Shown here in pieces: positions 1-64,000 of a stretch of DNA of 64,000 nucleotides (position 1 is its first letter; every line of letters starts with the position of its first letter). The DNA comes from a virus: positions 72,321 through 136,320 of the IMG/VR virus record IMGVR_UViG_3300044684_000278. One strand, written 5' to 3'. The translations under genes and the position numbers were made by a program. The notes below the pieces were generated by a model, which worked only from the letters and a program-made list of their open reading frames with translations, was not told the DNA's origin and did no database searches.

Positions 1-399
1 CTTTTCAACAAGAAGGTTTAGCTGCTCAGGGTTCATGGGAAAGAAATTATCACAGTGCTCAATGACCGTATTGATAATACCACGGGAATCTATGTACAGG
101 TCCTGCAGCTTGATCACAATATGATCATCACCTGCTTTTTCCACGTCTGATCCGTCTTTCAGGAAATTCTTCATGGCTTTACGGGCACCCTCAGTGAATT
201 TGTGGGTATCATCATAGAACAGTCCTATGATCTCAGGCTCCTGGCCCATCTCTTTTAGCTTGTTATAAAGCAGTCCTGCAAACACACCACAGCCCCCGGA
301 ATTGATGTCCGTAGGTGTCCATGCGTCTACAAAGGGTAAGGCTTCCTGTAAAAATGCTACAAAATGCAATGTTTCTTGTGGGTTAGTTAGTTGATACAT
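1..399 (-). CDS. hypothetical protein with transglutaminase/papain-like motif (partial, runs off window start)
   Basis: Read manually: ATG at 399, open to base 1; MYQLTNPQ...INSGGCGVFAGLL...DHIVIKLQDLYIDSRG has Cys-His-Asp spacing. Confidence 0.55.
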   Translation of the reverse strand, partial: MYQLTNPQETLHFVAFLQEALPFVDAWTPTDINSGGCGVFAGLLYNKLKEMGQEPEIIGLFYDDTHKFTEGARKAMKNFLKDGSDVEKAGDDHIVIKLQDLYIDSRGIINTVIEHCDNFFPMNPEQLNLLVEK

Positions 400-508
400 T
401 GTCTTAAATGGTTTTTATGGATGAATGGATGAATTAGTTCAAATGAAAAACCCTGGCAGCCGTTACACATGCCAGGGAATAAACAGAAATTATGGTCAGT
501 TAAAGCGT

Positions 509-790
509 TTACTGTTTGTACTTGCGAAACCGCTCGTTCACTTCCTTGTAGGCATCTTCAGCACGCTGGATGCTCTCCTCAATCCTCTTTATACGGGCAC
601 GGTGTTTATCCTCTTCCCGGATAAACTGATTGGTTTTGTGAATAATGTAGATAATGGTAAGCAGGTAAGCTATGGCCATCATATCCCAGGGAACCTGGCT
701 GCCTGAATACAGGATCAGTCCTGCATATACTCCCCAGATGATATGGGCTAATAACAGGGATCCCCAGGCTTCTTTAAAGAATCTTTTCAT
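509..790 (-). CDS. small membrane protein
   Basis: 93 aa; two hydrophobic segments followed by a charged coiled tail. Confidence 0.65.
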   Translation of the reverse strand: MKRFFKEAWGSLLLAHIIWGVYAGLILYSGSQVPWDMMAIAYLLTIIYIIHKTNQFIREEDKHRARIKRIEESIQRAEDAYKEVNERFRKYKQ

Positions 791-815
791 GGTTAATTAG
801 GATTTGGATTATAAG

Positions 816-888
816 TGCGGAGAGAAAGATTCGAACTGACGACCTTCCGGGTATAAGCCGGATGCTCTATCCACTGAGCTATCTCCGC
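816..888 (-). tRNA. tRNA-Ile(UAU), weak T-stem
   Basis: Reverse complement GCGGAGA-TA-GCTC..GAGC-A-TCCGG-CTTATAC-CCGGA-AGGTC-GTCAG-TTCGAAT-CTTTC-TCTCCGC-A; two T-stem mismatches. Confidence 0.8.
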
Positions 889-932
889 ATGTAGTAAGAG
901 CCAGAAGTTAATCCGGCTCTTAAATAAGTTAA

Positions 933-1292
933 TTATTCAGCTGAGTTGAATTCAGCAAGAATACCAGAGAAGTAAGCTATTGAGTCCTCTGTGGCTGCTT
1001 CTACAGCAATAGCATTCTCCAGATTTTCCTGGGCACGCACAATACCTTGTACATAGGCTTTATTATCACTAAACAAGTTAGTGGGATACTTAGCTGCAGC
1101 CAATGCTTCTTCTGCTGACTCCACTGCGTTCTCGTCATCAACGAGTTTGGCTTTCAGAGCGGCTACCTGGCCTTCCAAGGCAGATACAGCTTTACGGGCA
1201 ATTTTACCAGCTAATGCTTCAGTGTCATCACCTTTTAAACGGTTAAGAATTCCAGCTACTAAAATGGTCTTTTTTGATGTGTTTTTTGACAT
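933..1292 (-). CDS. hypothetical coiled-coil protein
   Basis: 119 aa Ala-rich helical ORF. Confidence 0.7.
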   Translation of the reverse strand: MSKNTSKKTILVAGILNRLKGDDTEALAGKIARKAVSALEGQVAALKAKLVDDENAVESAEEALAAAKYPTNLFSDNKAYVQGIVRAQENLENAIAVEAATEDSIAYFSGILAEFNSAE

Positions 1293-1297
1293 GGTTT

Positions 1298-2689
1298 TTA
1301 CGGATTAAGGATTATTATTTTTGTTACTTGTTTCTTTTTGGTTAGTACTACGGGACTTTGATGACTAACCTGTGGCTGTCCCAGGGCTGCAGGTGTTTTT
1401 ACGGGTAATGTGACAGGAGTGTTATCGGGCTGAGGGGATGGATTAACAGGGTAACAGAATGAATCCAATATTCTGATGTTTGCTGATTCATATATACCCA
1501 GATCTGCAGGCGTGATTTCTACATTGGTATTTTTATCAAACCATTTTCTGTCATTGCCTAAGAAGGATAGAGTCAGGTTGTCGGAAAATAGTGCATAAGA
1601 ATCAGTATACATAACCCGTCTTTCATTTAATCCCCACTTATGACCTAATTCAAACAACTTTTCCTGCACTCTTCTGGAGAGATCAGGGTTATTTCCAGTC
1701 CAGATCTTGAAGTGGTTTGGCAGCTTTGATACCGGCTTCTCATCCTGGATGATTTCAGCCCACTGATAACCTGTAAATATTTGTATCTCTTTCAAGGTAC
1801 TTCCTTCTACTGTACAGATAACACTTTTTAAACTTTCCACTTTCGGGACTCCAACAATTGTATAGGTATCACCTGAAATAAATCCCTTTACTTTAGTACC
1901 AATAGGATATTTTCTCTTAGCTTCAGCTAACAGCTCTTCTTTTGGATCAGGTCTTACTTCCTGGGATAGTTGTTCTACTTTCTTAGCCCAGCCTTTATCT
2001 GATTGCCATACTACTCCTCCCCAACCATCTGTAATAAAAGATGAATTGTTGCTATCATGATAACCCCATACTTCTTTGTGTGTACACGGCTCTTTTGGAT
2101 GGCCACTGACAGAGTAATACTTTGTACCCTCAGGATAGTTCTTTTCAGCCTCAATGAGTAATGCCTGATGATGCAGTGTTTTAGCACCACGTTTGGCATA
2201 TCCTGGTTTAACAAGTTGAGGCTTATCATACTCTTCAAACTCTGATTCCAACATTGTCAGGGAAGAATGAAATGAGCATTCAACTTCTATTCTATGACAC
2301 GGGTAGTCAGAATTATAATCATGGTATCTTATAACTTTTCCTGTTTTACCTTCTTCATCAAAATGCCAAAAGCAATAAGGACCTTTTTTAAAAGTAACAG
2401 TATCCCCGATCTTAAATCTTAGCTCTGGTTCCTTTTTTTCTCCCTTAGCAGGTTGAATAATCTCAGCCCAGTATCCCATACTATAGATCCTGGCTGTTTT
2501 CCTGTCTTCTGGGTTAGGAGCTACATCAACATATACATCCTGTCCTACCCAGTCAGAGGGGACATTTCTGAGACTCTTAAAGGGATTATCTGCTACTGTA
2601 AACTCTCTACCTTTTACAAGGTCTTTGAAACGGGCACCAGGGACAAATCCTTTTTGTTCAGCCCTGGCCGTAAATTCACTTTTTCTCAT
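1298..2689 (-). CDS. modular repeat protein (three copies of an EA..YP.GTK...WAEI module)
   Basis: 463 aa; internal repeats visible in the translation. Confidence 0.75.
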   Translation of the reverse strand: MRKSEFTARAEQKGFVPGARFKDLVKGREFTVADNPFKSLRNVPSDWVGQDVYVDVAPNPEDRKTARIYSMGYWAEIIQPAKGEKKEPELRFKIGDTVTFKKGPYCFWHFDEEGKTGKVIRYHDYNSDYPCHRIEVECSFHSSLTMLESEFEEYDKPQLVKPGYAKRGAKTLHHQALLIEAEKNYPEGTKYYSVSGHPKEPCTHKEVWGYHDSNNSSFITDGWGGVVWQSDKGWAKKVEQLSQEVRPDPKEELLAEAKRKYPIGTKVKGFISGDTYTIVGVPKVESLKSVICTVEGSTLKEIQIFTGYQWAEIIQDEKPVSKLPNHFKIWTGNNPDLSRRVQEKLFELGHKWGLNERRVMYTDSYALFSDNLTLSFLGNDRKWFDKNTNVEITPADLGIYESANIRILDSFCYPVNPSPQPDNTPVTLPVKTPAALGQPQVSHQSPVVLTKKKQVTKIIILNP

Positions 2690-2700
2690 GTTCCTCCTTT

Positions 2701-2859
2701 CTATGGACTCATTTGATACTCATCAAAATCCATGACCAGGAAATAGGCCAGGATCAGTGTTAAAACAATAGCAAGCCACATTTCAGGCTGACCTCTTAAG
2801 ATCAGGATGACGGGCAATAGGGTAAGGATGGCTATAATACGGAGTATAATAATCACCAT
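2701..2859 (-). CDS. small hydrophobic protein
   Basis: Manual 52-aa ORF MVIIILRIIAILTLLPVILI...; fills the gap on the coding strand. Confidence 0.45.
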   Translation of the reverse strand: MVIIILRIIAILTLLPVILILRGQPEMWLAIVLTLILAYFLVMDFDEYQMSP

Positions 2860-2876
2860 AAGTGTTCTTTTACCCC

Positions 2877-3083
2877 TCATAACCTATCCCTTTCTTGAAA
2901 TTCATCCCGGAAGCTATCCAGGCTGGTAGCTATCCATAAAAGCATAAGCAGGATCAGGTACAGAAAAGTAGCTGTAATAATATCCCCGGCAGACAGCTTG
3001 ATCTGTAAAAACAGGGGAACAAGAAGTGCTATGGATATATAAAAGATCGTGCAGTAGCAAAATAACGTATTGAATGTTCTCAT
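2877..3083 (-). CDS. small membrane protein
   Basis: 68 aa, two TM-like segments. Confidence 0.55.
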   Translation of the reverse strand: MRTFNTLFCYCTIFYISIALLVPLFLQIKLSAGDIITATFLYLILLMLLWIATSLDSFRDEFQERDRL

Positions 3084-3144
3084 AATGCCAGGATATGTCC
3101 AAGGGTTAAGAGTAGCCCCAGGATGTATACGATAAAGAATGTTT

Positions 3145-3486
3145 TCATGATTGTTTCAGTTTTTCAGAGAGCTGGTCTAATGCAGTCTCTATTTTGTCAA
3201 TGATATGTGGATTTGTTAGCTGACTGATGTTAACGGGTCTGTTTACTTTGTCATAAGCCTCTCTTTCATAATCTTCAGCATATCTCCAGGAATAGGATTT
3301 CCCTGCAGCACGGTAATTCAAAGGATCAAAACAGATTCTTGTGTTACCATTTGTGTCATCTCCTCTTAAGTCTATTTCTGGCCGTAACCAGTCACAGTCC
3401 TCCCGTTGCTTAAAGACATAATTCTTTTTCCATGCTGGAAACGGTGTGTCTTCCAACAAGACAATATAATCTCCCTGCTTAAACAT
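3145..3486 (-). CDS. hypothetical protein, family with shared C-terminal helix
   Basis: Starts FKQGDYIV, ends IIDKIETALDQLSEKLK. Confidence 0.7.
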   Translation of the reverse strand: MFKQGDYIVLLEDTPFPAWKKNYVFKQREDCDWLRPEIDLRGDDTNGNTRICFDPLNYRAAGKSYSWRYAEDYEREAYDKVNRPVNISQLTNPHIIDKIETALDQLSEKLKQS

Positions 3487-3823
3487 CTTTCCCCCCTTTT
3501 AACTTGTCAGTTAGTTTATCCAAAGCCTGATCAAGCAGGTCTATTACTGGAGTATAGTCCACTTCTGAAACACGGACTGGGCCTCCATTCTTATTGTAAG
3601 CCTCTATCTCTTCTGTGGTAGCTGGACGAAGATCTTTCAGACAGAAGTTAACACACCAGCGATTGTCCTCCAAGATAGTGATGAGATTCTTTTTAGCATA
3701 ATCCCAGTCAAAATTGGGTGGCCAGGTACATTTACAGATTGTACCCACAAGGTGTGAGTAACTAAACTGATCATAGTTAGCAGACTTAATGACTACAATA
3801 TCTCCGTTTTTTACTGTTTCCAT
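3479..3823 (-). CDS. hypothetical protein, family with shared C-terminal helix
   Basis: Starts VKNGDIVV, ends VIDLLDQALDKLTDKLK; overlaps the start of the neighbouring paralog. Confidence 0.7.
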   Translation of the reverse strand: METVKNGDIVVIKSANYDQFSYSHLVGTICKCTWPPNFDWDYAKKNLITILEDNRWCVNFCLKDLRPATTEEIEAYNKNGGPVRVSEVDYTPVIDLLDQALDKLTDKLKGGKDV

Positions 3824-3870
3824 ACTGGTTCAGATTAAAGCCTGGAAGATGTCCCCCAGGCTTAATAGAG

Positions 3871-4047
3871 TTACACTTTCCGGACGGACAGCCGGTTGAT
3901 ACTTGGTCTGTCAGCAATACACAGATCACTGAACATGCTGCTGATTTCATCATGGATAGATTCCTGTGATAATTTGTTTTTTACCAGTACTTTACCGGTA
4001 ATTCCAATGCCCAGTACCTTGACTGGTTTTCCATTTTGGTTTTTCAT
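3871..4047 (-). CDS. hypothetical protein
   Basis: Manual 58-aa ORF MKNQNGKPVKVLGIG..., followed by a terminator-like hairpin at ~3837-3863. Confidence 0.5.
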   Translation of the reverse strand: MKNQNGKPVKVLGIGITGKVLVKNKLSQESIHDEISSMFSDLCIADRPSINRLSVRKV

Positions 4048-4109
4048 TGTTAATACGGATTGAGTTTTGAACTATTCCACTATCTGCTACTTTGAATACA
4101 CAGATGTTG

Positions 4110-4270
4110 GGTTACAGTAGTAAGAGACACAGTATCACTATACTGGAAGGCTGTGTCTTTTCTCCAGCTCAACTTACTACTGTCATCACCTATTAGTGGG
4201 TGAAGATCTTTGTCATCCCGGACCTCGTCCGGATCCTGCTATAGAGCCAGGAGAATGAATCATGACTTTA
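4110..4270 (-). ncRNA. candidate structured RNA (pseudoknot plus hairpins)
   Basis: Non-coding gap with stems ACAGTAGTAAG/CTTACTACTGT and AGACACAG/CTGTGTCT, a crossing CTGGAG/TTCCAG pair, and further hairpins. Confidence 0.4.
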
Positions 4271-4277
4271 CCGGTGC

Positions 4278-5045
4278 TCATGCTGCCTGATATGAATTGG
4301 CAAGGATCATATTGACCAGTGACTGGTGTCCGGCACCAAGTCTGTCAATACTTTCTTCGGGTTTGTCCTTTTGTTTGATGTAGATCATGGCTGCCTTGTA
4401 ATCCACACGAATGTTCTCAAGGGTAAAATTCTCATCAAAGCCGTGCATTTGCTTGTTGAACAGTTCTATAAGCTTTGGGGTGGTACTATGCTCTATTTGC
4501 TGTATAAGTCTTTCTACGTACATAATATCATAGATCCGGTACATCTCCAGAAGCTTCAGTGTGTCAGCTTCATTGAGTACTCCAGGATCTATACCCAGTG
4601 TCTTACGGAACTTTAAATACCGGACAATATCACTGAACAGCCTGGTATCCTTACTCATAAAGATCGGGAACGGCCCAGGTGTCAGGTTTTCATCCAGTAA
4701 GTAGTTTACATCCTTCACCTTCCCATTTTCCATGGTGATGTTGATGATGTCTCCTATACCATACATGAATTTCAGGGTACCATCCAGGTTGTTTTCTGTG
4801 AAGGTATGATCCATCAGGAATTGCAGGGTCTCCTGGTCATTGAATGGCACGCCCATATGTTTTGCCATGAGCTTCATATAGAGCTGCATAGTGACAACCC
4901 ATACGAGTTTCATGATAAATGACTTTCCTGTGCCGTTCTTTCCTACCAGGATGGCAAGCTCACGATACTCCATTTCTGACATATCCATCTTGAGTGGCTG
5001 TGTCAGGTTTACTGCTATTGTCTTTAAATGTCCTAATGAACTCAT
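4278..5045 (-). CDS. P-loop ATPase-like protein (ABC/AAA-type N-terminus)
   Basis: Walker A GKNGTGKS; ABC-signature-like LGAGHQ near the C-terminus; likely start MSSLGHL at 5045. Confidence 0.7.
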   Translation of the reverse strand: MSSLGHLKTIAVNLTQPLKMDMSEMEYRELAILVGKNGTGKSFIMKLVWVVTMQLYMKLMAKHMGVPFNDQETLQFLMDHTFTENNLDGTLKFMYGIGDIINITMENGKVKDVNYLLDENLTPGPFPIFMSKDTRLFSDIVRYLKFRKTLGIDPGVLNEADTLKLLEMYRIYDIMYVERLIQQIEHSTTPKLIELFNKQMHGFDENFTLENIRVDYKAAMIYIKQKDKPEESIDRLGAGHQSLVNMILANSYQAA

Positions 5046-5110
5046 AGTGGTTAAAATGATAAAGTTAAGAGCTTCCCATTGGCTCAGGACCTCCGGGAAA
5101 CTCAAATGTT

Positions 5111-5278
5111 TTAAACAAGCTCTTCTATTTTCTCTTCTGTGGGTTGATTAAGCTTGATCTGCTTTTTCAGGTTCTTTCCCATGATCAGGCTGTCATATGC
5201 CATCTTGCAAAGACCTCCTACAAAGAACAATACTGCAGCTACTGCAAGAGCTACCAGTAGATAATGAAATGCGTTCAT
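5111..5278 (-). CDS. small single-pass membrane protein
   Basis: Manual 55-aa ORF MNAFHYLLVALAVAAVLFFVGG... Confidence 0.55.
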   Translation of the reverse strand: MNAFHYLLVALAVAAVLFFVGGLCKMAYDSLIMGKNLKKQIKLNQPTEEKIEELV

Positions 5279-5326
5279 AGTAATAACGGATTAGTGGGTT
5301 AGTGATTCTGTTAATAACTTGATTTT

Positions 5327-5441
5327 TGGCTGGGATGCCCGGACTCGAACCGGGGACCTTCTGGTAACGTCGGCAATCATCTGCAATAGATGAACATCGG
5401 AAATGCCAGTTGCTCTATCCCTCTTTCTGAGCTACATCCCA
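5327..5441 (-). ncRNA. tRNA-like RNA with a 41-nt expanded anticodon loop
   Basis: TGGGATG/CATCCCA acceptor + G + CCA; D-arm GCTC/GAGC; perfect T-arm CCCGG-TTCGAGT-CCGGG; 41 nt between anticodon-stem strands. Confidence 0.75.
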
Positions 5442-5472
5442 GTGTATGATAAAGCCAGGCTGATGTTCCTGG

Positions 5473-5871
5473 CTAAAAGATTTTATGGATAAACGGGTTC
5501 AGCTCCTCAAGCTGGCTAACATTGAGCTTCTTAAACCACCTGTAGTATTTGATATACCAGTAACAGAAGTATGGATTAAGGAAGGTATAAAATGCATAAT
5601 GGAGATGAGGGCCGTTCCATGGACCCCCTTTACCAAGAATAAAACACCCTGATTCCTGGTTAAAAGAGAATCCTCCGGTTCCGTAGATGAATGCTTTGTT
5701 ATCCGGGATTGATCCACCCTGTGTAGCCTTATAGAAGGTTTTGTATTTAAGGGTATTATAGACAATCCTGTAAAACTTCATGTCATTCCACAATACGTAT
5801 GTGGAACAAAGGATTAATAACAGCAGGACAATACCTGATGCCATCAGGAAGGATAAAATGTAGTGATACAT
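5473..5871 (-). CDS. membrane-anchored hypothetical protein
   Basis: 132 aa with N-terminal TM. Confidence 0.6.
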   Translation of the reverse strand: MYHYILSFLMASGIVLLLLILCSTYVLWNDMKFYRIVYNTLKYKTFYKATQGGSIPDNKAFIYGTGGFSFNQESGCFILGKGGPWNGPHLHYAFYTFLNPYFCYWYIKYYRWFKKLNVSQLEELNPFIHKIF

Positions 5872-5936
5872 GTTGATTAAAATAAAAGCCCAGGATGTAG
5901 AAACACCCCAGGCTAAACCGTCCGACTAAAATGAGT

Positions 5937-6236
5937 TTATACAGCAAGTTTCACAGTGCTGGTTCCTTTGCTTATTTCAGCCCCGTCATTCCCTATCTTA
6001 ATGGTGTATCCATAAACAGATAGTTCAAATACCGGTGTCTGAGAAACAGGTTTTACTTCTGATTTCCTGTGGATCTGTGTATAATAAGCAGCTTCACAAG
6101 CTCCAGCACTTCTGCCTAATAATTTGGCAGTTTCTCTGAATGCTTCATCTTTTGTTCTGCATTTCTGCAGCTGTTCTAACAGTACAGTCCTCTCCTGGGA
6201 AGACCAAGTGTTACGATTTAAGGGTTTTCCTGACAT
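5937..6236 (-). CDS. Myb/SANT-like helix-turn-helix protein
   Basis: WSSQERTVLLE...AKLLGRSAGAC pattern. Confidence 0.55.
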   Translation of the reverse strand: MSGKPLNRNTWSSQERTVLLEQLQKCRTKDEAFRETAKLLGRSAGACEAAYYTQIHRKSEVKPVSQTPVFELSVYGYTIKIGNDGAEISKGTSTVKLAV

Positions 6237-6266
6237 GGATTATTATAAATGAATGAGTTAATGAGT

Positions 6267-6503
6267 TTATTTGATGCCGTGGTTCATATACATGAATACA
6301 GCATAGAAATAGACAAATACCATCAGGGTGAGTGTGATCAGCAGCCCGATGTTGTCCATTTGATCGAGGAAGTCATAGTCTTTCTCCATCAGTCCCCGTT
6401 TCTGGGTCTTGCGGATGAACCAACGATATAGTTTAATATCAAACACCGGATATAGCAGTGAGATAGGAAAAACAATGAGGATGGTTAGGATTAGGGTTTT
6501 CAT
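6267..6503 (-). CDS. small membrane protein
   Basis: 78 aa, two TM-like segments. Confidence 0.6.
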   Translation of the reverse strand: MKTLILTILIVFPISLLYPVFDIKLYRWFIRKTQKRGLMEKDYDFLDQMDNIGLLITLTLMVFVYFYAVFMYMNHGIK

Positions 6504-6769
6504 GATAAAACCTCCTCCGCATTAGATGTCAGTATTACTTCACTCATGGAGTCTTCAGTCCCGTTATCTACGTAGATGTAGAGCTTATCTGCTTCAATGT
6601 CTCCTACATAGGCTGTATCTCCTGAGAATCCTGTGTCTCTTAAGAGCTTAAAGGTATCCGGATCGTTTTCTTCCATCCTGTCCATGGATAATGGTGCCAA
6701 TGGAAGAACCTGACCAAATGTTTTAATGTTTTCTTTTGCTACCTCTTTGGTGAATTTACGGTAGATCAT
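6500..6769 (-). CDS. hypothetical protein
   Basis: 89 aa; 4-bp overlap with the downstream gene. Confidence 0.65.
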   Translation of the reverse strand: MIYRKFTKEVAKENIKTFGQVLPLAPLSMDRMEENDPDTFKLLRDTGFSGDTAYVGDIEADKLYIYVDNGTEDSMSEVILTSNAEEVLS

Positions 6770-6802
6770 AATGATATGGATTATGTAAATGGATTGGGTT
6801 AA

Positions 6803-7117
6803 TTACTTATTTAGTTTCTTTTCAAGCTTGTTGAGGGCTGATTCTAACTGGTCTATAAGGGAAGACTCGTCCAGGACGAGCTTATCAAATTTAATCTGGG
6901 AAGCATTTTTATGACCATCCCAGATTAACTTAGCCCCAAGAGGTCTGCCGTCAGCTACTGAGTTCCAGACCCCTTTTATAGTGCCGTATTTCTTATCCTC
7001 CCAGTATTCCCAGTTGATAGCAGCATCAGTATGAAACGTTCCGTCTACTATTTCCTTGCGTGGTCTTACTCTTTTACCAGGAACACAGGTTTCCAATGTC
7101 AATAGTTGCTCTTCCAT
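6803..7117 (-). CDS. hypothetical protein, family with shared C-terminal helix
   Basis: Starts LLTLETCVPGKRVRP, ends LIDQLESALNKLEKKL. Confidence 0.7.
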   Translation of the reverse strand: MEEQLLTLETCVPGKRVRPRKEIVDGTFHTDAAINWEYWEDKKYGTIKGVWNSVADGRPLGAKLIWDGHKNASQIKFDKLVLDESSLIDQLESALNKLEKKLNK

Positions 7118-7120
7118 AAG

Positions 7121-7423
7121 TTACTTACTTAGTTTCTGCTCCAGTGTGTCCAGAGCTGATTGTATGTTATTCCAGGAGATGGGCACTGTTATAAGGGCAA
7201 GATCGTAGAACTCAAGATTGTGATATTCCTCTGCATCAGGTTTGTTGTCCCATACTACGTGTGCATAATTATTCTTATCAGGCATGTGAATAACAGTTCC
7301 TTCTGCATTGGGCCCTCCAATCTTTTTTATATACCTTTCAAAAGCAGGTTGATTCAGGTGGTGACTTGGCTTAACCCGTGTTCCTGGAACACAGGTTTCC
7401 TTAGTAAGCAATACTTCACTCAT
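7121..7423 (-). CDS. hypothetical protein, family with shared C-terminal helix
   Basis: Starts LLTKETCVPGTRVKP, ends NIQSALDTLEQKL; tandem paralog of 6803..7117. Confidence 0.7.
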   Translation of the reverse strand: MSEVLLTKETCVPGTRVKPSHHLNQPAFERYIKKIGGPNAEGTVIHMPDKNNYAHVVWDNKPDAEEYHNLEFYDLALITVPISWNNIQSALDTLEQKLSK

Positions 7424-7425
7424 GG

Positions 7426-7740
7426 TTATAACTGCAACAGCCTGATTAGTTCTCTGAGATCCTCCCCGTACTCCATATTCCTGGTTAAGGTGATTACATC
7501 ATCCTTATTCCTATCCGGGCTGGATCCTTCTCTAAGGAAAGCATAATACTCTCCCTTGCCTTTATCATTACACAGTGATAAAGACAATGCTTTAAAATGA
7601 TGGAGATTCGTAGCTCCTGGAAAATCAGGAGTAAAGGTTTGATCTACCAGCACCAGCATATAGGACTCCTGGATAAGACTGGGAACATGCTTGAATCCCA
7701 GCTCGTGTAATAGTTTACCGGTGATCTTTGTCTTTTTCAT
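7426..7740 (-). CDS. hypothetical protein
   Basis: 104 aa, operon-packed. Confidence 0.65.
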   Translation of the reverse strand: MKKTKITGKLLHELGFKHVPSLIQESYMLVLVDQTFTPDFPGATNLHHFKALSLSLCNDKGKGEYYAFLREGSSPDRNKDDVITLTRNMEYGEDLRELIRLLQL

Positions 7741-7756
7741 AGCGGTATGTTTAAAA

Positions 7757-8026
7757 CTATTTTTGGATTACAAACCAGGTAGTTATTTTAAGGGCTTTTC
7801 TCCTGCTATCTGGTATACCTCTATACAACCCGTAAACCCTGCTCCAGCTGATAGCTTCATAGAGTAAGGAAAGCAGGGCTCTGTCTTTAAATACAATCCT
7901 GTAAAGGTGAGCACATTCTCTGGGATGTGAGTTATGTTTATCCTGAAGGCTCTCCAAAGAGGGAGCATAGACACCAGAGATAAGCTTGAGAACTATTAAT
8001 AGGCTTACAATTAGTAATGTGGTCAT
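7757..8026 (-). CDS. hypothetical protein with N-terminal hydrophobic segment
   Basis: 89 aa. Confidence 0.5.
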   Translation of the reverse strand: MTTLLIVSLLIVLKLISGVYAPSLESLQDKHNSHPRECAHLYRIVFKDRALLSLLYEAISWSRVYGLYRGIPDSRRKALKITTWFVIQK

Positions 8027-8109
8027 GTTTTTATGAATTAATTAAACATCATTGTTTAAAGCAAATAAAAAGTTTCCCATTGATATTATCTCCGGGAAAC
8101 TCATAATCC

Positions 8110-9309
8110 TTATACCACTGCTCTTGCCTTTTTGATACGTTGAGTGATCACATCACTACCCAGCTTGGACACAATAAGTCCAGCTATGGTTTCCGGATCA
8201 CGCTGATACTTGTCATTGAGGTATACAATACCCTTATTGACAAACACCCAGCTTTCACACTCTCCGGTGCGGATTTCCAGATCCTCCAGGTTAAGTACAG
8301 CCAGACATTTTCTGATCTCTGTCAAATCCCGTATTGTGGTAGGTAAAAACAGCTCATTACTGCCGTTTATCAATTCCACAAGACTTACAACCAACCCCAT
8401 ATCCAGTAATTTCTTATACCAGGATACAGGAATAGTGATAGCATCAGGACCAGAAAGACACAGTCCGCCCATTCTCTTAATAGTAGAAGTGGTAAACTCA
8501 ACACCCTGCTGGATCAGCTCAGTAAGTGCTTTAATAATACCATCAGTTGGAGTGTAATAACTTTCAATATATCCGTGATCATCACTGTTGATCAGGATAG
8601 CCTTCAGGATGTCAGCAGGTATTTCTCCCTCTCTTATGAATTGGGTAAGCTGTTCTGCTATTTGATCGTGAGAAGTCAACCGGTCCTCGTTGATGTAGAT
8701 ATTATCAAAAGTAATATCAAACATACCCTGGCTGCGGGACTCTCCGTTGTAACATTTAATCCCTTTACGGAATACATTGATCGGACCCTGCTGCTCTTTC
8801 AGATAAATAGCTCCATACTTGTTATAGTAATCAGGTGTGCGGTTAAAGGAGAAGAAGTTATCAAAGTTATCCATCACTCCCTGGAGCTCACCATTCATTG
8901 GAATATAAATGGTGGTGGATTCAGTGTCAGTGGGCACTGGAGTGTACTTAATAACGTCAATGTTGTGATCTCCCTCATCAATGGCATTTGATAAGATCTC
9001 TCTTACAGCCATCCAACCAGTCCACTGTGGCCCCATTTCAGAGGTAAGACTGGTACGCAGGCCATCCACAGTGATTACTTTAACAGGTTTGTCTCTGTGC
9101 AGTACAACCTCAAAATCAATTTTGATCTCTTTGTTACCTGAGTAGATAACAGGAGTACAGTCGTTACGTGTCAGCCAGGCTAATGCATACTTCCATCCAG
9201 ATCCGAACATACCTATTTTACCGGTCTGTTCTCTTTTGGTAGAGCTACCAATTAGCATTAAGTCTTCTGCTACAATAAGTCCTTTGTTGGTGATTCTTAA
9301 AAAGTTCAT
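8110..9309 (-). CDS. GHKL/HATPase-like ATPase
   Basis: IGMFGSGWK glycine box and REILSNAIDEG N-box. Confidence 0.65.
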   Translation of the reverse strand: MNFLRITNKGLIVAEDLMLIGSSTKREQTGKIGMFGSGWKYALAWLTRNDCTPVIYSGNKEIKIDFEVVLHRDKPVKVITVDGLRTSLTSEMGPQWTGWMAVREILSNAIDEGDHNIDVIKYTPVPTDTESTTIYIPMNGELQGVMDNFDNFFSFNRTPDYYNKYGAIYLKEQQGPINVFRKGIKCYNGESRSQGMFDITFDNIYINEDRLTSHDQIAEQLTQFIREGEIPADILKAILINSDDHGYIESYYTPTDGIIKALTELIQQGVEFTTSTIKRMGGLCLSGPDAITIPVSWYKKLLDMGLVVSLVELINGSNELFLPTTIRDLTEIRKCLAVLNLEDLEIRTGECESWVFVNKGIVYLNDKYQRDPETIAGLIVSKLGSDVITQRIKKARAVV

Positions 9310-9499
9310 GTTTTAATGTGTTTATGAGTTTGAGCGGTGCTATGACCCTAAACCTGGTGGAAACCAGACCTAACAGCAGCTTATAGCCCTGTTATGCACT
9401 CCTGTAATGAAAAAGCCAGAGAATTAACTCTGGCCGTGGATCCTTTCTTACTCCAGGATATAGAGCTATACAGAGGAATCAATCCCCTGTATAGAGTAA

Positions 9500-9715
9500 T
9501 TACTCCTTACACTGTATAATAATAACAGGAGGCATTGCTTCACCCTGTGCAGTGTAATAAAATCCTTTAGAGAGACAATCCAGATGAACTGGTATTGCTT
9601 GCATATTGTTGCCATCCTGTGTACCTGCTATTGGTATCAGTACAGAATCAGTTTCTGATCTGCTACCACAAACAGGACAGTTTTTGTGGTCTTGAGGAAA
9701 AGGGAATACTTTCAT
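9500..9715 (-). CDS. small Zn-binding-like protein
   Basis: CPVC...HLDC motif. Confidence 0.6.
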   Translation of the reverse strand: MKVFPFPQDHKNCPVCGSRSETDSVLIPIAGTQDGNNMQAIPVHLDCLSKGFYYTAQGEAMPPVIIIQCKE

Positions 9716-9938
9716 AGTTATAGCTATTTAATCCAGTTGTGAGAGATGATATATGATGGTTTGAGTGGTTTCTGAGGGAGAGAGAAAGTGTGTGTGAGAT
9801 ATCTCCTCATGACACAGACACACACAAATCCCAAATAAATTCCAGTACTTAGTGTACTGAATCCACTAAGAAATGATTTATCATCCCATCTGAGTATCAG
9901 ATAGTTATAACAAATCATTCCCGAGCGGATAGTTTTAC

Positions 9939-10226
9939 TTAGTGTGATGAGTCTTCATCAGCAACTTTTTGATCAACTTCTTCTTTCATACCAGGTACGG
10001 TATCATGGATGTGTTTGATCAGCACATCATTGGTCGTAATGAGCATGTCCAGCTCACCAGTAATAGCATCAAACATTTTCTTTTCCTCTTCTGATACAGT
10101 AGGAGGACAGGTGATTCCTGCTCTGAGCATCTGCAATGCTTCCTGGTTTGCTTCCAGAGAAGTATACAATGCTTCAATTAAACCAGCTACTACGGCTGCA
10201 CTGTGTTGGGTTTCTGTCTGTGACAT
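9939..10226 (-). CDS. hypothetical protein
   Basis: 95 aa helical ORF. Confidence 0.6.
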   Translation of the reverse strand: MSQTETQHSAAVVAGLIEALYTSLEANQEALQMLRAGITCPPTVSEEEKKMFDAITGELDMLITTNDVLIKHIHDTVPGMKEEVDQKVADEDSSH

Positions 10227-10356
10227 GGATATATGGATTAATGAATAAGCATGATAGTTTTAAGTAGCTCACTGGTGGACCCCCAACTATACTATAGTAT
10301 ATAAAACATTGGTATAGTTAGTGGCTCATATATGAGCTACTTAAAATGATGAGTGG

Positions 10357-10689
10357 TTAGATCCTCTTGATCACAATGGCACGTTTATAATCAGTATAGC
10401 CCCTTACCGTGTCCCTGTACTCAATGAGAATAGTCGTATCATGAGTTACTTCACAAGGCTCACAGAGTTTATACTCACCATCATAAGAATGAGATCCCCT
10501 GCTCAGCATGATCGTGTCACCCTTATCTAAACTCTCATCACCAGCATTAAAAGTCATGACAGTGTTGTCCTTCATCTTAAGCTTTACTTTGTTATTACTG
10601 CAAGAGGCAAGTGATGCCAGCATACCCATTAACAGTACCCAGAATACAATCCTGGCTACAGTACGGTCTGATAATTCTGTTTGTTTCAT
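10357..10689 (-). CDS. putative lipoprotein
   Basis: Hydrophobic stretch ending LASLAS-C (lipobox-like). Confidence 0.6.
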   Translation of the reverse strand: MKQTELSDRTVARIVFWVLLMGMLASLASCSNNKVKLKMKDNTVMTFNAGDESLDKGDTIMLSRGSHSYDGEYKLCEPCEVTHDTTILIEYRDTVRGYTDYKRAIVIKRI

Positions 10690-10819
10690 GGTCGGTTTAT
10701 TGTGGATGGTTTAAAAATCTATTCATGACTAATCTGCTGATGGGTGATACATGATCCCACCAGCAGATTTAGTTTACTGATTGATGATAATGACTTGACT
10801 GAAAAAAGCAAATGGACTA

Positions 10820-11122
10820 TTATATAGTCCAGATGCTTTTACGTTTAGAAGGATCCTGAATCCAGTAAGCCTGGTCACGCTCTGACCATTGAAGCTGCAT
10901 TCCGGGCTTCACACGCAGTGTTTCATCATCAACGGGCTCAATGACCTCATCCATGGTCTTCTGGAAGAATGTTACGATTCTGCCATCAGACAGTTTAGCC
11001 TTGAAGCCCACGTTGCCATTCTGGAATGGCTGAGCTTTAACATCAGATACTTTGAATGATAGGTCTGCCAGTTGTTTCAGAGCTTCTGCTCCAGCTGCTT
11101 TAAGAAATTCTAATGCTTTCAT
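10820..11122 (-). CDS. hypothetical protein (first gene of the leftward block)
   Basis: Likely start MKALEFL at 11122; long hairpin downstream at ~10728-10773. Confidence 0.65.
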   Translation of the reverse strand: MKALEFLKAAGAEALKQLADLSFKVSDVKAQPFQNGNVGFKAKLSDGRIVTFFQKTMDEVIEPVDDETLRVKPGMQLQWSERDQAYWIQDPSKRKSIWTI

Positions 11123-11315
11123 TTTTAAGATTTTTAAGATTATGATGGGGGTAACCCCCTTGCCAGGATGAAGGCGGGGGTGGTTTGGTGGGCACTCCAT
11201 CACACATCACAACACAGATCCAAAAAATATGGGGGAAAAAAATTTGCAGAAGTGGTTTCACTATGCCTATATTAGCCTATGTCGGACGGCAATTCACAAC
11301 TCTTGACTTCTTACC

Positions 11316-11353
11316 AGACCCGGAGAGATATAACTTCACCGGGTTTCTTTTTT
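11316..11353 (+). terminator. intrinsic terminator
   Basis: AGACCCGG...CCGGGTTT followed by CTTTTTT. Confidence 0.55.
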
Positions 11354-11455
11354 AAGCAAATCCCCTTATCTCCCAGGCTTTAACACGTAAAGTATTTACC
11401 AGATCCCGTATATTTAACCTTCATCACTTTCTTTGCACCCATAAACCAACGTACT

Positions 11456-12094
11456 ATGAACAAAGTGAGCAAGGACTACTATGCTCTGAATCTGACAGAC
11501 AAGCAGACAGACCGTCTGATCACAAAAGTAGAAGCAGACATCACAATACTCATGCAGGAGATCTCCACAAAGACCGGCCCACTCCGGGAGGCAGAGCAGT
11601 ATTACATGGAATTAAAGCGGGAACATGATGCTATCCAGGATGAGCTCAATGACTCCAAATCCTTACTGGAGGCTCTGACCCGGTTCAAGACCAATGCCAG
11701 GGGAAGTAAGGAGATCCGGGTGTTGAGAACTACTTCCGTGACGGAGAGCAAAGAGAAAAAACGCAGGCATTTCAAGTGGATCCAGATGGCTATAGAAGTG
11801 CTGACCAAAGAAGACAAGTACATGAGCCATGAAGAGCTCTGGAAGAAAATGCTCACATCCTTCCCGGAGATTGAGAAAGCCTTTAACGGGGACAAGCAGA
11901 AACTCAACCAGGTAAAGAACACCACCTTCCATAATTTCAACAGGGCCTGTGAGGAATCCAGGAAGAATAACTCCGGGAAGCTAATTGACTACCAGAAGAA
12001 GATCGGACTCTTTGGCTGGACCCTGGATAACCTGGCTCCGGATCCCCAGCACATTAAAGAGTTCATGCACGGAGGTATGAGAGCAGCCGTGTAA
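11456..12094 (+). CDS. hypothetical protein (coiled coil plus possible winged helix)
   Basis: 212 aa; heptad region, then WIQMAIEVLTKEDKYMSHEELW. Confidence 0.65.
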   Translation: MNKVSKDYYALNLTDKQTDRLITKVEADITILMQEISTKTGPLREAEQYYMELKREHDAIQDELNDSKSLLEALTRFKTNARGSKEIRVLRTTSVTESKEKKRRHFKWIQMAIEVLTKEDKYMSHEELWKKMLTSFPEIEKAFNGDKQKLNQVKNTTFHNFNRACEESRKNNSGKLIDYQKKIGLFGWTLDNLAPDPQHIKEFMHGGMRAAV

Positions 12095-12112
12095 AAAATA
12101 CTTTGCAGTTCC

Positions 12113-12140
12113 TAAACTTTTTAGTATATTATTAGTAGGA
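12113..12140 (+). promoter_or_regulatory. putative phage-specific promoter (TATATTAT..GTAG motif)
   Basis: TAAACTTTTTAGTATATTATTAGTAGG; the motif recurs before several operons. Confidence 0.5.
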
Positions 12141-12200
12141 TCAGTAAGCAATGGAGCTTCTGATTATTGCAGCAGGAACTGGCTAAGCAGTTTACACGTT

Positions 12201-12692
12201 ATGAAAACTACAGAATTAACAGGATACCGTATCCTGTCTTTCGTAGATCCACAATCAGGATCTTCTGAGAATATCTCAAACTTTCGGCCTTATGCAATCC
12301 AAAGGGATTCAGATGGTGAGATCTTCACAATAGGTGACAGGTTCATTAACAAAAATGTGAAGCCTGGAACAAAGGCTCCTCATGGAGAGATTACCGGGTT
12401 TGAACTGCTGGAAGGCACAGTATTCATTAGACATACCTGGTCAGGAATAGGATTTTCTTTGAACAGTATAGAAAAAGACATCACCCTTCCCTCCAGGTTT
12501 CAGATTAATGACAAGGTTGTCTTTATCATACAGGGAAAGGATTCCAATTTTGGCTGTTTTGATGCAGTAGTAAAAGGGGTTCATTTCTATAAAGGAAAAG
12601 TAAAGTATGACCTGGAACTGCAGTTTGGACAAGACGATTTCACCAGGATCTATAATATTGATTCCTGTTTTGTGGAGCCTATAAAAAATTAA
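12201..12692 (+). CDS. hypothetical protein (tandem SH3-like modules)
   Basis: 163 aa with FTIGD and FQIND module starts. Confidence 0.65.
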   Translation: MKTTELTGYRILSFVDPQSGSSENISNFRPYAIQRDSDGEIFTIGDRFINKNVKPGTKAPHGEITGFELLEGTVFIRHTWSGIGFSLNSIEKDITLPSRFQINDKVVFIIQGKDSNFGCFDAVVKGVHFYKGKVKYDLELQFGQDDFTRIYNIDSCFVEPIKN

Positions 12693-12735
12693 TACAGTCC
12701 CTGGAATTTTCTAAAATAATTAGCATATTTGCATC

Positions 12736-12813
12736 ATGATTTTTAACAACCCATTTCATCAGCAGCCCAACTTCTGGAATCCCTTCCAGGGGCCTGGAGA
12801 TGGTATGTGGTAA
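12736..12813 (+). CDS. putative attenuator leader peptide (25 aa)
   Basis: ATG..TAA reads MIFNNPFHQQPNFWNPFQGPGDGMW; follows CATATTTG, a near match to the Bacteroidota -7 element TAnnTTTG. Confidence 0.7.
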   Translation: MIFNNPFHQQPNFWNPFQGPGDGMW

Positions 12814-12841
12814 TCAAGACAAATAAACATATTCATTAACT

Positions 12842-12880
12842 GAGCTCCTGGAATGCAAACCCCCAGGAGCTTTTTTATTT
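12842..12880 (+). terminator. intrinsic terminator/attenuator immediately before the tRNA array
   Basis: GAGCTCCTGG / CCAGGAGCTT stem followed by a T-rich tract; 5' arm also pairs with 12784-12793. Confidence 0.8.
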
Positions 12881-12881
12881 T

Positions 12882-12954
12882 CTGGATGTAGTGAAGTTGG
12901 TATCATGCCTGGTTTGGGACCAGGAGACCGCAAGTTCGAGTCTTGCCATCCAGA
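12882..12954 (+). tRNA. tRNA-Pro(UGG)
   Basis: CTGGATG/CATCCAG acceptor; CCTGG-TTTGGGA-CCAGG; TTCGAGT T-loop. Confidence 0.9.
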
Positions 12955-12961
12955 CTATTAC

Positions 12962-13036
12962 GGGACCTTAGCTCAGAGGTAGAGCAGCACCCTGTTAAGG
13001 TGATGGTCACAGGTTCAATCCCTGTAGGTCCCGCCA
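12962..13036 (+). tRNA. tRNA-Asn(GUU)
   Basis: GGGACCT/AGGTCCC; loop CTGTTAA; encoded CCA. Confidence 0.9.
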
Positions 13037-13039
13037 TAT

Positions 13040-13111
13040 TTTCCTGTAGTGTAGCTGGCAACACAAGAGATTTTGGCTCTCTTATCACTGGTTCGAACCC
13101 AGTCAGGAAAT
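13040..13111 (+). tRNA. tRNA-Gln(UUG)
   Basis: TTTCCTG/CAGGAAA; AGAGA-TTTTGGC-TCTCT. Confidence 0.88.
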
Positions 13112-13113
13112 CT

Positions 13114-13189
13114 GTGTCTGTAGCTTAATTGGTAGAGCACTGGTTTGTGGCACCAGCAGGTACGGGTTCAACTCCCGTCAGACACCCCA
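13114..13189 (+). tRNA. tRNA-His(GUG)
   Basis: GTGTCTG/CAGACAC, C73, CCA; CTGGT-TTGTGGC-ACCAG. Confidence 0.9.
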
Positions 13190-13190
13190 T

Positions 13191-13263
13191 ATCCGTGTAG
13201 CTCAATTGGTAGAGCAGCGGTCTCCAAAACCGTGTGTTGGTGGTTCGAATCCATCCATGGGTG
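13191..13263 (+). tRNA. tRNA-Trp(CCA)
   Basis: ATCCGTG/CATGGGT; GCGGT-CTCCAAA-ACCGT. Confidence 0.88.
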
Positions 13264-13268
13264 CATCA

Positions 13269-13339
13269 GCCTTCTTCGTCCAATGGTAGGACTACGCACT
13301 TGTAATGCGTGTATGCTGGTTCGAGTCCGGCAGAAGGCT
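13269..13339 (+). tRNA. tRNA-Thr(UGU)
   Basis: GCCTTCT/AGAAGGC; ACGCA-CTTGTAA-TGCGT. Confidence 0.88.
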
Positions 13340-13394
13340 CCTTGATTATTCCAGGGACATGTTTTACTTTTACGCCCGTAAACCTAACGGTCCC

Positions 13395-13844
13395 ATGAAA
13401 ACGAAAATCATCCTGCTGCTTTCCCTGCTGTTTATCTCCCTGAGTTCTTACTGCCAGCTTTCCAACCTTACAGATCCGATCCGTAAAGATGAAGCTTATT
13501 GCCGGGCCCTCATGAAAAATGAAAAGGCTGCCTGGGAGGACTATGGTGAATCAGGAAAGACCGTCCATTATTCCTATCCGGATTACCTGATCACATTTAC
13601 CTTCATCAAGAACCGGTGCGTTAATGTGCGCATTGACTTCGTGGTGAACGAAGATGTTGTGGATAAAACCATGTATCATTGGCTTTATGAAAAAAACTAT
13701 GAGTCAGCCTTTGGCGGAACTTTGTGGGGCAAGATGCTGCCACAGCCTGGAAGATCAGATGCTTCATTTCCAGTAGCCGTACAAAAACTGGACAAGTCCT
13801 CCTGGTGGCTTTATGACGTGCTGTACTATTCAGACAGTCACTAA
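13395..13844 (+). CDS. secreted/periplasmic hypothetical protein
   Basis: Likely start MKTKIILLLSLLFISLSSYC-Q (Bacteroidota-type signal peptide). Confidence 0.65.
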   Translation: MKTKIILLLSLLFISLSSYCQLSNLTDPIRKDEAYCRALMKNEKAAWEDYGESGKTVHYSYPDYLITFTFIKNRCVNVRIDFVVNEDVVDKTMYHWLYEKNYESAFGGTLWGKMLPQPGRSDASFPVAVQKLDKSSWWLYDVLYYSDSH

Positions 13845-14347
13845 TGGGGCTTAGGCAACTTCCCGGTTATAATAGCTTCAATGATACCCTGTTCCGTTTT
13901 GACCAGGTAGTCATACATGATCACATTGAGCTTATTGAGTTCCTTATTAGTCCTTTTTAATCCCTCGATCACCAGCTGCTGTTCTCCAATACTTTGCCTC
14001 ATCGTTATATAAGTCTGCAGGAATGCATATGCACTTACAGGCTGGAAATGCCCGTCCTTAGCCAGCCGCACCATCTCCTGGATCCAGGGGGTCTCATCAT
14101 ACGTCAACGGGTTCACCAGGTCTATCTGGAACACCAGGTTGAATTTCTCTATAAAAGTTTCACTGATTTTTTTTGTCCCACTCATGTAAGCTGCCAAGGT
14201 TGAAGCCGATACACCTACTTTTTTTGCTATGTCTGCATTATTGCGAGCTTTCTTTTTGCGGATCAGGAAATCAACAGCCTGAGTAAGAGCTTCATGGGAG
14301 TGTACCTTGAACAGCTGGTGGTACGTTTTCACTACTTTGTCTGTCAC
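13841..14347 (-). CDS. XRE-family HTH transcriptional regulator
   Basis: NNADIAKKVGVSASTLAAYMSGTKKIS HTH; C-terminal coiled coil. Confidence 0.75.
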   Translation of the reverse strand: MTDKVVKTYHQLFKVHSHEALTQAVDFLIRKKKARNNADIAKKVGVSASTLAAYMSGTKKISETFIEKFNLVFQIDLVNPLTYDETPWIQEMVRLAKDGHFQPVSAYAFLQTYITMRQSIGEQQLVIEGLKRTNKELNKLNVIMYDYLVKTEQGIIEAIITGKLPKPH

Positions 14348-14611
14348 GGGTTACTTATTCTTTTGAGGTTTGATACAATTGTTACCAAATATACCGCTCT
14401 CCAAAACCAGTTCTACAGCAATAACAAATCTTTTAATCTGCTTTTAACCCTACCTACTTAGTAAATAATTTACCAACCTCATTTTGTGTTCCCCATAACA
14501 ATCTCTACAGCATACTTTTGCACTGCCTCGTGAAAACCAGTATTCCTATGGGACTTATAGACACTGTAGAATAAGTAGAGTTGCAACCTACCTAATTCTC
14601 TAATAAATTTG

Positions 14612-14648
14612 TAGAGTTTAAACTTTATAAGTATATTATAGTGTAGGG
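14612..14648 (+). promoter_or_regulatory. putative phage late promoter
   Basis: TAGAGTTTAAACTTTATAAGTATATTATAGTGTAGG. Confidence 0.55.
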
Positions 14649-14670
14649 AGTCCCCCTAAAACCAACTAAC

Positions 14671-15108
14671 ATGACAAAACAATCCGTACCCACTGAAGCT
14701 CCCTCAAGGGAGGATAAGATCACAGCTTTGAAAGAGCAGATCGAGCTAAAAGAATACCAGGTGAAACTGCAGGAGCTTAACACCAAGCTGGCTGTTTTCC
14801 GTGCAGATGAACTGGAAGCCTTTGCTAAAATTGCCCACTATTCCAAAAGTGCCCAGCCGGGACAGGGTGACGTGGTAGAACATACCGTCACAGAAGCAGA
14901 CCTCCAGAACAACCCTGAGATGATCGAGATGGGCATCAAAGTGGGTGACAGGATAGGCATACCTACTGCAGCCTATGACGCTTTCCTGAATAAAGTTGAC
15001 CAGACAGGTCAGGACCTCCAAAAAGAATACATCAGTGAAGAAGCCAAAGCCGAAGCCACTGAAAAAGTTGAGGCCACTGAGCGCAAGCTGAAGGTGGTCA
15101 AAGACTAA
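14671..15108 (+). CDS. hypothetical protein
   Basis: 145 aa; coiled coil plus HTVTEADLQNNPE...GIKVGD motif. Confidence 0.7.
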   Translation: MTKQSVPTEAPSREDKITALKEQIELKEYQVKLQELNTKLAVFRADELEAFAKIAHYSKSAQPGQGDVVEHTVTEADLQNNPEMIEMGIKVGDRIGIPTAAYDAFLNKVDQTGQDLQKEYISEEAKAEATEKVEATERKLKVVKD

Positions 15109-15205
15109 AGAGCTTTCCCGGAGCCAGGGGGAAACAACCAACTGAGCATGTTTAAAGGAGTTAAGGATTAAACAGATACTTATCTCCTGGTTACCGGGAA
15201 AATAC

Positions 15206-15361
15206 TGTAGGGTGGTGAAATTGGCAGACACACCGGATTGTCTATCCGGCATTTGATACACAGTGCGTTCTTTAAAAGCTATCATCCATTAATATGCATT
15301 TGTTGTTTTATTCCCTCTCCCTGTATCAAATATGCTGGTTCGAGTCCAGCCCCTACAGCCA
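15206..15361 (+). ncRNA. tRNA-like RNA with a giant (~80 nt) variable arm
   Basis: TGTAGGG/CCCTACA + G + CCA; Leu-type D-arm GTGAAATTGGCAGACAC; CCGGA-TTGTCTA-TCCGG; V-arm closed by ATTTGATACA/TGTATCAAAT; T-arm GCTGG-TTCGAGT-CCAGC. Confidence 0.75.
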
Positions 15362-15415
15362 AAGCGGATCAAACGTGTAGTAACCGCAGGAGTCCGGACT
15401 CCACTACACTCAAAT

Positions 15416-15487
15416 AGCGGGGTAGAGCAGCGGTAGCTCGTGGGTCTCATAATCCCAAGGTCGTGAGTTCGAATCTCACCCCCGCTA
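15416..15487 (+). tRNA. tRNA-Met(CAU), initiator-like
   Basis: AGCGGGG/CCCCGCT; GAGC/GCTC D-stem; three G-C pairs in anticodon stem; loop CTCATAA. Confidence 0.88.
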
Positions 15488-15512
15488 CACCAAACCAAGA
15501 ACCAATGACGTA

Positions 15513-15875
15513 ATGGCCACTGTAAACCAAGTTGAGAAACGTGTGAAAATGAATACGTGGGAGATCATAAAATACCAGATCCTGACCCACTGTTACTTAA
15601 ATAAGATCCAGGTGAGTGATGCTGACCTGGAATGCCTGACCCTTCTGAGCGTGCTGGGAGAACAAGAGCTGACTACTTTCTGCACAGAAGTACACAACAG
15701 GAAGATCTTCCGGTCTCCCCAGACCGTGAGGAACGCTTTAAGTAAAGCAGAGAAGAAACATCTCATCGTAAAAGAGGGCCGCACCAAGAAACGGATCCAT
15801 ATCAACCCCCGTATCAGCGTGCAGACCGCAGGTAACATTATGTTGGACTATAAATTCCTGGCCCTTGCGTCCTAA
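15513..15875 (+). CDS. winged-helix-like protein
   Basis: FRSPQTVRNALSKAEKKHLIVK wHTH-like segment. Confidence 0.6.
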   Translation: MATVNQVEKRVKMNTWEIIKYQILTHCYLNKIQVSDADLECLTLLSVLGEQELTTFCTEVHNRKIFRSPQTVRNALSKAEKKHLIVKEGRTKKRIHINPRISVQTAGNIMLDYKFLALAS

Positions 15876-16272
15876 GAAAGCTAAAGAGCTGCTGCCCCAG
15901 GTGGCGGAGGAACTGGGTCTCCCGGTCAAGATGGTGGAAGATATTCACAACCATTACTGGCGGGAAGTATGGGAGCAACTGACCTCCCCCAGGAGTATCA
16001 AGGTCCATGTAACCAACCTGGGTGATTTCAATACCAAGCACTGGTTGCTTGATAAAGAGATCCGCAAGCTGGAAGCATTCGGAGACCATACGAAACTCAA
16101 AGGGAACCAACGCTTTGCAGCGGGCATCCGGGTGAGTGAGAAACTTCAGATCCTCTACATGCTTAAAGAGATGGTGGAGGATGAGAACCAGAGAAGAGAA
16201 TTTATATACGAGCACAAGAGAGTCACCCATGAAGCTAAAGAAGAAGAACCTGATACAGATCTGGAAGAGTAA
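15865..16272 (+). CDS. HU/IHF-like DNA-binding protein
   Basis: ELLPQVAEELGLP...VHVTNLGDF pattern; TTG start. Confidence 0.6.
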   Translation: MRPKKAKELLPQVAEELGLPVKMVEDIHNHYWREVWEQLTSPRSIKVHVTNLGDFNTKHWLLDKEIRKLEAFGDHTKLKGNQRFAAGIRVSEKLQILYMLKEMVEDENQRREFIYEHKRVTHEAKEEEPDTDLEE

Positions 16273-16585
16273 AGGCCAGATCCTGGAAGGCATCCGAAAC
16301 TCTGTATTTAAGAATGAAGATGTGGAGGAGGTAGCCAGGCACCGGATGATCATCTGCAAATCCTGTCCCTTGTTTGACGAAAAGGGCGAAGGATGTATGG
16401 TACCGGGAACGCAGCCCTGCTGTAACGAACAGAAAGGTGGTTGCGGATGCTCTTTGAACTGGAAGACCAAGTCACTTTCCAGTGAGTGCCCCAAAGGACT
16501 CTGGAAGGCCCTGCTCACCCTGCAGGAAGAAGACTTACTCCAAGCATCCCTGAACCATGAAGCAAAAGATCGTAACAACCAATGA
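16229..16585 (+). CDS. Cys-rich Zn-binding protein
   Basis: RMIICKSCP...CC...CGC...CPKGLW; likely start at 16229. Confidence 0.65.
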   Translation: MKLKKKNLIQIWKSKGQILEGIRNSVFKNEDVEEVARHRMIICKSCPLFDEKGEGCMVPGTQPCCNEQKGGCGCSLNWKTKSLSSECPKGLWKALLTLQEEDLLQASLNHEAKDRNNQ

Positions 16586-16898
16586 AGATATTCAACTGTC
16601 TATTGTCCACCCAGTGTTTAAAACACTTCGGGTAAAGATGAAAGACGAAGAGGGCAATGTCCAGTATGCAGAGAAGGAGAAGCTTGTCAAGCAGCTGGCC
16701 GTAAGGAAATGGTTCAAGAAAGATGGGTTGACCTCTGTAGAGCAGTATGTGACCACCAACAACCGGATCGCCAAGAACCGCAGTGTGGTTTACGACAGAT
16801 ACAGCAACCGCTATTTTGCAACCTTCCACAGTCCTGATGAACTCTGGGGGTATATCAACGAAAAGAAACAGAAACCAATAGGATTTACAAGAGCATGA
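16557..16898 (+). CDS. hypothetical protein
   Basis: 113 aa, translationally coupled. Confidence 0.65.
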   Translation: MKQKIVTTNEDIQLSIVHPVFKTLRVKMKDEEGNVQYAEKEKLVKQLAVRKWFKKDGLTSVEQYVTTNNRIAKNRSVVYDRYSNRYFATFHSPDELWGYINEKKQKPIGFTRA

Positions 16899-17746
16899 GC
16901 ATCATATTCCGACCCGAAAACCACGAATACATCAGCCTGGATCCGGCTGAACACATTGACTGGATCTCTGTCACCAGCTTCATTGGCAACTTCAAGTTGC
17001 CCTTTGATGCCAAGGGGCAGGCAGCCAAGAGTGCCAGGAACAAAAAGTCCAAGTGGTATGGACTGACACAGGAAGAGATCCTCCAGGCGTGGAGCAACGA
17101 AAGCAAAAGAGCTACCGACCTGGGAACCTGGTACCACGATCAAAGGGAGCAGGACATCTGTGAGTTTGAGCATATGGAAAGGGAGGGCATTACAGTACCT
17201 GTATTTAAACCAGTCTACGAGAATGGTGTCAAATACGCCCCCGAACAGAAGCTTGAGAACGGGATCTACCCGGAACACCTGGTCTATTTGAAGTCCATGG
17301 GACTGATCGGGCAGAGTGACCTGGTAGAAGTGATTGACGGAAAAGTGAACATCACAGACTACAAGACCAATAAAGAGATCAAAGAGAAGGGATACACTTC
17401 CTGGGATGGAGTGGTTTCCAAGATGCAGGCACCGGTTAATCACCTGGATGACTGCAACTTAAATCACTACACCCTGCAGCTGAGTATCTACATGTACATG
17501 ATCCTGAAGCATAACCCGAAGCTGAAAGCAGGTAAGCTGATCCTGCATCACATCATCTTTGAGGAAGTGGGACGTGATAAATTTGATAACCCTATTGCCG
17601 CTCGTGACGTAAACGGGGATCCAATAGTCAAAGAGATCGTGCAGTACGAGATTCCTTATCTCAAACATGAGGTGATCTCCCTGATGAACTGGTTAAAAGA
17701 AAACAGACATAAAATAAAATCAAAAAAGAAAGAAGCAGTATGCTAA
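16895..17746 (+). CDS. PD-(D/E)XK superfamily exonuclease
   Basis: SVT, GTWYH, E...GQSDL...DYKT and QLSIY motifs. Confidence 0.8.
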   Translation: MSIIFRPENHEYISLDPAEHIDWISVTSFIGNFKLPFDAKGQAAKSARNKKSKWYGLTQEEILQAWSNESKRATDLGTWYHDQREQDICEFEHMEREGITVPVFKPVYENGVKYAPEQKLENGIYPEHLVYLKSMGLIGQSDLVEVIDGKVNITDYKTNKEIKEKGYTSWDGVVSKMQAPVNHLDDCNLNHYTLQLSIYMYMILKHNPKLKAGKLILHHIIFEEVGRDKFDNPIAARDVNGDPIVKEIVQYEIPYLKHEVISLMNWLKENRHKIKSKKKEAVC

Positions 17747-17961
17747 ACACAAGTACCACCAATGAGAACTACAATTCTGTTGCTTACGAACTAACTGCAG
17801 AAGAACCACAATCTGTCCTGGATATTCAGGGACCTAATGGAAGCATCTTCCGAATTGATGACAATGGAGACATCTACGTCCGTGGAAAACTCACTACCAA
17901 TGATATGGAAGTGGTTGACGGGTTCAAGGATTTCCTCCGAGAAGTTAATGAAGCAGAATAA
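17740..17961 (+). CDS. hypothetical protein
   Basis: 73 aa, operon-packed. Confidence 0.6.
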   Translation: MLNTSTTNENYNSVAYELTAEEPQSVLDIQGPNGSIFRIDDNGDIYVRGKLTTNDMEVVDGFKDFLREVNEAE

Positions 17962-17964
17962 TCC

Positions 17965-18237
17965 ATGACTATGAAAGCCCTTATAGAAAATATAAAGAAG
18001 CGTTATATACAAAGATCAATCATTCGTATGGCAGACAAACATTTTTGGACTGCCTATGAATATGAGAAAGAAATTGCTTATTATAATTCTGTAGGGGCTT
18101 ATCATTTACTACGTGATGAGCTCCTGAGAAGGTATTATTTCCACTGCAGGTACTACAACCGCCTGATCAACTTAGCCAGCAAATATGGGAATCAAAGAAT
18201 GGTTCAAAAGAAAACCAGAGATTTCAGCACCAACTGA
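17965..18237 (+). CDS. hypothetical protein
   Basis: 90 aa. Confidence 0.55.
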   Translation: MTMKALIENIKKRYIQRSIIRMADKHFWTAYEYEKEIAYYNSVGAYHLLRDELLRRYYFHCRYYNRLINLASKYGNQRMVQKKTRDFSTN

Positions 18238-18535
18238 TTTATTGGAAGGCCGCTCCTATACGGAGCTGGATCAGGTGAGGATAGCCCTTTGGATCGCTCT
18301 TTGCAAATGTTTCAATCCCAGATTGGTCTGGAGAACAACTCAGGACCATGATGGATCTATTAGCCCAGGGTGGTTCATCCTGGGCTATAAATTTCACCCG
18401 GACCGGCAGATCCGGTTCTTTGTTCCCATTGAAGACTGGGACAAGACAAATTATGCCACTACCCGCAAGCGGGCACCTAAACACAATGGTCTCACTCCTG
18501 CTGATAATATTCAGCGGATCCGTAACCTAAGCTAA
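18185..18535 (+). CDS. hypothetical phage protein
   Basis: 116 aa with HDG..GWFILG...QI motif. Confidence 0.6.
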   Translation: MGIKEWFKRKPEISAPTDLLEGRSYTELDQVRIALWIALCKCFNPRLVWRTTQDHDGSISPGWFILGYKFHPDRQIRFFVPIEDWDKTNYATTRKRAPKHNGLTPADNIQRIRNLS

Positions 18536-18537
18536 CC

Positions 18538-18738
18538 ATGATGATCGTAGAAGAAGCTTTTGAGATTGGAGGTTTTGTCTATCTCAAAACAGATCCCGAA
18601 CAGTTAATCAGAGTTGTCACCGGTATCACCATCCGTCCTGGTGGCCTCTTAGAGTACAAAGTATCCAACGCAGATAACGAGACCACCCACTACGAGATTG
18701 AGCTCTCACTGGAGCCCAACATCCTTGCCAAGTGCTAA
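18538..18738 (+). CDS. hypothetical protein
   Basis: 66 aa FEIGGFVYLKTDPEQ. Confidence 0.6.
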   Translation: MMIVEEAFEIGGFVYLKTDPEQLIRVVTGITIRPGGLLEYKVSNADNETTHYEIELSLEPNILAKC

Positions 18739-18751
18739 CCATAGACTATAC

Positions 18752-19264
18752 ATGATCAGACTATTTGATGTACAGAACGGGAAAGTCATCCCCACTGAAC
18801 ACTGTTACACCCTATACTTTTTACGAAACATTATGAACGAATACCCGGAGGATTATCTCTCCATCTACCAGTATTTGTTCTATATGACCTGTCCCAACCC
18901 GGAGCTGAATCCCTTCTTTCATACCCCGGAATCAGATAAGGAGGAGCTCATCCTCCAGGAGGTGGGAGCAGAATTTTCCACGGAAGACGAAACCATACAG
19001 CACGCCCTGGAAGTCACTGCCAAACTATACGAGACAGAGACCTCCCGTGCCTACTATGCCATGAAGAAAGCCCTGGACAATATGTCCAGAGTGCTGGCCA
19101 CAGAAGTGCCTACGTTTGGACGTGATGGTTCTGCAACAGATTTGCTTCGCATCATGGAAAAGTTTGATGCAGTCCGTCAGTCATTTAAGGGTGTATACAA
19201 GGATCTGCAGGAAGAACAGCAGACCAATGTCAGGGGGGGACAACGACTATCCTATGACAGTTGA
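18752..19264 (+). CDS. protein upstream of terL (possible terminase small subunit)
   Basis: Likely start MIRLFDVQNG; helical; immediately precedes the large terminase. Confidence 0.5.
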   Translation: MIRLFDVQNGKVIPTEHCYTLYFLRNIMNEYPEDYLSIYQYLFYMTCPNPELNPFFHTPESDKEELILQEVGAEFSTEDETIQHALEVTAKLYETETSRAYYAMKKALDNMSRVLATEVPTFGRDGSATDLLRIMEKFDAVRQSFKGVYKDLQEEQQTNVRGGQRLSYDS

Positions 19265-19287
19265 TACACCAAAGACCCTAACCCTTA

Positions 19288-21519
19288 ATGACACCAAACC
19301 CAACAACCACCACACCCTACATTACTGTACCTGTTTACGACAATGACGTTAAGATCTGGACCTCAAGAGACTTTCAAACAAGAGAAGACTATACGGCCTT
19401 CGTTAAGAGCGTCTTTAAAGAACCTGGCCTCTATGAGTTTGATGAGACCTCTTTCCTCTTTAATGAGCAGGCCCGCTATTTTGAACAGCACGGGGTCTAC
19501 CCAGGCAACCTCTCTCCCTTCAGAAGCAAGGACTTCATCAAGTACTGGGACGATCAGAAAGACAAGTGCAGAAAGGGCGTTATTTATCAGCATGGAGGAA
19601 AGACCTGGTACCTGACCAGGGACTACTACATGTGGCTGAACTTTCTTCCCATCTATGACAAGGAAGAAAAGAAGTTCGGCTTTGCCAAGGTCCGGGATGC
19701 ACAGTACCACATGGCTCTTTACGAGCTGCTGGCGGAGCTGCACTACAAGCATTCCTGCATCCTTAAGAAACGTCAGATTGCCTCCTCTTATTTCCACATT
19801 GCCAAACTCCTCAACCAGTACTGGTTTGAGCAGGGTGCCGTCATGAAACTGGGTGCCAGCCTCAAAGATTATATCAATGAGAAGGGCTCCTGGAAGTTTC
19901 TGGACGAGTACCGTAACTTCCTCAACGAACATACGGCCTGGTACCGCCCTAATGAGCCCGACAAGGTCTTATCATGGCAACAACGTATCAAAGTAAGGAT
20001 CGGAGGCCGCGATACCTACAAGGGCTTAAAAAGCGTGTTTACGGGCATGTCCTTTGAGAAGGATGCCACTAATGGTGTAGGTGGTCCGGTAACCTACTTC
20101 TTCCATGAGGAAGCGGGTATCGCACCCAAGATGGACGAGACCTACGGGTATATGCGTCCTGCCATGAAATCCGGTATGATTACTACCGGTATGTTCATAG
20201 CGGCAGGCTCCGTGGGTGATCTGGACCAGTGCGGTCCCTTGAAAAAATACATCCTGAACCCGGATGCCAACGATTTCTATTCAGTAGAGACTGACCTACT
20301 GGATGATAAGGGCACGCTGGGCCGATCCGGGCTCTTTATTCCGGAGCAGTGGAGTATGCCTCCTTACATAGATGAATTTGGCAACAGCCTCGTTAAAGAG
20401 GCCCTGGATGCCCTGGATGCTTACTTTGCCCAATGCAAGCGTGATCTTGATCCTGCAGCCTACCAGCTGGAGCTCTCCCAGCACCCCCGCAACATTGCAG
20501 AAGCCTTTGCCTCCCGTAAGGAAGCCCTCTTCCCCATACACCTGGTGAGCCAGCAGCTCAGAAGGATCGAGGAGAAGCAATACCCCTGTGAATACCTGGA
20601 GCTCTTTGAAACAGAGGGCGGGAAGATAGATGCCAGGGCTTCCCGAAAGATCCCCATCATGGAGTTCCCGATCTCTAAAAAGACGGAAGACAAAGAAGGC
20701 GTGATCTGTGTGTGGGAACGTCCCATGCAGAATGCTCCCTGGGGAACGTACTATGCTTCTGTGGATCCAGTGGGAGAAGGAAAGACCACAACCTCCGAGT
20801 CTCTCTGCTCCATCATCGTTTACAAGAATGCTATTGAAGTCACTAAAGATGAAGGCAACGGAAAAGTCTCCACCTACGTGGAAGGAGATAAAATAGTAGC
20901 CACCTGGTGCGGAAGGTTTGATGACTTAAAGAAAACCCATGAAAGATTGGAGTACATCATCCGCTGGTACAATGCCTGGACCCTGGTGGAGAACAACGTC
21001 TCCCTGTTCATCCAGTACATGATCTCCAAGCGTATGCAACGCTTCCTGGTGCCCAAGGATCAGATCCTGTTCTTAAAGGAACTGGGTTCCAACATGAACG
21101 TATACGCGGACTATGGCTGGAAGAATACTGGCACCATGTTCAAGAACCACCTGCTCTCTTATGGCATCCAGTTCATGGAAGAGGAGCTGGATCATGAATT
21201 TGACGAGAATGGAAAGATCCTGAGCACTGTCCGTGGTGTGGAAAGGATCCCTGATCCCATGATCCTCACGGAGGCCGGAGCCTACCATCACGGCCTCAAC
21301 GTGGACCGCCTGGTATCCTACTGTTCCCTGGTAGCTTTTGTTCATATACAGCGGGCCAGCCGTGGTATGCAAAAACGTGTAGAAGTGACCCAGGATAAAT
21401 TGGAGAATTCCTCTAAAATGAGTAAATTAAATATGAGCCCCTTCCGTCACATTGGAGGCTCTACCTCTACAAACAACAGCAGCTTTTTCAAGAGAAATCC
21501 CTTCAAGAATCTCCGCTAA
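19288..21519 (+). CDS. terL: terminase large subunit
   Basis: Walker A-like LKKRQIASS, Walker B FFHEEAG, nuclease motif ASVDPV, VENN, and NVDRL. Confidence 0.9.
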   Translation: MTPNPTTTTPYITVPVYDNDVKIWTSRDFQTREDYTAFVKSVFKEPGLYEFDETSFLFNEQARYFEQHGVYPGNLSPFRSKDFIKYWDDQKDKCRKGVIYQHGGKTWYLTRDYYMWLNFLPIYDKEEKKFGFAKVRDAQYHMALYELLAELHYKHSCILKKRQIASSYFHIAKLLNQYWFEQGAVMKLGASLKDYINEKGSWKFLDEYRNFLNEHTAWYRPNEPDKVLSWQQRIKVRIGGRDTYKGLKSVFTGMSFEKDATNGVGGPVTYFFHEEAGIAPKMDETYGYMRPAMKSGMITTGMFIAAGSVGDLDQCGPLKKYILNPDANDFYSVETDLLDDKGTLGRSGLFIPEQWSMPPYIDEFGNSLVKEALDALDAYFAQCKRDLDPAAYQLELSQHPRNIAEAFASRKEALFPIHLVSQQLRRIEEKQYPCEYLELFETEGGKIDARASRKIPIMEFPISKKTEDKEGVICVWERPMQNAPWGTYYASVDPVGEGKTTTSESLCSIIVYKNAIEVTKDEGNGKVSTYVEGDKIVATWCGRFDDLKKTHERLEYIIRWYNAWTLVENNVSLFIQYMISKRMQRFLVPKDQILFLKELGSNMNVYADYGWKNTGTMFKNHLLSYGIQFMEEELDHEFDENGKILSTVRGVERIPDPMILTEAGAYHHGLNVDRLVSYCSLVAFVHIQRASRGMQKRVEVTQDKLENSSKMSKLNMSPFRHIGGSTSTNNSSFFKRNPFKNLR

Positions 21520-21543
21520 GAAGCCACCCTATAGAAACGAACC

Positions 21544-24279
21544 ATGCAGATATACAATGCCCTTGATTTAAAAAAGGGAGCCAAGACTGAGCTTAAAAGA
21601 ATGGGTACCCTCACCCAGCCCGTACAGTTCCTGCCCCAGAAGGATAAGGATATTGAATGGAGTTCCTGGAATATGGACTGGCTGGAGTTCCAGGGAATGA
21701 AGCAGCTGAGGCGTAATGCCAAACGGCTAATGAAGAACTACAAGCTGGCCAAAGGTATTATTGATAAGTCCGACTACATCGTAGAGGATGACAATGAATA
21801 CGGGGAGATGATTGACATTCTCACCAAAGAAGATGAATCTGCCCTGGAGCTGAAGTTCTACCCCATCATCCCCAATGTGATCAACGTATTATGCACAGAG
21901 TTCTCCAAACGGGTCAGCAAGATCCAGTTCCGTGCCGTGGATGACATCTCCTACAATGAGATGCTGGAAGAGAAGCGGGCCATGATCGAGCAGACGCTGC
22001 TTGCGGAAGCAGAGCAGAAGATGCGGATCAAGCTCATGAACATGGGCCTGGCCGAAGACTCTGAGCAGGGCAAGCAGATGATGGACCCACAGAACCTCAA
22101 GTCCCTTCCGGAGATCGAGCAGTTCTTCCAGAAAGACTACAGGTCTCTGCAGGAAGAGTGGGCTACCCACCAGTTTAAAATAGACGAGCAGCGTTTCAAG
22201 ATGCAGGAGCTGGAAGAGCGCGGCTTCAGGGACATGCTGATCACAGACCGTGAGTTCTGGCATTTCCAGATGTATGAGGATGACTATGAAGTGGAGCTGT
22301 GGAACCCACTGCTTACCTTCTATCACAAGTCTCCTGATGTACGCTACGTATCCAATGGGAACTACGTGGGCAAGATGGATATGATGTCCATCCCAGATGT
22401 GATTGACAAATATGGCTGGATGATGACCCAGGACCAGTTAGAGTCCCTGGAGGCCATCTACCCGGTACGATCTGCCGGTTATAACATGCCGGGTGTGCAG
22501 AATGATGGCAGCTTCTATGATGCTACCCGTTCCCACGAATGGAACACCCAGATGCCATCCCTGGGCATGAGGCAGTTCACTTCCATGTATGACAATGCCA
22601 TGCCTAACGGGGACATCGTCAACTGGATCCTGGGAGAGAGTGAAGACCTCTTTGACCACGGTAACTCCTGGCTTTTAAGGGTCACCACCGTATACTGGAA
22701 AAGCCAGCGTAAGGTGGGCCACCTGACCAAGATCACCGAAGACGGCCAGCTGATCCAGGACATTGTCACTGAGGATTACAAGGTGACCGACAAGCCTGTG
22801 TACAACACGGCTGTTTATAAAACAAAGACAAAAGACAACCTCATATTTGGGGAACACATAGACTGGATCTGGATCAACGAGGTATGGGGCGGGGTCAAGA
22901 TCGGCCCTAACCGTCCGGCCTACTGGGGCACCAGCAATCCTGGGGGGATCAACCCGATCTACCTGGGCCTGAAAGGTGGCCAGCCAGGAAGACTTCCTTT
23001 CCAGTTCAAGGGGGACGATAACCTTTACGGATGCAAGCTTCCGGTTGAAGGTGCTGTCTTCTCTGACCGCAACACCAAATCTGTCGCTCTGGTAGATACC
23101 ATGAAGCCGTATCAGATTGCCTATAACGTAGTAAATAATCAGATTGCTGACATACTCGTGGATGAACTGGGTACCGTGATCCTTTTGGATCAGAATGCCC
23201 TTCCACGCCACTCTCTGGGAGAAGACTGGGGCAAGAACAACCTGGCCAAGGCTTATGTAGCCATGAAGAATTTCCAGATGCTGCCACTGGATACAACCAT
23301 TACAAACACGGAAAATGCCCTCAACTTTCAACACTATAGTGTCCTCAACCTGGAACAGACTCAGAGGCTTATGTCTCGTGTTCAGCTTGCAACTTATTTT
23401 AAGAACCAGGCGTTTGAAGTCATCGGGATCAACCCACAAAGAATGGGGCAGCAGATCTCTCAGGAGACAGCAACAGGTGTGGAACAAGCCCTGAATGCCA
23501 GCTATGCCCAGACAGAGATTTACTTTACCCAGCACAGTGACTATTTGATGCCAAGGGTCCACCAGATGCGGACCGACCTGGCCCAGTACTACCACTCTAC
23601 CAAGCCTTCCATAAGGCTGCAGTATATCACCTCCAATGATGAGAAGGTGAACTTCCAGATCAACGGGACCAAGCTCCTGATGAGGGACTTCAACATCTTC
23701 TGTACGACCAATGTCAATGCCCGTGCCATCATGGAGCAGATGAAGCAGCTCGTGCTGAATAATAATACCATGGGTGCTTCTGTGTATGACCTGGGCAATG
23801 TGATCAAGGCAGACTCTGTGGCGGAACTGACCTCAGTACTGAAAGCAGCAGAACAGAAAGCCAATGCCATCCGCCAGGAGCAGCAGCAGCATGAACAACA
23901 GATGCAGCAACAACAACTCCAGAGCCAGGAGCAGCAGAAACAAATGCAGCTGCAATGGGATGCGGACCAGGCAGACAAGAACCGCCAGAAGGACATCATG
24001 GTGGCCGAGATCCGCGCAGCCGGTATGGGTGCAGGCGTAGACCTGAATAACAATGCCCAGAATGACTACATGGATGCCCTCCAGCAGATAGAAGCCTCCA
24101 GGCAGTATCAGGATACCATGGACTTTAAACGCCAGCAGGAATCCAACAAGCTGATCCAGGCTGATCAGAAGAACCAATTGGAACGGGAAAAGCTTCAGGC
24201 CCAGAGGGAACGTGACCGCACAGCCCTGGAAGTGGCCCGAACCAATAAGAACAAGTTTGACAAACCCAAAGGGAAGTAA
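21544..24279 (+). CDS. portal protein
   Basis: 911 aa after terL; YPIIPNVINVL motif; Gln-rich C-terminal barrel; crAss-like synteny. Confidence 0.85.
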   Translation: MQIYNALDLKKGAKTELKRMGTLTQPVQFLPQKDKDIEWSSWNMDWLEFQGMKQLRRNAKRLMKNYKLAKGIIDKSDYIVEDDNEYGEMIDILTKEDESALELKFYPIIPNVINVLCTEFSKRVSKIQFRAVDDISYNEMLEEKRAMIEQTLLAEAEQKMRIKLMNMGLAEDSEQGKQMMDPQNLKSLPEIEQFFQKDYRSLQEEWATHQFKIDEQRFKMQELEERGFRDMLITDREFWHFQMYEDDYEVELWNPLLTFYHKSPDVRYVSNGNYVGKMDMMSIPDVIDKYGWMMTQDQLESLEAIYPVRSAGYNMPGVQNDGSFYDATRSHEWNTQMPSLGMRQFTSMYDNAMPNGDIVNWILGESEDLFDHGNSWLLRVTTVYWKSQRKVGHLTKITEDGQLIQDIVTEDYKVTDKPVYNTAVYKTKTKDNLIFGEHIDWIWINEVWGGVKIGPNRPAYWGTSNPGGINPIYLGLKGGQPGRLPFQFKGDDNLYGCKLPVEGAVFSDRNTKSVALVDTMKPYQIAYNVVNNQIADILVDELGTVILLDQNALPRHSLGEDWGKNNLAKAYVAMKNFQMLPLDTTITNTENALNFQHYSVLNLEQTQRLMSRVQLATYFKNQAFEVIGINPQRMGQQISQETATGVEQALNASYAQTEIYFTQHSDYLMPRVHQMRTDLAQYYHSTKPSIRLQYITSNDEKVNFQINGTKLLMRDFNIFCTTNVNARAIMEQMKQLVLNNNTMGASVYDLGNVIKADSVAELTSVLKAAEQKANAIRQEQQQHEQQMQQQQLQSQEQQKQMQLQWDADQADKNRQKDIMVAEIRAAGMGAGVDLNNNAQNDYMDALQQIEASRQYQDTMDFKRQQESNKLIQADQKNQLEREKLQAQRERDRTALEVARTNKNKFDKPKGK

Positions 24280-24413
24280 AACATATTATAGCCATATGAT
24301 CCGCCCCTCAGCTCTACAAGATGCCATAATTCTACAAGTACCCTAAATTTTTAGAGTTTAAAATAGTATATTCTATTGTAGAGATACACAAAGAGACCAA
24401 CAACCAACACCCT

Positions 24414-25703
24414 ATGCCAGACGTAACCACTAATGTTAAACAGGTTGATGTAGACCTGGATAATATAGACTCATGGTTAGGTGCTCCCGGATCTGACAAC
24501 ATCCTAACTCCAACCAGTGAAGATAAAACAAAGCCAGCCGAGGCAGCTAAACCAAACTTTTTCTCTAACAAGCCGGTTGATCTCGGATTCATTGATAATG
24601 AAGATGAAGACCAGCCAGAACCTGTTAAGGACCCAGAGAACCAGAATCCACCAGCAGATGCTCCTCCTGTAAAGGTTGATGACATCCTGAATGAGCTGGA
24701 GACAGCTGAGAATGACGAGGATCCGGAGAAGAAAAAACCAGGAAGGCCTAAGACTGAAAAGAACGGCCTGATTGAGTTCTTTAAAAAGCGGATTGAATCC
24801 AAGGAGATGTTTGCCTTTGATGATTATGATGAGGAAAAACAGTCCCTTGATGAATACTTAGGCTCTTTGTCTGAGAAGGATCTGGACGAGCTGTACACAG
24901 CCAACATCACCCAGATCAAGGAAGACATTGCCAGTCAGACCCCAAAGGAATTCTTTGAATCCCTTCCACAGGAGCTGCAGTACGCTGCCAAGTATGTGGC
25001 TGACGGAGGTCAGGACCTTAAAGGTCTCTTCCAGGCCCTTGCTCATGTGGAGCAGACCAGGGAATTGGACCCTTCCAATGACGGTGACCAGGAGTCCATC
25101 GTAAGAAATTACCTGCAGGCTACCAAGTTCGGTACACCGGAGGAGATTGACGAAGAGATTGTTACCTGGAAAGACCTGGGAGTGCTGGGTAAGAAAGCAG
25201 GCCAGTTCAAACCGAAACTGGACAAGATGCAGGAAGAGATCGTGGCCCAGAAGCTTGCCGAGCAGGAAAAGCAGAAGCAGCAGCAACAACAGGCCGTGAA
25301 AGAATACATGGACAATGTATTTGAAGCCCTCCGCCCAGGAGAGATCAATGGTCTGAAGCTGGATAAGAACACACAGGCAAAACTGTATTCCGGTTTAACC
25401 CAGGCACAGTATCCATCTATGAGTGGCCGTCCTACCAACCTGTTGGGACACTTACTGGAAAAGCACCAGTTCGTAGAGCCTAACTACCAGCTGATCGCTG
25501 AAGCCCTGTGGCTGCTCTCTGATCCGGATGACTACCGGAAGAGCCTTGCCAAGACAGGACAGAACCAGGCAGCTGCAGACATTTCCCGCAAGCTGAAAAC
25601 AGAACAGCAGCGTAAACAGCCCTCTACCAACACACTGGAAGATCAGGAGGAAAACAAGACCCGCAGGATCCCACGTCAGAACAACAGCTTTTTTAAAAGA
25701 TAA
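24414..25703 (+). CDS. capsid scaffolding-like protein
   Basis: Acidic, low-complexity, coiled-coil; between portal and MCP. Confidence 0.6.
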   Translation: MPDVTTNVKQVDVDLDNIDSWLGAPGSDNILTPTSEDKTKPAEAAKPNFFSNKPVDLGFIDNEDEDQPEPVKDPENQNPPADAPPVKVDDILNELETAENDEDPEKKKPGRPKTEKNGLIEFFKKRIESKEMFAFDDYDEEKQSLDEYLGSLSEKDLDELYTANITQIKEDIASQTPKEFFESLPQELQYAAKYVADGGQDLKGLFQALAHVEQTRELDPSNDGDQESIVRNYLQATKFGTPEEIDEEIVTWKDLGVLGKKAGQFKPKLDKMQEEIVAQKLAEQEKQKQQQQQAVKEYMDNVFEALRPGEINGLKLDKNTQAKLYSGLTQAQYPSMSGRPTNLLGHLLEKHQFVEPNYQLIAEALWLLSDPDDYRKSLAKTGQNQAAADISRKLKTEQQRKQPSTNTLEDQEENKTRRIPRQNNSFFKR

Positions 25704-25745
25704 TAACCCAAGAACCCTTAACCCTATTAAACAACCCTAAACCCT

Positions 25746-27368
25746 ATGTCAACACCAGTATTGAATAATGGTATATTCCTGCGTGACACGAACTATTCTA
25801 CGAGTTCCCACGTAGACTCTTACCACTTATCCAACATGTTGAAATCAGCAGAACCCCAGGATCTCGGACCTGTAGATCTTTGGGCCATGGTACAAAAGGT
25901 AGAAATGCCTTTGTATCAGATGAGTTCATTTGGCGGAAAGAATGTTATTGAAGTCAATAACATGCGTGGAGAGTACAAATGGCAGGTGCCAATTGTGCAG
26001 GATCTACCTTACATCGTTGAAGACATTGAGCCAGCTAACAACCAGAAAGGTGTGGATGGCCAGTCCTTCAAACTCAAAATTAACAAACGTGCCTTTGGTC
26101 ACGGTGACATCATCACCTATGATAAGTACAATGGTGCGGAAATCTACATCACCAATGATGACATCATCCCTTCTGGAGATGGCTTCATCTACACCGTGCA
26201 GTTAGTCAACAATGACAACCTGAAATTCCTGGACAACAAGTATCTCCGTGTTGGTACCAAGGTATTCCGTAAAGGTTCTGCCCGCTCTGGTGAGTATGGA
26301 GAGCGTTTCTCAGACCTGGGTAACGTATCAAGCGGCTTCCGTGAGTTCTACAACTACGTAGGTGGTGCTGAAGCTCACGTACACTATTCAATCAGTACCC
26401 AGGCGGATCTGATGATGAAGGGTGGCATGAACGCTGACGGTACAGTGCCTGTAGTGGAGCTCTGGAGAAACTTTGACAAGGGTATTGATCCTTCCATCAC
26501 TTCCCTGGAGGACATGGCTTCCAAACTGGGTAAAGACTATGTGAAGAAAGCTTACCAGAACGGTAGCCTGTCACGCAGCTTCTTAACTACCCTGGAGGCA
26601 GCTCACTTAACCAAGATCTCTAATGACATCGAGACCTACCTCATGTGGGGTCAGGGTGGCCGCATCAAAACTGACGGTCCGGATGATGTTCGTCTGAGCG
26701 TTGGTTTGTGGAAGCAGCTGGATAACTCTTACAAGCGGATCTTCAACAAGGGTTCTTTCACCCTGGATCTGTTCAAGACTGAGCTGTTCAACTTCTACAA
26801 TGGTAAAGTGGAGTTCAAAGGTCCGGATCCGAAACGCAAGATCGTAGTTCAAACTGGTATGGCCGGTATGAAACTCGTGAACGAGGCTATCAAGAAAGAG
26901 GCTATCAACTCTGGCTTGGTGATCAATGCTTCTGACATCGGTGCCATCACTGGTAAAGGCATGGACCTGAACTTCGGTTATGCATACACTCAATACGTGA
27001 TCCCATTCCTGGCAAACGTACAGTTCGTGCTGAACCCTGCCTTTGACAATGTTCATACCAATGACATTGAGAACCCGATCATAGATGGTTTCCCTCTGAG
27101 CTCTTACAACTTCATCATCTTTGACATCACTGACAACACCCAGGACAACATCTTCCTTCTGAAGAGGAAATGGGACAATCAGTTAAGATGGTGGTATCAG
27201 AACGGTACTATGGACTACATGGGCCGTACAGCAGGATTCCAGTCTAACGGCAACTTCACCGGTTACAAAGTCTTCATGACTCAAACCATGCCAGCCATCT
27301 GGGTGAAGGACCCAACTAAAGTATTGAAGTTAGTAATGAGAAACCCAATCACTGGCGGATCATTCTAA
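25746..27368 (+). CDS. major capsid protein
   Basis: 540 aa with strong codon bias; crAss-like size, position and C-terminus. Confidence 0.85.
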   Translation: MSTPVLNNGIFLRDTNYSTSSHVDSYHLSNMLKSAEPQDLGPVDLWAMVQKVEMPLYQMSSFGGKNVIEVNNMRGEYKWQVPIVQDLPYIVEDIEPANNQKGVDGQSFKLKINKRAFGHGDIITYDKYNGAEIYITNDDIIPSGDGFIYTVQLVNNDNLKFLDNKYLRVGTKVFRKGSARSGEYGERFSDLGNVSSGFREFYNYVGGAEAHVHYSISTQADLMMKGGMNADGTVPVVELWRNFDKGIDPSITSLEDMASKLGKDYVKKAYQNGSLSRSFLTTLEAAHLTKISNDIETYLMWGQGGRIKTDGPDDVRLSVGLWKQLDNSYKRIFNKGSFTLDLFKTELFNFYNGKVEFKGPDPKRKIVVQTGMAGMKLVNEAIKKEAINSGLVINASDIGAITGKGMDLNFGYAYTQYVIPFLANVQFVLNPAFDNVHTNDIENPIIDGFPLSSYNFIIFDITDNTQDNIFLLKRKWDNQLRWWYQNGTMDYMGRTAGFQSNGNFTGYKVFMTQTMPAIWVKDPTKVLKLVMRNPITGGSF

Positions 27369-27379
27369 GATACTAATGC

Positions 27380-27410
27380 AGCGGGGGAGTGAACTAAAGC
27401 TCCCCCTGTC
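27380..27410 (+). terminator. hairpin after the MCP gene
   Basis: GGGGGAG..CTCCCCC stem; no clear T-tract. Confidence 0.4.
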
Positions 27411-27604
27411 CTGCAAATAGTTGATCCAACCCCGTATCACTATTGAATAACCCTAAACCTTACATCCTGTAACAAGCACGTCTTAGAAAAGTTTGCAACT
27501 TTTTACAGGATCCAAAAAGAAAATAAGGCAGGGGCTGCGTATGGACAAGCTGGAGAAGCAGTACAACGCCCCGGACAGCCTTATATCTTAACCAACAACC
27601 AACA

Positions 27605-28621
27605 ATGAGTGTTACTATCGTAGAGAAATACCCTCAGAACAAGAGACGTACTTCAGTAGCTGTACGTCCGTTCTTTGATCCCAGGGTAGAGAATATGGGA
27701 CTTCAGAACTATGGTCTAAGTCTTTTTGACGGGGCCATGCACATTGAGCAGCTGGCCTGCCTGGAGATCAACGGTATCAAAAGATACCTCACCGGCTTAA
27801 ACGAGTTTGCTCCTGAACTCCTGGACCTGGATCCTGAGGAAAGAGAAGCCAAGATCCGCAACATCCGGGAGACCGTATCACACCTGGAAAAGGTGCTTGC
27901 CTCCAACGTGGTAAAGCCAGAAGATGCAGAGTTCTGGAATAAGGTAAGGCTTCTGAAGCCTGACAATGCCGAGTTCTGGGATAAGATAGAGATCAAAGCT
28001 GGTAATGACCCTTTGTTCCTGGATCCTGAAAAAGATCCTTATGATCTGATCAAGCTCTATGCTATTGAAGCTGGTGGTTTCTCAATCGTAGCCAGAAGCC
28101 TGGAACATGCCCGCCAGCAACCCACTCCTCCTAAGTTTTACTTAGACAAGCTGGAAGAAACCGCATCAGCCAACACAGAAGTTAAGAAACTGCGTAACAA
28201 AGCTGCAGCTGAACTCCAGAAGTTATTTGACAAGAATACCAACAAACTGTTCTACGTGGCCAAGGTACTGGATCCTAACAGTGCCCAGTACAAGAAATCC
28301 ACTCCTAATGATATTGTCTATGACAACATGGATAAATACATCAACGGAGAACTGGTTGACAAGGATAAAAAGAAAACAGCTGCACGCTTCCTGGAAGTGG
28401 CCAACCTGGATATGGAATCCTTAAAGATCCGTGCCATTGTGAAGGATGCCAACTTCTACCGGTTCATAGCAACCAAGGCAGATGGATTCATCTACCACAT
28501 GGAGAAACAGCTGATGATGGGCCGCACGCCAACAGACGTAGCAGAGTTCTTAAAGAACCCTCTCAACGAGGAGGCCCTGGTAGACCTTACCAAGAAAGTA
28601 GAAAAGTACTGGAACCAGTAA
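27605..28621 (+). CDS. virion-associated protein downstream of MCP
   Basis: 338 aa; crAss-like synteny. Confidence 0.65.
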   Translation: MSVTIVEKYPQNKRRTSVAVRPFFDPRVENMGLQNYGLSLFDGAMHIEQLACLEINGIKRYLTGLNEFAPELLDLDPEEREAKIRNIRETVSHLEKVLASNVVKPEDAEFWNKVRLLKPDNAEFWDKIEIKAGNDPLFLDPEKDPYDLIKLYAIEAGGFSIVARSLEHARQQPTPPKFYLDKLEETASANTEVKKLRNKAAAELQKLFDKNTNKLFYVAKVLDPNSAQYKKSTPNDIVYDNMDKYINGELVDKDKKKTAARFLEVANLDMESLKIRAIVKDANFYRFIATKADGFIYHMEKQLMMGRTPTDVAEFLKNPLNEEALVDLTKKVEKYWNQ

Positions 28622-28633
28622 GAAGATAACATA

Positions 28634-28676
28634 CCCCGGATGCCTCTGATCCAAGCACACTCTCCGGGGTCTTTTT
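28634..28676 (+). terminator. intrinsic terminator
   Basis: CCCCGGA...TCCGGGG followed by TCTTTTT. Confidence 0.6.
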
Positions 28677-28682
28677 CACCCT

Positions 28683-29384
28683 ATGCACAACAACCTGCTC
28701 AAGCTCAAAATCAAGGAGCGTCTTAATAAGCTATCCAGCCAGGACTATGACAACATAGAAGACTGGCAGATCGCTGAGGCTTTCAACAAAGCCCAGGTGG
28801 AATGGGTACGCAGGCAGCTCCATGGCAACAACCTGTTCAAGGAAGGTGATGAGCAGAGCACCCGCAGGGTGGATGACCTCCAGATCCTGCTGCATCAAAA
28901 GGACCTCACCGGTTTTAACCAGGGAATCTACTTTGAGACAGCCACACTCCCGGAGGACTACCTGCAGTACAAACGGGTAACCATCAAAGGCAGGACTACA
29001 ACCTGTCCGCCCAGGACCTTCAGGGTATACCTGGCAGAAGAGGCGGATGCAGACCAGCTCCTGATTGATGATAACTCCAATCCAAACTTTGAGTGGGGAG
29101 AAACCTTCTGTACCCTCATAGGTAATAAGATCCGGATCTACACCAACGGCCTCTTTGACATCGTAGCTCCCAAGCTGATTTACTACCGTCAGCCAAGACC
29201 TGTACAGTTCAGGGGCAGCATGGATATAGCCACCGGAAGTATTTACGGAGCGGACCAGACCTCTGAGTTCAAGGATGACATCGTGGAGCTCATGATAGAT
29301 GAGACCTGTTCCATCATTGCAGGAGACATAGAGTCCCAGCTGCAGTTCCAGAGAAACTCACAGAACGCTGAACGTAACAACTAA
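28683..29384 (+). CDS. tail ring/head-tail adaptor protein
   Basis: 233 aa; FNKAQ and YYRQP motifs of podophage ring proteins. Confidence 0.6.
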   Translation: MHNNLLKLKIKERLNKLSSQDYDNIEDWQIAEAFNKAQVEWVRRQLHGNNLFKEGDEQSTRRVDDLQILLHQKDLTGFNQGIYFETATLPEDYLQYKRVTIKGRTTTCPPRTFRVYLAEEADADQLLIDDNSNPNFEWGETFCTLIGNKIRIYTNGLFDIVAPKLIYYRQPRPVQFRGSMDIATGSIYGADQTSEFKDDIVELMIDETCSIIAGDIESQLQFQRNSQNAERNN

Positions 29385-29776
29385 TGATTGATAGAAAAAT
29401 ACCCAGATCATCCGGCTATACCAAAGAAGCAGAATTCTTTGGAAGACTGATGCAGATCAGGGACCTGGCTCACCTCACGCACTTAAGACAGTTTCATAAG
29501 AGCGGCTGGGAGCACAAAGCTCTCAATATTCTTTATGATGAAGTGCTGGACATCGTAGATACCATCATAGAATCCTGGCAAGGGATCTATGGACTGGTAG
29601 ACGTGACGGTCCCGGAGAGCAAGCCACAACAGGATTCCATCCAGATGACCCGTGAGATCTACAATTACATCATGACCTCCAGGAGCATCTTCCAGGAATC
29701 CTGGATTCAAAATGAGATAGATAATGTCTGCACCCTGCTGGCTCAGACCCTGTACAGATTACAATACCTGAAATAA
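29384..29776 (+). CDS. ferritin/Dps-like four-helix protein
   Basis: AHLTH...EHKALNILYDEV...IIESWQGIYG...TLYRL. Confidence 0.7.
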   Translation: MIDRKIPRSSGYTKEAEFFGRLMQIRDLAHLTHLRQFHKSGWEHKALNILYDEVLDIVDTIIESWQGIYGLVDVTVPESKPQQDSIQMTREIYNYIMTSRSIFQESWIQNEIDNVCTLLAQTLYRLQYLK

Positions 29777-29809
29777 CCCCTTTTGTTTATTTAACCCATA
29801 TCAAACCCT

Positions 29810-31228
29810 ATGTATTTTCCTAATGCATTTAAGAAAGTCTACATTGCTGCCACTAACGCTGGCAGTATCACTGTAGCCAACACTGGTACAACTGCCAACC
29901 TGACTGCAGGTGTAGTGGGTCTGTTTGATGCTAAAAGCTATGCGGCTATCACAGCTGCTCCTGCTGCTGGCACCAACCAACCATTCATCCTGGCACAAGG
30001 TAGCTACCACAGTGTTGACAAGATCGGACCTTTCCATGGTGGATACCAGGAATCCGTAAAGTCCAAAGTGATCAACCCTAAGTATGTGAGCCGTCTGATC
30101 AAGATCACCTCACATTCTCCACAGAGCCAGATCGTTCAATTGGGCTGGACAGGCACAAACAATGCCTCAGATGTTGGTTTGAGCTTTGCCTGTGGCAAAA
30201 CCTATAACCTGCGTCTGGACCTTAAAGGTTCACCTGCATTGAGGTTCCTGAGCCACAACATTTATCACACCTTTGACTATTACACCGGCTGCTGCAATGG
30301 TGATTGCTCTTCTGGCTGTACCGGTGATCCGGTAGATGCCGCTTCTGTGATGCTCGGCTGGGCTGATCAGATTAACAACAACCCAATCGTCAGCAACTTC
30401 GTCAAAGCTACTGCTGTAGTGAAAACTACTTCAGAGCTGGCAACTGCTGCCAGTGGTAGCACTACCCTGACCCTTGATGCTGCCAACGCAAGTGTAGCAG
30501 TAGGTCAGCTGGTATATGGTGCCGGTATTGCTCCGCTTACCAAGGTGACTGCTGTTGCAGGTACTGCGGTAACCATCAGCAAGGCTACTACAGCTGCTGT
30601 GAATGAAGTGGTGGTATTCGGTACTGCTATTGATGACACTTATGCTCCTGTAAAATATGATGGTACTAACGCTGCTGCTGTAAAAGCTGTGGTAGCAGGT
30701 GTAGTATTGCAGGTAGCTTACGTGGACACCAAGTTCGGTAACTGTACTTTCACAGTGACTGACAAGTATGACCTGGAGCCCCTGTTCATCTATCTTTCTG
30801 TAACTGATGAGAGCAATGACCCATGTGCCGTATATCCACATGCCAACACTGCCACTGCACAGAACGTAGCTGAACTGCAAGCCCCTAAACAGGCCCAGGG
30901 TGTTGGTGAAAGCGTACTGAGAGACGTGATCCTGGACAAACGCTACCGTCAGGAGCCGTTCCATGATTCAAACTTTGTGGATGCTATCCGCATGAGAGAG
31001 ATTGAGGATGACTACTCATTGAGCATCGTTGACCGCAGTGCTCTTTATGACAGAGTATACGTGCTCCATAACGTACCACGTCTGATGAACCCAACATCAA
31101 CCTTTGACAACGACCAGTACTTACTGGAGATTGTGGTGCCAACTGGTACTGATACCACTCCGTTAACGAACCTGATCCAGGGTATGTTGACTTCAGCTGG
31201 TAACAGCATCGCACTGGAGACTTACTAA
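29810..31228 (+). CDS. abundant structural protein (auxiliary capsid/decoration)
   Basis: 472 aa Ala/Thr/Val-rich with MCP-like codon bias, followed by a terminator. Confidence 0.6.
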   Translation: MYFPNAFKKVYIAATNAGSITVANTGTTANLTAGVVGLFDAKSYAAITAAPAAGTNQPFILAQGSYHSVDKIGPFHGGYQESVKSKVINPKYVSRLIKITSHSPQSQIVQLGWTGTNNASDVGLSFACGKTYNLRLDLKGSPALRFLSHNIYHTFDYYTGCCNGDCSSGCTGDPVDAASVMLGWADQINNNPIVSNFVKATAVVKTTSELATAASGSTTLTLDAANASVAVGQLVYGAGIAPLTKVTAVAGTAVTISKATTAAVNEVVVFGTAIDDTYAPVKYDGTNAAAVKAVVAGVVLQVAYVDTKFGNCTFTVTDKYDLEPLFIYLSVTDESNDPCAVYPHANTATAQNVAELQAPKQAQGVGESVLRDVILDKRYRQEPFHDSNFVDAIRMREIEDDYSLSIVDRSALYDRVYVLHNVPRLMNPTSTFDNDQYLLEIVVPTGTDTTPLTNLIQGMLTSAGNSIALETY

Positions 31229-31249
31229 TCCTTTATAGCACTCCTTAGA

Positions 31250-31288
31250 AGAAGGGTGTCCGCCAGGCGGATGCCCTTTCTTTTTTTG
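31250..31288 (+). terminator. intrinsic terminator
   Basis: AAGGGTGTCCGC/GCGGATGCCCTT followed by a T-tract. Confidence 0.75.
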
Positions 31289-31346
31289 ATAAAGTCATTT
31301 GAAAATAGTATATTATTAATAGGAACCTTCCCTACTTTCTGCCCAA

Positions 31347-31892
31347 ATGAAACACCAGCTATCACTTGAGATTCCTGATACCAACAATACCCAGATCTTC
31401 CGGCTATTTGATACCAGCACTTATGCTACGGATCTGAAAACAACCTGTGGGATGATTCAGATCACTGCTCCAGGATTTACTGTTCCTGTACAGATAGAAA
31501 CATTGCCTTATTTCAACCTGGTTCTTAATGCCTGTACGCTTGGGATATATCAGGGCGGTTGTTCTGAATATATGCCAGATCTTCCTGACGGAATCTATAA
31601 AGTAGCTTATTCGGTTTCTCCTAATGACCAGGTGTTTGTGGAATACCAGTACCTCCGTATCACCCATCTTCTGAATGAATATTTTGAGCAGCTCTGTAAA
31701 CTGGAGATAGCCGGATGTGAGCCTACCGCTGAAGTAAAGGCCAAGCTCCGGGAACTACGGTTTATCCGCTCCCTTCTGGATGCTGCCAAGGTAAAAGTAG
31801 AGTACTGCAATGCCCCCACACAGGGCATAGAGATGTTCCAATATGCCCAGAAACGTCTTCATAAATTTTCTGGTGGCTGTAAAACCTGTTAA
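31347..31892 (+). CDS. virion structural protein (tail region)
   Basis: 181 aa with LPDGIY motif and Cys-rich C-terminus. Confidence 0.55.
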   Translation: MKHQLSLEIPDTNNTQIFRLFDTSTYATDLKTTCGMIQITAPGFTVPVQIETLPYFNLVLNACTLGIYQGGCSEYMPDLPDGIYKVAYSVSPNDQVFVEYQYLRITHLLNEYFEQLCKLEIAGCEPTAEVKAKLRELRFIRSLLDAAKVKVEYCNAPTQGIEMFQYAQKRLHKFSGGCKTC

Positions 31893-31909
31893 ATCAATTC
31901 AATAATCAT

Positions 31910-32089
31910 ATGTCAACACAACCAACTTGTCCCAATTGTGGCCGCGTAATCACCTGCGGCTGCCAACGCAGAGTAGCTACCAATGGAGCTTCTGTTTGTA
32001 CAGCGTGCATCCAGACCTATGATCACCAGCTGGCCCAGAAAGCACAGGCTACCATCAATAGCAACAACACTACCACTACAGCCAAATGA
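31910..32089 (+). CDS. small Cys-rich protein
   Basis: Manual 59-aa ORF MSTQPTCPNCGRVITCGCQRR...CTAC; stop overlaps next ATG. Confidence 0.6.
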   Translation: MSTQPTCPNCGRVITCGCQRRVATNGASVCTACIQTYDHQLAQKAQATINSNNTTTTAK

Positions 32090-32709
32090 GAGATCTGATC
32101 CCCAAAAAATATGAGTACTATAAAGCCTTTGCAGACGTGGTGCAGAAGAAATTCATGCAGAAGCGTTTTGGTGTAAAGTCTTGCTCTGTAGAAGGGGATA
32201 TAGAGATGGCCTGGATACGCAAGCAGATTGTTGACTGGCAGCAAAACCATGATGGAGGAGCTCTCAGTGACGTTTCCATTAATTACTCCACCAGTCTGGA
32301 TGTAGTCTTTGATCCGGATACCACATATCCTGGAGTATTGTTTGACTCCCTATCAGGGGGATCCGGGACCATCCAGGAAAATTCATGTTCTATGCCTCCA
32401 AGGAGTTTTCAGATAAACTACCCGCATGGCCTCACAAAAGACAATATCATTGAAGTAAATACAGATGGTTGTATCACCAAGATCAACCTGAATCCGGCTG
32501 TTAATATTGACGGTGGGGGAACATTCACCTTTACCCAGAGTACACCAAGCACGATCTGGATCATCCAGCATAATCTTGGGTTTATTCCAAACGTATTCAC
32601 CAGGAACCTTTCGGGGGGTGTGATACGCGGGATGATCGTTCCTGTGGATACCAATAACCTGGAAATCCACTTTTCATCTGCTGTAGCAGGAACAGCTAAC
32701 CTATCCTAA
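32086..32709 (+). CDS. tail-associated protein
   Basis: C-terminal WIIQHNLGFIPNV module common in fibre/baseplate proteins. Confidence 0.55.
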   Translation: MRDLIPKKYEYYKAFADVVQKKFMQKRFGVKSCSVEGDIEMAWIRKQIVDWQQNHDGGALSDVSINYSTSLDVVFDPDTTYPGVLFDSLSGGSGTIQENSCSMPPRSFQINYPHGLTKDNIIEVNTDGCITKINLNPAVNIDGGGTFTFTQSTPSTIWIIQHNLGFIPNVFTRNLSGGVIRGMIVPVDTNNLEIHFSSAVAGTANLS

Positions 32710-32712
32710 TCC

Positions 32713-34524
32713 ATGAACCAGTTAGAACAGTATTATTTTGACATTGATCTGGTCAAAAACAGGATCCTTAATGCCAGGATGCATCCGTTGTCCACAGTGG
32801 ATAGAACTACCCTTGGGAGTACGCTGACTGTAAATGATGCAGGGCTTATTGTCTATGACTTAGATATTCAGAATCTTTACCTTTGGACAGGTGCTGCCTG
32901 GAAAACAGATACAGCCCTTTCTGATATTCAGACCCTGCTTGATAGTAAAGTAGATAAGGTTACCGGAAAGCAGTTAAGTACCAATGATTTTACAGATGCT
33001 TACAAGGCCGCTCTGGATGTATTGAATACCACGATCAGTAACGCTATTGCCAATAAGGTAGACAAGGTAGCTGGTATGGGTCTAAGCTCTAATGACTATA
33101 CCACTGCTGAAAAAAACAAGCTGGCTGGCATCCAGGATGGAGCTAAGATCAATGTACAGCCGGACTGGAATGAGGTGGATACCACCAAGGATGATTTTAT
33201 AAAAAACAAGCCATCCATTCCTGCAAAGACAAGTGATCTGACCAATGACAGTGGTTATATTACCCTGGCGGATCTTCCGGCCTCAGGCGGTCTTGAACAA
33301 TACAGTAGCATTTCAAACTTCCCGGCCACAGGAATCACAACTAAAATATACCTGGATACATCTACCAGGGAAGCTTACTTCTGGACTGGTAGTGTCTATA
33401 AGATCATTGGAAGCTTTACCAGTGATTTTACGGTCAGTCTTTCCGGAGGAAAAAACTATTTGAAGTGGACATCCGGATCCCAGGTTCCTGCAACAGATAA
33501 ATCAGCCAGGATGCTACTGCTTGAAGGTGCTGTAGAAGCCATTGCTCCTACAGTTTCTCTAACAAGTCCTACTACGATAAAGTTCAACCAGACCAATATC
33601 AGTAATGTACTGAACTTTTCTTTTACCATAAACTCCTTAGGAGCTTCGGTTTCTACAGCTGTATTGCAATGGAGAAGAAATAACACAGGAGCCTGGACCA
33701 CGTTAAGCACCAGCACTGCTCTTACTACCTTCACCCATACACTGACAGATACCAACTTTAATACCCAGCCCTTTAACTACCAGTATATTGTTACAGATTC
33801 TGCAGGGGGCACCAATACAGCAACAATAAACATTATTCCTGGTGCTTATGCGGCTCCCACTATTTCTATTTCCCAGACAGCCGGGGCTCTTAATGGTCCG
33901 CAGACCAATGCTTCCAGAGAAATAGGTAATGTGAGTACGAACATCACTGGCACGATTACCCAAAACAGTCCAAATGTAGCACTCATATCCTATCAATTAC
34001 AGTACTCTGTAAACGGAGGCACCTGGACCAATCTTAATGCCGCTGTTAGTGTCTCCGGATCATCAGTAACCATATCGTCTATCAATCACAATGATAGCTC
34101 CTTGAAAAGCAGTACTTCTATTGCTTACCGTTTCCAGGTGACTGATGCCTATACAACATCAACTTCAGGAACCACCAGTATCAGTTTTCAGTATTTATAC
34201 CTCTATGGTTATAATGCCACTAATGGCGTGCTATCGGACACACAGACCTATGCCCTGGGCAATGGGATCCTTCTGTCCTCAAGAACCCGTACACTTACAG
34301 GGGTAACAGCTGGTACAGGCTTATATACCTTCATTGCTTATCTGGCTTCATTTGGCAATATAACAGGTATCATCCAGGATGGAGCTACACCCGTACTTGG
34401 TGCTTTTACAGAAGTGGGGATGTCCATTACTGTAACCAATCAGTACGGGGTTACCGGGTCTTATAACCTTTATAAGTCCAATGCCACAAACGCATTTACT
34501 AATAATACTTTAGCTATTTCCTAA
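32713..34524 (+). CDS. tail fibre/appendage protein
   Basis: KVDKVTGKQLSTNDFT repeats, QPDWNE, SDLTNDSGY; Thr/Ser-rich Ig-like domains. Confidence 0.7.
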   Translation: MNQLEQYYFDIDLVKNRILNARMHPLSTVDRTTLGSTLTVNDAGLIVYDLDIQNLYLWTGAAWKTDTALSDIQTLLDSKVDKVTGKQLSTNDFTDAYKAALDVLNTTISNAIANKVDKVAGMGLSSNDYTTAEKNKLAGIQDGAKINVQPDWNEVDTTKDDFIKNKPSIPAKTSDLTNDSGYITLADLPASGGLEQYSSISNFPATGITTKIYLDTSTREAYFWTGSVYKIIGSFTSDFTVSLSGGKNYLKWTSGSQVPATDKSARMLLLEGAVEAIAPTVSLTSPTTIKFNQTNISNVLNFSFTINSLGASVSTAVLQWRRNNTGAWTTLSTSTALTTFTHTLTDTNFNTQPFNYQYIVTDSAGGTNTATINIIPGAYAAPTISISQTAGALNGPQTNASREIGNVSTNITGTITQNSPNVALISYQLQYSVNGGTWTNLNAAVSVSGSSVTISSINHNDSSLKSSTSIAYRFQVTDAYTTSTSGTTSISFQYLYLYGYNATNGVLSDTQTYALGNGILLSSRTRTLTGVTAGTGLYTFIAYLASFGNITGIIQDGATPVLGAFTEVGMSITVTNQYGVTGSYNLYKSNATNAFTNNTLAIS

Positions 34525-34527
34525 ACT

Positions 34528-37500
34528 ATGGCTTTATCCTATCCAGATATTTTTGAACCGAATAACAAGCAGAATGCCCAGCTGGATGCTGATTACCTTA
34601 GAGGGGGTACCAAAGTAGTTGCTGACCTGCCCACTCTTTATGGGCTTTCTTCAGGTCCGGGGAATGGTAAATATGACCAGCTGAAACAATACGTAACCAA
34701 GGTCTATGTTATTTCACAAGGAGCCTATTATATTCTTAAGGATATTACCAACTGTGGTAACAGTACTGGCTGGCAGCTTGAAAAGACCGTTACTTCTTTT
34801 ACAGATCTCACCAATGTTCCAACTAATCTTGCTGGTTATGGTATCAATTCTTCAGACCCTCTTTTTGATAATAAGTATCAGAAGCTTCCTGATGGTTTAA
34901 TCAGCATTGATCCTATTCAGCAGTCTGGTACAACTATCACCGTAAATAATGTATCCTGGAGGATTGATCTTGTTACACATACAGTTGCTACCCAGTCATT
35001 CACTATTACTACAGCTGATACAGGCAATCAGCGGATAGATCTGATCGTGGGTGACAGCTCCGGAAACCTTTCCCTGGTACAGGGAACAGAAGGAACTTCG
35101 GATGTGATCGAACCTGCTGTTCCTGCAGGTTCAGTAAGAATTGCTCCCATTTATGTCAATGGTGGAACAGTAACCCAACCACAGCCTGATTTAAGTAAGT
35201 ATGTCACTATTGATTCCACAGAACAAACCATTTCAGGTGTAAAGACTTTTCAGAATGGTCTTAATTTAGGACCCGGTGTAACAATCAAAGCCTATGCCTC
35301 AGGTGATAATAGCAGCTTAAACTATAGCATTTTCTCATCAGCCAGTCTTAGAATCAGATCTGGAGCCAGTTTATACAGTGACTTCATGGCTGATGGCGTA
35401 TACACATATAGTGGTATTCACAGAGGTATTGTCGTTTTCCCACAGAATCTAAATACGGATTCCCAGATCAATTTTCCAGTGGATGTAACAGGAACTGTTG
35501 CTCTATTATCCGATATTACCAATGCAACAGCTGTACTTGCCCCACTCGCTTCTCCAGGCTTTACCGGAATTCCTACTGCACCTACACCAGCCACCGCAGA
35601 TAACAGTACTACTTTAGCTACCACTGCTTTTGTTAAAGCAAATGGTCTTAACTATGTTCCTTATAGTGGAGCTACTGGTTATGTTGATTTGGGTACAAAT
35701 GAGATCTATGCAGGGGCTGCAGAGATCGGGGGAACCTGGGCTAATAATGCTGCTGCAGGTGGTTTCTATAACTTGTCACCTACGGGTAATGCCATGTGGA
35801 TCAAGGGTGGATCTGCCACTTCCCACAATACGGATTTTTATGATTACAATAATAACCTGATAGGGTATATAAATGGAAATGGAGACGTGCATTTTAATGG
35901 CACTATCACTGCTTCTAACTTTACCAGCACTGCAGGAAGTTCCATCACCGGGATTACCTTAAATACGCCCAACAGTATCTATGCTTCCCCTATAAACTTT
36001 ACGGTAGCCAGCGGGATTGCAACAGGCACACTTTCTTTTAACACCCAGGCGGCCAATGTTTTTTTCAGAACTACAGCTGCCGGTACACCTTCATTCAGTG
36101 TTCTGTTAGGTTCCGATGTGACAGGTGCTCTGGGTTATACTCCCTATAATCCGGCCAGCTATCCTGTCAACCTTAATGGTGAAACCCTGCAGAGCGTAGT
36201 TTCCAGGGGTAATGTAGTCAGCTCTGATATACAATATTCGGCAGCACCTGTAAATGGTACTTCCCTTATTAATAAGACCTATGTAGATAATCTTATCACA
36301 GGTATCACCTGGAAGAATGAGGTCAAAGCAGCTACCACTACAAACATTACCTTATCAGGTATACAGACTGTTGATGGTGTATCACTCTCTGTGAATGACC
36401 GTACCCTGGTAAGAGCACAGTCAGACGCCACCCAGAATGGTATATATGTGGTGCAGTCCGGCTCCTGGACCAGGGCTACAGATGCTAACACAGGAGCTTT
36501 GCTGGTATCAGCTACGGTCTTTGTTCAATTAGGTACTGCCCTTGGACACACTCAGTGGACCTGTATTAACAGTTCCACTCCTAATATAGGGACAGATGCT
36601 ATCAACTTTGGCCAGGTAGCTGGTGCTGGCACCTATGCTGCAGGCACGGGTGTGGTTTTAAATGGCAATACCTTTGGCCTGGATACCTACTATACAGACA
36701 ACCGTTATGTCTCCCTGTCTGGGACCTATAACAACCCTTCCTGGATTTCTTCAGTAGCTTATAACAAACTTACAGGCTTTCCTGGAACAGCTATTCAGTT
36801 TATCAAAGGAGATGGTACAGCAGCGGCACTGCAAAGTGCTGACGTAACTACGGCCCTTGGATATACTCCTTATAATCCATCAAGTTACCCGGTAAATTCT
36901 GGAGGTGAGACTCTCCAGAGTGTGACTGGTAGGGGAGCTACTACAACTAATGCAATCACAGCCCCCTTTTACAATGTAACCAATACGGATGGCACTGGTA
37001 CAGTGAATATGCCTTTGCAGAACATTACTCCGAGTACACCTGGATCCGGGAACATGAAGCTGTATTATAGCTCAAATGGACTTACCTGGATCACACCAAC
37101 AGGTTTTAAACGTTCTTTCTGGGGTAATAGTTTAACTGCAGATCGTGTATATACACTGCCAGACATAACAGGTACTCTGGAGATTCAAACCAGTAAAGTA
37201 CAGACAGTAGATAATTCATCCACTAACTACCCATCAACAGCTGCTGTACAGGCTTATGTTACAGATCAAAGAAAGAACTACAAAGCCAAGATCCTGGCTA
37301 ATGGATTCACAGAGACATTTGATTATATGGATGTGGCTGGTACCCTCCTGTCCTTAACAGGAAGTGCAGAAGTCACTAACCTTCAATACAAACTTGGATC
37401 CGGAGGCACCTATGCTGCATTCCCTGCAGGAGGTGTGACTTACACTGCCGGTACAGAGATCTATTTTACATGGACCTGGGTTAATTCAGGCAATACAAGA

Positions 37501-37533
37501 GCAGTAATTATATACACAGGAAAAGATAATTAA
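34528..37533 (+). CDS. tail fibre protein
   Basis: APLASPGFTGIPTAPT, LATTAFV, AATTTNITLSG.QTVDGV fibre motifs; internal duplication. Confidence 0.75.
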   Translation: MALSYPDIFEPNNKQNAQLDADYLRGGTKVVADLPTLYGLSSGPGNGKYDQLKQYVTKVYVISQGAYYILKDITNCGNSTGWQLEKTVTSFTDLTNVPTNLAGYGINSSDPLFDNKYQKLPDGLISIDPIQQSGTTITVNNVSWRIDLVTHTVATQSFTITTADTGNQRIDLIVGDSSGNLSLVQGTEGTSDVIEPAVPAGSVRIAPIYVNGGTVTQPQPDLSKYVTIDSTEQTISGVKTFQNGLNLGPGVTIKAYASGDNSSLNYSIFSSASLRIRSGASLYSDFMADGVYTYSGIHRGIVVFPQNLNTDSQINFPVDVTGTVALLSDITNATAVLAPLASPGFTGIPTAPTPATADNSTTLATTAFVKANGLNYVPYSGATGYVDLGTNEIYAGAAEIGGTWANNAAAGGFYNLSPTGNAMWIKGGSATSHNTDFYDYNNNLIGYINGNGDVHFNGTITASNFTSTAGSSITGITLNTPNSIYASPINFTVASGIATGTLSFNTQAANVFFRTTAAGTPSFSVLLGSDVTGALGYTPYNPASYPVNLNGETLQSVVSRGNVVSSDIQYSAAPVNGTSLINKTYVDNLITGITWKNEVKAATTTNITLSGIQTVDGVSLSVNDRTLVRAQSDATQNGIYVVQSGSWTRATDANTGALLVSATVFVQLGTALGHTQWTCINSSTPNIGTDAINFGQVAGAGTYAAGTGVVLNGNTFGLDTYYTDNRYVSLSGTYNNPSWISSVAYNKLTGFPGTAIQFIKGDGTAAALQSADVTTALGYTPYNPSSYPVNSGGETLQSVTGRGATTTNAITAPFYNVTNTDGTGTVNMPLQNITPSTPGSGNMKLYYSSNGLTWITPTGFKRSFWGNSLTADRVYTLPDITGTLEIQTSKVQTVDNSSTNYPSTAAVQAYVTDQRKNYKAKILANGFTETFDYMDVAGTLLSLTGSAEVTNLQYKLGSGGTYAAFPAGGVTYTAGTEIYFTWTWVNSGNTRAVIIYTGKDN

Positions 37534-37541
37534 TAAAGAAA

Positions 37542-39323
37542 ATGAGTGCAACTTATAACTGGACGTATCAACCAGGAAAGACTAATCCTTATAGTATTAC
37601 AATAAACAGTAGTGCAAATGATGTAATGCCATCTAATGCCTGTTATGTGGCCCTTTGGGGGAATGATTCTACTGGTAATGGAAGCAGAATGTTTCCCTAT
37701 AGAACTATCTCTAAGGCAGTGGCACTCTGTAATACTGGTTCAATAGCTAATGGCTCTTATTGTATTATTGGGAATGGTGTTTATAGGGAAAGTATTCCAA
37801 GTTTTAATAATGGTAAATACTTGCATTTGGTGGGTGACGGTGATGTGAAGATAGATGGTTACACTTTGTCAGTTACAATAGCATTTGTAAGCCCTCAAGC
37901 GTATTGGTATAATTTAAAGATTTGGAATTTAACTATACAGCAAAACTCACAGAATTTTAACTTTACAGATTGTTCTTTCTTTGGCACGGCGTTGTCATCA
38001 AACAATGCTATGAGTTTTAATAGTTGTACGTTCAATAATTGTATCCTTAGAGATTATAATGGGGCTATGCCCAGCTTTATTCTCTATGGAAATACATTTT
38101 ACAAAACGTATATTAATCTTACTCAATATCCTATACTGACCAATACACAAAATAATATTTTCCATACATGTAATATTGATTTTATCGGTGCGGCAACACA
38201 ACAGTTTAATATGGATTTTGTGTTATTTTACCAATGCAATGTTAGATGCAGTACAACCGTTTCCATATCTACAGTGTATTATCCAAATGCTACTCCAACT
38301 GGATACACTTATTGCAGTACTATTTCAACGTTAAAATCAACATTAGGGGCATATTTTACAGCTCAAACCTCTTTTTGCCCCTACAGCCAAATAACAGACC
38401 CATTATTTAATAACCTATCTTATTCTGATTTTTCATTGTCATTTAGTAGTCCTGCTAAAAATATGAGTTATCAGGGAGGCTATATAGGTGCAAAGTCAAT
38501 CGCGTATGGCCTTAATCCTAAAGCTAATGCAGTTACTTCTGACTTTGAAAATGATACTGCTAATAACATTACTATTGCTGATAATAGTATTACGTTTATT
38601 GATCCCACTCAGATTGGAACAATTATCACTAAGCCTATTGTAAACAGTGCGGCCAGGGAACTCCAGCGGTTTCCGGTATTTGGGACTAATGCTGACCGTA
38701 ATGGGCAGTATGTTGATGCCACTGCAGATCAGGCTTCTGGAACACTATCTGCAGGAAATACATTAAATGCTGGCGTTCCTTATTCAGTTGAACAGGGGGC
38801 TATCACCTACAATGGTACGGTATACCAGCCTGGAGATAACTTTACCTCCCTGGAAAGTAGCCCTGGAACATTTACCACAAGTGCAGGAGGAGTTGTACGG
38901 GAAACTACTGAAGCAGCTGCACGGGAAAATATAGAAGTACGATTCAATGATGGGCAGAATCCTCAGATCACTGCCGGTGCTGCCTTAGAAGCATTGGGAC
39001 GTTATTATGTGGTTTCAGGTTCCATCACTTACAATGGTACAACATATAATGCAGGTCAGGTATTTAAGGCAGACAACACGGGTACCAATACATTCAGCGG
39101 TGGTGGAGCTATACAACTGATCTTCCATGACAGCGATCCTTGGTACTACTTTGAGATTGGCACCAAACCACAGAGTAACAATAATGGTAATGTTAGAACA
39201 GGGGCTATTGTCAAAGGTAATGGTGACCCCAATTTTGACCGAACTCCTGCAAACGTATTCAACATCAACCAGAAATTCATTCAGATCCGCTATACCCTTC
39301 AACCTAATAACCTTGCTCCATAA
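37542..39323 (+). CDS. tailspike/receptor-binding protein (beta-helix-like)
   Basis: GNDSTGNGS..PYRTISKA...G.YRE beta-helix cap motif; Asn-rich. Confidence 0.65.
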   Translation: MSATYNWTYQPGKTNPYSITINSSANDVMPSNACYVALWGNDSTGNGSRMFPYRTISKAVALCNTGSIANGSYCIIGNGVYRESIPSFNNGKYLHLVGDGDVKIDGYTLSVTIAFVSPQAYWYNLKIWNLTIQQNSQNFNFTDCSFFGTALSSNNAMSFNSCTFNNCILRDYNGAMPSFILYGNTFYKTYINLTQYPILTNTQNNIFHTCNIDFIGAATQQFNMDFVLFYQCNVRCSTTVSISTVYYPNATPTGYTYCSTISTLKSTLGAYFTAQTSFCPYSQITDPLFNNLSYSDFSLSFSSPAKNMSYQGGYIGAKSIAYGLNPKANAVTSDFENDTANNITIADNSITFIDPTQIGTIITKPIVNSAARELQRFPVFGTNADRNGQYVDATADQASGTLSAGNTLNAGVPYSVEQGAITYNGTVYQPGDNFTSLESSPGTFTTSAGGVVRETTEAAARENIEVRFNDGQNPQITAGAALEALGRYYVVSGSITYNGTTYNAGQVFKADNTGTNTFSGGGAIQLIFHDSDPWYYFEIGTKPQSNNNGNVRTGAIVKGNGDPNFDRTPANVFNINQKFIQIRYTLQPNNLAP

Positions 39324-39706
39324 TGGCTTATACAATAACATCAGGTCAGGTACAGCCAGGAGTGTTGTATCTGGTTAATGGGCAGCAATCCGTTGTTTAC
39401 AATGGTACAACATATGCTTCAGGGACTACCTTCCGTGGAGTAACAGGGACTTCTTCATTTACCTATACAGGTACTGGTACCCAAAGTGTGACTGAGGTGC
39501 TGGAGCTTTATGCTGCGGCCATCAGTTTTGTTGAGAACGCCCTGGACCTTCCCCACTTTAATGTCACTACTCAGCTGAATTCCTTTGGTGTGGAGTTTGT
39601 CCAAAACAAAGGTGATATGAAAACAACTGATACTACACAAATCAACTGTTTCTCTGTGGAAGTGATGGATTATCCATACTTGTTAACACCCATTTACAGA
39701 CGCTAA
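39323..39706 (+). CDS. tail-associated protein
   Basis: Shares the YNGTTY..G module with the upstream gene. Confidence 0.55.
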   Translation: MAYTITSGQVQPGVLYLVNGQQSVVYNGTTYASGTTFRGVTGTSSFTYTGTGTQSVTEVLELYAAAISFVENALDLPHFNVTTQLNSFGVEFVQNKGDMKTTDTTQINCFSVEVMDYPYLLTPIYRR

Positions 39707-39782
39707 GTGGTTTGTTATTCTGATCCAAAAAGATTATATTATAATGTAGGGAGCTTCCTACATTAACCAACATGAGTCCCTT

Positions 39783-39977
39783 ATGAATTCAATAACCCTT
39801 AACCAGGAGGAGCTGCAGGCTCTGAACCAGTTTATTAATGAAATACCTACCAAGTATGGTATCTTCCTGATTAATACACTAAATAGTGCAGCCAGGCGTA
39901 ATGAGCAGGAAAAACAGGTAGCTGACGATGCTGCCAAGACTGTTGCTCCGCCTTCTGCAGAGCAGGCTACAGCCTAA
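39783..39977 (+). CDS. small hypothetical protein
   Basis: 64 aa after a promoter-like motif. Confidence 0.55.
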   Translation: MNSITLNQEELQALNQFINEIPTKYGIFLINTLNSAARRNEQEKQVADDAAKTVAPPSAEQATA

Positions 39978-39994
39978 TCCATCCCCTAAATAAA

Positions 39995-41224
39995 ATGATT
40001 CCAACCCGTTCCAATCTCCCTGAAAGGGGGTGTTCTCCGGTATCCTCTAACTGTGTCACATGGCAGGGCCCATGCCTTACCTGTATTGGAGTCAATACGG
40101 GGGACAGTGTCTCTGATGTGGTAGCAGCCCTTGCCCAGCAGGTTTGCGAACTGCTGGATACGCTAAACATCACGGATCTGGATTTCAAGTGCCTGGTGGA
40201 CAGTTCCCTGACCACTGGTGCTCCATCCAAGAACCTTTCTACTGCTATCACCCTTCTGATCAATAAAGTCTGCTCCCTGGAGGATGCCATTGGTGCCCTT
40301 GGAGGCAGTACGGCTACTCCTGCAGAAGTCAATGTAAACATTGCATCCTGCTTCCAGGTTACAGATACCAATGGAGATACAGTAACCACACTTGGTATCT
40401 CTGATTACGTTAAAGCCATTGGTAACAAAGTATGTTCCCTGGCTTCCACTGTAACCGCACAGGGTAACACACTGACCAACCATGAAGGAAGGCTCTCCAC
40501 CCTGGAAAATAAAGAGAGCAGCACCACACTCCCCACCGTTGCTCCAGGATGTCTGGCTACCAGTTCCACTCCCATCGCACTGGATAGTGCTGTGGAGGAA
40601 CTGATCACCCAGTTCTGTGCCCTGCAGACAGCTACCGGAAAAGGTGCTGACCTGTTGGGTGCCGTATCAAAGCAGTGCGCTAACATAAACTCAGATACCC
40701 AGCTCTCCGGATCCGGGAACATGAGTGCTATCAGTGGCTGGAAATCTGCCCCCGCAACGGTTGCGGATTCCCTGAATAATATGTGGCTGGCTATCTGTGA
40801 CATACGTGGTGCTGTAAAAAGCGTGATGACCTGCTGCAAGAAAACCTGTGCAGATGTGATTGTGAGCTTCGTTGCTAATATCACAGACAATGGTGCCACC
40901 CTGAAATTATTTTTCTCCGGTTATACTTTTATTCCGGATGGATTCTCAGACTGTTCTGTAAATGGGGCCAAACTAACTATTACTGATGGTCTTGGTGGAA
41001 GCTATACCACGTATATAAAACTTGCTACTGCTGCTGCATCTACTGATCCGATAAGTATCAATGTTGCTTCTACACCATTAAGTCCTACCGGTAACTATAG
41101 CCTGACTTTAGACAGCTGCTTAACCGATGGTACGCTCACCTGTAATAAATCTGTAGTTGTATCGGTTACTGGTACTGCCCTAAGTTGTAATGCTCCTTCT
41201 AATGTAACTGCCACTCTTGCATAA
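39995..41224 (+). CDS. Cys-rich virion structural/fibre protein
   Basis: CSPVSSNCVTWQGP N-terminus and coiled-coil segments. Confidence 0.6.
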   Translation: MIPTRSNLPERGCSPVSSNCVTWQGPCLTCIGVNTGDSVSDVVAALAQQVCELLDTLNITDLDFKCLVDSSLTTGAPSKNLSTAITLLINKVCSLEDAIGALGGSTATPAEVNVNIASCFQVTDTNGDTVTTLGISDYVKAIGNKVCSLASTVTAQGNTLTNHEGRLSTLENKESSTTLPTVAPGCLATSSTPIALDSAVEELITQFCALQTATGKGADLLGAVSKQCANINSDTQLSGSGNMSAISGWKSAPATVADSLNNMWLAICDIRGAVKSVMTCCKKTCADVIVSFVANITDNGATLKLFFSGYTFIPDGFSDCSVNGAKLTITDGLGGSYTTYIKLATAAASTDPISINVASTPLSPTGNYSLTLDSCLTDGTLTCNKSVVVSVTGTALSCNAPSNVTATLA

Positions 41225-41226
41225 CA

Positions 41227-41742
41227 ATGTTTAAAAGAAATATCTATTACGACTATTCAGCCGGAGGATCCGGAGGTTCAACAGGCCCTGTTGTAAGCAC
41301 GATCACACCTGCTCTGGCAGGTGCAGGTGCCCTGGTATTGATTACTGGTTCAGGATTTACAGGAGCTACTGCCATCACTTTGGGTGGTATTCCGGTGGCT
41401 TCCTTCATGGTCATCAGTGATACACAGATCTCTGCTATCGTGGGGCATGGTGCTTCCGGTAGCGTGAGCATTACTACTCCATCAGGAACTGGTCTAATGG
41501 CAGGTTTTACATTCTCACCAGTAGCCAACTGTTCCGGATGCAATACTACACCACTGGTGAATGTCTGTGCTGACCCTGAATACTGTGAAGAACTATATGC
41601 TGATAAATGTATCAACCATACAGGTAATCTGACCAATCTTGGTGTCACAGGCAGTGCCCGTCTGGATGCAATCCTCCAGGCCATTGATGGTGCTATCGGG
41701 AACTTGAATAGTCTTGTAAATACAACTACACCCTCCCGTTAA
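41227..41742 (+). CDS. IPT/TIG (Ig-like) domain protein
   Basis: PVVSTITP...VLITGSGFTGAT.I.LGG...VISDTQISA pattern. Confidence 0.7.
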   Translation: MFKRNIYYDYSAGGSGGSTGPVVSTITPALAGAGALVLITGSGFTGATAITLGGIPVASFMVISDTQISAIVGHGASGSVSITTPSGTGLMAGFTFSPVANCSGCNTTPLVNVCADPEYCEELYADKCINHTGNLTNLGVTGSARLDAILQAIDGAIGNLNSLVNTTTPSR

Positions 41743-41744
41743 TC

Positions 41745-42170
41745 ATGGCTACCTTAACCGTATCCTTTATACCTCCCAATCCTGTGCCTGCCAATGGTTT
41801 TATTGTAAAATACCGTAAAGTAGGTGACAGCACCTACACTAGGGTTTTGCCCAATCCAACTACAGCTCCCGTGTTTATTACCGTAGCGGATAGTTCGGTG
41901 AGTTATGAAGGCATTGTACAAAGTGATTGTGGCAGTGGCTTTACCTGCCCTGAGATTAGTTTTACCATTGCCCCTACCTGTAATGGTATTAATAGGAAGT
42001 TGGTTGGAGGCATCTGTGAGATCGGTATAAAAACCTATATAGGCAGTACTGCTAATACCTCAGGTGGTTATAGCTGTAGTTACTACTACGTTTTCAGTGA
42101 TGGAAGCCATACCAACTCATATATTGAATCCAATCCAGCACCTTGTACGCTGGGTGCTGTAGTAGCTTAA
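41745..42170 (+). CDS. Fn3-like domain protein
   Basis: GFIVKYRKVG...YEGIVQSDC. Confidence 0.6.
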   Translation: MATLTVSFIPPNPVPANGFIVKYRKVGDSTYTRVLPNPTTAPVFITVADSSVSYEGIVQSDCGSGFTCPEISFTIAPTCNGINRKLVGGICEIGIKTYIGSTANTSGGYSCSYYYVFSDGSHTNSYIESNPAPCTLGAVVA

Positions 42171-42173
42171 GAT

Positions 42174-42728
42174 ATGTCTAATCCTATTGCAACCATTAAC
42201 TGGACACCAGCAACCAATGGGAACTGCATCTCCCAGGAGATTGATTACAAAAAACAATCAGACAGTGCCTGGATAGCAGCAGGATCAGTAAGCCCCACAA
42301 CAAATACATACAGTATCCCAGGACTGGAAAGCAATGTCTTCTATGACATCCGAATTCTGAGTAACTGCACGGTGGGAGGACCTTCCCCCAGTACGGTTTT
42401 CACAGTGATTTCCATGTACTGCCCGGTAGTTACCCTATCGGCCACAGATACTGCAGTGAACTATTCCTTTCCCAATCCAGGAGAAAGTATTACTTCAGTG
42501 CATATAGAACTACTGGATAGCAGTAATGGGATCATTTCTTTTCAGAATCCTGCATTAAGCTCCACTATATCCGGAAGTTTTACAGGACTTAACCAGGGCA
42601 CAGCTTACCAGATCAGATTAAGTATCAATGCCGGTACAACACTGAAGATCTGTCCTATTCAAAGTATAACAACCACCATACCTGTCTGTGATCCGGTGAC
42701 TAACCTCACAGCAGCCCTATCATCATAA
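42174..42728 (+). CDS. tandem Fn3 domain protein
   Basis: INWTP...IPGLESNVFYDIRI; FTGLNQGTAYQIRL. Confidence 0.7.
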   Translation: MSNPIATINWTPATNGNCISQEIDYKKQSDSAWIAAGSVSPTTNTYSIPGLESNVFYDIRILSNCTVGGPSPSTVFTVISMYCPVVTLSATDTAVNYSFPNPGESITSVHIELLDSSNGIISFQNPALSSTISGSFTGLNQGTAYQIRLSINAGTTLKICPIQSITTTIPVCDPVTNLTAALSS

Positions 42729-42730
42729 CA

Positions 42731-43558
42731 ATGGCCAATCTAACCATATCATTTACCGCTCCTGCCGTACCCCCTGCAGATGGATATATTGTACAATATC
42801 GTGCAGTGGGAGATGCTTCTTATACTACGGTCAATCCTAATCCTACTTCCAGTCCTGTTGTAATTTCAGGGGTAGATACTTCAAAAGCCTATGAGGGCAG
42901 TGTTCAATGTGAATGTACTCCCACCAATAAAAGCACCATAGCTACCTTTAATGTTGGCGCATTGGCTGTACTGGATCCATTTGACTATATGGTCATCCGT
43001 TATAAAAACAATAATGGTGGTACTGATATGGATACTGGTACCGGTTTTGTAACTACCGGAACAGACCAGGATATTGACTATACTGCCAATACCAACTGGG
43101 TGGGTTATAGCAAACCAGCTACTACACCTTATCTGAACTGGGGGGGAGATAATACTTCAGGTGGAGGTGTTGAGGCCATCCTGGTCAACTTCAAGCAATT
43201 TATAGCAGATCATGGAAGTCTACCTTCTGTGATCAAAATAAGACTCCATTCCTGGTGGTACTCTACTATGACATCAGGAAGTATTACCCTGGAATTACAG
43301 ACCTGGAAAGACGGCACAGCCCCTGTTGCCAATCCATCTGCCTATGATTTTACCAAGACAGATGGTACCCAGGTAGATTTAATTGATGTACCTATTACGG
43401 TAAACTGTGTCCGTGGAAGTGCCGCTACTGCTATTGGATGTCTTGAAAAAGTAGCTGAGGTTGTTTATGATACATCTACAAAATCAGCATCCCTTGTCAC
43501 CATCACAGGTGGATGTACCTGCTCAGGATCTACCTCAGGAGGAACTGCAAACCCTTAA
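42731..43558 (+). CDS. Fn3-like domain protein with extra C-terminal domain
   Basis: N-terminus paralogous to 41745..42170. Confidence 0.6.
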   Translation: MANLTISFTAPAVPPADGYIVQYRAVGDASYTTVNPNPTSSPVVISGVDTSKAYEGSVQCECTPTNKSTIATFNVGALAVLDPFDYMVIRYKNNNGGTDMDTGTGFVTTGTDQDIDYTANTNWVGYSKPATTPYLNWGGDNTSGGGVEAILVNFKQFIADHGSLPSVIKIRLHSWWYSTMTSGSITLELQTWKDGTAPVANPSAYDFTKTDGTQVDLIDVPITVNCVRGSAATAIGCLEKVAEVVYDTSTKSASLVTITGGCTCSGSTSGGTANP

Positions 43559-43598
43559 AAAATTAGTTCTGTGTTTTGTTGGTTTTATACAGAACCCC

Positions 43599-43640
43599 AA
43601 GTACCCCGGTAGAGCGAGTCTCCGGGGTTACTTATTTATG
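43599..43640 (+). terminator. intrinsic terminator
   Basis: ACCCCGG...CCGGGGT followed by a T-rich run. Confidence 0.55.
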
Positions 43641-43731
43641 TCTACAACATGTCCATAACTTCTACAGAAAAACCGTGATTTTAGAGAGTAAATTTGTAGA
43701 ATAAGAAAGCATACACTAACCCCTTACCCTA

Positions 43732-45048
43732 ATGAATTTGATCAACCTTGTCTATGACTCCCTGAAGTGGAAGAAGTCAGATGAGTTCTGTGCAGCCAAG
43801 CTGGACATTACCCTGGAAAAATACAGGAATGTAAAAGACCAGATCCGCCTGGTGAAGGAGATCTTCCAGGATGACCTGGATGATGTGCTGAAGGATCTCA
43901 TCCAAAAGAAGATCCAGGAGCAGGAAGATGAGCGTACCCTGATTGAAGAGTCCGTGCGTACCCTCCAGGAAAGAGGTGTTGTCCTCAACAAAGAACCCAA
44001 GGTCATAGAAAGTAAGCATAACCTGGATGATGGTACTGCTGAACTGAAGGCCATCTCTTTTACCGAACCAAAGAGTGCTGAGGAGATTGAGAAGATCCTA
44101 AAGATTGACAAGAGCAAGTGGAAGCTTGCCACCTACTGGAATAAAGAACATAAGGGCTACTGGCTGGTATCGGCCATGGTCACCCAGAAAAAACCCGAAC
44201 CGGTTGACATCCTCCGTACCGCCCTGGAGGATCTGCAGCTGAAGTACACCCCTGTAACAGAAAATCACATCAATAAAAAGTTCACGGATAATACCTGTGC
44301 GGTCCTGTCCCTTCAGGACATCCACGTAGGAAAAGAAGTGATCGAGCATGGCGGATCCATTGAAGCCTCTGTAAAGACCTGCATCCAGCAGCTGATCTAT
44401 AAATCCTACCATTCCTTCTGCCTGGACAAGATCATCTTTGTGCTGGGTGGGGACCTGGTCAACATGGATACCTGGCTGGGCACCACTACTTCAGGCACTC
44501 CTGTTGCCAACAGCATGGGAGCTTATGAAGCCTTCCAGCTGGCCTTCGAGCTGATGTTCTGGAGTGTGAACTTCTTAAAGCAGTTCTGTAATGAACTGGA
44601 AGTGGTATACATCCCAGGTAATCACTCAAGACTTACGGAGGCACACATTGCCTATGCCCTTTCCCGGCAGATCACTGATCCCCATATCACCTGGAACATT
44701 GGCTATGCCACCCGTAAGGCCATCCAGTATGGTAATTCCATGATCTGTCTGGAGCATGGGGACTTTGATACCCGCAAATCCTTTGCAGCCTTTGCCACTG
44801 AATTCCCGGAAATGTGGGGAAAGACCAAGTACCGGGTGGTTTACACAGGTCACTACCACAAGGAAAAGAAGATTGAATACCTCACCACGGATGAACTCAA
44901 CGGGTTAACCGTTAAAGTCCTTCCTTCCCTGTGCAGGAAAGACCGTTACCATGATGATCATAAATGGTTTGGCAACAAGCGTGGTGGTATCATTGAACTG
45001 CATAATGAGACCAAGGGCCCTGTGGGTCAGTTTTCTTACTATGAATAA
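43732..45048 (+). CDS. calcineurin-like metallophosphoesterase
   Basis: DIHVG, GGDL, PGNH, EHGD and GHYH motifs. Confidence 0.85.
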   Translation: MNLINLVYDSLKWKKSDEFCAAKLDITLEKYRNVKDQIRLVKEIFQDDLDDVLKDLIQKKIQEQEDERTLIEESVRTLQERGVVLNKEPKVIESKHNLDDGTAELKAISFTEPKSAEEIEKILKIDKSKWKLATYWNKEHKGYWLVSAMVTQKKPEPVDILRTALEDLQLKYTPVTENHINKKFTDNTCAVLSLQDIHVGKEVIEHGGSIEASVKTCIQQLIYKSYHSFCLDKIIFVLGGDLVNMDTWLGTTTSGTPVANSMGAYEAFQLAFELMFWSVNFLKQFCNELEVVYIPGNHSRLTEAHIAYALSRQITDPHITWNIGYATRKAIQYGNSMICLEHGDFDTRKSFAAFATEFPEMWGKTKYRVVYTGHYHKEKKIEYLTTDELNGLTVKVLPSLCRKDRYHDDHKWFGNKRGGIIELHNETKGPVGQFSYYE

Positions 45049-45252
45049 ATTCTCACAACTCAATCACAAAGAAATATATCACCATATACAGAAGTACGGA
45101 GTCAACAGTGCCTGCAGAAGATTCAACATCATGAGAGATGATGCCCTGATCATCTGCAGGACTTTTGTCCCGGTTACGGATGTTCGTAAACCCCTGAGGT
45201 TTAGTTAGGAAACCTATAAGATTTTTTGTAAATTATAATGTAGCATCCGTAG

Positions 45253-45837
45253 ATGAAGCCCTTTAAAGCACCAGATCTCTCTGCTCCCCGTTATCGTCCC
45301 AAAAAGCTGAATCTACTCAATAATGAGTTCTGTGAACGGTTCAGGGAAAAGTATCCCAAGTACAAGCACCTCAGTAACCAGCAGATCAAAGAAGTGGTGA
45401 AAGCAGTGAATGGTGCCATGTGGCAGGAAGTTATTTCTTCCCGTGACGGCATTGAGCTACCGGAGCAGCTGGGATTTATTTTTATCGGGACATGTCCCCG
45501 CAAGCACGGGGAGAACACGGACTATAAGAAGTCCAGGGTCTACGGAGTAAAGACACAGAACAAGAACTGGGAATCTGACCAGTACGTGGCCAAGATCTTC
45601 TACACGAATTTTGAGACCAAGTATCACTTTAGATTTCATGAGCTCTGGGGATTTACAGCGGTAAGGGACTTCAAGAGGACCGTGGCCAGCACCTATCCGG
45701 AGCAGTGGAAACAATACGTGATGGTGGACAACCTGGTAAAGGTATCCCGCATATTCCGCAAGCAAGTCTACAAAGAACACATACAGAAAGAGACCCTACT
45801 GAGGCTGGAAGACTATGATGAGTTTGACCTCAGCTAA
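45253..45837 (+). CDS. HU/IHF-like protein
   Basis: IKEVVKAVN...DGIELPEQLGFIFI; position matches crAss-like IHF genes. Confidence 0.55.
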   Translation: MKPFKAPDLSAPRYRPKKLNLLNNEFCERFREKYPKYKHLSNQQIKEVVKAVNGAMWQEVISSRDGIELPEQLGFIFIGTCPRKHGENTDYKKSRVYGVKTQNKNWESDQYVAKIFYTNFETKYHFRFHELWGFTAVRDFKRTVASTYPEQWKQYVMVDNLVKVSRIFRKQVYKEHIQKETLLRLEDYDEFDLS

Positions 45838-45851
45838 CCTACCTAAACCCT

Positions 45852-46535
45852 ATGAGCAGAAAAACGATTGGAGATGTTGTTTCCAGGATCCGTAATAATC
45901 TCAAATCCGTTAACCAGGATGCGTTCCTGACGGACCGTTACATCTACTCCGTTGTGCTCAAGCACGGAGCCTGGCTGATGAAGCGTGAAGATGGAGCCTT
46001 CAAGCTCATGAAGTTCCAGAGCATATTTCAGACGCTGGACTTTGTGGAGCTGGAAGAAGTGGATAAGATCACGGCCCAATGTACCGGACTTACTTCTGAC
46101 TGCACCATTAAACGCACTAAAGATAAACTCCCTTCCTTCATGGAGGGTTACTGGGGCCCGCTGATCCGGGCGGTAACCTCCATTGACGGCTCCTTCAAAG
46201 TAGAAGCTACCACTCCCAATGATTACCTCAGGCTCTCCAGACAGAAGAACTTCAAGTACAACAAGACCCTTTATTACTGGTTCATCAATGACTACCTGTA
46301 CTTCCCCAACCTGGAATGGGATGCGGTGAGGATAGAAGGCATTTTTGAAGATGACATCTCTGCCTACACCTGCCTTGAGTGCGGTGATGATGGCTGTATG
46401 CCCCGCCAGAGTCAGTACTGCAATATCCCCGAATACCTGCTGGGTGAACTGGAAACCCATGTTCTCCAGGAGATGGGGCAGATGATGCAGTTCCCTGTAG
46501 ATCCTACCCATGACAAACAAAATCCTTCCCGCTAA
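45852..46535 (+). CDS. tail ring/tubular protein
   Basis: 227 aa; YYWFINDYLYFPN...IEGIFED; precedes the muzzle gene. Confidence 0.6.
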   Translation: MSRKTIGDVVSRIRNNLKSVNQDAFLTDRYIYSVVLKHGAWLMKREDGAFKLMKFQSIFQTLDFVELEEVDKITAQCTGLTSDCTIKRTKDKLPSFMEGYWGPLIRAVTSIDGSFKVEATTPNDYLRLSRQKNFKYNKTLYYWFINDYLYFPNLEWDAVRIEGIFEDDISAYTCLECGDDGCMPRQSQYCNIPEYLLGELETHVLQEMGQMMQFPVDPTHDKQNPSR

Positions 46536-46538
46536 TCC

Positions 46539-47453
46539 ATGAAGACTGAACTTACTTATAGAACCTTTGATGAACTGATAGATGCGGTGATGCTGGATTT
46601 ACAGATGTATGCAGGAGAAAGCATGATCCAGCACGCACAACTCATTAAAGTGGCCCAGCGGGTGAACTATGAACTGGGTCTGAGAATATACAAGACCAAG
46701 CAGGATGTCATTGAGATCAACCATGGTAAGGCAAGGCTGCCGGATGATTTCTACGTACTGAACTATGCCCTTCTGTGCTCCCATTACAAGATTATACAAC
46801 CCAAAATACAAGGAACCCATAAAGAAGATGCAAGAGCTTTTTTTAACTGTGATACTACGTGTACTCACTGTCATAAACCCAATCCGTGTGCAGATAAAGA
46901 AGGTATTGATCCGGATGATTTTGATTTCTGCAGATGTGACAAAGTATTTACCAATGAATGCGGAGATACTTTCACTGTTATTCATAAGGTAGGCTGGGAA
47001 TTCCGCTCCTATGATGAATTTGAGCACCTGGCGTTCCGTCCTGATAAAAAAGTAGACCCTCTTTTCCAGCATAATGCCTTTACACGTCATCACCGGAACG
47101 TAGCGGAGATCCGTAACAACTTCATTTATGTGAACGGACTGCAGACCGGGAAGCTCTATATCTCCTATGAGGGAGCCCTGGAAGATGATGAGGGGAACCT
47201 GCTGGTGCTGGATCACCCACTGGTGAACGAGTACTATGAGTATGCCCTCAAGCAGCGGATCCTGGAAAACCTGTATATGAATGGTGAGGATGTGGTACAG
47301 CGTCTCCAGCTCATAGAGCAGCGGATACGTCCCGCCCGTAACAATGCCTACACCATTGTCAACACCCCTGACTTCCAGGAGTTGCAGGCAGTCCATGACA
47401 TGAACCGTAAAGCCTATTACAAACGATTTGTTTCCATGTTCGTCGTAAGATAA
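46539..47453 (+). CDS. tail ring/tubular protein
   Basis: ARLPDDF and LYISY...DDEG motifs; Cys-rich insert. Confidence 0.6.
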   Translation: MKTELTYRTFDELIDAVMLDLQMYAGESMIQHAQLIKVAQRVNYELGLRIYKTKQDVIEINHGKARLPDDFYVLNYALLCSHYKIIQPKIQGTHKEDARAFFNCDTTCTHCHKPNPCADKEGIDPDDFDFCRCDKVFTNECGDTFTVIHKVGWEFRSYDEFEHLAFRPDKKVDPLFQHNAFTRHHRNVAEIRNNFIYVNGLQTGKLYISYEGALEDDEGNLLVLDHPLVNEYYEYALKQRILENLYMNGEDVVQRLQLIEQRIRPARNNAYTIVNTPDFQELQAVHDMNRKAYYKRFVSMFVVR

Positions 47454-47457
47454 TCCC

Positions 47458-50400
47458 ATGCCAGGCCAACCATCCCAAAATAATTCTACTTCCAACGCTG
47501 TTACCAACCTCTTCTCCAAGGGGCTCAATAAAGACTACAATGAGAGCTTCCTGGGAGAGGGTGTATGGACACATGCCCGTAATGCAGTGAACAATTCCCA
47601 TGACGGGCAGAAGGGTGTACTGGGTAATGAACCTAGTAACCTCAGGTGCGTACAGCTTCCTTACACCTATATTGGCTCGATCCCTCTGCTGGGAGATGAG
47701 TGGGCTATTTTTACCACAGATGATACCAGCTGTGAGATCGGTATCTTCAATGAAGCCCAGTGCAGCTATATCAAAGTAGTAAACGATCCCGGACTGGGTT
47801 TTAAGCGTACCAACCTGATCACAGGTGTGTACCGGCAAACCTTCAACTGTGGACGCAAGATCTACTGGAGTGATGCCCTGAACCCGGACCGCTGCATGAA
47901 CCTGGACAATCCTCCTTACGTGCAGCAGAAGGTCCTGAGTGGCGGCTGCTATATTGATACCAATACTTCACAGCTGGACATCGAGGCCCTCAGACTGGCT
48001 CCGTTATTAACTATCCCCACACTCGGGCTGAAGAAAGGAAAAGGATCCGGCACCCTTGCCAATGGTACCTACCAGGTGGCTATTGCATACACGGTGAATG
48101 AAATCCGGGTAACAGATTACCTGGTGCTTTCCCCTGAGCAGCCCCTGTTCTCCCATGAGAACCTCTCAGGTTCCCTGGAGTTATCCGTTACCGGCACTGA
48201 TCCGGAGTTTGATGAGATGGAAGTGGTGATCATTTCCACAGTAAATGCCAACACTGTGGTAAAACGCCTGGGTATCTACTCTACTGCCCAGAGCACGATC
48301 TATATTGATACCATTGATAATTCCCTGCCTACTATTCCCATCAGCCTGATCCCGCTGCGTACACCAGCCATAGAAAAATCAGACAGTATCTGGGGCGTGG
48401 GAAGCTACCTGCTTCGTCTGGGCATCTATCCCAAACAGGAGCTGAACTACCAGCCACAGGCCAACAAGATCACCACCAAGTGGGTGGCTGTAAAATACCC
48501 TGCTGATTACTACCTCAAGGGTGGAAACAAAGCCTCTTACATGAGGGATGAGCAGTACCCCTTCTTTATCCGCTGGATTTATAATACAGGGGACCGTACA
48601 GCCTCTGCTCATATTCCAGGACGTGCTCCGCTCACAGATGATCTGGCACTGGTCACCAATGCAGATGCCATAGAGCTTTCTTATGATGGTAGTACGCCAC
48701 AGAGATGGCAGGTATATAACACGGCTTCCGTGACCGCCAATACTGCCACACAGACTCCTGATGGTGGTACTATTGTCATGGAAGGTCAAATGGGATACTG
48801 GCAGAGCTCTGAGATCTACCCGGATGACAAACCGGAGATCTGGGGAAATCTATGTGGTAAACATATCCGGCATCATAAGTTCCCAGATAACTCCCTGGTT
48901 CCGCACTTCTCTGATAACGGGTCAACTATTACGATCCTGGGCGTGAAGTTTGAGAACATCACCCACCCGCTGGATGATAACGGGAACCCTATTACCTCCA
49001 TTGTAGGATACGAGATCCTGCGTGGCTCCAGGGAAGGGCAGAAGACTGTAATTGCCAAAGGCATTATCAATAACATGCGGGAGTATACCATCACCGGTAA
49101 CACTGACATGCAGGGCCTGTTTCAGAACTACCCTTATAACGATTTACGTGCAGACAGCTTCCTGACCCCTGAAAGACAGAAGGGAGACAATGGTGCTGCC
49201 AATGCACACTCCTCCAAGCTGAGTGGGTATAAAAAGGACATCTTCTCTTTTCACTCTCCGGAGACCACTTTTAACAAGCCTTTTCTGTCAGCAGAAGAGC
49301 TGAAGATCTATGGGGAAGTTTCCGGTACCGCTGTGGGGCGTTTTGAGACCCCTTACAAGCATCCTAAGTTTAAGCTGACTACTAATGCCGATGACGTAAT
49401 TGGAGACATTATAGGAGTCCTGAGTGCGCTTAATTCCTTTACCAGTGGTATAGATATAGGAGCTACAGAAGACTATCCCATTGGATTAAAAATAGGTCCA
49501 CTTCCTCCGCTTCCCTATATGCCACTGGACTTCTATGGCGTGGTGGATTCTGATCCGGCAGGACAGATTGCAAACTGGGCTACATGGGGTGTACAGGCTA
49601 TTGAATTTGCTGCTGCAGCTGTAAGCCTCATCACTACCATTGGCAAGTTTGCAGAGCTGGAAAAGGAGAAGTTCTTTTCCCTGATGCGTACCCTCATCCC
49701 AAAGGTGCAGTATGGAGCCCAGTATGTCAGTCATGGATTCTATGACAGTTACCAGGCTGCCCAGGAAGGTCAGACACGCAAGCTCATTACCAAGAGTAAC
49801 TACCTGACAGATAACCTGCAGACTTTCAACAGCAAGTACCAGGTGAATAATATTTTCCGTGGGGCTTCTGTGATTGTTCAAACCGGCAGTGAAGTTCCGG
49901 ATCCTTCTACCCAGGATCAGAGCCGTAAACTCCTCTCTGAAGCCGGAGTGGATCTGTATCAGAATTTCACTACCCCGATCAGCTCACACTATGTAGGGCT
50001 TAAAGTGAACTTATCCGCCCAGTACGGACAGATAGATTCCATCAAGCAGCTGCCTATCATGAGTGGGATCATCCGCACTCTTCCAGTGAGGAACCAGAAG
50101 TTCACTTCTGATATTCTCTTTGGCGGAGATACGTACATCAACCGATTCACGGAGAAAAATTCCTTCTTCTATTTCTATGACTGGCTCTTTGACATGCCGG
50201 ATGAATTCCAGTATGATTATACGCTCTATGTCAACGTACCTTACCCAAGATTCTGGGTTAACAATGAGCAGTATAACCGTAGCATCTTAAAGGTCTCCTC
50301 CAATTACCGTGTCCTGGATGCCAGGGATTCCACTGCTACCTATGTGAAGAAGGGTTACTTCTACCTGTTCAACTCAGGAGTGCGCGACTTCTTTGTGGAA

Positions 50401-52854
50401 AGTGAAGTGAACCTGGCCCTTCGTGACTGGGATGACAGTGACAACAAGCGTCACTATGATCCATATGGATACTCGGACCTGACCACCATGTTCCGCAGTG
50501 ATATTATCAAGAGCGGCAACTACTATAAGTATGATTATTCCCTGAGTAATACAAGGCTCTTCAACTCCTACATCTCCTGGGGTAATATCCTTCCAAGGGA
50601 TTATGATCCTGCGGATGCAGCCTGCTACAGCTACTACCCGAAGCGGATCATGTATTCACTCCCTCAGGAGCTGGAACAAAAGAAAGACAACTGGAAGAGT
50701 TTTCTTCCCAACAACTATAAGGACTTTCCTTCCCCGGTAACCTCTGTGAAGTCCATCAACCGGAGCGGTGCCCTGATCATGATGAAAAATGACAGCCCGG
50801 TACAGTTCATGGGCGTGGACAGTTTCCAGACCGATGCAGGCATAAAGGTGACTGTGGGGGATGGAGGATTATTCAACCAGCCACTGCAGAGCATTACCAA
50901 CTCTGACCGCATGTACCAGTATGGTGCCTGCCAGCATAAGTATGCCGTAACTGCTACGACCTACGGTGTGTTCTATATGTCCCAGGAAGCAGGAAAGATC
51001 TTCAATTTCTCCAGCGGCCTGGAAGAGATCAGCAACTATGGCAACAAGTGGTGGTTCTCCCAGTACCTGCCAAGCCAGCTGCTGCGTCAGTTCCCAAACT
51101 ATCAGTATTATGATAACCCGGTAATTGGTGTTGGCTGCCAGGTGATCTATGACAACACGGATGATATTGTATATTTCTGTAAAAAAGACTATAGGTGTAC
51201 GTCCAGTGAGGTGATCTATGATCCGGTTTACGGATTTGGTATTCCTCATGGCACCACTACAGTCACTGTATCACCAGCCTGGACAGAAACCGTACAAGCA
51301 GCCTATACGGAGACCATCAGTGATGCATACACAGAGCTGGTTCCCAGTCCTGCTACCTGCAATCCCCCCATTGACATGGTGTTTGTCCTGGACATTACCG
51401 GATCCATGGGTTCTACCATTGATAATCTCAAGACCTCAGTGGTAAACATTGCCCAGGCTCTTTCTACCAAGTCCAATAATGACTACCGTGTAGGCCTGAT
51501 TACTGTGAATGAGTATTATAACGGAAGCATGACGCTCTCCAACCTGGTAAATGATGACCAGATTGCCATACCTCTGAACACCTCTAATAATCTCACAGAG
51601 CTTCAAACAGCTGTGAACGGACTTTATGCGGAGGATGGTGGAGGCATTCCGGAGCCTACAGACGTAGCACTGGATGCTGCCATCAATAACACCACCCTTC
51701 ATGGCAAGAACCTGGGAACCTGGAGGAGTGGAGCTGTGAAGATGATCATTCTGATCACAGATGCCATGCCTTCCGGAAACGATGATTACTACCAGGTAGG
51801 CGTAGATGATCTGCGTGCCAATCAGCTTGCCCAGCAAGCAAAAGCTGCAGGCATCAAGATCTACCCGATTGCAACCGGGGTAGCTGCTTCCGATGCTTCC
51901 ATCCAGGCACTCATGCAGAACTATGCAACCGTAACAGGGGGCAGGCTGTATATTTCAGCCACTGGTGTAGTGGATACTTCCATCCAGGATGCGGTGGAGA
52001 ATATCCCATGTCCTCCTACAAGCGTATACCATCCTGCGGTTACTGTATATCACCCGGCCATAACCGTGGATCACCCGGCTATAACCAAAGTGGTCCCCAT
52101 CCTGACCAAGATAATCCTTGGAGATCCTAACTACTTTGAGGATGCTTCCTGGACCGTCAGCTACGATCCAAAAGAAAAACAATGGCTCTCGTTCCATGAC
52201 TGGTTCCCAACAGGGGTGCTTCCCGGAAAGAATCACTTTGCCACTGTTAGCGTGGATTCTATCTGGAAACACAACGTGCGTACAGACTCCTACTGCAACT
52301 TCTATGGGGTGGATTATCCTTTTGAAGTGGAGTTCGTGGCTTCCACTGGCCAGCAGGTCAACACTGTCAGATCCGTGGAATACATCCTGGAATCTTACAA
52401 ATACTACAACAATGGCCAGGATAAGTTCCATGTGCTGGATAACAACTTTGACCGGGCCGTGGTATACAACTCAGAGCAGGTATCCGGTATGCTGAGGCTG
52501 AACCTCAAACCCAAGAATGATCCGGTGGCCATCCTGCAGTATCCTAAAGTAAGCGGATCCACTATTGACATTCTTTATTCCAAGGAAGAGAACCGGTACA
52601 GGTTTAACCAGTTCTGGGACATCACTAAAGACCGTGGTGAGTTCTCCGGAGTGGAAAAACCGATGTTCATCACCAAAGCAAACGGGTACGTCTACCAGAT
52701 CAACCCTGCCTATGTCAATTACAGCAAGGCTCCTACAGAACACAAGAAGTTCCGTCACTACTCTAACAGAGTATTCCTGAGAAAACTTGTTTCAGGAGAG
52801 CTTAAGATGATCCTGAAGATTCATAATACCAAGACTTTACTGAGCTCCAGATAA
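47458..52854 (+). CDS. tail stabilization/muzzle protein with vWA insertion
   Basis: 1798 aa; GLNKD...ARN N-terminus, YMRDEQY.F, IRHHKFP, WTVSY...WLSFHDW; MIDAS DITGS in the insert. Confidence 0.75.
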   Translation: MPGQPSQNNSTSNAVTNLFSKGLNKDYNESFLGEGVWTHARNAVNNSHDGQKGVLGNEPSNLRCVQLPYTYIGSIPLLGDEWAIFTTDDTSCEIGIFNEAQCSYIKVVNDPGLGFKRTNLITGVYRQTFNCGRKIYWSDALNPDRCMNLDNPPYVQQKVLSGGCYIDTNTSQLDIEALRLAPLLTIPTLGLKKGKGSGTLANGTYQVAIAYTVNEIRVTDYLVLSPEQPLFSHENLSGSLELSVTGTDPEFDEMEVVIISTVNANTVVKRLGIYSTAQSTIYIDTIDNSLPTIPISLIPLRTPAIEKSDSIWGVGSYLLRLGIYPKQELNYQPQANKITTKWVAVKYPADYYLKGGNKASYMRDEQYPFFIRWIYNTGDRTASAHIPGRAPLTDDLALVTNADAIELSYDGSTPQRWQVYNTASVTANTATQTPDGGTIVMEGQMGYWQSSEIYPDDKPEIWGNLCGKHIRHHKFPDNSLVPHFSDNGSTITILGVKFENITHPLDDNGNPITSIVGYEILRGSREGQKTVIAKGIINNMREYTITGNTDMQGLFQNYPYNDLRADSFLTPERQKGDNGAANAHSSKLSGYKKDIFSFHSPETTFNKPFLSAEELKIYGEVSGTAVGRFETPYKHPKFKLTTNADDVIGDIIGVLSALNSFTSGIDIGATEDYPIGLKIGPLPPLPYMPLDFYGVVDSDPAGQIANWATWGVQAIEFAAAAVSLITTIGKFAELEKEKFFSLMRTLIPKVQYGAQYVSHGFYDSYQAAQEGQTRKLITKSNYLTDNLQTFNSKYQVNNIFRGASVIVQTGSEVPDPSTQDQSRKLLSEAGVDLYQNFTTPISSHYVGLKVNLSAQYGQIDSIKQLPIMSGIIRTLPVRNQKFTSDILFGGDTYINRFTEKNSFFYFYDWLFDMPDEFQYDYTLYVNVPYPRFWVNNEQYNRSILKVSSNYRVLDARDSTATYVKKGYFYLFNSGVRDFFVESEVNLALRDWDDSDNKRHYDPYGYSDLTTMFRSDIIKSGNYYKYDYSLSNTRLFNSYISWGNILPRDYDPADAACYSYYPKRIMYSLPQELEQKKDNWKSFLPNNYKDFPSPVTSVKSINRSGALIMMKNDSPVQFMGVDSFQTDAGIKVTVGDGGLFNQPLQSITNSDRMYQYGACQHKYAVTATTYGVFYMSQEAGKIFNFSSGLEEISNYGNKWWFSQYLPSQLLRQFPNYQYYDNPVIGVGCQVIYDNTDDIVYFCKKDYRCTSSEVIYDPVYGFGIPHGTTTVTVSPAWTETVQAAYTETISDAYTELVPSPATCNPPIDMVFVLDITGSMGSTIDNLKTSVVNIAQALSTKSNNDYRVGLITVNEYYNGSMTLSNLVNDDQIAIPLNTSNNLTELQTAVNGLYAEDGGGIPEPTDVALDAAINNTTLHGKNLGTWRSGAVKMIILITDAMPSGNDDYYQVGVDDLRANQLAQQAKAAGIKIYPIATGVAASDASIQALMQNYATVTGGRLYISATGVVDTSIQDAVENIPCPPTSVYHPAVTVYHPAITVDHPAITKVVPILTKIILGDPNYFEDASWTVSYDPKEKQWLSFHDWFPTGVLPGKNHFATVSVDSIWKHNVRTDSYCNFYGVDYPFEVEFVASTGQQVNTVRSVEYILESYKYYNNGQDKFHVLDNNFDRAVVYNSEQVSGMLRLNLKPKNDPVAILQYPKVSGSTIDILYSKEENRYRFNQFWDITKDRGEFSGVEKPMFITKANGYVYQINPAYVNYSKAPTEHKKFRHYSNRVFLRKLVSGELKMILKIHNTKTLLSSR

Positions 52855-54191
52855 TGAAGAAGAAAATTCACATAAAGAAATCCCATGAGGGCAGATTCAC
52901 ACAGTGGGCCAAAGAGCATCACATGAGTGTCTCTGAAGCTGCCCACCATGTGATGGCACACCAGGGAGATTATTCATCCCACGTGGTATCCATGGCCAAT
53001 TTTGCCAAAAACTTTGGTAAGAAGAAAGCAGATGGCGGTCCCTATATAGATGATAAAGGACTTGTCAACGGAGCGGATCCACGCTATGTCACCCAGGCTG
53101 ATACAGATGCCCTGGGACTGGGAGATCCGTCCAACCCACAAAATCAACAGGGGCAGCAACAGCCAGGCCCCTCTGCATTCAATGCAGCACTGAGGAAGTT
53201 TGCTATAGGTGCCAGCAACTTTGCTGGCGGTTACCTGAATCAGTTAGCCAATCCTTTTTCTATAGCCAATGGATTGAACTCTATGGACATGCTGGGTAAT
53301 ACCATCAACAACATCCAGCAGAACCATTACATGAAAAATTACCTCAGGGATCACATGACCTCTGACCAGGTCTTTTCTGTAGTAGACGGGTCCCAGAGCG
53401 GAATGCGTGGTGATTACAATGTCACTGGTTCTGCCTATGGCATGTTCCGTCCCGACCAGCTGGGAGCCAAATCCCCCTACGGAATGTTTAACGGGAAGTA
53501 TTACCCCAAACAGGAAAAGGGCGGAGAGCTTCCAAAAGCAGCGGCAGGATATGTGGCAGACGAGCTTAGCTATACACCCAGCTTCATGGGCAATACGTCC
53601 ACCACTGCGCCTGTGAATCCGGAGATCCCCGGAATGCATCTCCCCGCTTCTCCCATGACCTATCCAGGATTTAACAGCAATCCGAATGTCAGCGTCAATG
53701 AAAGGACCAAGGAAGCCTATAACTACTACGTAAAAGACAAGGGTCTTCCTTCCCACATTGCTGCAGGCATCATTGGAAACCTTTACCAGGAATCCGGGCT
53801 GAAGCCTACTGCCATCCAGCAAGGTGGTGCAGGCCGTGGTCTTGCACAGTGGGACGTGAACGGACGCTGGCAGGGATTTCTTAACTGGGCCAAAGAGAAC
53901 AACCGGGATCCTTATGATACCAAGTCTCAACTGGATTATGTGCTGGTGGAACCTGGTGAAGGCACCAAGGCACTTGACCGTTTAAAAAATACTTCCACTG
54001 CAGAGCAGGCTGCCTATGTTTTTGGTAAATTATATGAGAGGCCCAATGAGAAAGCTGCCAACTGGAGCAACCGCACATCCATTGCTGCAAAACTGGCCTC
54101 AGGCACCTACGAGCAAGGTGGTGAATATGAAATGACCGATGATGAGCTGCAGCAGTTCCTTAAATCCGGTGGTGAAGTAGAGTTTTTATAA
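52854..54191 (+). CDS. virion cargo protein with phage tail lysozyme domain
   Basis: AAGIIGNLYQESGL...GRGLAQW...QLDY...YERP (Phage_lysozyme2-like). Confidence 0.75.
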   Translation: MKKKIHIKKSHEGRFTQWAKEHHMSVSEAAHHVMAHQGDYSSHVVSMANFAKNFGKKKADGGPYIDDKGLVNGADPRYVTQADTDALGLGDPSNPQNQQGQQQPGPSAFNAALRKFAIGASNFAGGYLNQLANPFSIANGLNSMDMLGNTINNIQQNHYMKNYLRDHMTSDQVFSVVDGSQSGMRGDYNVTGSAYGMFRPDQLGAKSPYGMFNGKYYPKQEKGGELPKAAAGYVADELSYTPSFMGNTSTTAPVNPEIPGMHLPASPMTYPGFNSNPNVSVNERTKEAYNYYVKDKGLPSHIAAGIIGNLYQESGLKPTAIQQGGAGRGLAQWDVNGRWQGFLNWAKENNRDPYDTKSQLDYVLVEPGEGTKALDRLKNTSTAEQAAYVFGKLYERPNEKAANWSNRTSIAAKLASGTYEQGGEYEMTDDELQQFLKSGGEVEFL

Positions 54192-54209
54192 AATCAACAT
54201 AGTACCCTA

Positions 54210-56660
54210 ATGACACGAAAAGTAAAGATAAAGAGAGTGCCTTCTATGGCAGAAGGTGGTAAGGTAGCTCAGAAGAACTACAGTGCCACTGATGATCCCA
54301 ATGTATACCTTGGAAAAAACGGAGTGAAGATAACACGCCAGGAGTTTAACAATGCCAATAAAAATGGCTTTGCCTGGAATAGCTTTGAGGATTATGCTGA
54401 TTACGTTGGTGGATGGGCCCATAATGGAAGTGATTTTAATATCTCTCCTTATTACAGGACCTATGGTGGCAATAACATCAGCGGAGCTGACATTGCCCTA
54501 CTCCATGCACAGAATGATCCAGCTATTAACCAGATCCTGCAAAGAAATATTGCCCGGCCGGGTGAAGTACCTATGTATTCCCAGGATGACTCGGATGCAA
54601 TCAATAAACTCATTGCTCGTAATAAACAGGCTAATCCACAACAGTACCTGGCCTACAAAGCCTTTGGCGGGCAACTGGGTTTTGGGCTGGATCTGGGCAT
54701 CTCCAAAAGCATCTTTGGCACAGGTGATGACCAAGACATCAATATCCGCAAGACCCTTGCTCCTGTGGATCGTAAAATAGCCAACGTGGAGGCAGAGAAA
54801 GGAGAAACCGTTGTAGGTGACTTTGACAAGGACGGACAGAACGAGCACTTCACCATTGGAGGCAACAGGCACTCCCAGGGAGGCACGCCACTGAACCTGC
54901 CTGATGGCTCCTTCATCTTTTCAGATACCAAGAAGATGCAGATGGGCGGCCAGGAGCTTACAGCCTTTGGCAAGTCTGCTGACAGCAATAAAAAGTACAC
55001 ACCTGCTCAACTGGCCAAACAGTATGACGTAAACAAATACAAAGCTATCCTGGATGACAAGAACGCGGATCCTATGGAAAAACGCACAGCCCAGATGATG
55101 ATGGATAACTACCAGAACAAGCTGTCACAACTGGCCCTCGTGCAGGAAGCTAAAAAGGGATTTCCTCAGGGCATTCCGGAGATGGCACAGACCTACCTGG
55201 ATAGAATCAACCAGGGAACACAGCCTACTATTGGAGGCACTATAGACCAGGTGGCACCACAGAGCCAGTTTGCCTTTGGCGGACAGCTTCCCCGTTTTGA
55301 TGGCGGGGGTGATACTCCTGACCCTATTGATCCTTACCAGGGTGGTAAAACCCCTGAAGGCCGGTATACACCTACCAAGAAAGATAACAAGTACAACCGT
55401 GGAAATGACTACCTGGATAACTGGGAGAGTGTGATTCCCGGCATCAGCAAGATGAGCAATGCCGCTGCCCAGCAAGTAATCTATGATCACATGCTTCGGC
55501 ATAATCCGGAGGTAGTAAAGCAGATGTGGCAGGAATACGGCTTAAATAAAAAAGGTTTACAGGATCCATACCTGAAAAGTTTAACAGACAATGGTAAGTT
55601 TATTGACGGTATCCTTACTCCTGATGTAATGGCCAAGCTAAAGAATGCTTACTCTGATGGGATGTTTGGTGTGCGTCAGATGGATCCGGTATTCAACCGT
55701 CCAGGACCCCTGGAGATTCCACAGCGTCAGACAGGTCCTATTATCCCACAGACGCTCACTCCACAGGAGTTGCATGTCACCCCACTTAATCCTATGGCCC
55801 ATCCAGGTGATTTCAATCCTTATCGCCAGAACACGCCCTATGATTACATGACTCCGGATAAATGGACCGTGATGCAGGGGATTAACAACAGGGCAGCTCT
55901 TAAGAAGTATCTTCCATGGGAAGCACCTGTGGCTGCCGTAACTCCTACTCCAACCTTCTATGATCCGAACAGGGAGCTGGCAAGCAACGCGGAGCAGATG
56001 AATACACAGATGATGTATAACAACCAGTTCTCCGGACCTCAGTCTATTGCCGCCCGTAACTCACAGGTAGCAGGACAGGCTGCCCAGAATGCTGCTAACA
56101 TCATGAGCCGTTATGACTCCCAGAACGTGCAGACCTCAAACCAGTTTGCAGGCATTGATGCGGACATCATGAACCGCCTCCAGGAAGCCAAAACAAGGGG
56201 CATAGAGAACCTTTACACAGGTAACGTGATTGCCAACCAGCAGTATGATAACAGCAAGATGAAGCTGGATAATGACCTGCTCCGTGCCCAGGAGAATGCC
56301 TGGAACAACCGCACCATGCTGGGTATGATCAATGATACCAACCCGTATTACTTCACAGATCCCGTTACAGGCCGTATTGTCTTCAAAGGTGGTAAGGACT
56401 ACAATGGAACCTCACAGGGAGCAACCCAGCAGAAGACCTACCAGGATTTCTACAATGAAGGTATTGCACAGGGCATGGATGATCAGTATGCCAAGAAACA
56501 TGCTTATGAAATGACTAAGGGTCAGCGTGTAACCTATACAGACCGTAACATGGATGGCATCCCTGACTCTGCCCGCTACGTTGCCCAGTACATGGGCATG
56601 ATGGGACGCATGGGTATGATGGGTGGAAATGGCTACGGATCCCCTTACGGATACCAATAA
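54210..56660 (+). CDS. internal virion (cargo/ejection) protein
   Basis: 816 aa; NVEAEKGE...RHSQGG...IFSD motif; Gln/Asn-rich. Confidence 0.6.
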   Translation: MTRKVKIKRVPSMAEGGKVAQKNYSATDDPNVYLGKNGVKITRQEFNNANKNGFAWNSFEDYADYVGGWAHNGSDFNISPYYRTYGGNNISGADIALLHAQNDPAINQILQRNIARPGEVPMYSQDDSDAINKLIARNKQANPQQYLAYKAFGGQLGFGLDLGISKSIFGTGDDQDINIRKTLAPVDRKIANVEAEKGETVVGDFDKDGQNEHFTIGGNRHSQGGTPLNLPDGSFIFSDTKKMQMGGQELTAFGKSADSNKKYTPAQLAKQYDVNKYKAILDDKNADPMEKRTAQMMMDNYQNKLSQLALVQEAKKGFPQGIPEMAQTYLDRINQGTQPTIGGTIDQVAPQSQFAFGGQLPRFDGGGDTPDPIDPYQGGKTPEGRYTPTKKDNKYNRGNDYLDNWESVIPGISKMSNAAAQQVIYDHMLRHNPEVVKQMWQEYGLNKKGLQDPYLKSLTDNGKFIDGILTPDVMAKLKNAYSDGMFGVRQMDPVFNRPGPLEIPQRQTGPIIPQTLTPQELHVTPLNPMAHPGDFNPYRQNTPYDYMTPDKWTVMQGINNRAALKKYLPWEAPVAAVTPTPTFYDPNRELASNAEQMNTQMMYNNQFSGPQSIAARNSQVAGQAAQNAANIMSRYDSQNVQTSNQFAGIDADIMNRLQEAKTRGIENLYTGNVIANQQYDNSKMKLDNDLLRAQENAWNNRTMLGMINDTNPYYFTDPVTGRIVFKGGKDYNGTSQGATQQKTYQDFYNEGIAQGMDDQYAKKHAYEMTKGQRVTYTDRNMDGIPDSARYVAQYMGMMGRMGMMGGNGYGSPYGYQ

Positions 56661-56717
56661 ACCTCAAAGGTTTATTCCTAAACTTATAAAATTTTCTTAT
56701 ATTATTAGTGTACCCAT

Positions 56718-59700
56718 ATGGCCACTTATCTTCCACAAGTAACAGATCAGATTCCTGATCTACCTTTATACCAACCCAACTTTGGCTTCTTCCAGCAGAT
56801 GATGAACCGGAAGACCCAGATGTATGAACAAGGGTACTCCCAGGTTAAATCTGCCTATGATTCTATCCTGAATGCTCCACTTTCCAATAACCAGAACATA
56901 CAAGCCCGTGACCAGTATTTAAAGGAAGCGCAGGATAAGCTGAAAAACTTATCAAGTGTAGACCTTTCCATGCAGCAGAACGTGGATGCTGCCAATAACG
57001 TGTTTGCTCCTTTCTGGCAGGATGACAAGATGCTCAAGGATGCTACATTCACACGGTCCTACATGACCGAGATGCAGAAAGGCATGAGGCTTCGTGATTC
57101 CAAAAATAAAGAGGACCGGGATCAGTATTCAGATACAGCCATGCAGTATTTGCAGAATGGCCTGGATAAGATCAAGAACCTGGACCGCAGTGATGACAAC
57201 TCCTGGAACAACCTGGAGAAAAGAAGGTTCGTGCCCTTTATGAACGAGACTGCCTACTGGGATGATGAGATGAAGAAGGCTGACCTGAAAAGGGAATGGG
57301 ACGAACAGTCCGGCCAATGGCTCATCAAGCACACCAACGGGGAGCAAGCTATCGGAACCTTTGAGACCTGGGCACAGGCACACATGACCCCGCAGATGAT
57401 GGACATGCATCGGGTAAAAGGGATAGTGGAAAAAGAACAGGCTATCAAACTCGTACAGCAACAGCATCCCGGCATTACTGATGACCAGGCTATGGATTAC
57501 GTGGCCAGGGATGTCGTGCATGATATGAGGGGTGCTGCTACTTCTCAACTTAGCTCACTGAAGTCAAATCTGGAAGAGACCAACAACAAGATTGCAGCAT
57601 TCAAAAAGCTGGGGGATATACCCAAGGGCTCAACCCTGGAACAGCGTCTCAATGACCTTGTTCAGTTCAAGGACCATCTGGAAAATGATTTGATCCCTCA
57701 GGTACAGAAACGCTTTGATGGTATTGCCACAGACAATGCCAAAGATGCTGCTTCTACTATAGAGAATATCAAGTCCAGCCCGGACCACTATTTTCAGAGC
57801 CTTTCTGTTTCCCGCTCGGTACACAACTGGGCCGTGGCAGCAGCAGGTAATGAAAAGGTAGAGCGTGTCATTAACCCGGTATGGAAAGAAGACGCAGATA
57901 TAGCATACAAGAACGCTACGCTGAATATCCAGGAAAAACAACTGGCCCTGGAATACCGTAAAGAGCAGTGGAATGAAGACCATCCCACTAAAAACAGGGT
58001 TCTTGGATATGATGAGAGCGGTCAACCTATATATGGATCAGGTTCCGGATCAGGAACCGGTACAGGATCTTCTGGCGGACCATATGGAGCGGAACTGGAA
58101 CACGGAGCCTACCGTGGACAGGATACGCTGGATAATACCAGCCAGGGTTCTGCAGCAGATGTGTTCCGTGCCTCACAAACAAAAAAACTAAACAGCTCCA
58201 ATGAGATGATCTTCTCCCTGGAGGGCCTTGGGCATACCCTGGTGGGACAGGCTTCCGGTTCTAAAGGAACCATTACAGATGGTGATGTGGTAACGGCTTT
58301 TTCTGCTATCAACAGATTTAACCGTCAGGGCGGAAAGCTTTATGGAAACGATGAAGAAACAGCTGCCCTTAATAAGATCACAGATGTACTCAAAGCAAAG
58401 ACCGGTGCGGACATCAAGGGTCCGGAAGGAATGCGTAATGCATTGCTTGCCTATGCCAAGCAGTACTTTGCTGACAAGAGCTCCAACGGAGGCCTGGGCA
58501 TGAGTGCAGAAGATTTGCAAAGTCACCTGATCTATCAGAATGCACTGCAGTCACGCCAGGAATTTTTAAACCTCCAGGATAAACACAATGAGCTGATGCA
58601 AAAAGCTCTTGCATCCACTAAAGATCCACAGCTGCAAAAATTAATTGTGACCCGTCCTGACGGAACCCGTTCCCTGGTGGATGGATCTGATATAGGTAAT
58701 CACTTTAAAGATCTGGTGATCACAGATGCCCACGGCAAAAGAATCAGTGTGTCTGCAGAAGATATGGGTAATGCATTCCTTCAGAATAAGCTTGCTGCAG
58801 TTACACATGAGACAGCGGATCCCTATGGTGGAACTCATACTTATGGCTGGAGCATCCGTGTTGGAAACAGGAATATAGATGTGGATCCATCCACTTACTA
58901 CAGGATGAATGAGAAATTATCATCTGTTGAAAAAATCTATGGGAATCCAAGCAAATTTTCTGATACTTTTAGAAAACTTGCTGAATCAACCGTGCCTAAC
59001 ATACAGGATTACCAGAACAAAACCGGTAAAGCCGGATCTATCATAGATTATGAGATCGGGGAAAAAGGTGGACGTGGTAACCGTCTCGTCCAGGAAGCTG
59101 CCCGTCCAGGTAATATGGAGACCATCATGGATGGCGGACAGCCCGCATCAAGTGATGTGATAGATGCCGTTCAGAAACTCAGCAAACTAGGAGATAAGGA
59201 CCTGCATAAGTATGTATCCTCTGTTACCCAGCACACCGGAAGAAACACCCTGGAAGTAACCTTTGCTCCTGTAAAGAGTACAGACAAGACTGAAGTGGGG
59301 GAAAATGGTTTTGATTTGAACAAACTGGCCGGTAAGACCATAGAGATCAAACTAAGCCCTGATGCCAAAGGCCCTACTATCTCCGGACTCCCATCCAACT
59401 CAGGTGAATATATCTGGGGAAGTATCTTAAAGGGAAAGCAGATCAAATCTGATCCACTCTTAGAAGCAGCAGGTTACTCGTATAGTATTGTTCCCAATGA
59501 TACCAGCAATCCTACTTACGCCTACGTTACCATCAATCACAAGACACTGGATGCAAAGACAGGCAAGTACAATGATGCCCCTGAGATCCGTGAACGGATC
59601 AACTTCTTCGGGCCGGATGCCAAGAACCCAGATGAATTAATGGATGAAATCCACAGTTTATTCTCCCGCTCTGTGATGAACAACCAGCTCAGCCAGCAGC

Positions 59701-59789
59701 AGTTCATGAACAACAACCAAAGCCAGGGTAACATGACCAATGCCCAGGAGATCATAGATAACTACCAAAAGACCAAATTACTAAGATAA
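56718..59789 (+). CDS. large internal virion (cargo) protein
   Basis: 1023 aa helical; own promoter-like motif upstream. Confidence 0.6.
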   Translation: MATYLPQVTDQIPDLPLYQPNFGFFQQMMNRKTQMYEQGYSQVKSAYDSILNAPLSNNQNIQARDQYLKEAQDKLKNLSSVDLSMQQNVDAANNVFAPFWQDDKMLKDATFTRSYMTEMQKGMRLRDSKNKEDRDQYSDTAMQYLQNGLDKIKNLDRSDDNSWNNLEKRRFVPFMNETAYWDDEMKKADLKREWDEQSGQWLIKHTNGEQAIGTFETWAQAHMTPQMMDMHRVKGIVEKEQAIKLVQQQHPGITDDQAMDYVARDVVHDMRGAATSQLSSLKSNLEETNNKIAAFKKLGDIPKGSTLEQRLNDLVQFKDHLENDLIPQVQKRFDGIATDNAKDAASTIENIKSSPDHYFQSLSVSRSVHNWAVAAAGNEKVERVINPVWKEDADIAYKNATLNIQEKQLALEYRKEQWNEDHPTKNRVLGYDESGQPIYGSGSGSGTGTGSSGGPYGAELEHGAYRGQDTLDNTSQGSAADVFRASQTKKLNSSNEMIFSLEGLGHTLVGQASGSKGTITDGDVVTAFSAINRFNRQGGKLYGNDEETAALNKITDVLKAKTGADIKGPEGMRNALLAYAKQYFADKSSNGGLGMSAEDLQSHLIYQNALQSRQEFLNLQDKHNELMQKALASTKDPQLQKLIVTRPDGTRSLVDGSDIGNHFKDLVITDAHGKRISVSAEDMGNAFLQNKLAAVTHETADPYGGTHTYGWSIRVGNRNIDVDPSTYYRMNEKLSSVEKIYGNPSKFSDTFRKLAESTVPNIQDYQNKTGKAGSIIDYEIGEKGGRGNRLVQEAARPGNMETIMDGGQPASSDVIDAVQKLSKLGDKDLHKYVSSVTQHTGRNTLEVTFAPVKSTDKTEVGENGFDLNKLAGKTIEIKLSPDAKGPTISGLPSNSGEYIWGSILKGKQIKSDPLLEAAGYSYSIVPNDTSNPTYAYVTINHKTLDAKTGKYNDAPEIRERINFFGPDAKNPDELMDEIHSLFSRSVMNNQLSQQQFMNNNQSQGNMTNAQEIIDNYQKTKLLR

Positions 59790-59795
59790 ACCCTC

Positions 59796-62700
59796 ATGCA
59801 GTTTAACGCTGGATACATACCTGATGAAGTAAAACCTAACTTCATCACTCCGGATAAGACCATCCTGGATTTTGTCAATCCCTTCCAGGATGCACAGAAT
59901 TTCAACCCACAGATCCAGTCAGGTGGTGGTGATCCACTTGCCAGTGCGTTCAGCAACTTTGCCCGCAAAGGAATGAGTGAGTCCACCATGGCTGCTCCTA
60001 CCTTCTATGACTGGAAAGGATCTAATGCTGACCGTTATGTGAACACGGATTACTACAGGCAGGAAGGCTTTGATCCTTTCGTGGACAATGAGTCCAAGTA
60101 CGGATACCGTCAGACCTGGGGTAACATGATAGGCAATGCCTTTGCGGGTGCTGGTAAGCTGGCCTGGCAGACCTTTAAGTCAGGCTGGGAAGGCTGGGCG
60201 GATATGGCCAATGCCCTCTTCTCCTGGGATTCATCCAAGCTGGCTGGCTCTCCGGAAGACCTGAAGGAGATGTATGATACCCAGAACGAGATCATGAACA
60301 AGTATGCTATCTATTCCACACCGGAATCACAGAACAGCATATTCAATAAACAGTTCTTTGGGAACATGCTGCAGCAGTCCGGCTTTGCCGTGGGTGCTAC
60401 TGCACAGTTCTTAAGTGAGGAACTGCTCACCATGGGTGCCAGCTCTGCTCTTTCTGCAGGCAAGTTTGCCGTGGAGGGAGCTGCATTCACCAACCGTGCC
60501 ATCAAGTTCCAGGAGATGCTCCGTGACTTTACCAAGCTGGGTGAGATCTGGAAAGAAAACCGAGTGGTGGATAACCTGCTTAGTGGTGCCAAACGACTGA
60601 TCCCGCTTTCTGAAACAGGTGAGGATATTGGTAAAGCCTGGAAAGCCCTAGACCTGCGTCAGGCTTGGAAAGAGGGAAGAACCGCTGATGTGCTGAAAGG
60701 TACTGCCCAACTGGGATACATTGGTGCCGGTGGTTTAAAGAGAGCACTCTCTGAGGCCAACATGTCCATGAGTGAGGCACGCATGGAAGCTGCCGGTACT
60801 TATGGTGATCTAAACAAGAGACTTACAGATGAATATATAGCCCAGAACGGGCAGGCTCCCGTAGGAGCAGATGCAGATAAGATCCAGAAAATGTCTTACA
60901 AGGCAGGACTGGAAAACTTCTGGGTGAACTCTGGAGTACTGATGGCCATGAACCGCATACAGTTTGACAACCTGTTCTCCAAGTTCGGCAGTGAGCGTAA
61001 GCTCTTAAACGAGATGGGAGATATGGCAGAACATACGTTCTCTGTGACCCGTAACGTAGCTGGCCAGGAAACCACCAGGGTTTTTGAAAAAGGTATGTTT
61101 GGTGCTGCCGGTAAGTTCTCAGACATTGCTGCTACGTTTGGAAGACGTGCTGCAGCCTGGGAAGCTACCAAATCAGCTGCCAAAGGGATCTTCAAGTGGG
61201 AGACTTCCGAAGGTGTGCAGGAGATCCTGCAGGATTTATCCAACAACACCCTCCAGGATTATTACTATGACCTGTATCATGGTGCCAAAGGATATTCTTA
61301 TGGAAGGTCCCTTGACCGTGCAGTGAAACAAGAAGAGTCCATATCCGGAGCACAGACCTTCCTGATGGGTGCCCTGACTGGACGCTTACTGTCTCCATTT
61401 ACCTATGGTATGGAGAAGGGTGTGGAGCGTGTACGTACTACTTCAGAACAAAGAAACAAAATAGACCTGGAGCGTAAAGACGTGATCAGCACCCTGAACG
61501 CTTTCTACCAGGATCCGAATAACTTCTTCAAGAACGCCATTGCCAACTTCAAGGGTCAGGAAGGTGCTGCCTTCAACATGCAGGAAGCGGTGAAGAACCG
61601 TGACCAGTATACCTGGCAGAACTACAAGGACTCTGCCCTGGCATCCCTGATTTCTTCTGCCAAGAAGACCGGTATGATTGATTCGGTGCTGGATACGATC
61701 CGTGCTTATGGTGACCATATCCAGGGAGACCAGTTAAAAGAAGCTTATGGTATTGATCCTACAGAAGAAAACATCAAGGATACCAAGGCTTACTTCAATA
61801 GCGTTGCTGACCGTGCAGAAGAGTACAGCAAGAACTTTGATATTTTAAAAGACAAATATGGTGACCTGATCAACCCGGACCTGTTTAAAGAAGGATCAGC
61901 AGGTCATATCCAGGCCCTATTTGCCAAGAGAGCCCTGGACGATGCTATTGAAATACTGGCCACTAACCGGTTCAAATCTGACCGGGCCATGGACAGGGTA
62001 AGATCTATCTACTCAGAGCTGCAGCAGAACAAGAACATTGGTGAGTCAGCTGCTTTGGCTGTACATACTTTAGCTTCTGAGGAAGAAGTAACCAAGCAGA
62101 TGTCACTGCTCAAAGAAGATCTGAAGGGATTAAACGACAACCCTACTAAGAACGCAGACATCCATCAGCAGATCGAGTACAAACAGGCACAGCTGGAAGC
62201 CCTTACCAACTGGAAGGATAATTATTCAGCGTGGGATAACCAGCACGTTACAGAGAAGATCAAGAATGAGGCAGCCAAGGATGCATGGCAGAAATACGTG
62301 ACTGCCAAAAACCAGGAGGCTGGTCTTTCTACAGTGATCTCCAACGATGACATCAATGACTCTTTTGAGCACCTGGCGCACTACACCCAGTTAAACCAGG
62401 ATCACAAGGAATACATTGATGCCTATAACACGCTGGCCAATCCTAAACGCTTTGTGATGCTCCATGAAAAGATGATGGATGCCATGAATCGCGTGCGTGA
62501 GCTGTTCCGTACAGAACATGAGCAGGAGCTGGAGCAAACAGGTGCGGCCCCCAAGAATTCCTTTACCATGACCGGTACGGATGATGAGGGTAAAGAATAC
62601 TCCATTGACATCAATGAGGGTGACCACTATGTAACAGATGCCAACGAGGATAAAGTCATCTTCAAGGGCAAGGTAGCCAAGACCTTCAACAATAACCTGA

Positions 62701-64000
62701 TTAAGATCCTGAAGATTGATGGTGATAACGTGACCATCCAGGTGAACAACGGCAAGACCTATGAGGTATCCAAGGACCGCCTGGCTAAGGCAGGAAAGCT
62801 GTGGAACCTGAAAGATATGAATGCAGATGCCCGGATCTACTTCAAGAACCGGGATATGGTGCTTCCGATTAATGTCAACAGCAAGACCGGTAAGCCACAC
62901 CTGATCAAGGGTGAATTTGCTAATAAAGACTACTCCAAAGGTGGGGTAAAAGTCAATGGCCGTCTGGTGCTTCAGAAGATTGACGGAGAGCAGGTGCTGA
63001 AGATCCAGTACAAGAACCCTGTGACCGGGAAGATTGAGACCATGAACTATAACAAAGAGTACCTACTCAAGTATGGTGATGGCAAGATCAACCTGCGTTC
63101 CATGCCTTCTGAAGAACAGGAGCAGCAACGCAAGAACCAGGAGCGTCTGAAAAAGAACTATGATGCCCAGCTGAAGATCTTCAATGACCGGGTGGCAGAG
63201 GCCAATGCCCAACTGGAGCAGGCCAAAGTGAACCGGCAGCAGAATGAACAGACCTTCCAGGAACTGCGTCAGCAGTTAATGGATGACCGTGCAGAGCTGG
63301 AGCTGGTAAAAGAAGAGCTGGAGAAATATGAAGGCAAGAAGGGCCGTAAGAGCAACCTTAGAAAATCACTGGAAGAAAACCGTGATCGTCTCACTAAGTC
63401 TATAGCAGATGCACAGGCTCATATTGATGAGGTAAAGAAAGAAAGGGACAACCTGGATAACTCCATCAAGGCCCTTAAGCAAGCCCAGGATCTTTACGAG
63501 ATGGCTGCCCTAGAACTAATGGACAGTGGTAAAGCCTTTGACCGTGAGGGTGGAGAGAATCTCTCTTCCAACACCCAGGATGAGTACGACCAGCTCAGCC
63601 AGAACCAGATGACCAGCCGCTTCAATCAGGAGCAGGTGGATAACATGGTGGAAGACACCCAGCGTGAGGTGGATAACCTCAATTCCCGTATTGATAACCT
63701 CCAGGGATACGTGAAAGACATGAAGGAGATCCTGCGTAGGATCACCGACATGAAGGATTTCATGGATTTCATGGATCTTCCGGAAAACGTTACTACCCGT
63801 GCAGGACTCCGTGAGTTCTTAAGAAAGAAGATTGCGGAAGCTCCTGATGATGCTACCAGGGAGGAGTACCAGAAGCTGATGAATAAAGTACTCAAAGGAG
63901 GCAAAGACAGTGCAGACATCCTGTTCTTCCTTTCCTCTATGAGAGACAGTTTAAAGGAACTCAGTGACCTGGGTAACAAACTCCAGGAGCAGCAGGATAA
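59796..64000 (+). CDS. giant virion protein (partial, >1400 aa; possibly the virion RNA polymerase-containing polypeptide)
   Basis: Manual: ATG at 59796 (MQFNAGYIPDEV...); frame checked at both ends and open at the window edge; absent from the ORF track, consistent with no stop codon. RNAP role inferred only from crAss-like synteny. Confidence 0.65.
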   Translation, partial: MQFNAGYIPDEVKPNFITPDKTILDFVNPFQDAQNFNPQIQSGGGDPLASAFSNFARKGMSESTMAAPTFYDWKGSNADRYVNTDYYRQEGFDPFVDNESKYGYRQTWGNMIGNAFAGAGKLAWQTFKSGWEGWADMANALFSWDSSKLAGSPEDLKEMYDTQNEIMNKYAIYSTPESQNSIFNKQFFGNMLQQSGFAVGATAQFLSEELLTMGASSALSAGKFAVEGAAFTNRAIKFQEMLRDFTKLGEIWKENRVVDNLLSGAKRLIPLSETGEDIGKAWKALDLRQAWKEGRTADVLKGTAQLGYIGAGGLKRALSEANMSMSEARMEAAGTYGDLNKRLTDEYIAQNGQAPVGADADKIQKMSYKAGLENFWVNSGVLMAMNRIQFDNLFSKFGSERKLLNEMGDMAEHTFSVTRNVAGQETTRVFEKGMFGAAGKFSDIAATFGRRAAAWEATKSAAKGIFKWETSEGVQEILQDLSNNTLQDYYYDLYHGAKGYSYGRSLDRAVKQEESISGAQTFLMGALTGRLLSPFTYGMEKGVERVRTTSEQRNKIDLERKDVISTLNAFYQDPNNFFKNAIANFKGQEGAAFNMQEAVKNRDQYTWQNYKDSALASLISSAKKTGMIDSVLDTIRAYGDHIQGDQLKEAYGIDPTEENIKDTKAYFNSVADRAEEYSKNFDILKDKYGDLINPDLFKEGSAGHIQALFAKRALDDAIEILATNRFKSDRAMDRVRSIYSELQQNKNIGESAALAVHTLASEEEVTKQMSLLKEDLKGLNDNPTKNADIHQQIEYKQAQLEALTNWKDNYSAWDNQHVTEKIKNEAAKDAWQKYVTAKNQEAGLSTVISNDDINDSFEHLAHYTQLNQDHKEYIDAYNTLANPKRFVMLHEKMMDAMNRVRELFRTEHEQELEQTGAAPKNSFTMTGTDDEGKEYSIDINEGDHYVTDANEDKVIFKGKVAKTFNNNLIKILKIDGDNVTIQVNNGKTYEVSKDRLAKAGKLWNLKDMNADARIYFKNRDMVLPINVNSKTGKPHLIKGEFANKDYSKGGVKVNGRLVLQKIDGEQVLKIQYKNPVTGKIETMNYNKEYLLKYGDGKINLRSMPSEEQEQQRKNQERLKKNYDAQLKIFNDRVAEANAQLEQAKVNRQQNEQTFQELRQQLMDDRAELELVKEELEKYEGKKGRKSNLRKSLEENRDRLTKSIADAQAHIDEVKKERDNLDNSIKALKQAQDLYEMAALELMDSGKAFDREGGENLSSNTQDEYDQLSQNQMTSRFNQEQVDNMVEDTQREVDNLNSRIDNLQGYVKDMKEILRRITDMKDFMDFMDLPENVTTRAGLREFLRKKIAEAPDDATREEYQKLMNKVLKGGKDSADILFFLSSMRDSLKELSDLGNKLQEQQD

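What the first reader, a model, noticed from the sequence alone, without database searches (positions are those of the whole stretch)
12700..13339. Leader-peptide attenuator controlling a phage tRNA array, with leader codons matching the downstream tRNAs
Seen in sequence: a host-like promoter element (CATATTTG, 12724-12731) is followed within a few nt by a 25-codon ORF, MIFNNPFHQQPNFWNPFQGPGDGMW (12736-12813). Then comes a strong intrinsic terminator (12842-12880) and immediately tRNA-Pro, Asn, Gln, His, Trp and Thr. Of codons 4-18, 12 of 15 are N, P, Q, H or W, which are five of the six array amino acids; the other three are Phe. Mutually exclusive pairings are present: 1:2 CTGGAA(12774-79)/TTCCAG(12784-89); 2:3 TTCCAGGGGC(12784-93)/GCTCCTGGAA(12844-53), 10 bp with one G-U; 3:4 the terminator. 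Established: this is the architecture of trp/his-type ribosome-mediated attenuators, normally upstream of amino-acid biosynthesis operons, and phage tRNAs can compensate for host tRNA cleavage by anticodon-nuclease defences. Inference: stalling on these codons when the cognate tRNAs are cleaved or uncharged masks segment 1, favours the antiterminator and induces the replacement tRNAs. That would be a multi-codon tRNA-damage sensor, and I know of no described phage example. Caveats: the leader has no Thr codon, this window has no tRNA-Phe, and the exact stall geometry is untested.
Basis: partly seen in the sequence, partly recalled or inferred. Interest (0 to 1): 0.92.

Follow-up and report, generated by a model that had tools for sequence, protein, structure and literature searches.

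The report
Leader-peptide switch before phage tRNA genes
A soil phage places a tiny 25-codon gene, written mostly in the amino acids of the six tRNAs that follow it, in front of a switchable transcription stop, so it probably makes those tRNAs mainly when ribosomes struggle to read these codons; this is untested at the bench.

Summary
The window lies in a 136-kb crAss-like phage with terminal repeats, from soil. Its relatives sit in Chitinophagaceae assemblies.

One homologue of the leader exists, L019. It is a near-identical genome in which leader, terminator and tRNA-Pro are about 70% identical. It also carries tRNA-Phe and tRNA-Tyr. Its 26-codon ORF, MILTTTYCHQHPFFWNQIQGPGNSVW, names all eight amino acids of its array.

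Evidence for a leader-peptide attenuator:
- The window's ORF ranks 1 of 469 genome sORFs for array amino acids.
- Dinucleotide shuffles give p=3e-4 (window) and 1e-4 (L019).
- Both leaders keep a hairpin over the ORF, a 9-10 bp antiterminator (4 and 7 of 5000 shuffles match it) and a terminator with one compensatory pair.
- The Bacteroidota -7 box places the transcript start on or beside the ATG, so the mRNA would be leaderless.

Weaknesses:
- Only two sequences are available, and there is no RNA data.
- Phe and Thr do not co-vary between leader and array.
- All Gln codons are CAG, while the tRNA anticodon is UUG.
- The L019 folding model does not discriminate between states.

My verdict is a probable leader-peptide attenuator of tRNA genes (about 0.55). 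The tRNA-damage reading is unsupported. Earlier notes of this scan report the same design on other phages. I rechecked phiCbK, where 2 of 4 tRNA blocks fit. Four literature searches found no published account.

The parts
12724..12731 (+). Bacteroidota-type -7 promoter box (CATATTTG; L019 has the perfect TAGATTTG). The predicted transcript start is 12736.
   Evidence: homology with L019 begins at this box. The box position of -12 to -5 comes from a passage of PMC9723704. Related boxes TAnATTTGTAGAA lie before other genes of this phage.
12736..12813 (+). Leader ORF of 25 codons, MIFNNPFHQQPNFWNPFQGPGDGMW, probably on a leaderless mRNA.
   Evidence: It stays an open frame in L019 despite indels of -1 and +4 nt, with the same stop position.
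12745..12774 (+). Proposed sensing codons 4-13 (N N P F H Q Q P N F).
   Evidence: Ribosome-mask folding: with the A site on codons 1-13 the antiterminator probability is 0.80-0.98. Without a ribosome it is 0.18, at codons 15-25 it is 0, and at the stop codon 0.15.
12751..12803 (+). Hairpin P1 over the ORF (segments 1:2). Its apical stem is 12774-12779 / 12784-12789. It sequesters segment 2.
   Evidence: -28.6 kcal/mol, z -2.67. The L019 counterpart is -31.7 kcal/mol, z -4.0. The RNAalifold consensus keeps the apical 8 bp.
12784..12793 (+). Segment 2 (TTCCAGGGGC), the 5' half of the antiterminator. It is a near-copy of the terminator's 3' arm.
   Evidence: 4 of 5000 shuffles match the pairing. 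It lies inside the block TCCAGGGGCCTGG, which is identical in L019.
12844..12853 (+). Segment 3 (GCTCCTGGAA), shared by the antiterminator and the terminator.
   Evidence: In L019 the T is a C, which turns the G-U of pairing 2:3 into G-C and is compensated in the terminator 3' arm.
12842..12881 (+). Intrinsic terminator: 10-bp stem, 11-nt loop and T-run, ending one base before tRNA-Pro.
   Evidence: z -4.69; L019 z -5.22. One search shows 1 compensatory pair of 10.
12882..13341 (+). tRNA array Pro(tgg), Asn(gtt), Gln(ttg), His(gtg), Trp(cca), Thr(tgt).
   Evidence: L019 has Pro, Phe, Tyr, Asn, Gln, His, Trp, Thr.

Best explanation
This is a ribosome-mediated (leader-peptide) transcription attenuator that gates read-through into the tRNA array. 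Transcription starts at or one base before the AUG, so the mRNA is leaderless. Without a ribosome, hairpin P1 (12751-12803) holds segment 2 and the terminator 12842-12881 forms. A ribosome that runs quickly to the stop codon and leaves has the same result. In both cases most transcripts end one base before tRNA-Pro. If the ribosome lingers on codons about 4-13 (Asn, Pro, His, Gln, Phe), because charged tRNA for them is short, it covers the 5' strand of P1. Segment 2 is then free to pair with segment 3 as that emerges, the terminator cannot form, and the polymerase runs into the six tRNA genes. New tRNAs relieve the stall and close the loop. Shown here: the parts, their conservation in one homologue, and their statistical excess. 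Inferred: translation of the ORF, stalling, termination efficiency, and the switch itself.
For: - Geometry: the T-run ends at 12881 and tRNA-Pro starts at 12882. No TAnnTTTG box lies between the ORF and the tRNA, so the array can only be reached by read-through.
- Codon content, window: 14 of 24 codons are array amino acids, dinucleotide-shuffle p=0.0003. The other two frames give 7 and 6 of 26. The ORF ranks 1 of 469 genome sORFs. The same amino acids make up 0.24 of residues in the phage's 94 ORFs of 150 codons or more.
- Codon content, L019: 17 of 25 codons lie in its own 8-amino-acid set, p=0.0001, and the other frames give 6 and 9 of 27. All 8 array amino acids occur in its leader.
- The frame stays open across compensating indels, with the same ATG and stop.
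- RNA: P1 has z -2.7 and -4.0. The terminators have z -4.7 and -5.2. The antiterminator pairing is 10 bp in the window and 9 bp in L019, reached by 4 and 7 of 5000 shuffles. There is one compensatory pair in the terminator, and the same base changes G-U to G-C in pairing 2:3.
- In the window, the mask model switches exactly over the codon-rich first half of the ORF.
- Promoter: the box lies at -12 to -5 (PMC9723704 passage), which puts +1 on the A of the ATG in the window and one base before it in L019. Homology between the two genomes starts at the box.
- Leader-peptide attenuation is reported as likely in a flavobacterium (same paper, passage).
gp083 plus a terminator precedes Pro-Pro-Lys-Lys-Leu3-Ser2 (23 of 44, p=0.009).
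Against: - Only two homologous sequences exist, so covariation rests on one pair.
- Other relatives lack the leader and this array. ARAGORN finds tRNAs in 2 of 21 viral loci (L019 itself and one tRNA-Asp) and single tRNAs in 2 of 11 MAG loci. Of 5 whole relative contigs, 3 have no tRNA and 1 has Arg-Leu-Met directly behind a CDS with no leader.
- Leader and array do not co-vary for Phe (4 codons in the window, no tRNA-Phe) or for Thr (tRNA present, 0 codons).
- All 6 Gln codons of the two leaders are CAG against anticodon UUG. Window Pro codons are CCA, CCC, CCC and CCT against UGG, so reading them needs wobble.
- In the less structure-bound first halves the excess is modest: p=0.010 and 0.048 by dinucleotide shuffles.
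- Part of the W/N/P/Q content sits in the conserved stem sequences.
- In L019 the equilibrium model forms the antiterminator without any ribosome (0.96) and also at the stop codon (0.98), so discrimination there must be kinetic.
- The window's box has C where the consensus has T.
- 5' UTRs under 10 nt are only about 3.7% in Bacteroides thetaiotaomicron, and leaderless mRNAs 5.5% in Flavobacterium psychrophilum (passages).
- A hairpin before a tRNA is not special here. The solitary Ile, Met and Ser tRNAs have one too. A Sulfitobacter phage has a terminator abutting tRNA-Pro behind an unmatched 37-aa ORF.
- In the 4 phages I picked blind, 0 of 4 arrays show a clear matched leader.
- The Rfam His_leader match is at chance level (22.3 bits against a cut-off of 49, E=0.84).
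Confidence: 0.55

Rival explanations
1. A constitutive leaky terminator with a structured 5' leader RNA. The promoter makes a roughly 145-nt RNA (P1 plus terminator hairpin). This RNA is either a by-product or an sRNA. A fixed fraction of polymerases read through into the tRNAs, RNase P releases the leader, and the ORF is not a sensor.
For: A promoter, a structured RNA and an intrinsic terminator together are the anatomy of an sRNA gene. Hairpins directly precede the three solitary tRNAs of this phage. A terminator abuts tRNA-Pro in Sulfitobacter phage vB_SupP_AX without a matched ORF. The conserved blocks CTTCTGGAATC and TCCAGGGGCCTGG are identical at synonymous sites, which points to constraint on the RNA. 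The L019 model does not need a ribosome to form the antiterminator.
Against: This reading does not explain why this ORF ranks 1 of 469 for array amino acids. It does not explain why L019's diverged and frame-shifted first half is again rich in its own array's amino acids (10 of 13). It also does not explain why the frame and stop are kept or why the predicted start falls on the ATG in both genomes.
Confidence: 0.27
2. The ORF encodes a small functional peptide, or a nascent peptide that arrests the ribosome near its conserved end (F-W-N-x-x-Q-G-P-G-x-x-x-W-stop). The link to the tRNAs would then be indirect.
For: The C-terminal half is conserved between the two genomes (FWN, QGPG, final W and TAA). 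The titles and abstracts listed describe trans functions for the trpL attenuator peptide and RNA in Sinorhizobium.
Against: Conservation extends to synonymous positions and coincides with the stems. The N-terminal half changes frame and sequence, which is unlike a folded peptide. At 25-26 residues the peptide is below the 30-residue minimum of the search of protein representatives, structure prediction and the protein-atlas search, so it could not be run there.
Confidence: 0.08
3. A chance ORF inside a plain terminator region that ends the upstream gene 12201-12692.
For: ORFs of 25 codons are common: 469 ATG-sORFs of 20-35 codons lie in this genome. No terminator lies between the stop at 12692 and the leader.
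Against: See, the conservation in L019, and the absence of any other route to the array.
Confidence: 0.07

Closest known systems
Leader-peptide transcription attenuators of amino-acid operons (trpL, hisL, pheL; the multivalent thr and ilvGMEDA leaders). Textbook knowledge, recalled; the pheL abstract was seen in the listing.
   Same: A short ORF carrying codons tied to the regulated genes, a 1:2 hairpin, a 2:3 antiterminator and a 3:4 intrinsic terminator. As in thr and ilv, several amino acids are sensed at once.
   Different: The regulated genes are tRNAs, not biosynthetic enzymes. The element is phage-borne. The mRNA is predicted to be leaderless. The stop codon lies 18 nt beyond segment 2, so a terminating ribosome does not cover segment 2. 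There is no sequence membership in an Rfam leader family.
pheST (pheM leader) attenuator and T-box leaders of aminoacyl-tRNA synthetase genes (recalled, not read here).
   Same: Transcription attenuation that couples the supply of charged tRNA to genes of the decoding machinery.
   Different: Those elements control synthetases. The T-box binds uncharged tRNA directly and needs no ribosome. No T-box or other leader family matched.
Anabaena trn operon, a silent tRNA array induced under translational stress (PMC8421152, passages; PMC10272220, abstract).
   Same: An extra tRNA array that is switched on when translation is impaired.
   Different: There the control is a repressor (TrcR) acting on direct repeats at the promoter. 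It involves no leader ORF and no terminator, and it is cellular, not viral.
Phage tRNAs that counter tRNA-cleaving defences such as PARIS (PMC11464382 and PMC12409363, abstracts in the listing).
   Same: Phage-encoded tRNAs as replacements for depleted host tRNAs.
   Different: Those abstracts describe no sensing or induction of the phage tRNA genes. Nothing in this window links the array to a nuclease.
The same design noted by this scan on other phages (e1-4045671 and others; unchecked AI notes). I rechecked phiCbK.
   Same: A promoter, an sORF rich in the array's amino acids and a terminator before a tRNA block.
   Different: There is no sequence relation to this leader (0 look-alikes). The host phylum differs. 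Only this case has a leaderless start. In phiCbK only 2 of 4 blocks fit.

Membership tests
Ribosome-mediated leader-peptide attenuators | A short ORF in the 5' leader, between the promoter and the regulated genes | tested here: met
   ORF 12736-12813, kept open in L019.
Ribosome-mediated leader-peptide attenuators | The ORF is translated | not testable with these tools
   No RNA or ribosome data were available, and no RNA run was listed. Translation would have to start on a leaderless AUG.
Ribosome-mediated leader-peptide attenuators | Regulatory codons that correspond to what the regulated genes supply | tested here: met
   14 of 24 codons (p=3e-4) in the window and 17 of 25 (p=1e-4) in L019; rank 1 of 469. 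The match is at the amino-acid level only. Phe and Thr do not co-vary, and Gln codons are CAG against anticodon UUG.
Ribosome-mediated leader-peptide attenuators | An intrinsic terminator before the regulated genes | tested here: met
   Stem z -4.7 and -5.2, followed by a T-run, with 1 compensatory pair.
Ribosome-mediated leader-peptide attenuators | An antiterminator that excludes the terminator | tested here: met
   10 bp in the window and 9 bp in L019, matched by 4 and 7 of 5000 shuffles. It is conserved in both genomes.
Ribosome-mediated leader-peptide attenuators | Ribosome position decides between the two folds | tested here: inconclusive
   The window model switches as expected. The L019 equilibrium model forms the antiterminator in every free state. 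These are models only.
Ribosome-mediated leader-peptide attenuators | The regulated genes are amino-acid biosynthesis or synthetase genes | tested here: not met
   Six tRNA genes follow. I therefore file this as a variant, not a member, of the classical set.
Rfam His_leader RF00514 and other Rfam leader families | A score at or above the family's gathering cut-off | tested here: not met
   22.3 bits against a cut-off of 49, E=0.84. No other leader family was listed.
Independent sRNA gene | An own promoter and terminator, a stable transcript and a trans target | not testable with these tools
   The promoter box and terminator are present. There are no expression data and no target search was made.

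The most novel reading that the evidence does not exclude
The leader is a gauge of the decodable tRNA pool that the phage uses against tRNA-targeting defences. When host tRNAs for Asn, His, Gln, Pro, Phe, Tyr, Trp or Thr are cleaved or withheld, ribosomes stall on the leaderless leader, the terminator is bypassed and replacement tRNAs are made on demand. The array and leader move between phages as one exchangeable module. The swap between the window and L019 is an example.
Probability: 0.15. Interest if true: 0.9.

Novelty: new variant of a known kind. Interest (0 to 1): 0.68.

Why it matters
If the switch works, attenuation by a leader peptide extends from amino-acid and synthetase genes to tRNA genes themselves, and to viruses. 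A phage would then measure decoding capacity codon by codon and top it up only when needed. That gives a testable answer to how phage tRNA genes are regulated. It also supplies a compact multi-amino-acid sensor that functions without a Shine-Dalgarno sequence in Bacteroidota. The natural pair of variants, with two leaders and two array contents in otherwise near-identical genomes, is a ready-made experiment. The value of this single case is limited. It has only one homologue, and the scan has already noted the same idea on other phages.

Tried and rejected
Searches for more homologues of the leader all failed.
- Exact and degenerate DNA patterns in viral contigs found only L019's contig plus 12 chance loci without tRNAs (L024-L025 and L038-L047).
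- The metagenome contigs pattern gave 12 loci. None has a tRNA beside the match.
- The flanking protein 12201-12692 has no relative in viral contigs.
- Protein 13395-13844 has one 53%-identical relative, and protein 11456-12094 has three relatives at 49-58%.
- The first terminase search in genome contigs found nothing. The alignment-based one gave 11 MAG loci without the array.
- blastn of the leader against five relatives' contigs and against the phage's own genome gave only chance hits with E>0.3.

Sequencing runs: no RNA holder is listed. Four DNA runs from soil and rhizosphere were laid, and only the likely source run covers the leader.

Rfam: the His_leader hit is at chance level.

Rejected ideas:
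- That the leader is a decayed tRNA. It has no tRNA or tmRNA match.
- That the terminator stem copies the tRNA-Pro anticodon stem. This is not kept in L019.
- That the 11-nt inverted repeat 12697-12707 / 13348-13358 is a processing stem. It is not kept in L019.

Literature: searches found no account of leader-peptide attenuation of tRNA genes. The library lacks most subscription journals, and I opened no supplements. The TSS tables of PMC9723704 and PMC7366714 could refine the distance from the box to the start.
Full report
WHAT IS THERE. The window is bases 72321-136320 of a 136,320-bp virus record with direct terminal repeats. It carries a crAss-like terminase, portal and major head protein (PHROG matches). 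Its DNA occurs in soil and rhizosphere runs. An alignment-based terminase search found 11 loci in metagenome-assembled genomes. Four are Bacteroidota: two Chitinophagaceae, one 373-kb contig of Puia sp. and one 'uncultured Bacteroidetes'. The other seven carry mixed labels that I take to be binning noise. The host is therefore probably a soil member of the Chitinophagaceae; this is inference.

- the box CATATTTG at 12724-12731;
- the ATG at 12736;
- a 25-codon ORF ending at 12813;
- a 10-bp hairpin with T-run at 12842-12881;
- six tRNA genes from 12882 to 13341.

The phage has three further, solitary tRNAs: Ile, Met and Ser.

THE ONE HOMOLOGUE. Among 21 viral loci with a related terminase, L019 comes from a 136,295-bp contig whose terminase is 100% identical. 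Its proteins from 13841 onward are 98-100% identical to the window's. The stretch from about 12100 to the end of tRNA-Pro is different. The upstream gene is replaced, and leader, terminator and tRNA-Pro are only about 70% identical. tRNA-Phe(gaa) and tRNA-Tyr(gta) lie between Pro and Asn. From tRNA-Asn on, the two genomes are again nearly identical. This is a mosaic swap of a module made of leader and first tRNAs.

Alignable sequence begins at the promoter box, which in L019 is the perfect consensus TAGATTTG. The ORF is kept, with the same ATG and the same stop. One base is lost and four are gained in its first half, so that Asn-Asn in the window corresponds to Thr-Thr-Thr-Tyr in L019. The L019 peptide is MILTTTYCHQHPFFWNQIQGPGNSVW. 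It contains every one of the eight amino acids of the L019 array. The window keeps four Phe codons without a tRNA-Phe, and it has tRNA-Thr without a Thr codon. Only Tyr tracks cleanly: one codon with a tRNA in L019, neither in the window. The claim that codons co-vary with array content is therefore not supported. The claim that the leader is built from array amino acids is supported.

IS IT MORE THAN CHANCE. Array amino acids fill 14 of 24 codons in the window. Mononucleotide shuffles reach this in 0 of 20,000 trials, and dinucleotide shuffles give p=0.0003. In L019 they fill 17 of 25 codons (0 of 20,000; p=0.0001). The other two frames give 7 and 6 of 26 in the window and 6 and 9 of 27 in L019. 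In the first halves, which lie outside the conserved stems, the excess is weaker: 8 of 12 (p=0.010) and 10 of 13 (p=0.048) by dinucleotide shuffles.

As an empirical control I took all 469 ATG-sORFs of 20-35 codons on both strands of the genome. The leader ranks first, at 0.56 against a next best of 0.48 and a mean of 0.24. It is also first under the 8-amino-acid set, at 0.72 against 0.64. The same amino acids make up 0.24 of residues in the phage's 94 ORFs of 150 codons or more.

One caution applies. N, T, Q, H and P are the amino acids of A/C-only codons, so an unstructured C/A-rich spacer raises their background. The shuffles and the frame comparison allow for this. The result survives, but with less margin than a naive count suggests.

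RNA ANATOMY. Both leaders fold into an extended hairpin over the ORF, which I call P1. In the window it is -28.6 kcal/mol with z -2.67. In L019 it is -31.7 kcal/mol with z -4.01. A strong terminator follows in each, with z -4.69 and -5.22. The RNAalifold consensus has 26 pairs. Of these, 24 are invariant, one changes on one side and one changes on both sides. The last is U-A to C-G in the terminator. The same base of the terminator's 5' arm pairs with a G of segment 2, so the change turns G-U into G-C in the antiterminator.

Segment 2 is a near-copy of the terminator's 3' arm in the window and an exact 8-base copy in L019. A contiguous pairing of this length with the 5' arm is reached by 4 of 5000 shuffled leaders for the window and 7 of 5000 for L019. 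The blocks CTTCTGGAATC and TCCAGGGGCCTGG are identical in both genomes, synonymous sites included. This points to constraint on the RNA.

I modelled a stalled ribosome as an unpaired stretch from -15 to +13 around the A-site codon, on RNA cut before the terminator's 3' arm. In the window the antiterminator probability is as follows:
- 0.18 without a ribosome;
- 0.80-0.98 with the A site on codons 1-13;
- 0.50 on codon 14;
- 0 on codons 15-25;
- 0.15 at the stop codon.

The sensitive stretch is thus the first half of the ORF: I F N N P F H Q Q P N F. In L019 the same model gives 0.96 without a ribosome and 0.98 at the stop codon. There the two folds are nearly iso-energetic, and discrimination would have to be kinetic, with P1 forming first. 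With the full RNA the terminator wins in every state, as expected for a kinetic switch. These are equilibrium models with an assumed footprint. They show feasibility, not function.

WHERE THE TRANSCRIPT STARTS. In Flavobacterium psychrophilum the sigma-A box TAnnTTTG lies at -12 to -5 (PMC9723704, passage). Applied here, +1 falls on the A of the ATG in the window and one base before the ATG in L019. The leader mRNA would be leaderless. The passages I read give 5' UTRs under 10 nt as about 3.7% in Bacteroides thetaiotaomicron and leaderless mRNAs as 5.5% in F. psychrophilum. Such mRNAs therefore exist but are uncommon. Other promoter-like boxes of this phage (TAnATTTGTAGAA) lie 18-57 nt before their start codons, so this geometry is particular to the leader. 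The window's box has C in place of the first T. No TAnnTTTG box lies between the ORF and tRNA-Pro, and the T-run touches the tRNA. The array can therefore be reached only through the terminator.

COMPARISONS THAT I MADE MYSELF. Relatives with 56-71% terminase identity do not carry this array. ARAGORN finds tRNAs in 2 of 21 viral loci, namely L019 and one tRNA-Asp, and single tRNAs in 2 of 11 MAG loci. I fetched five relatives' contigs whole, not the Puia contig. Three have no tRNA, one has a single tRNA-Leu, and one has Arg-Leu-Met directly behind a CDS without a leader.

I also picked four public phages from the tRNA hits without knowing their upstream regions.
- crAss phage cr111_1 has a TAnnTTTG box, a 13-codon sORF and a hairpin 4 nt before tRNA-Gln. 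Its cluster covers nearly all amino acids, so a match there means nothing.
- Vibrio phage PhiImVa-1 shows no matched leader.
- Pseudomonas phage ZY21 shows no matched leader.
- Sulfitobacter phage vB_SupP_AX has an intrinsic terminator abutting tRNA-Pro behind a hydrophobic 37-aa ORF that is not matched (9 of 37).

A terminator in front of a phage tRNA array is therefore not in itself a sign of attenuation, and the matched leader is not universal. Within this phage the solitary tRNAs are also preceded by hairpins, but those lack T-runs.

EARLIER NOTES OF THIS SCAN. One search shows that the same idea has been reported on other phages: phiCbK-like Caulobacter phages, a marine Bacteroidota phage, giant phages and a lake phage. 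These are unchecked AI notes. None is a sequence relative of this leader (0 look-alikes).

I rechecked phiCbK (JX100813). Four tRNA blocks lie at 47.8-52.6 kb, and annotated terminators stand before three of them.
- Before Phe-Val-Ile-Ile-Val-Gln-Gln lies a 32-codon sORF, MSKTYRQFVRQIQVVRNI.... It has 9 of 19 F/V/I/Q in codons 2-20 (p=0.0007), and the other frames give 4 and 3 of 31.
- Before Pro-Pro-Lys-Lys-Leu3-Ser2 lies gp083, with 23 of 44 P/K/L/S (p=0.009).
- The sORF before Glu-Asp (3 of 19) does not fit.
- The CDS before Trp-Gly-Gly (8 of 91) does not fit.

So 2 of 4 blocks fit. It nevertheless shows the design in an unrelated phage and host, which raises my odds that the design is functional.

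MECHANISM AND ODDS. The best reading is a ribosome-mediated attenuator of the tRNA array, as set out under Best explanation (0.55). The main rival is a constitutive leaky terminator with a structured leader RNA, or an sRNA, whose ORF is not a sensor (0.27). A functional or arresting peptide (0.08) and pure chance (0.07) follow.

The phage uses CAG for 81% of its Gln codons yet carries tRNA-Gln(UUG). It also carries one U34 tRNA each for Pro and Thr. If these tRNAs help the phage at all, they must read by wobble, and this softens the codon mismatch in the leader; this is inference.

Nothing here tells a tRNA-damage signal from amino-acid starvation or from a simple imbalance between codon supply and demand. 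The defence reading rests only on the general fact that phage tRNAs can rescue infection from tRNA-cleaving systems (abstracts of PMC11464382 and PMC12409363 in the listing).

COMPARISON WITH THE KNOWN, AND NOVELTY. The element works like the multivalent thr and ilv leader attenuators (recalled textbook knowledge). It is not a member of any Rfam leader family. It also fails the classical family's feature that the regulated genes make or charge amino acids. The nearest published control of an extra tRNA array is the Anabaena trn operon. That operon is induced under translational stress through a promoter-bound repressor (PMC8421152, passages; PMC10272220, abstract), which is a different mechanism. 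Four full-text searches and a term search within PMC2965389 found no description of leader-peptide attenuation of tRNA genes. The library omits most subscription journals, so this is not proof of absence.

I rate the finding a new variant of a known kind. The interest is real but tempered. There are only two sequences and no expression data, and the same idea has already been noted elsewhere in this scan.

Noticed in passing
window 815-930 (minus), 15376-15488 (plus); genome 56971-57090 (minus): Each solitary tRNA (Ile, Met, Ser) is preceded by a stable hairpin and the motif ACTACAY, which ends 0-6 nt before the tRNA's 5' end. None has a T-run. This may be a shared processing or 3'-end-protecting signal.
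   Followed up: partly
window 15206-15361 (plus): A tRNA-like gene with a perfect acceptor stem and T arm and an insert of about 76 nt. ARAGORN in intron mode calls it tRNA-Thr(tgt) with an intron.
   Followed up: partly
window 12697-12707 and 13348-13358: An 11-nt perfect inverted repeat, GTCCCTGGAAT / ATTCCAGGGAC, brackets the whole leader and array cassette. The downstream copy is altered in L019 and the upstream region is not alignable there.
   Followed up: partly
window 14604, 43689; genome 49378 (+), 32125, 26564, 16683 (-): A recurring promoter-like motif TAnATTTGTAGA(A/G) lies in intergenic regions, 18-57 nt before start codons in the cases where I measured the distance. It looks like a Bacteroidota -7 box with a phage-specific extension.
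   Followed up: partly
window 12100-12960 versus L019 2815-3490: A mosaic hot spot in two otherwise near-identical 136-kb genomes. The 163-aa gene 12201-12692 is replaced in L019 by a distantly similar 99-aa ORF, the leader and tRNA-Pro are swapped, and tRNA-Phe and tRNA-Tyr are present only in L019.
   Followed up: yes
L091 (phiCbK JX100813 51341-51502 and 49540-49769): sORF MSKTYRQFVRQIQVVRNI... plus a terminator lies before Phe-Val-Ile-Ile-Val-Gln-Gln. gp083, rich in P/K/L/S, plus a terminator lies before Pro-Pro-Lys-Lys-Leu-Leu-Leu-Ser-Ser.
   Followed up: partly
L062 (Sulfitobacter phage vB_SupP_AX) 1837-2008: An intrinsic terminator with a T-run ends exactly at tRNA-Pro, behind a hydrophobic 37-aa ORF that is not rich in the array's amino acids.
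   Followed up: no
L048 (crAss phage cr111_1) 435-551: A TACCTTTG box, a 13-codon sORF MVKTIREGQSVEG and a hairpin ending 4 nt before tRNA-Gln stand at the head of a cluster of 24 tRNA genes annotated in the fetched stretch.
   Followed up: no
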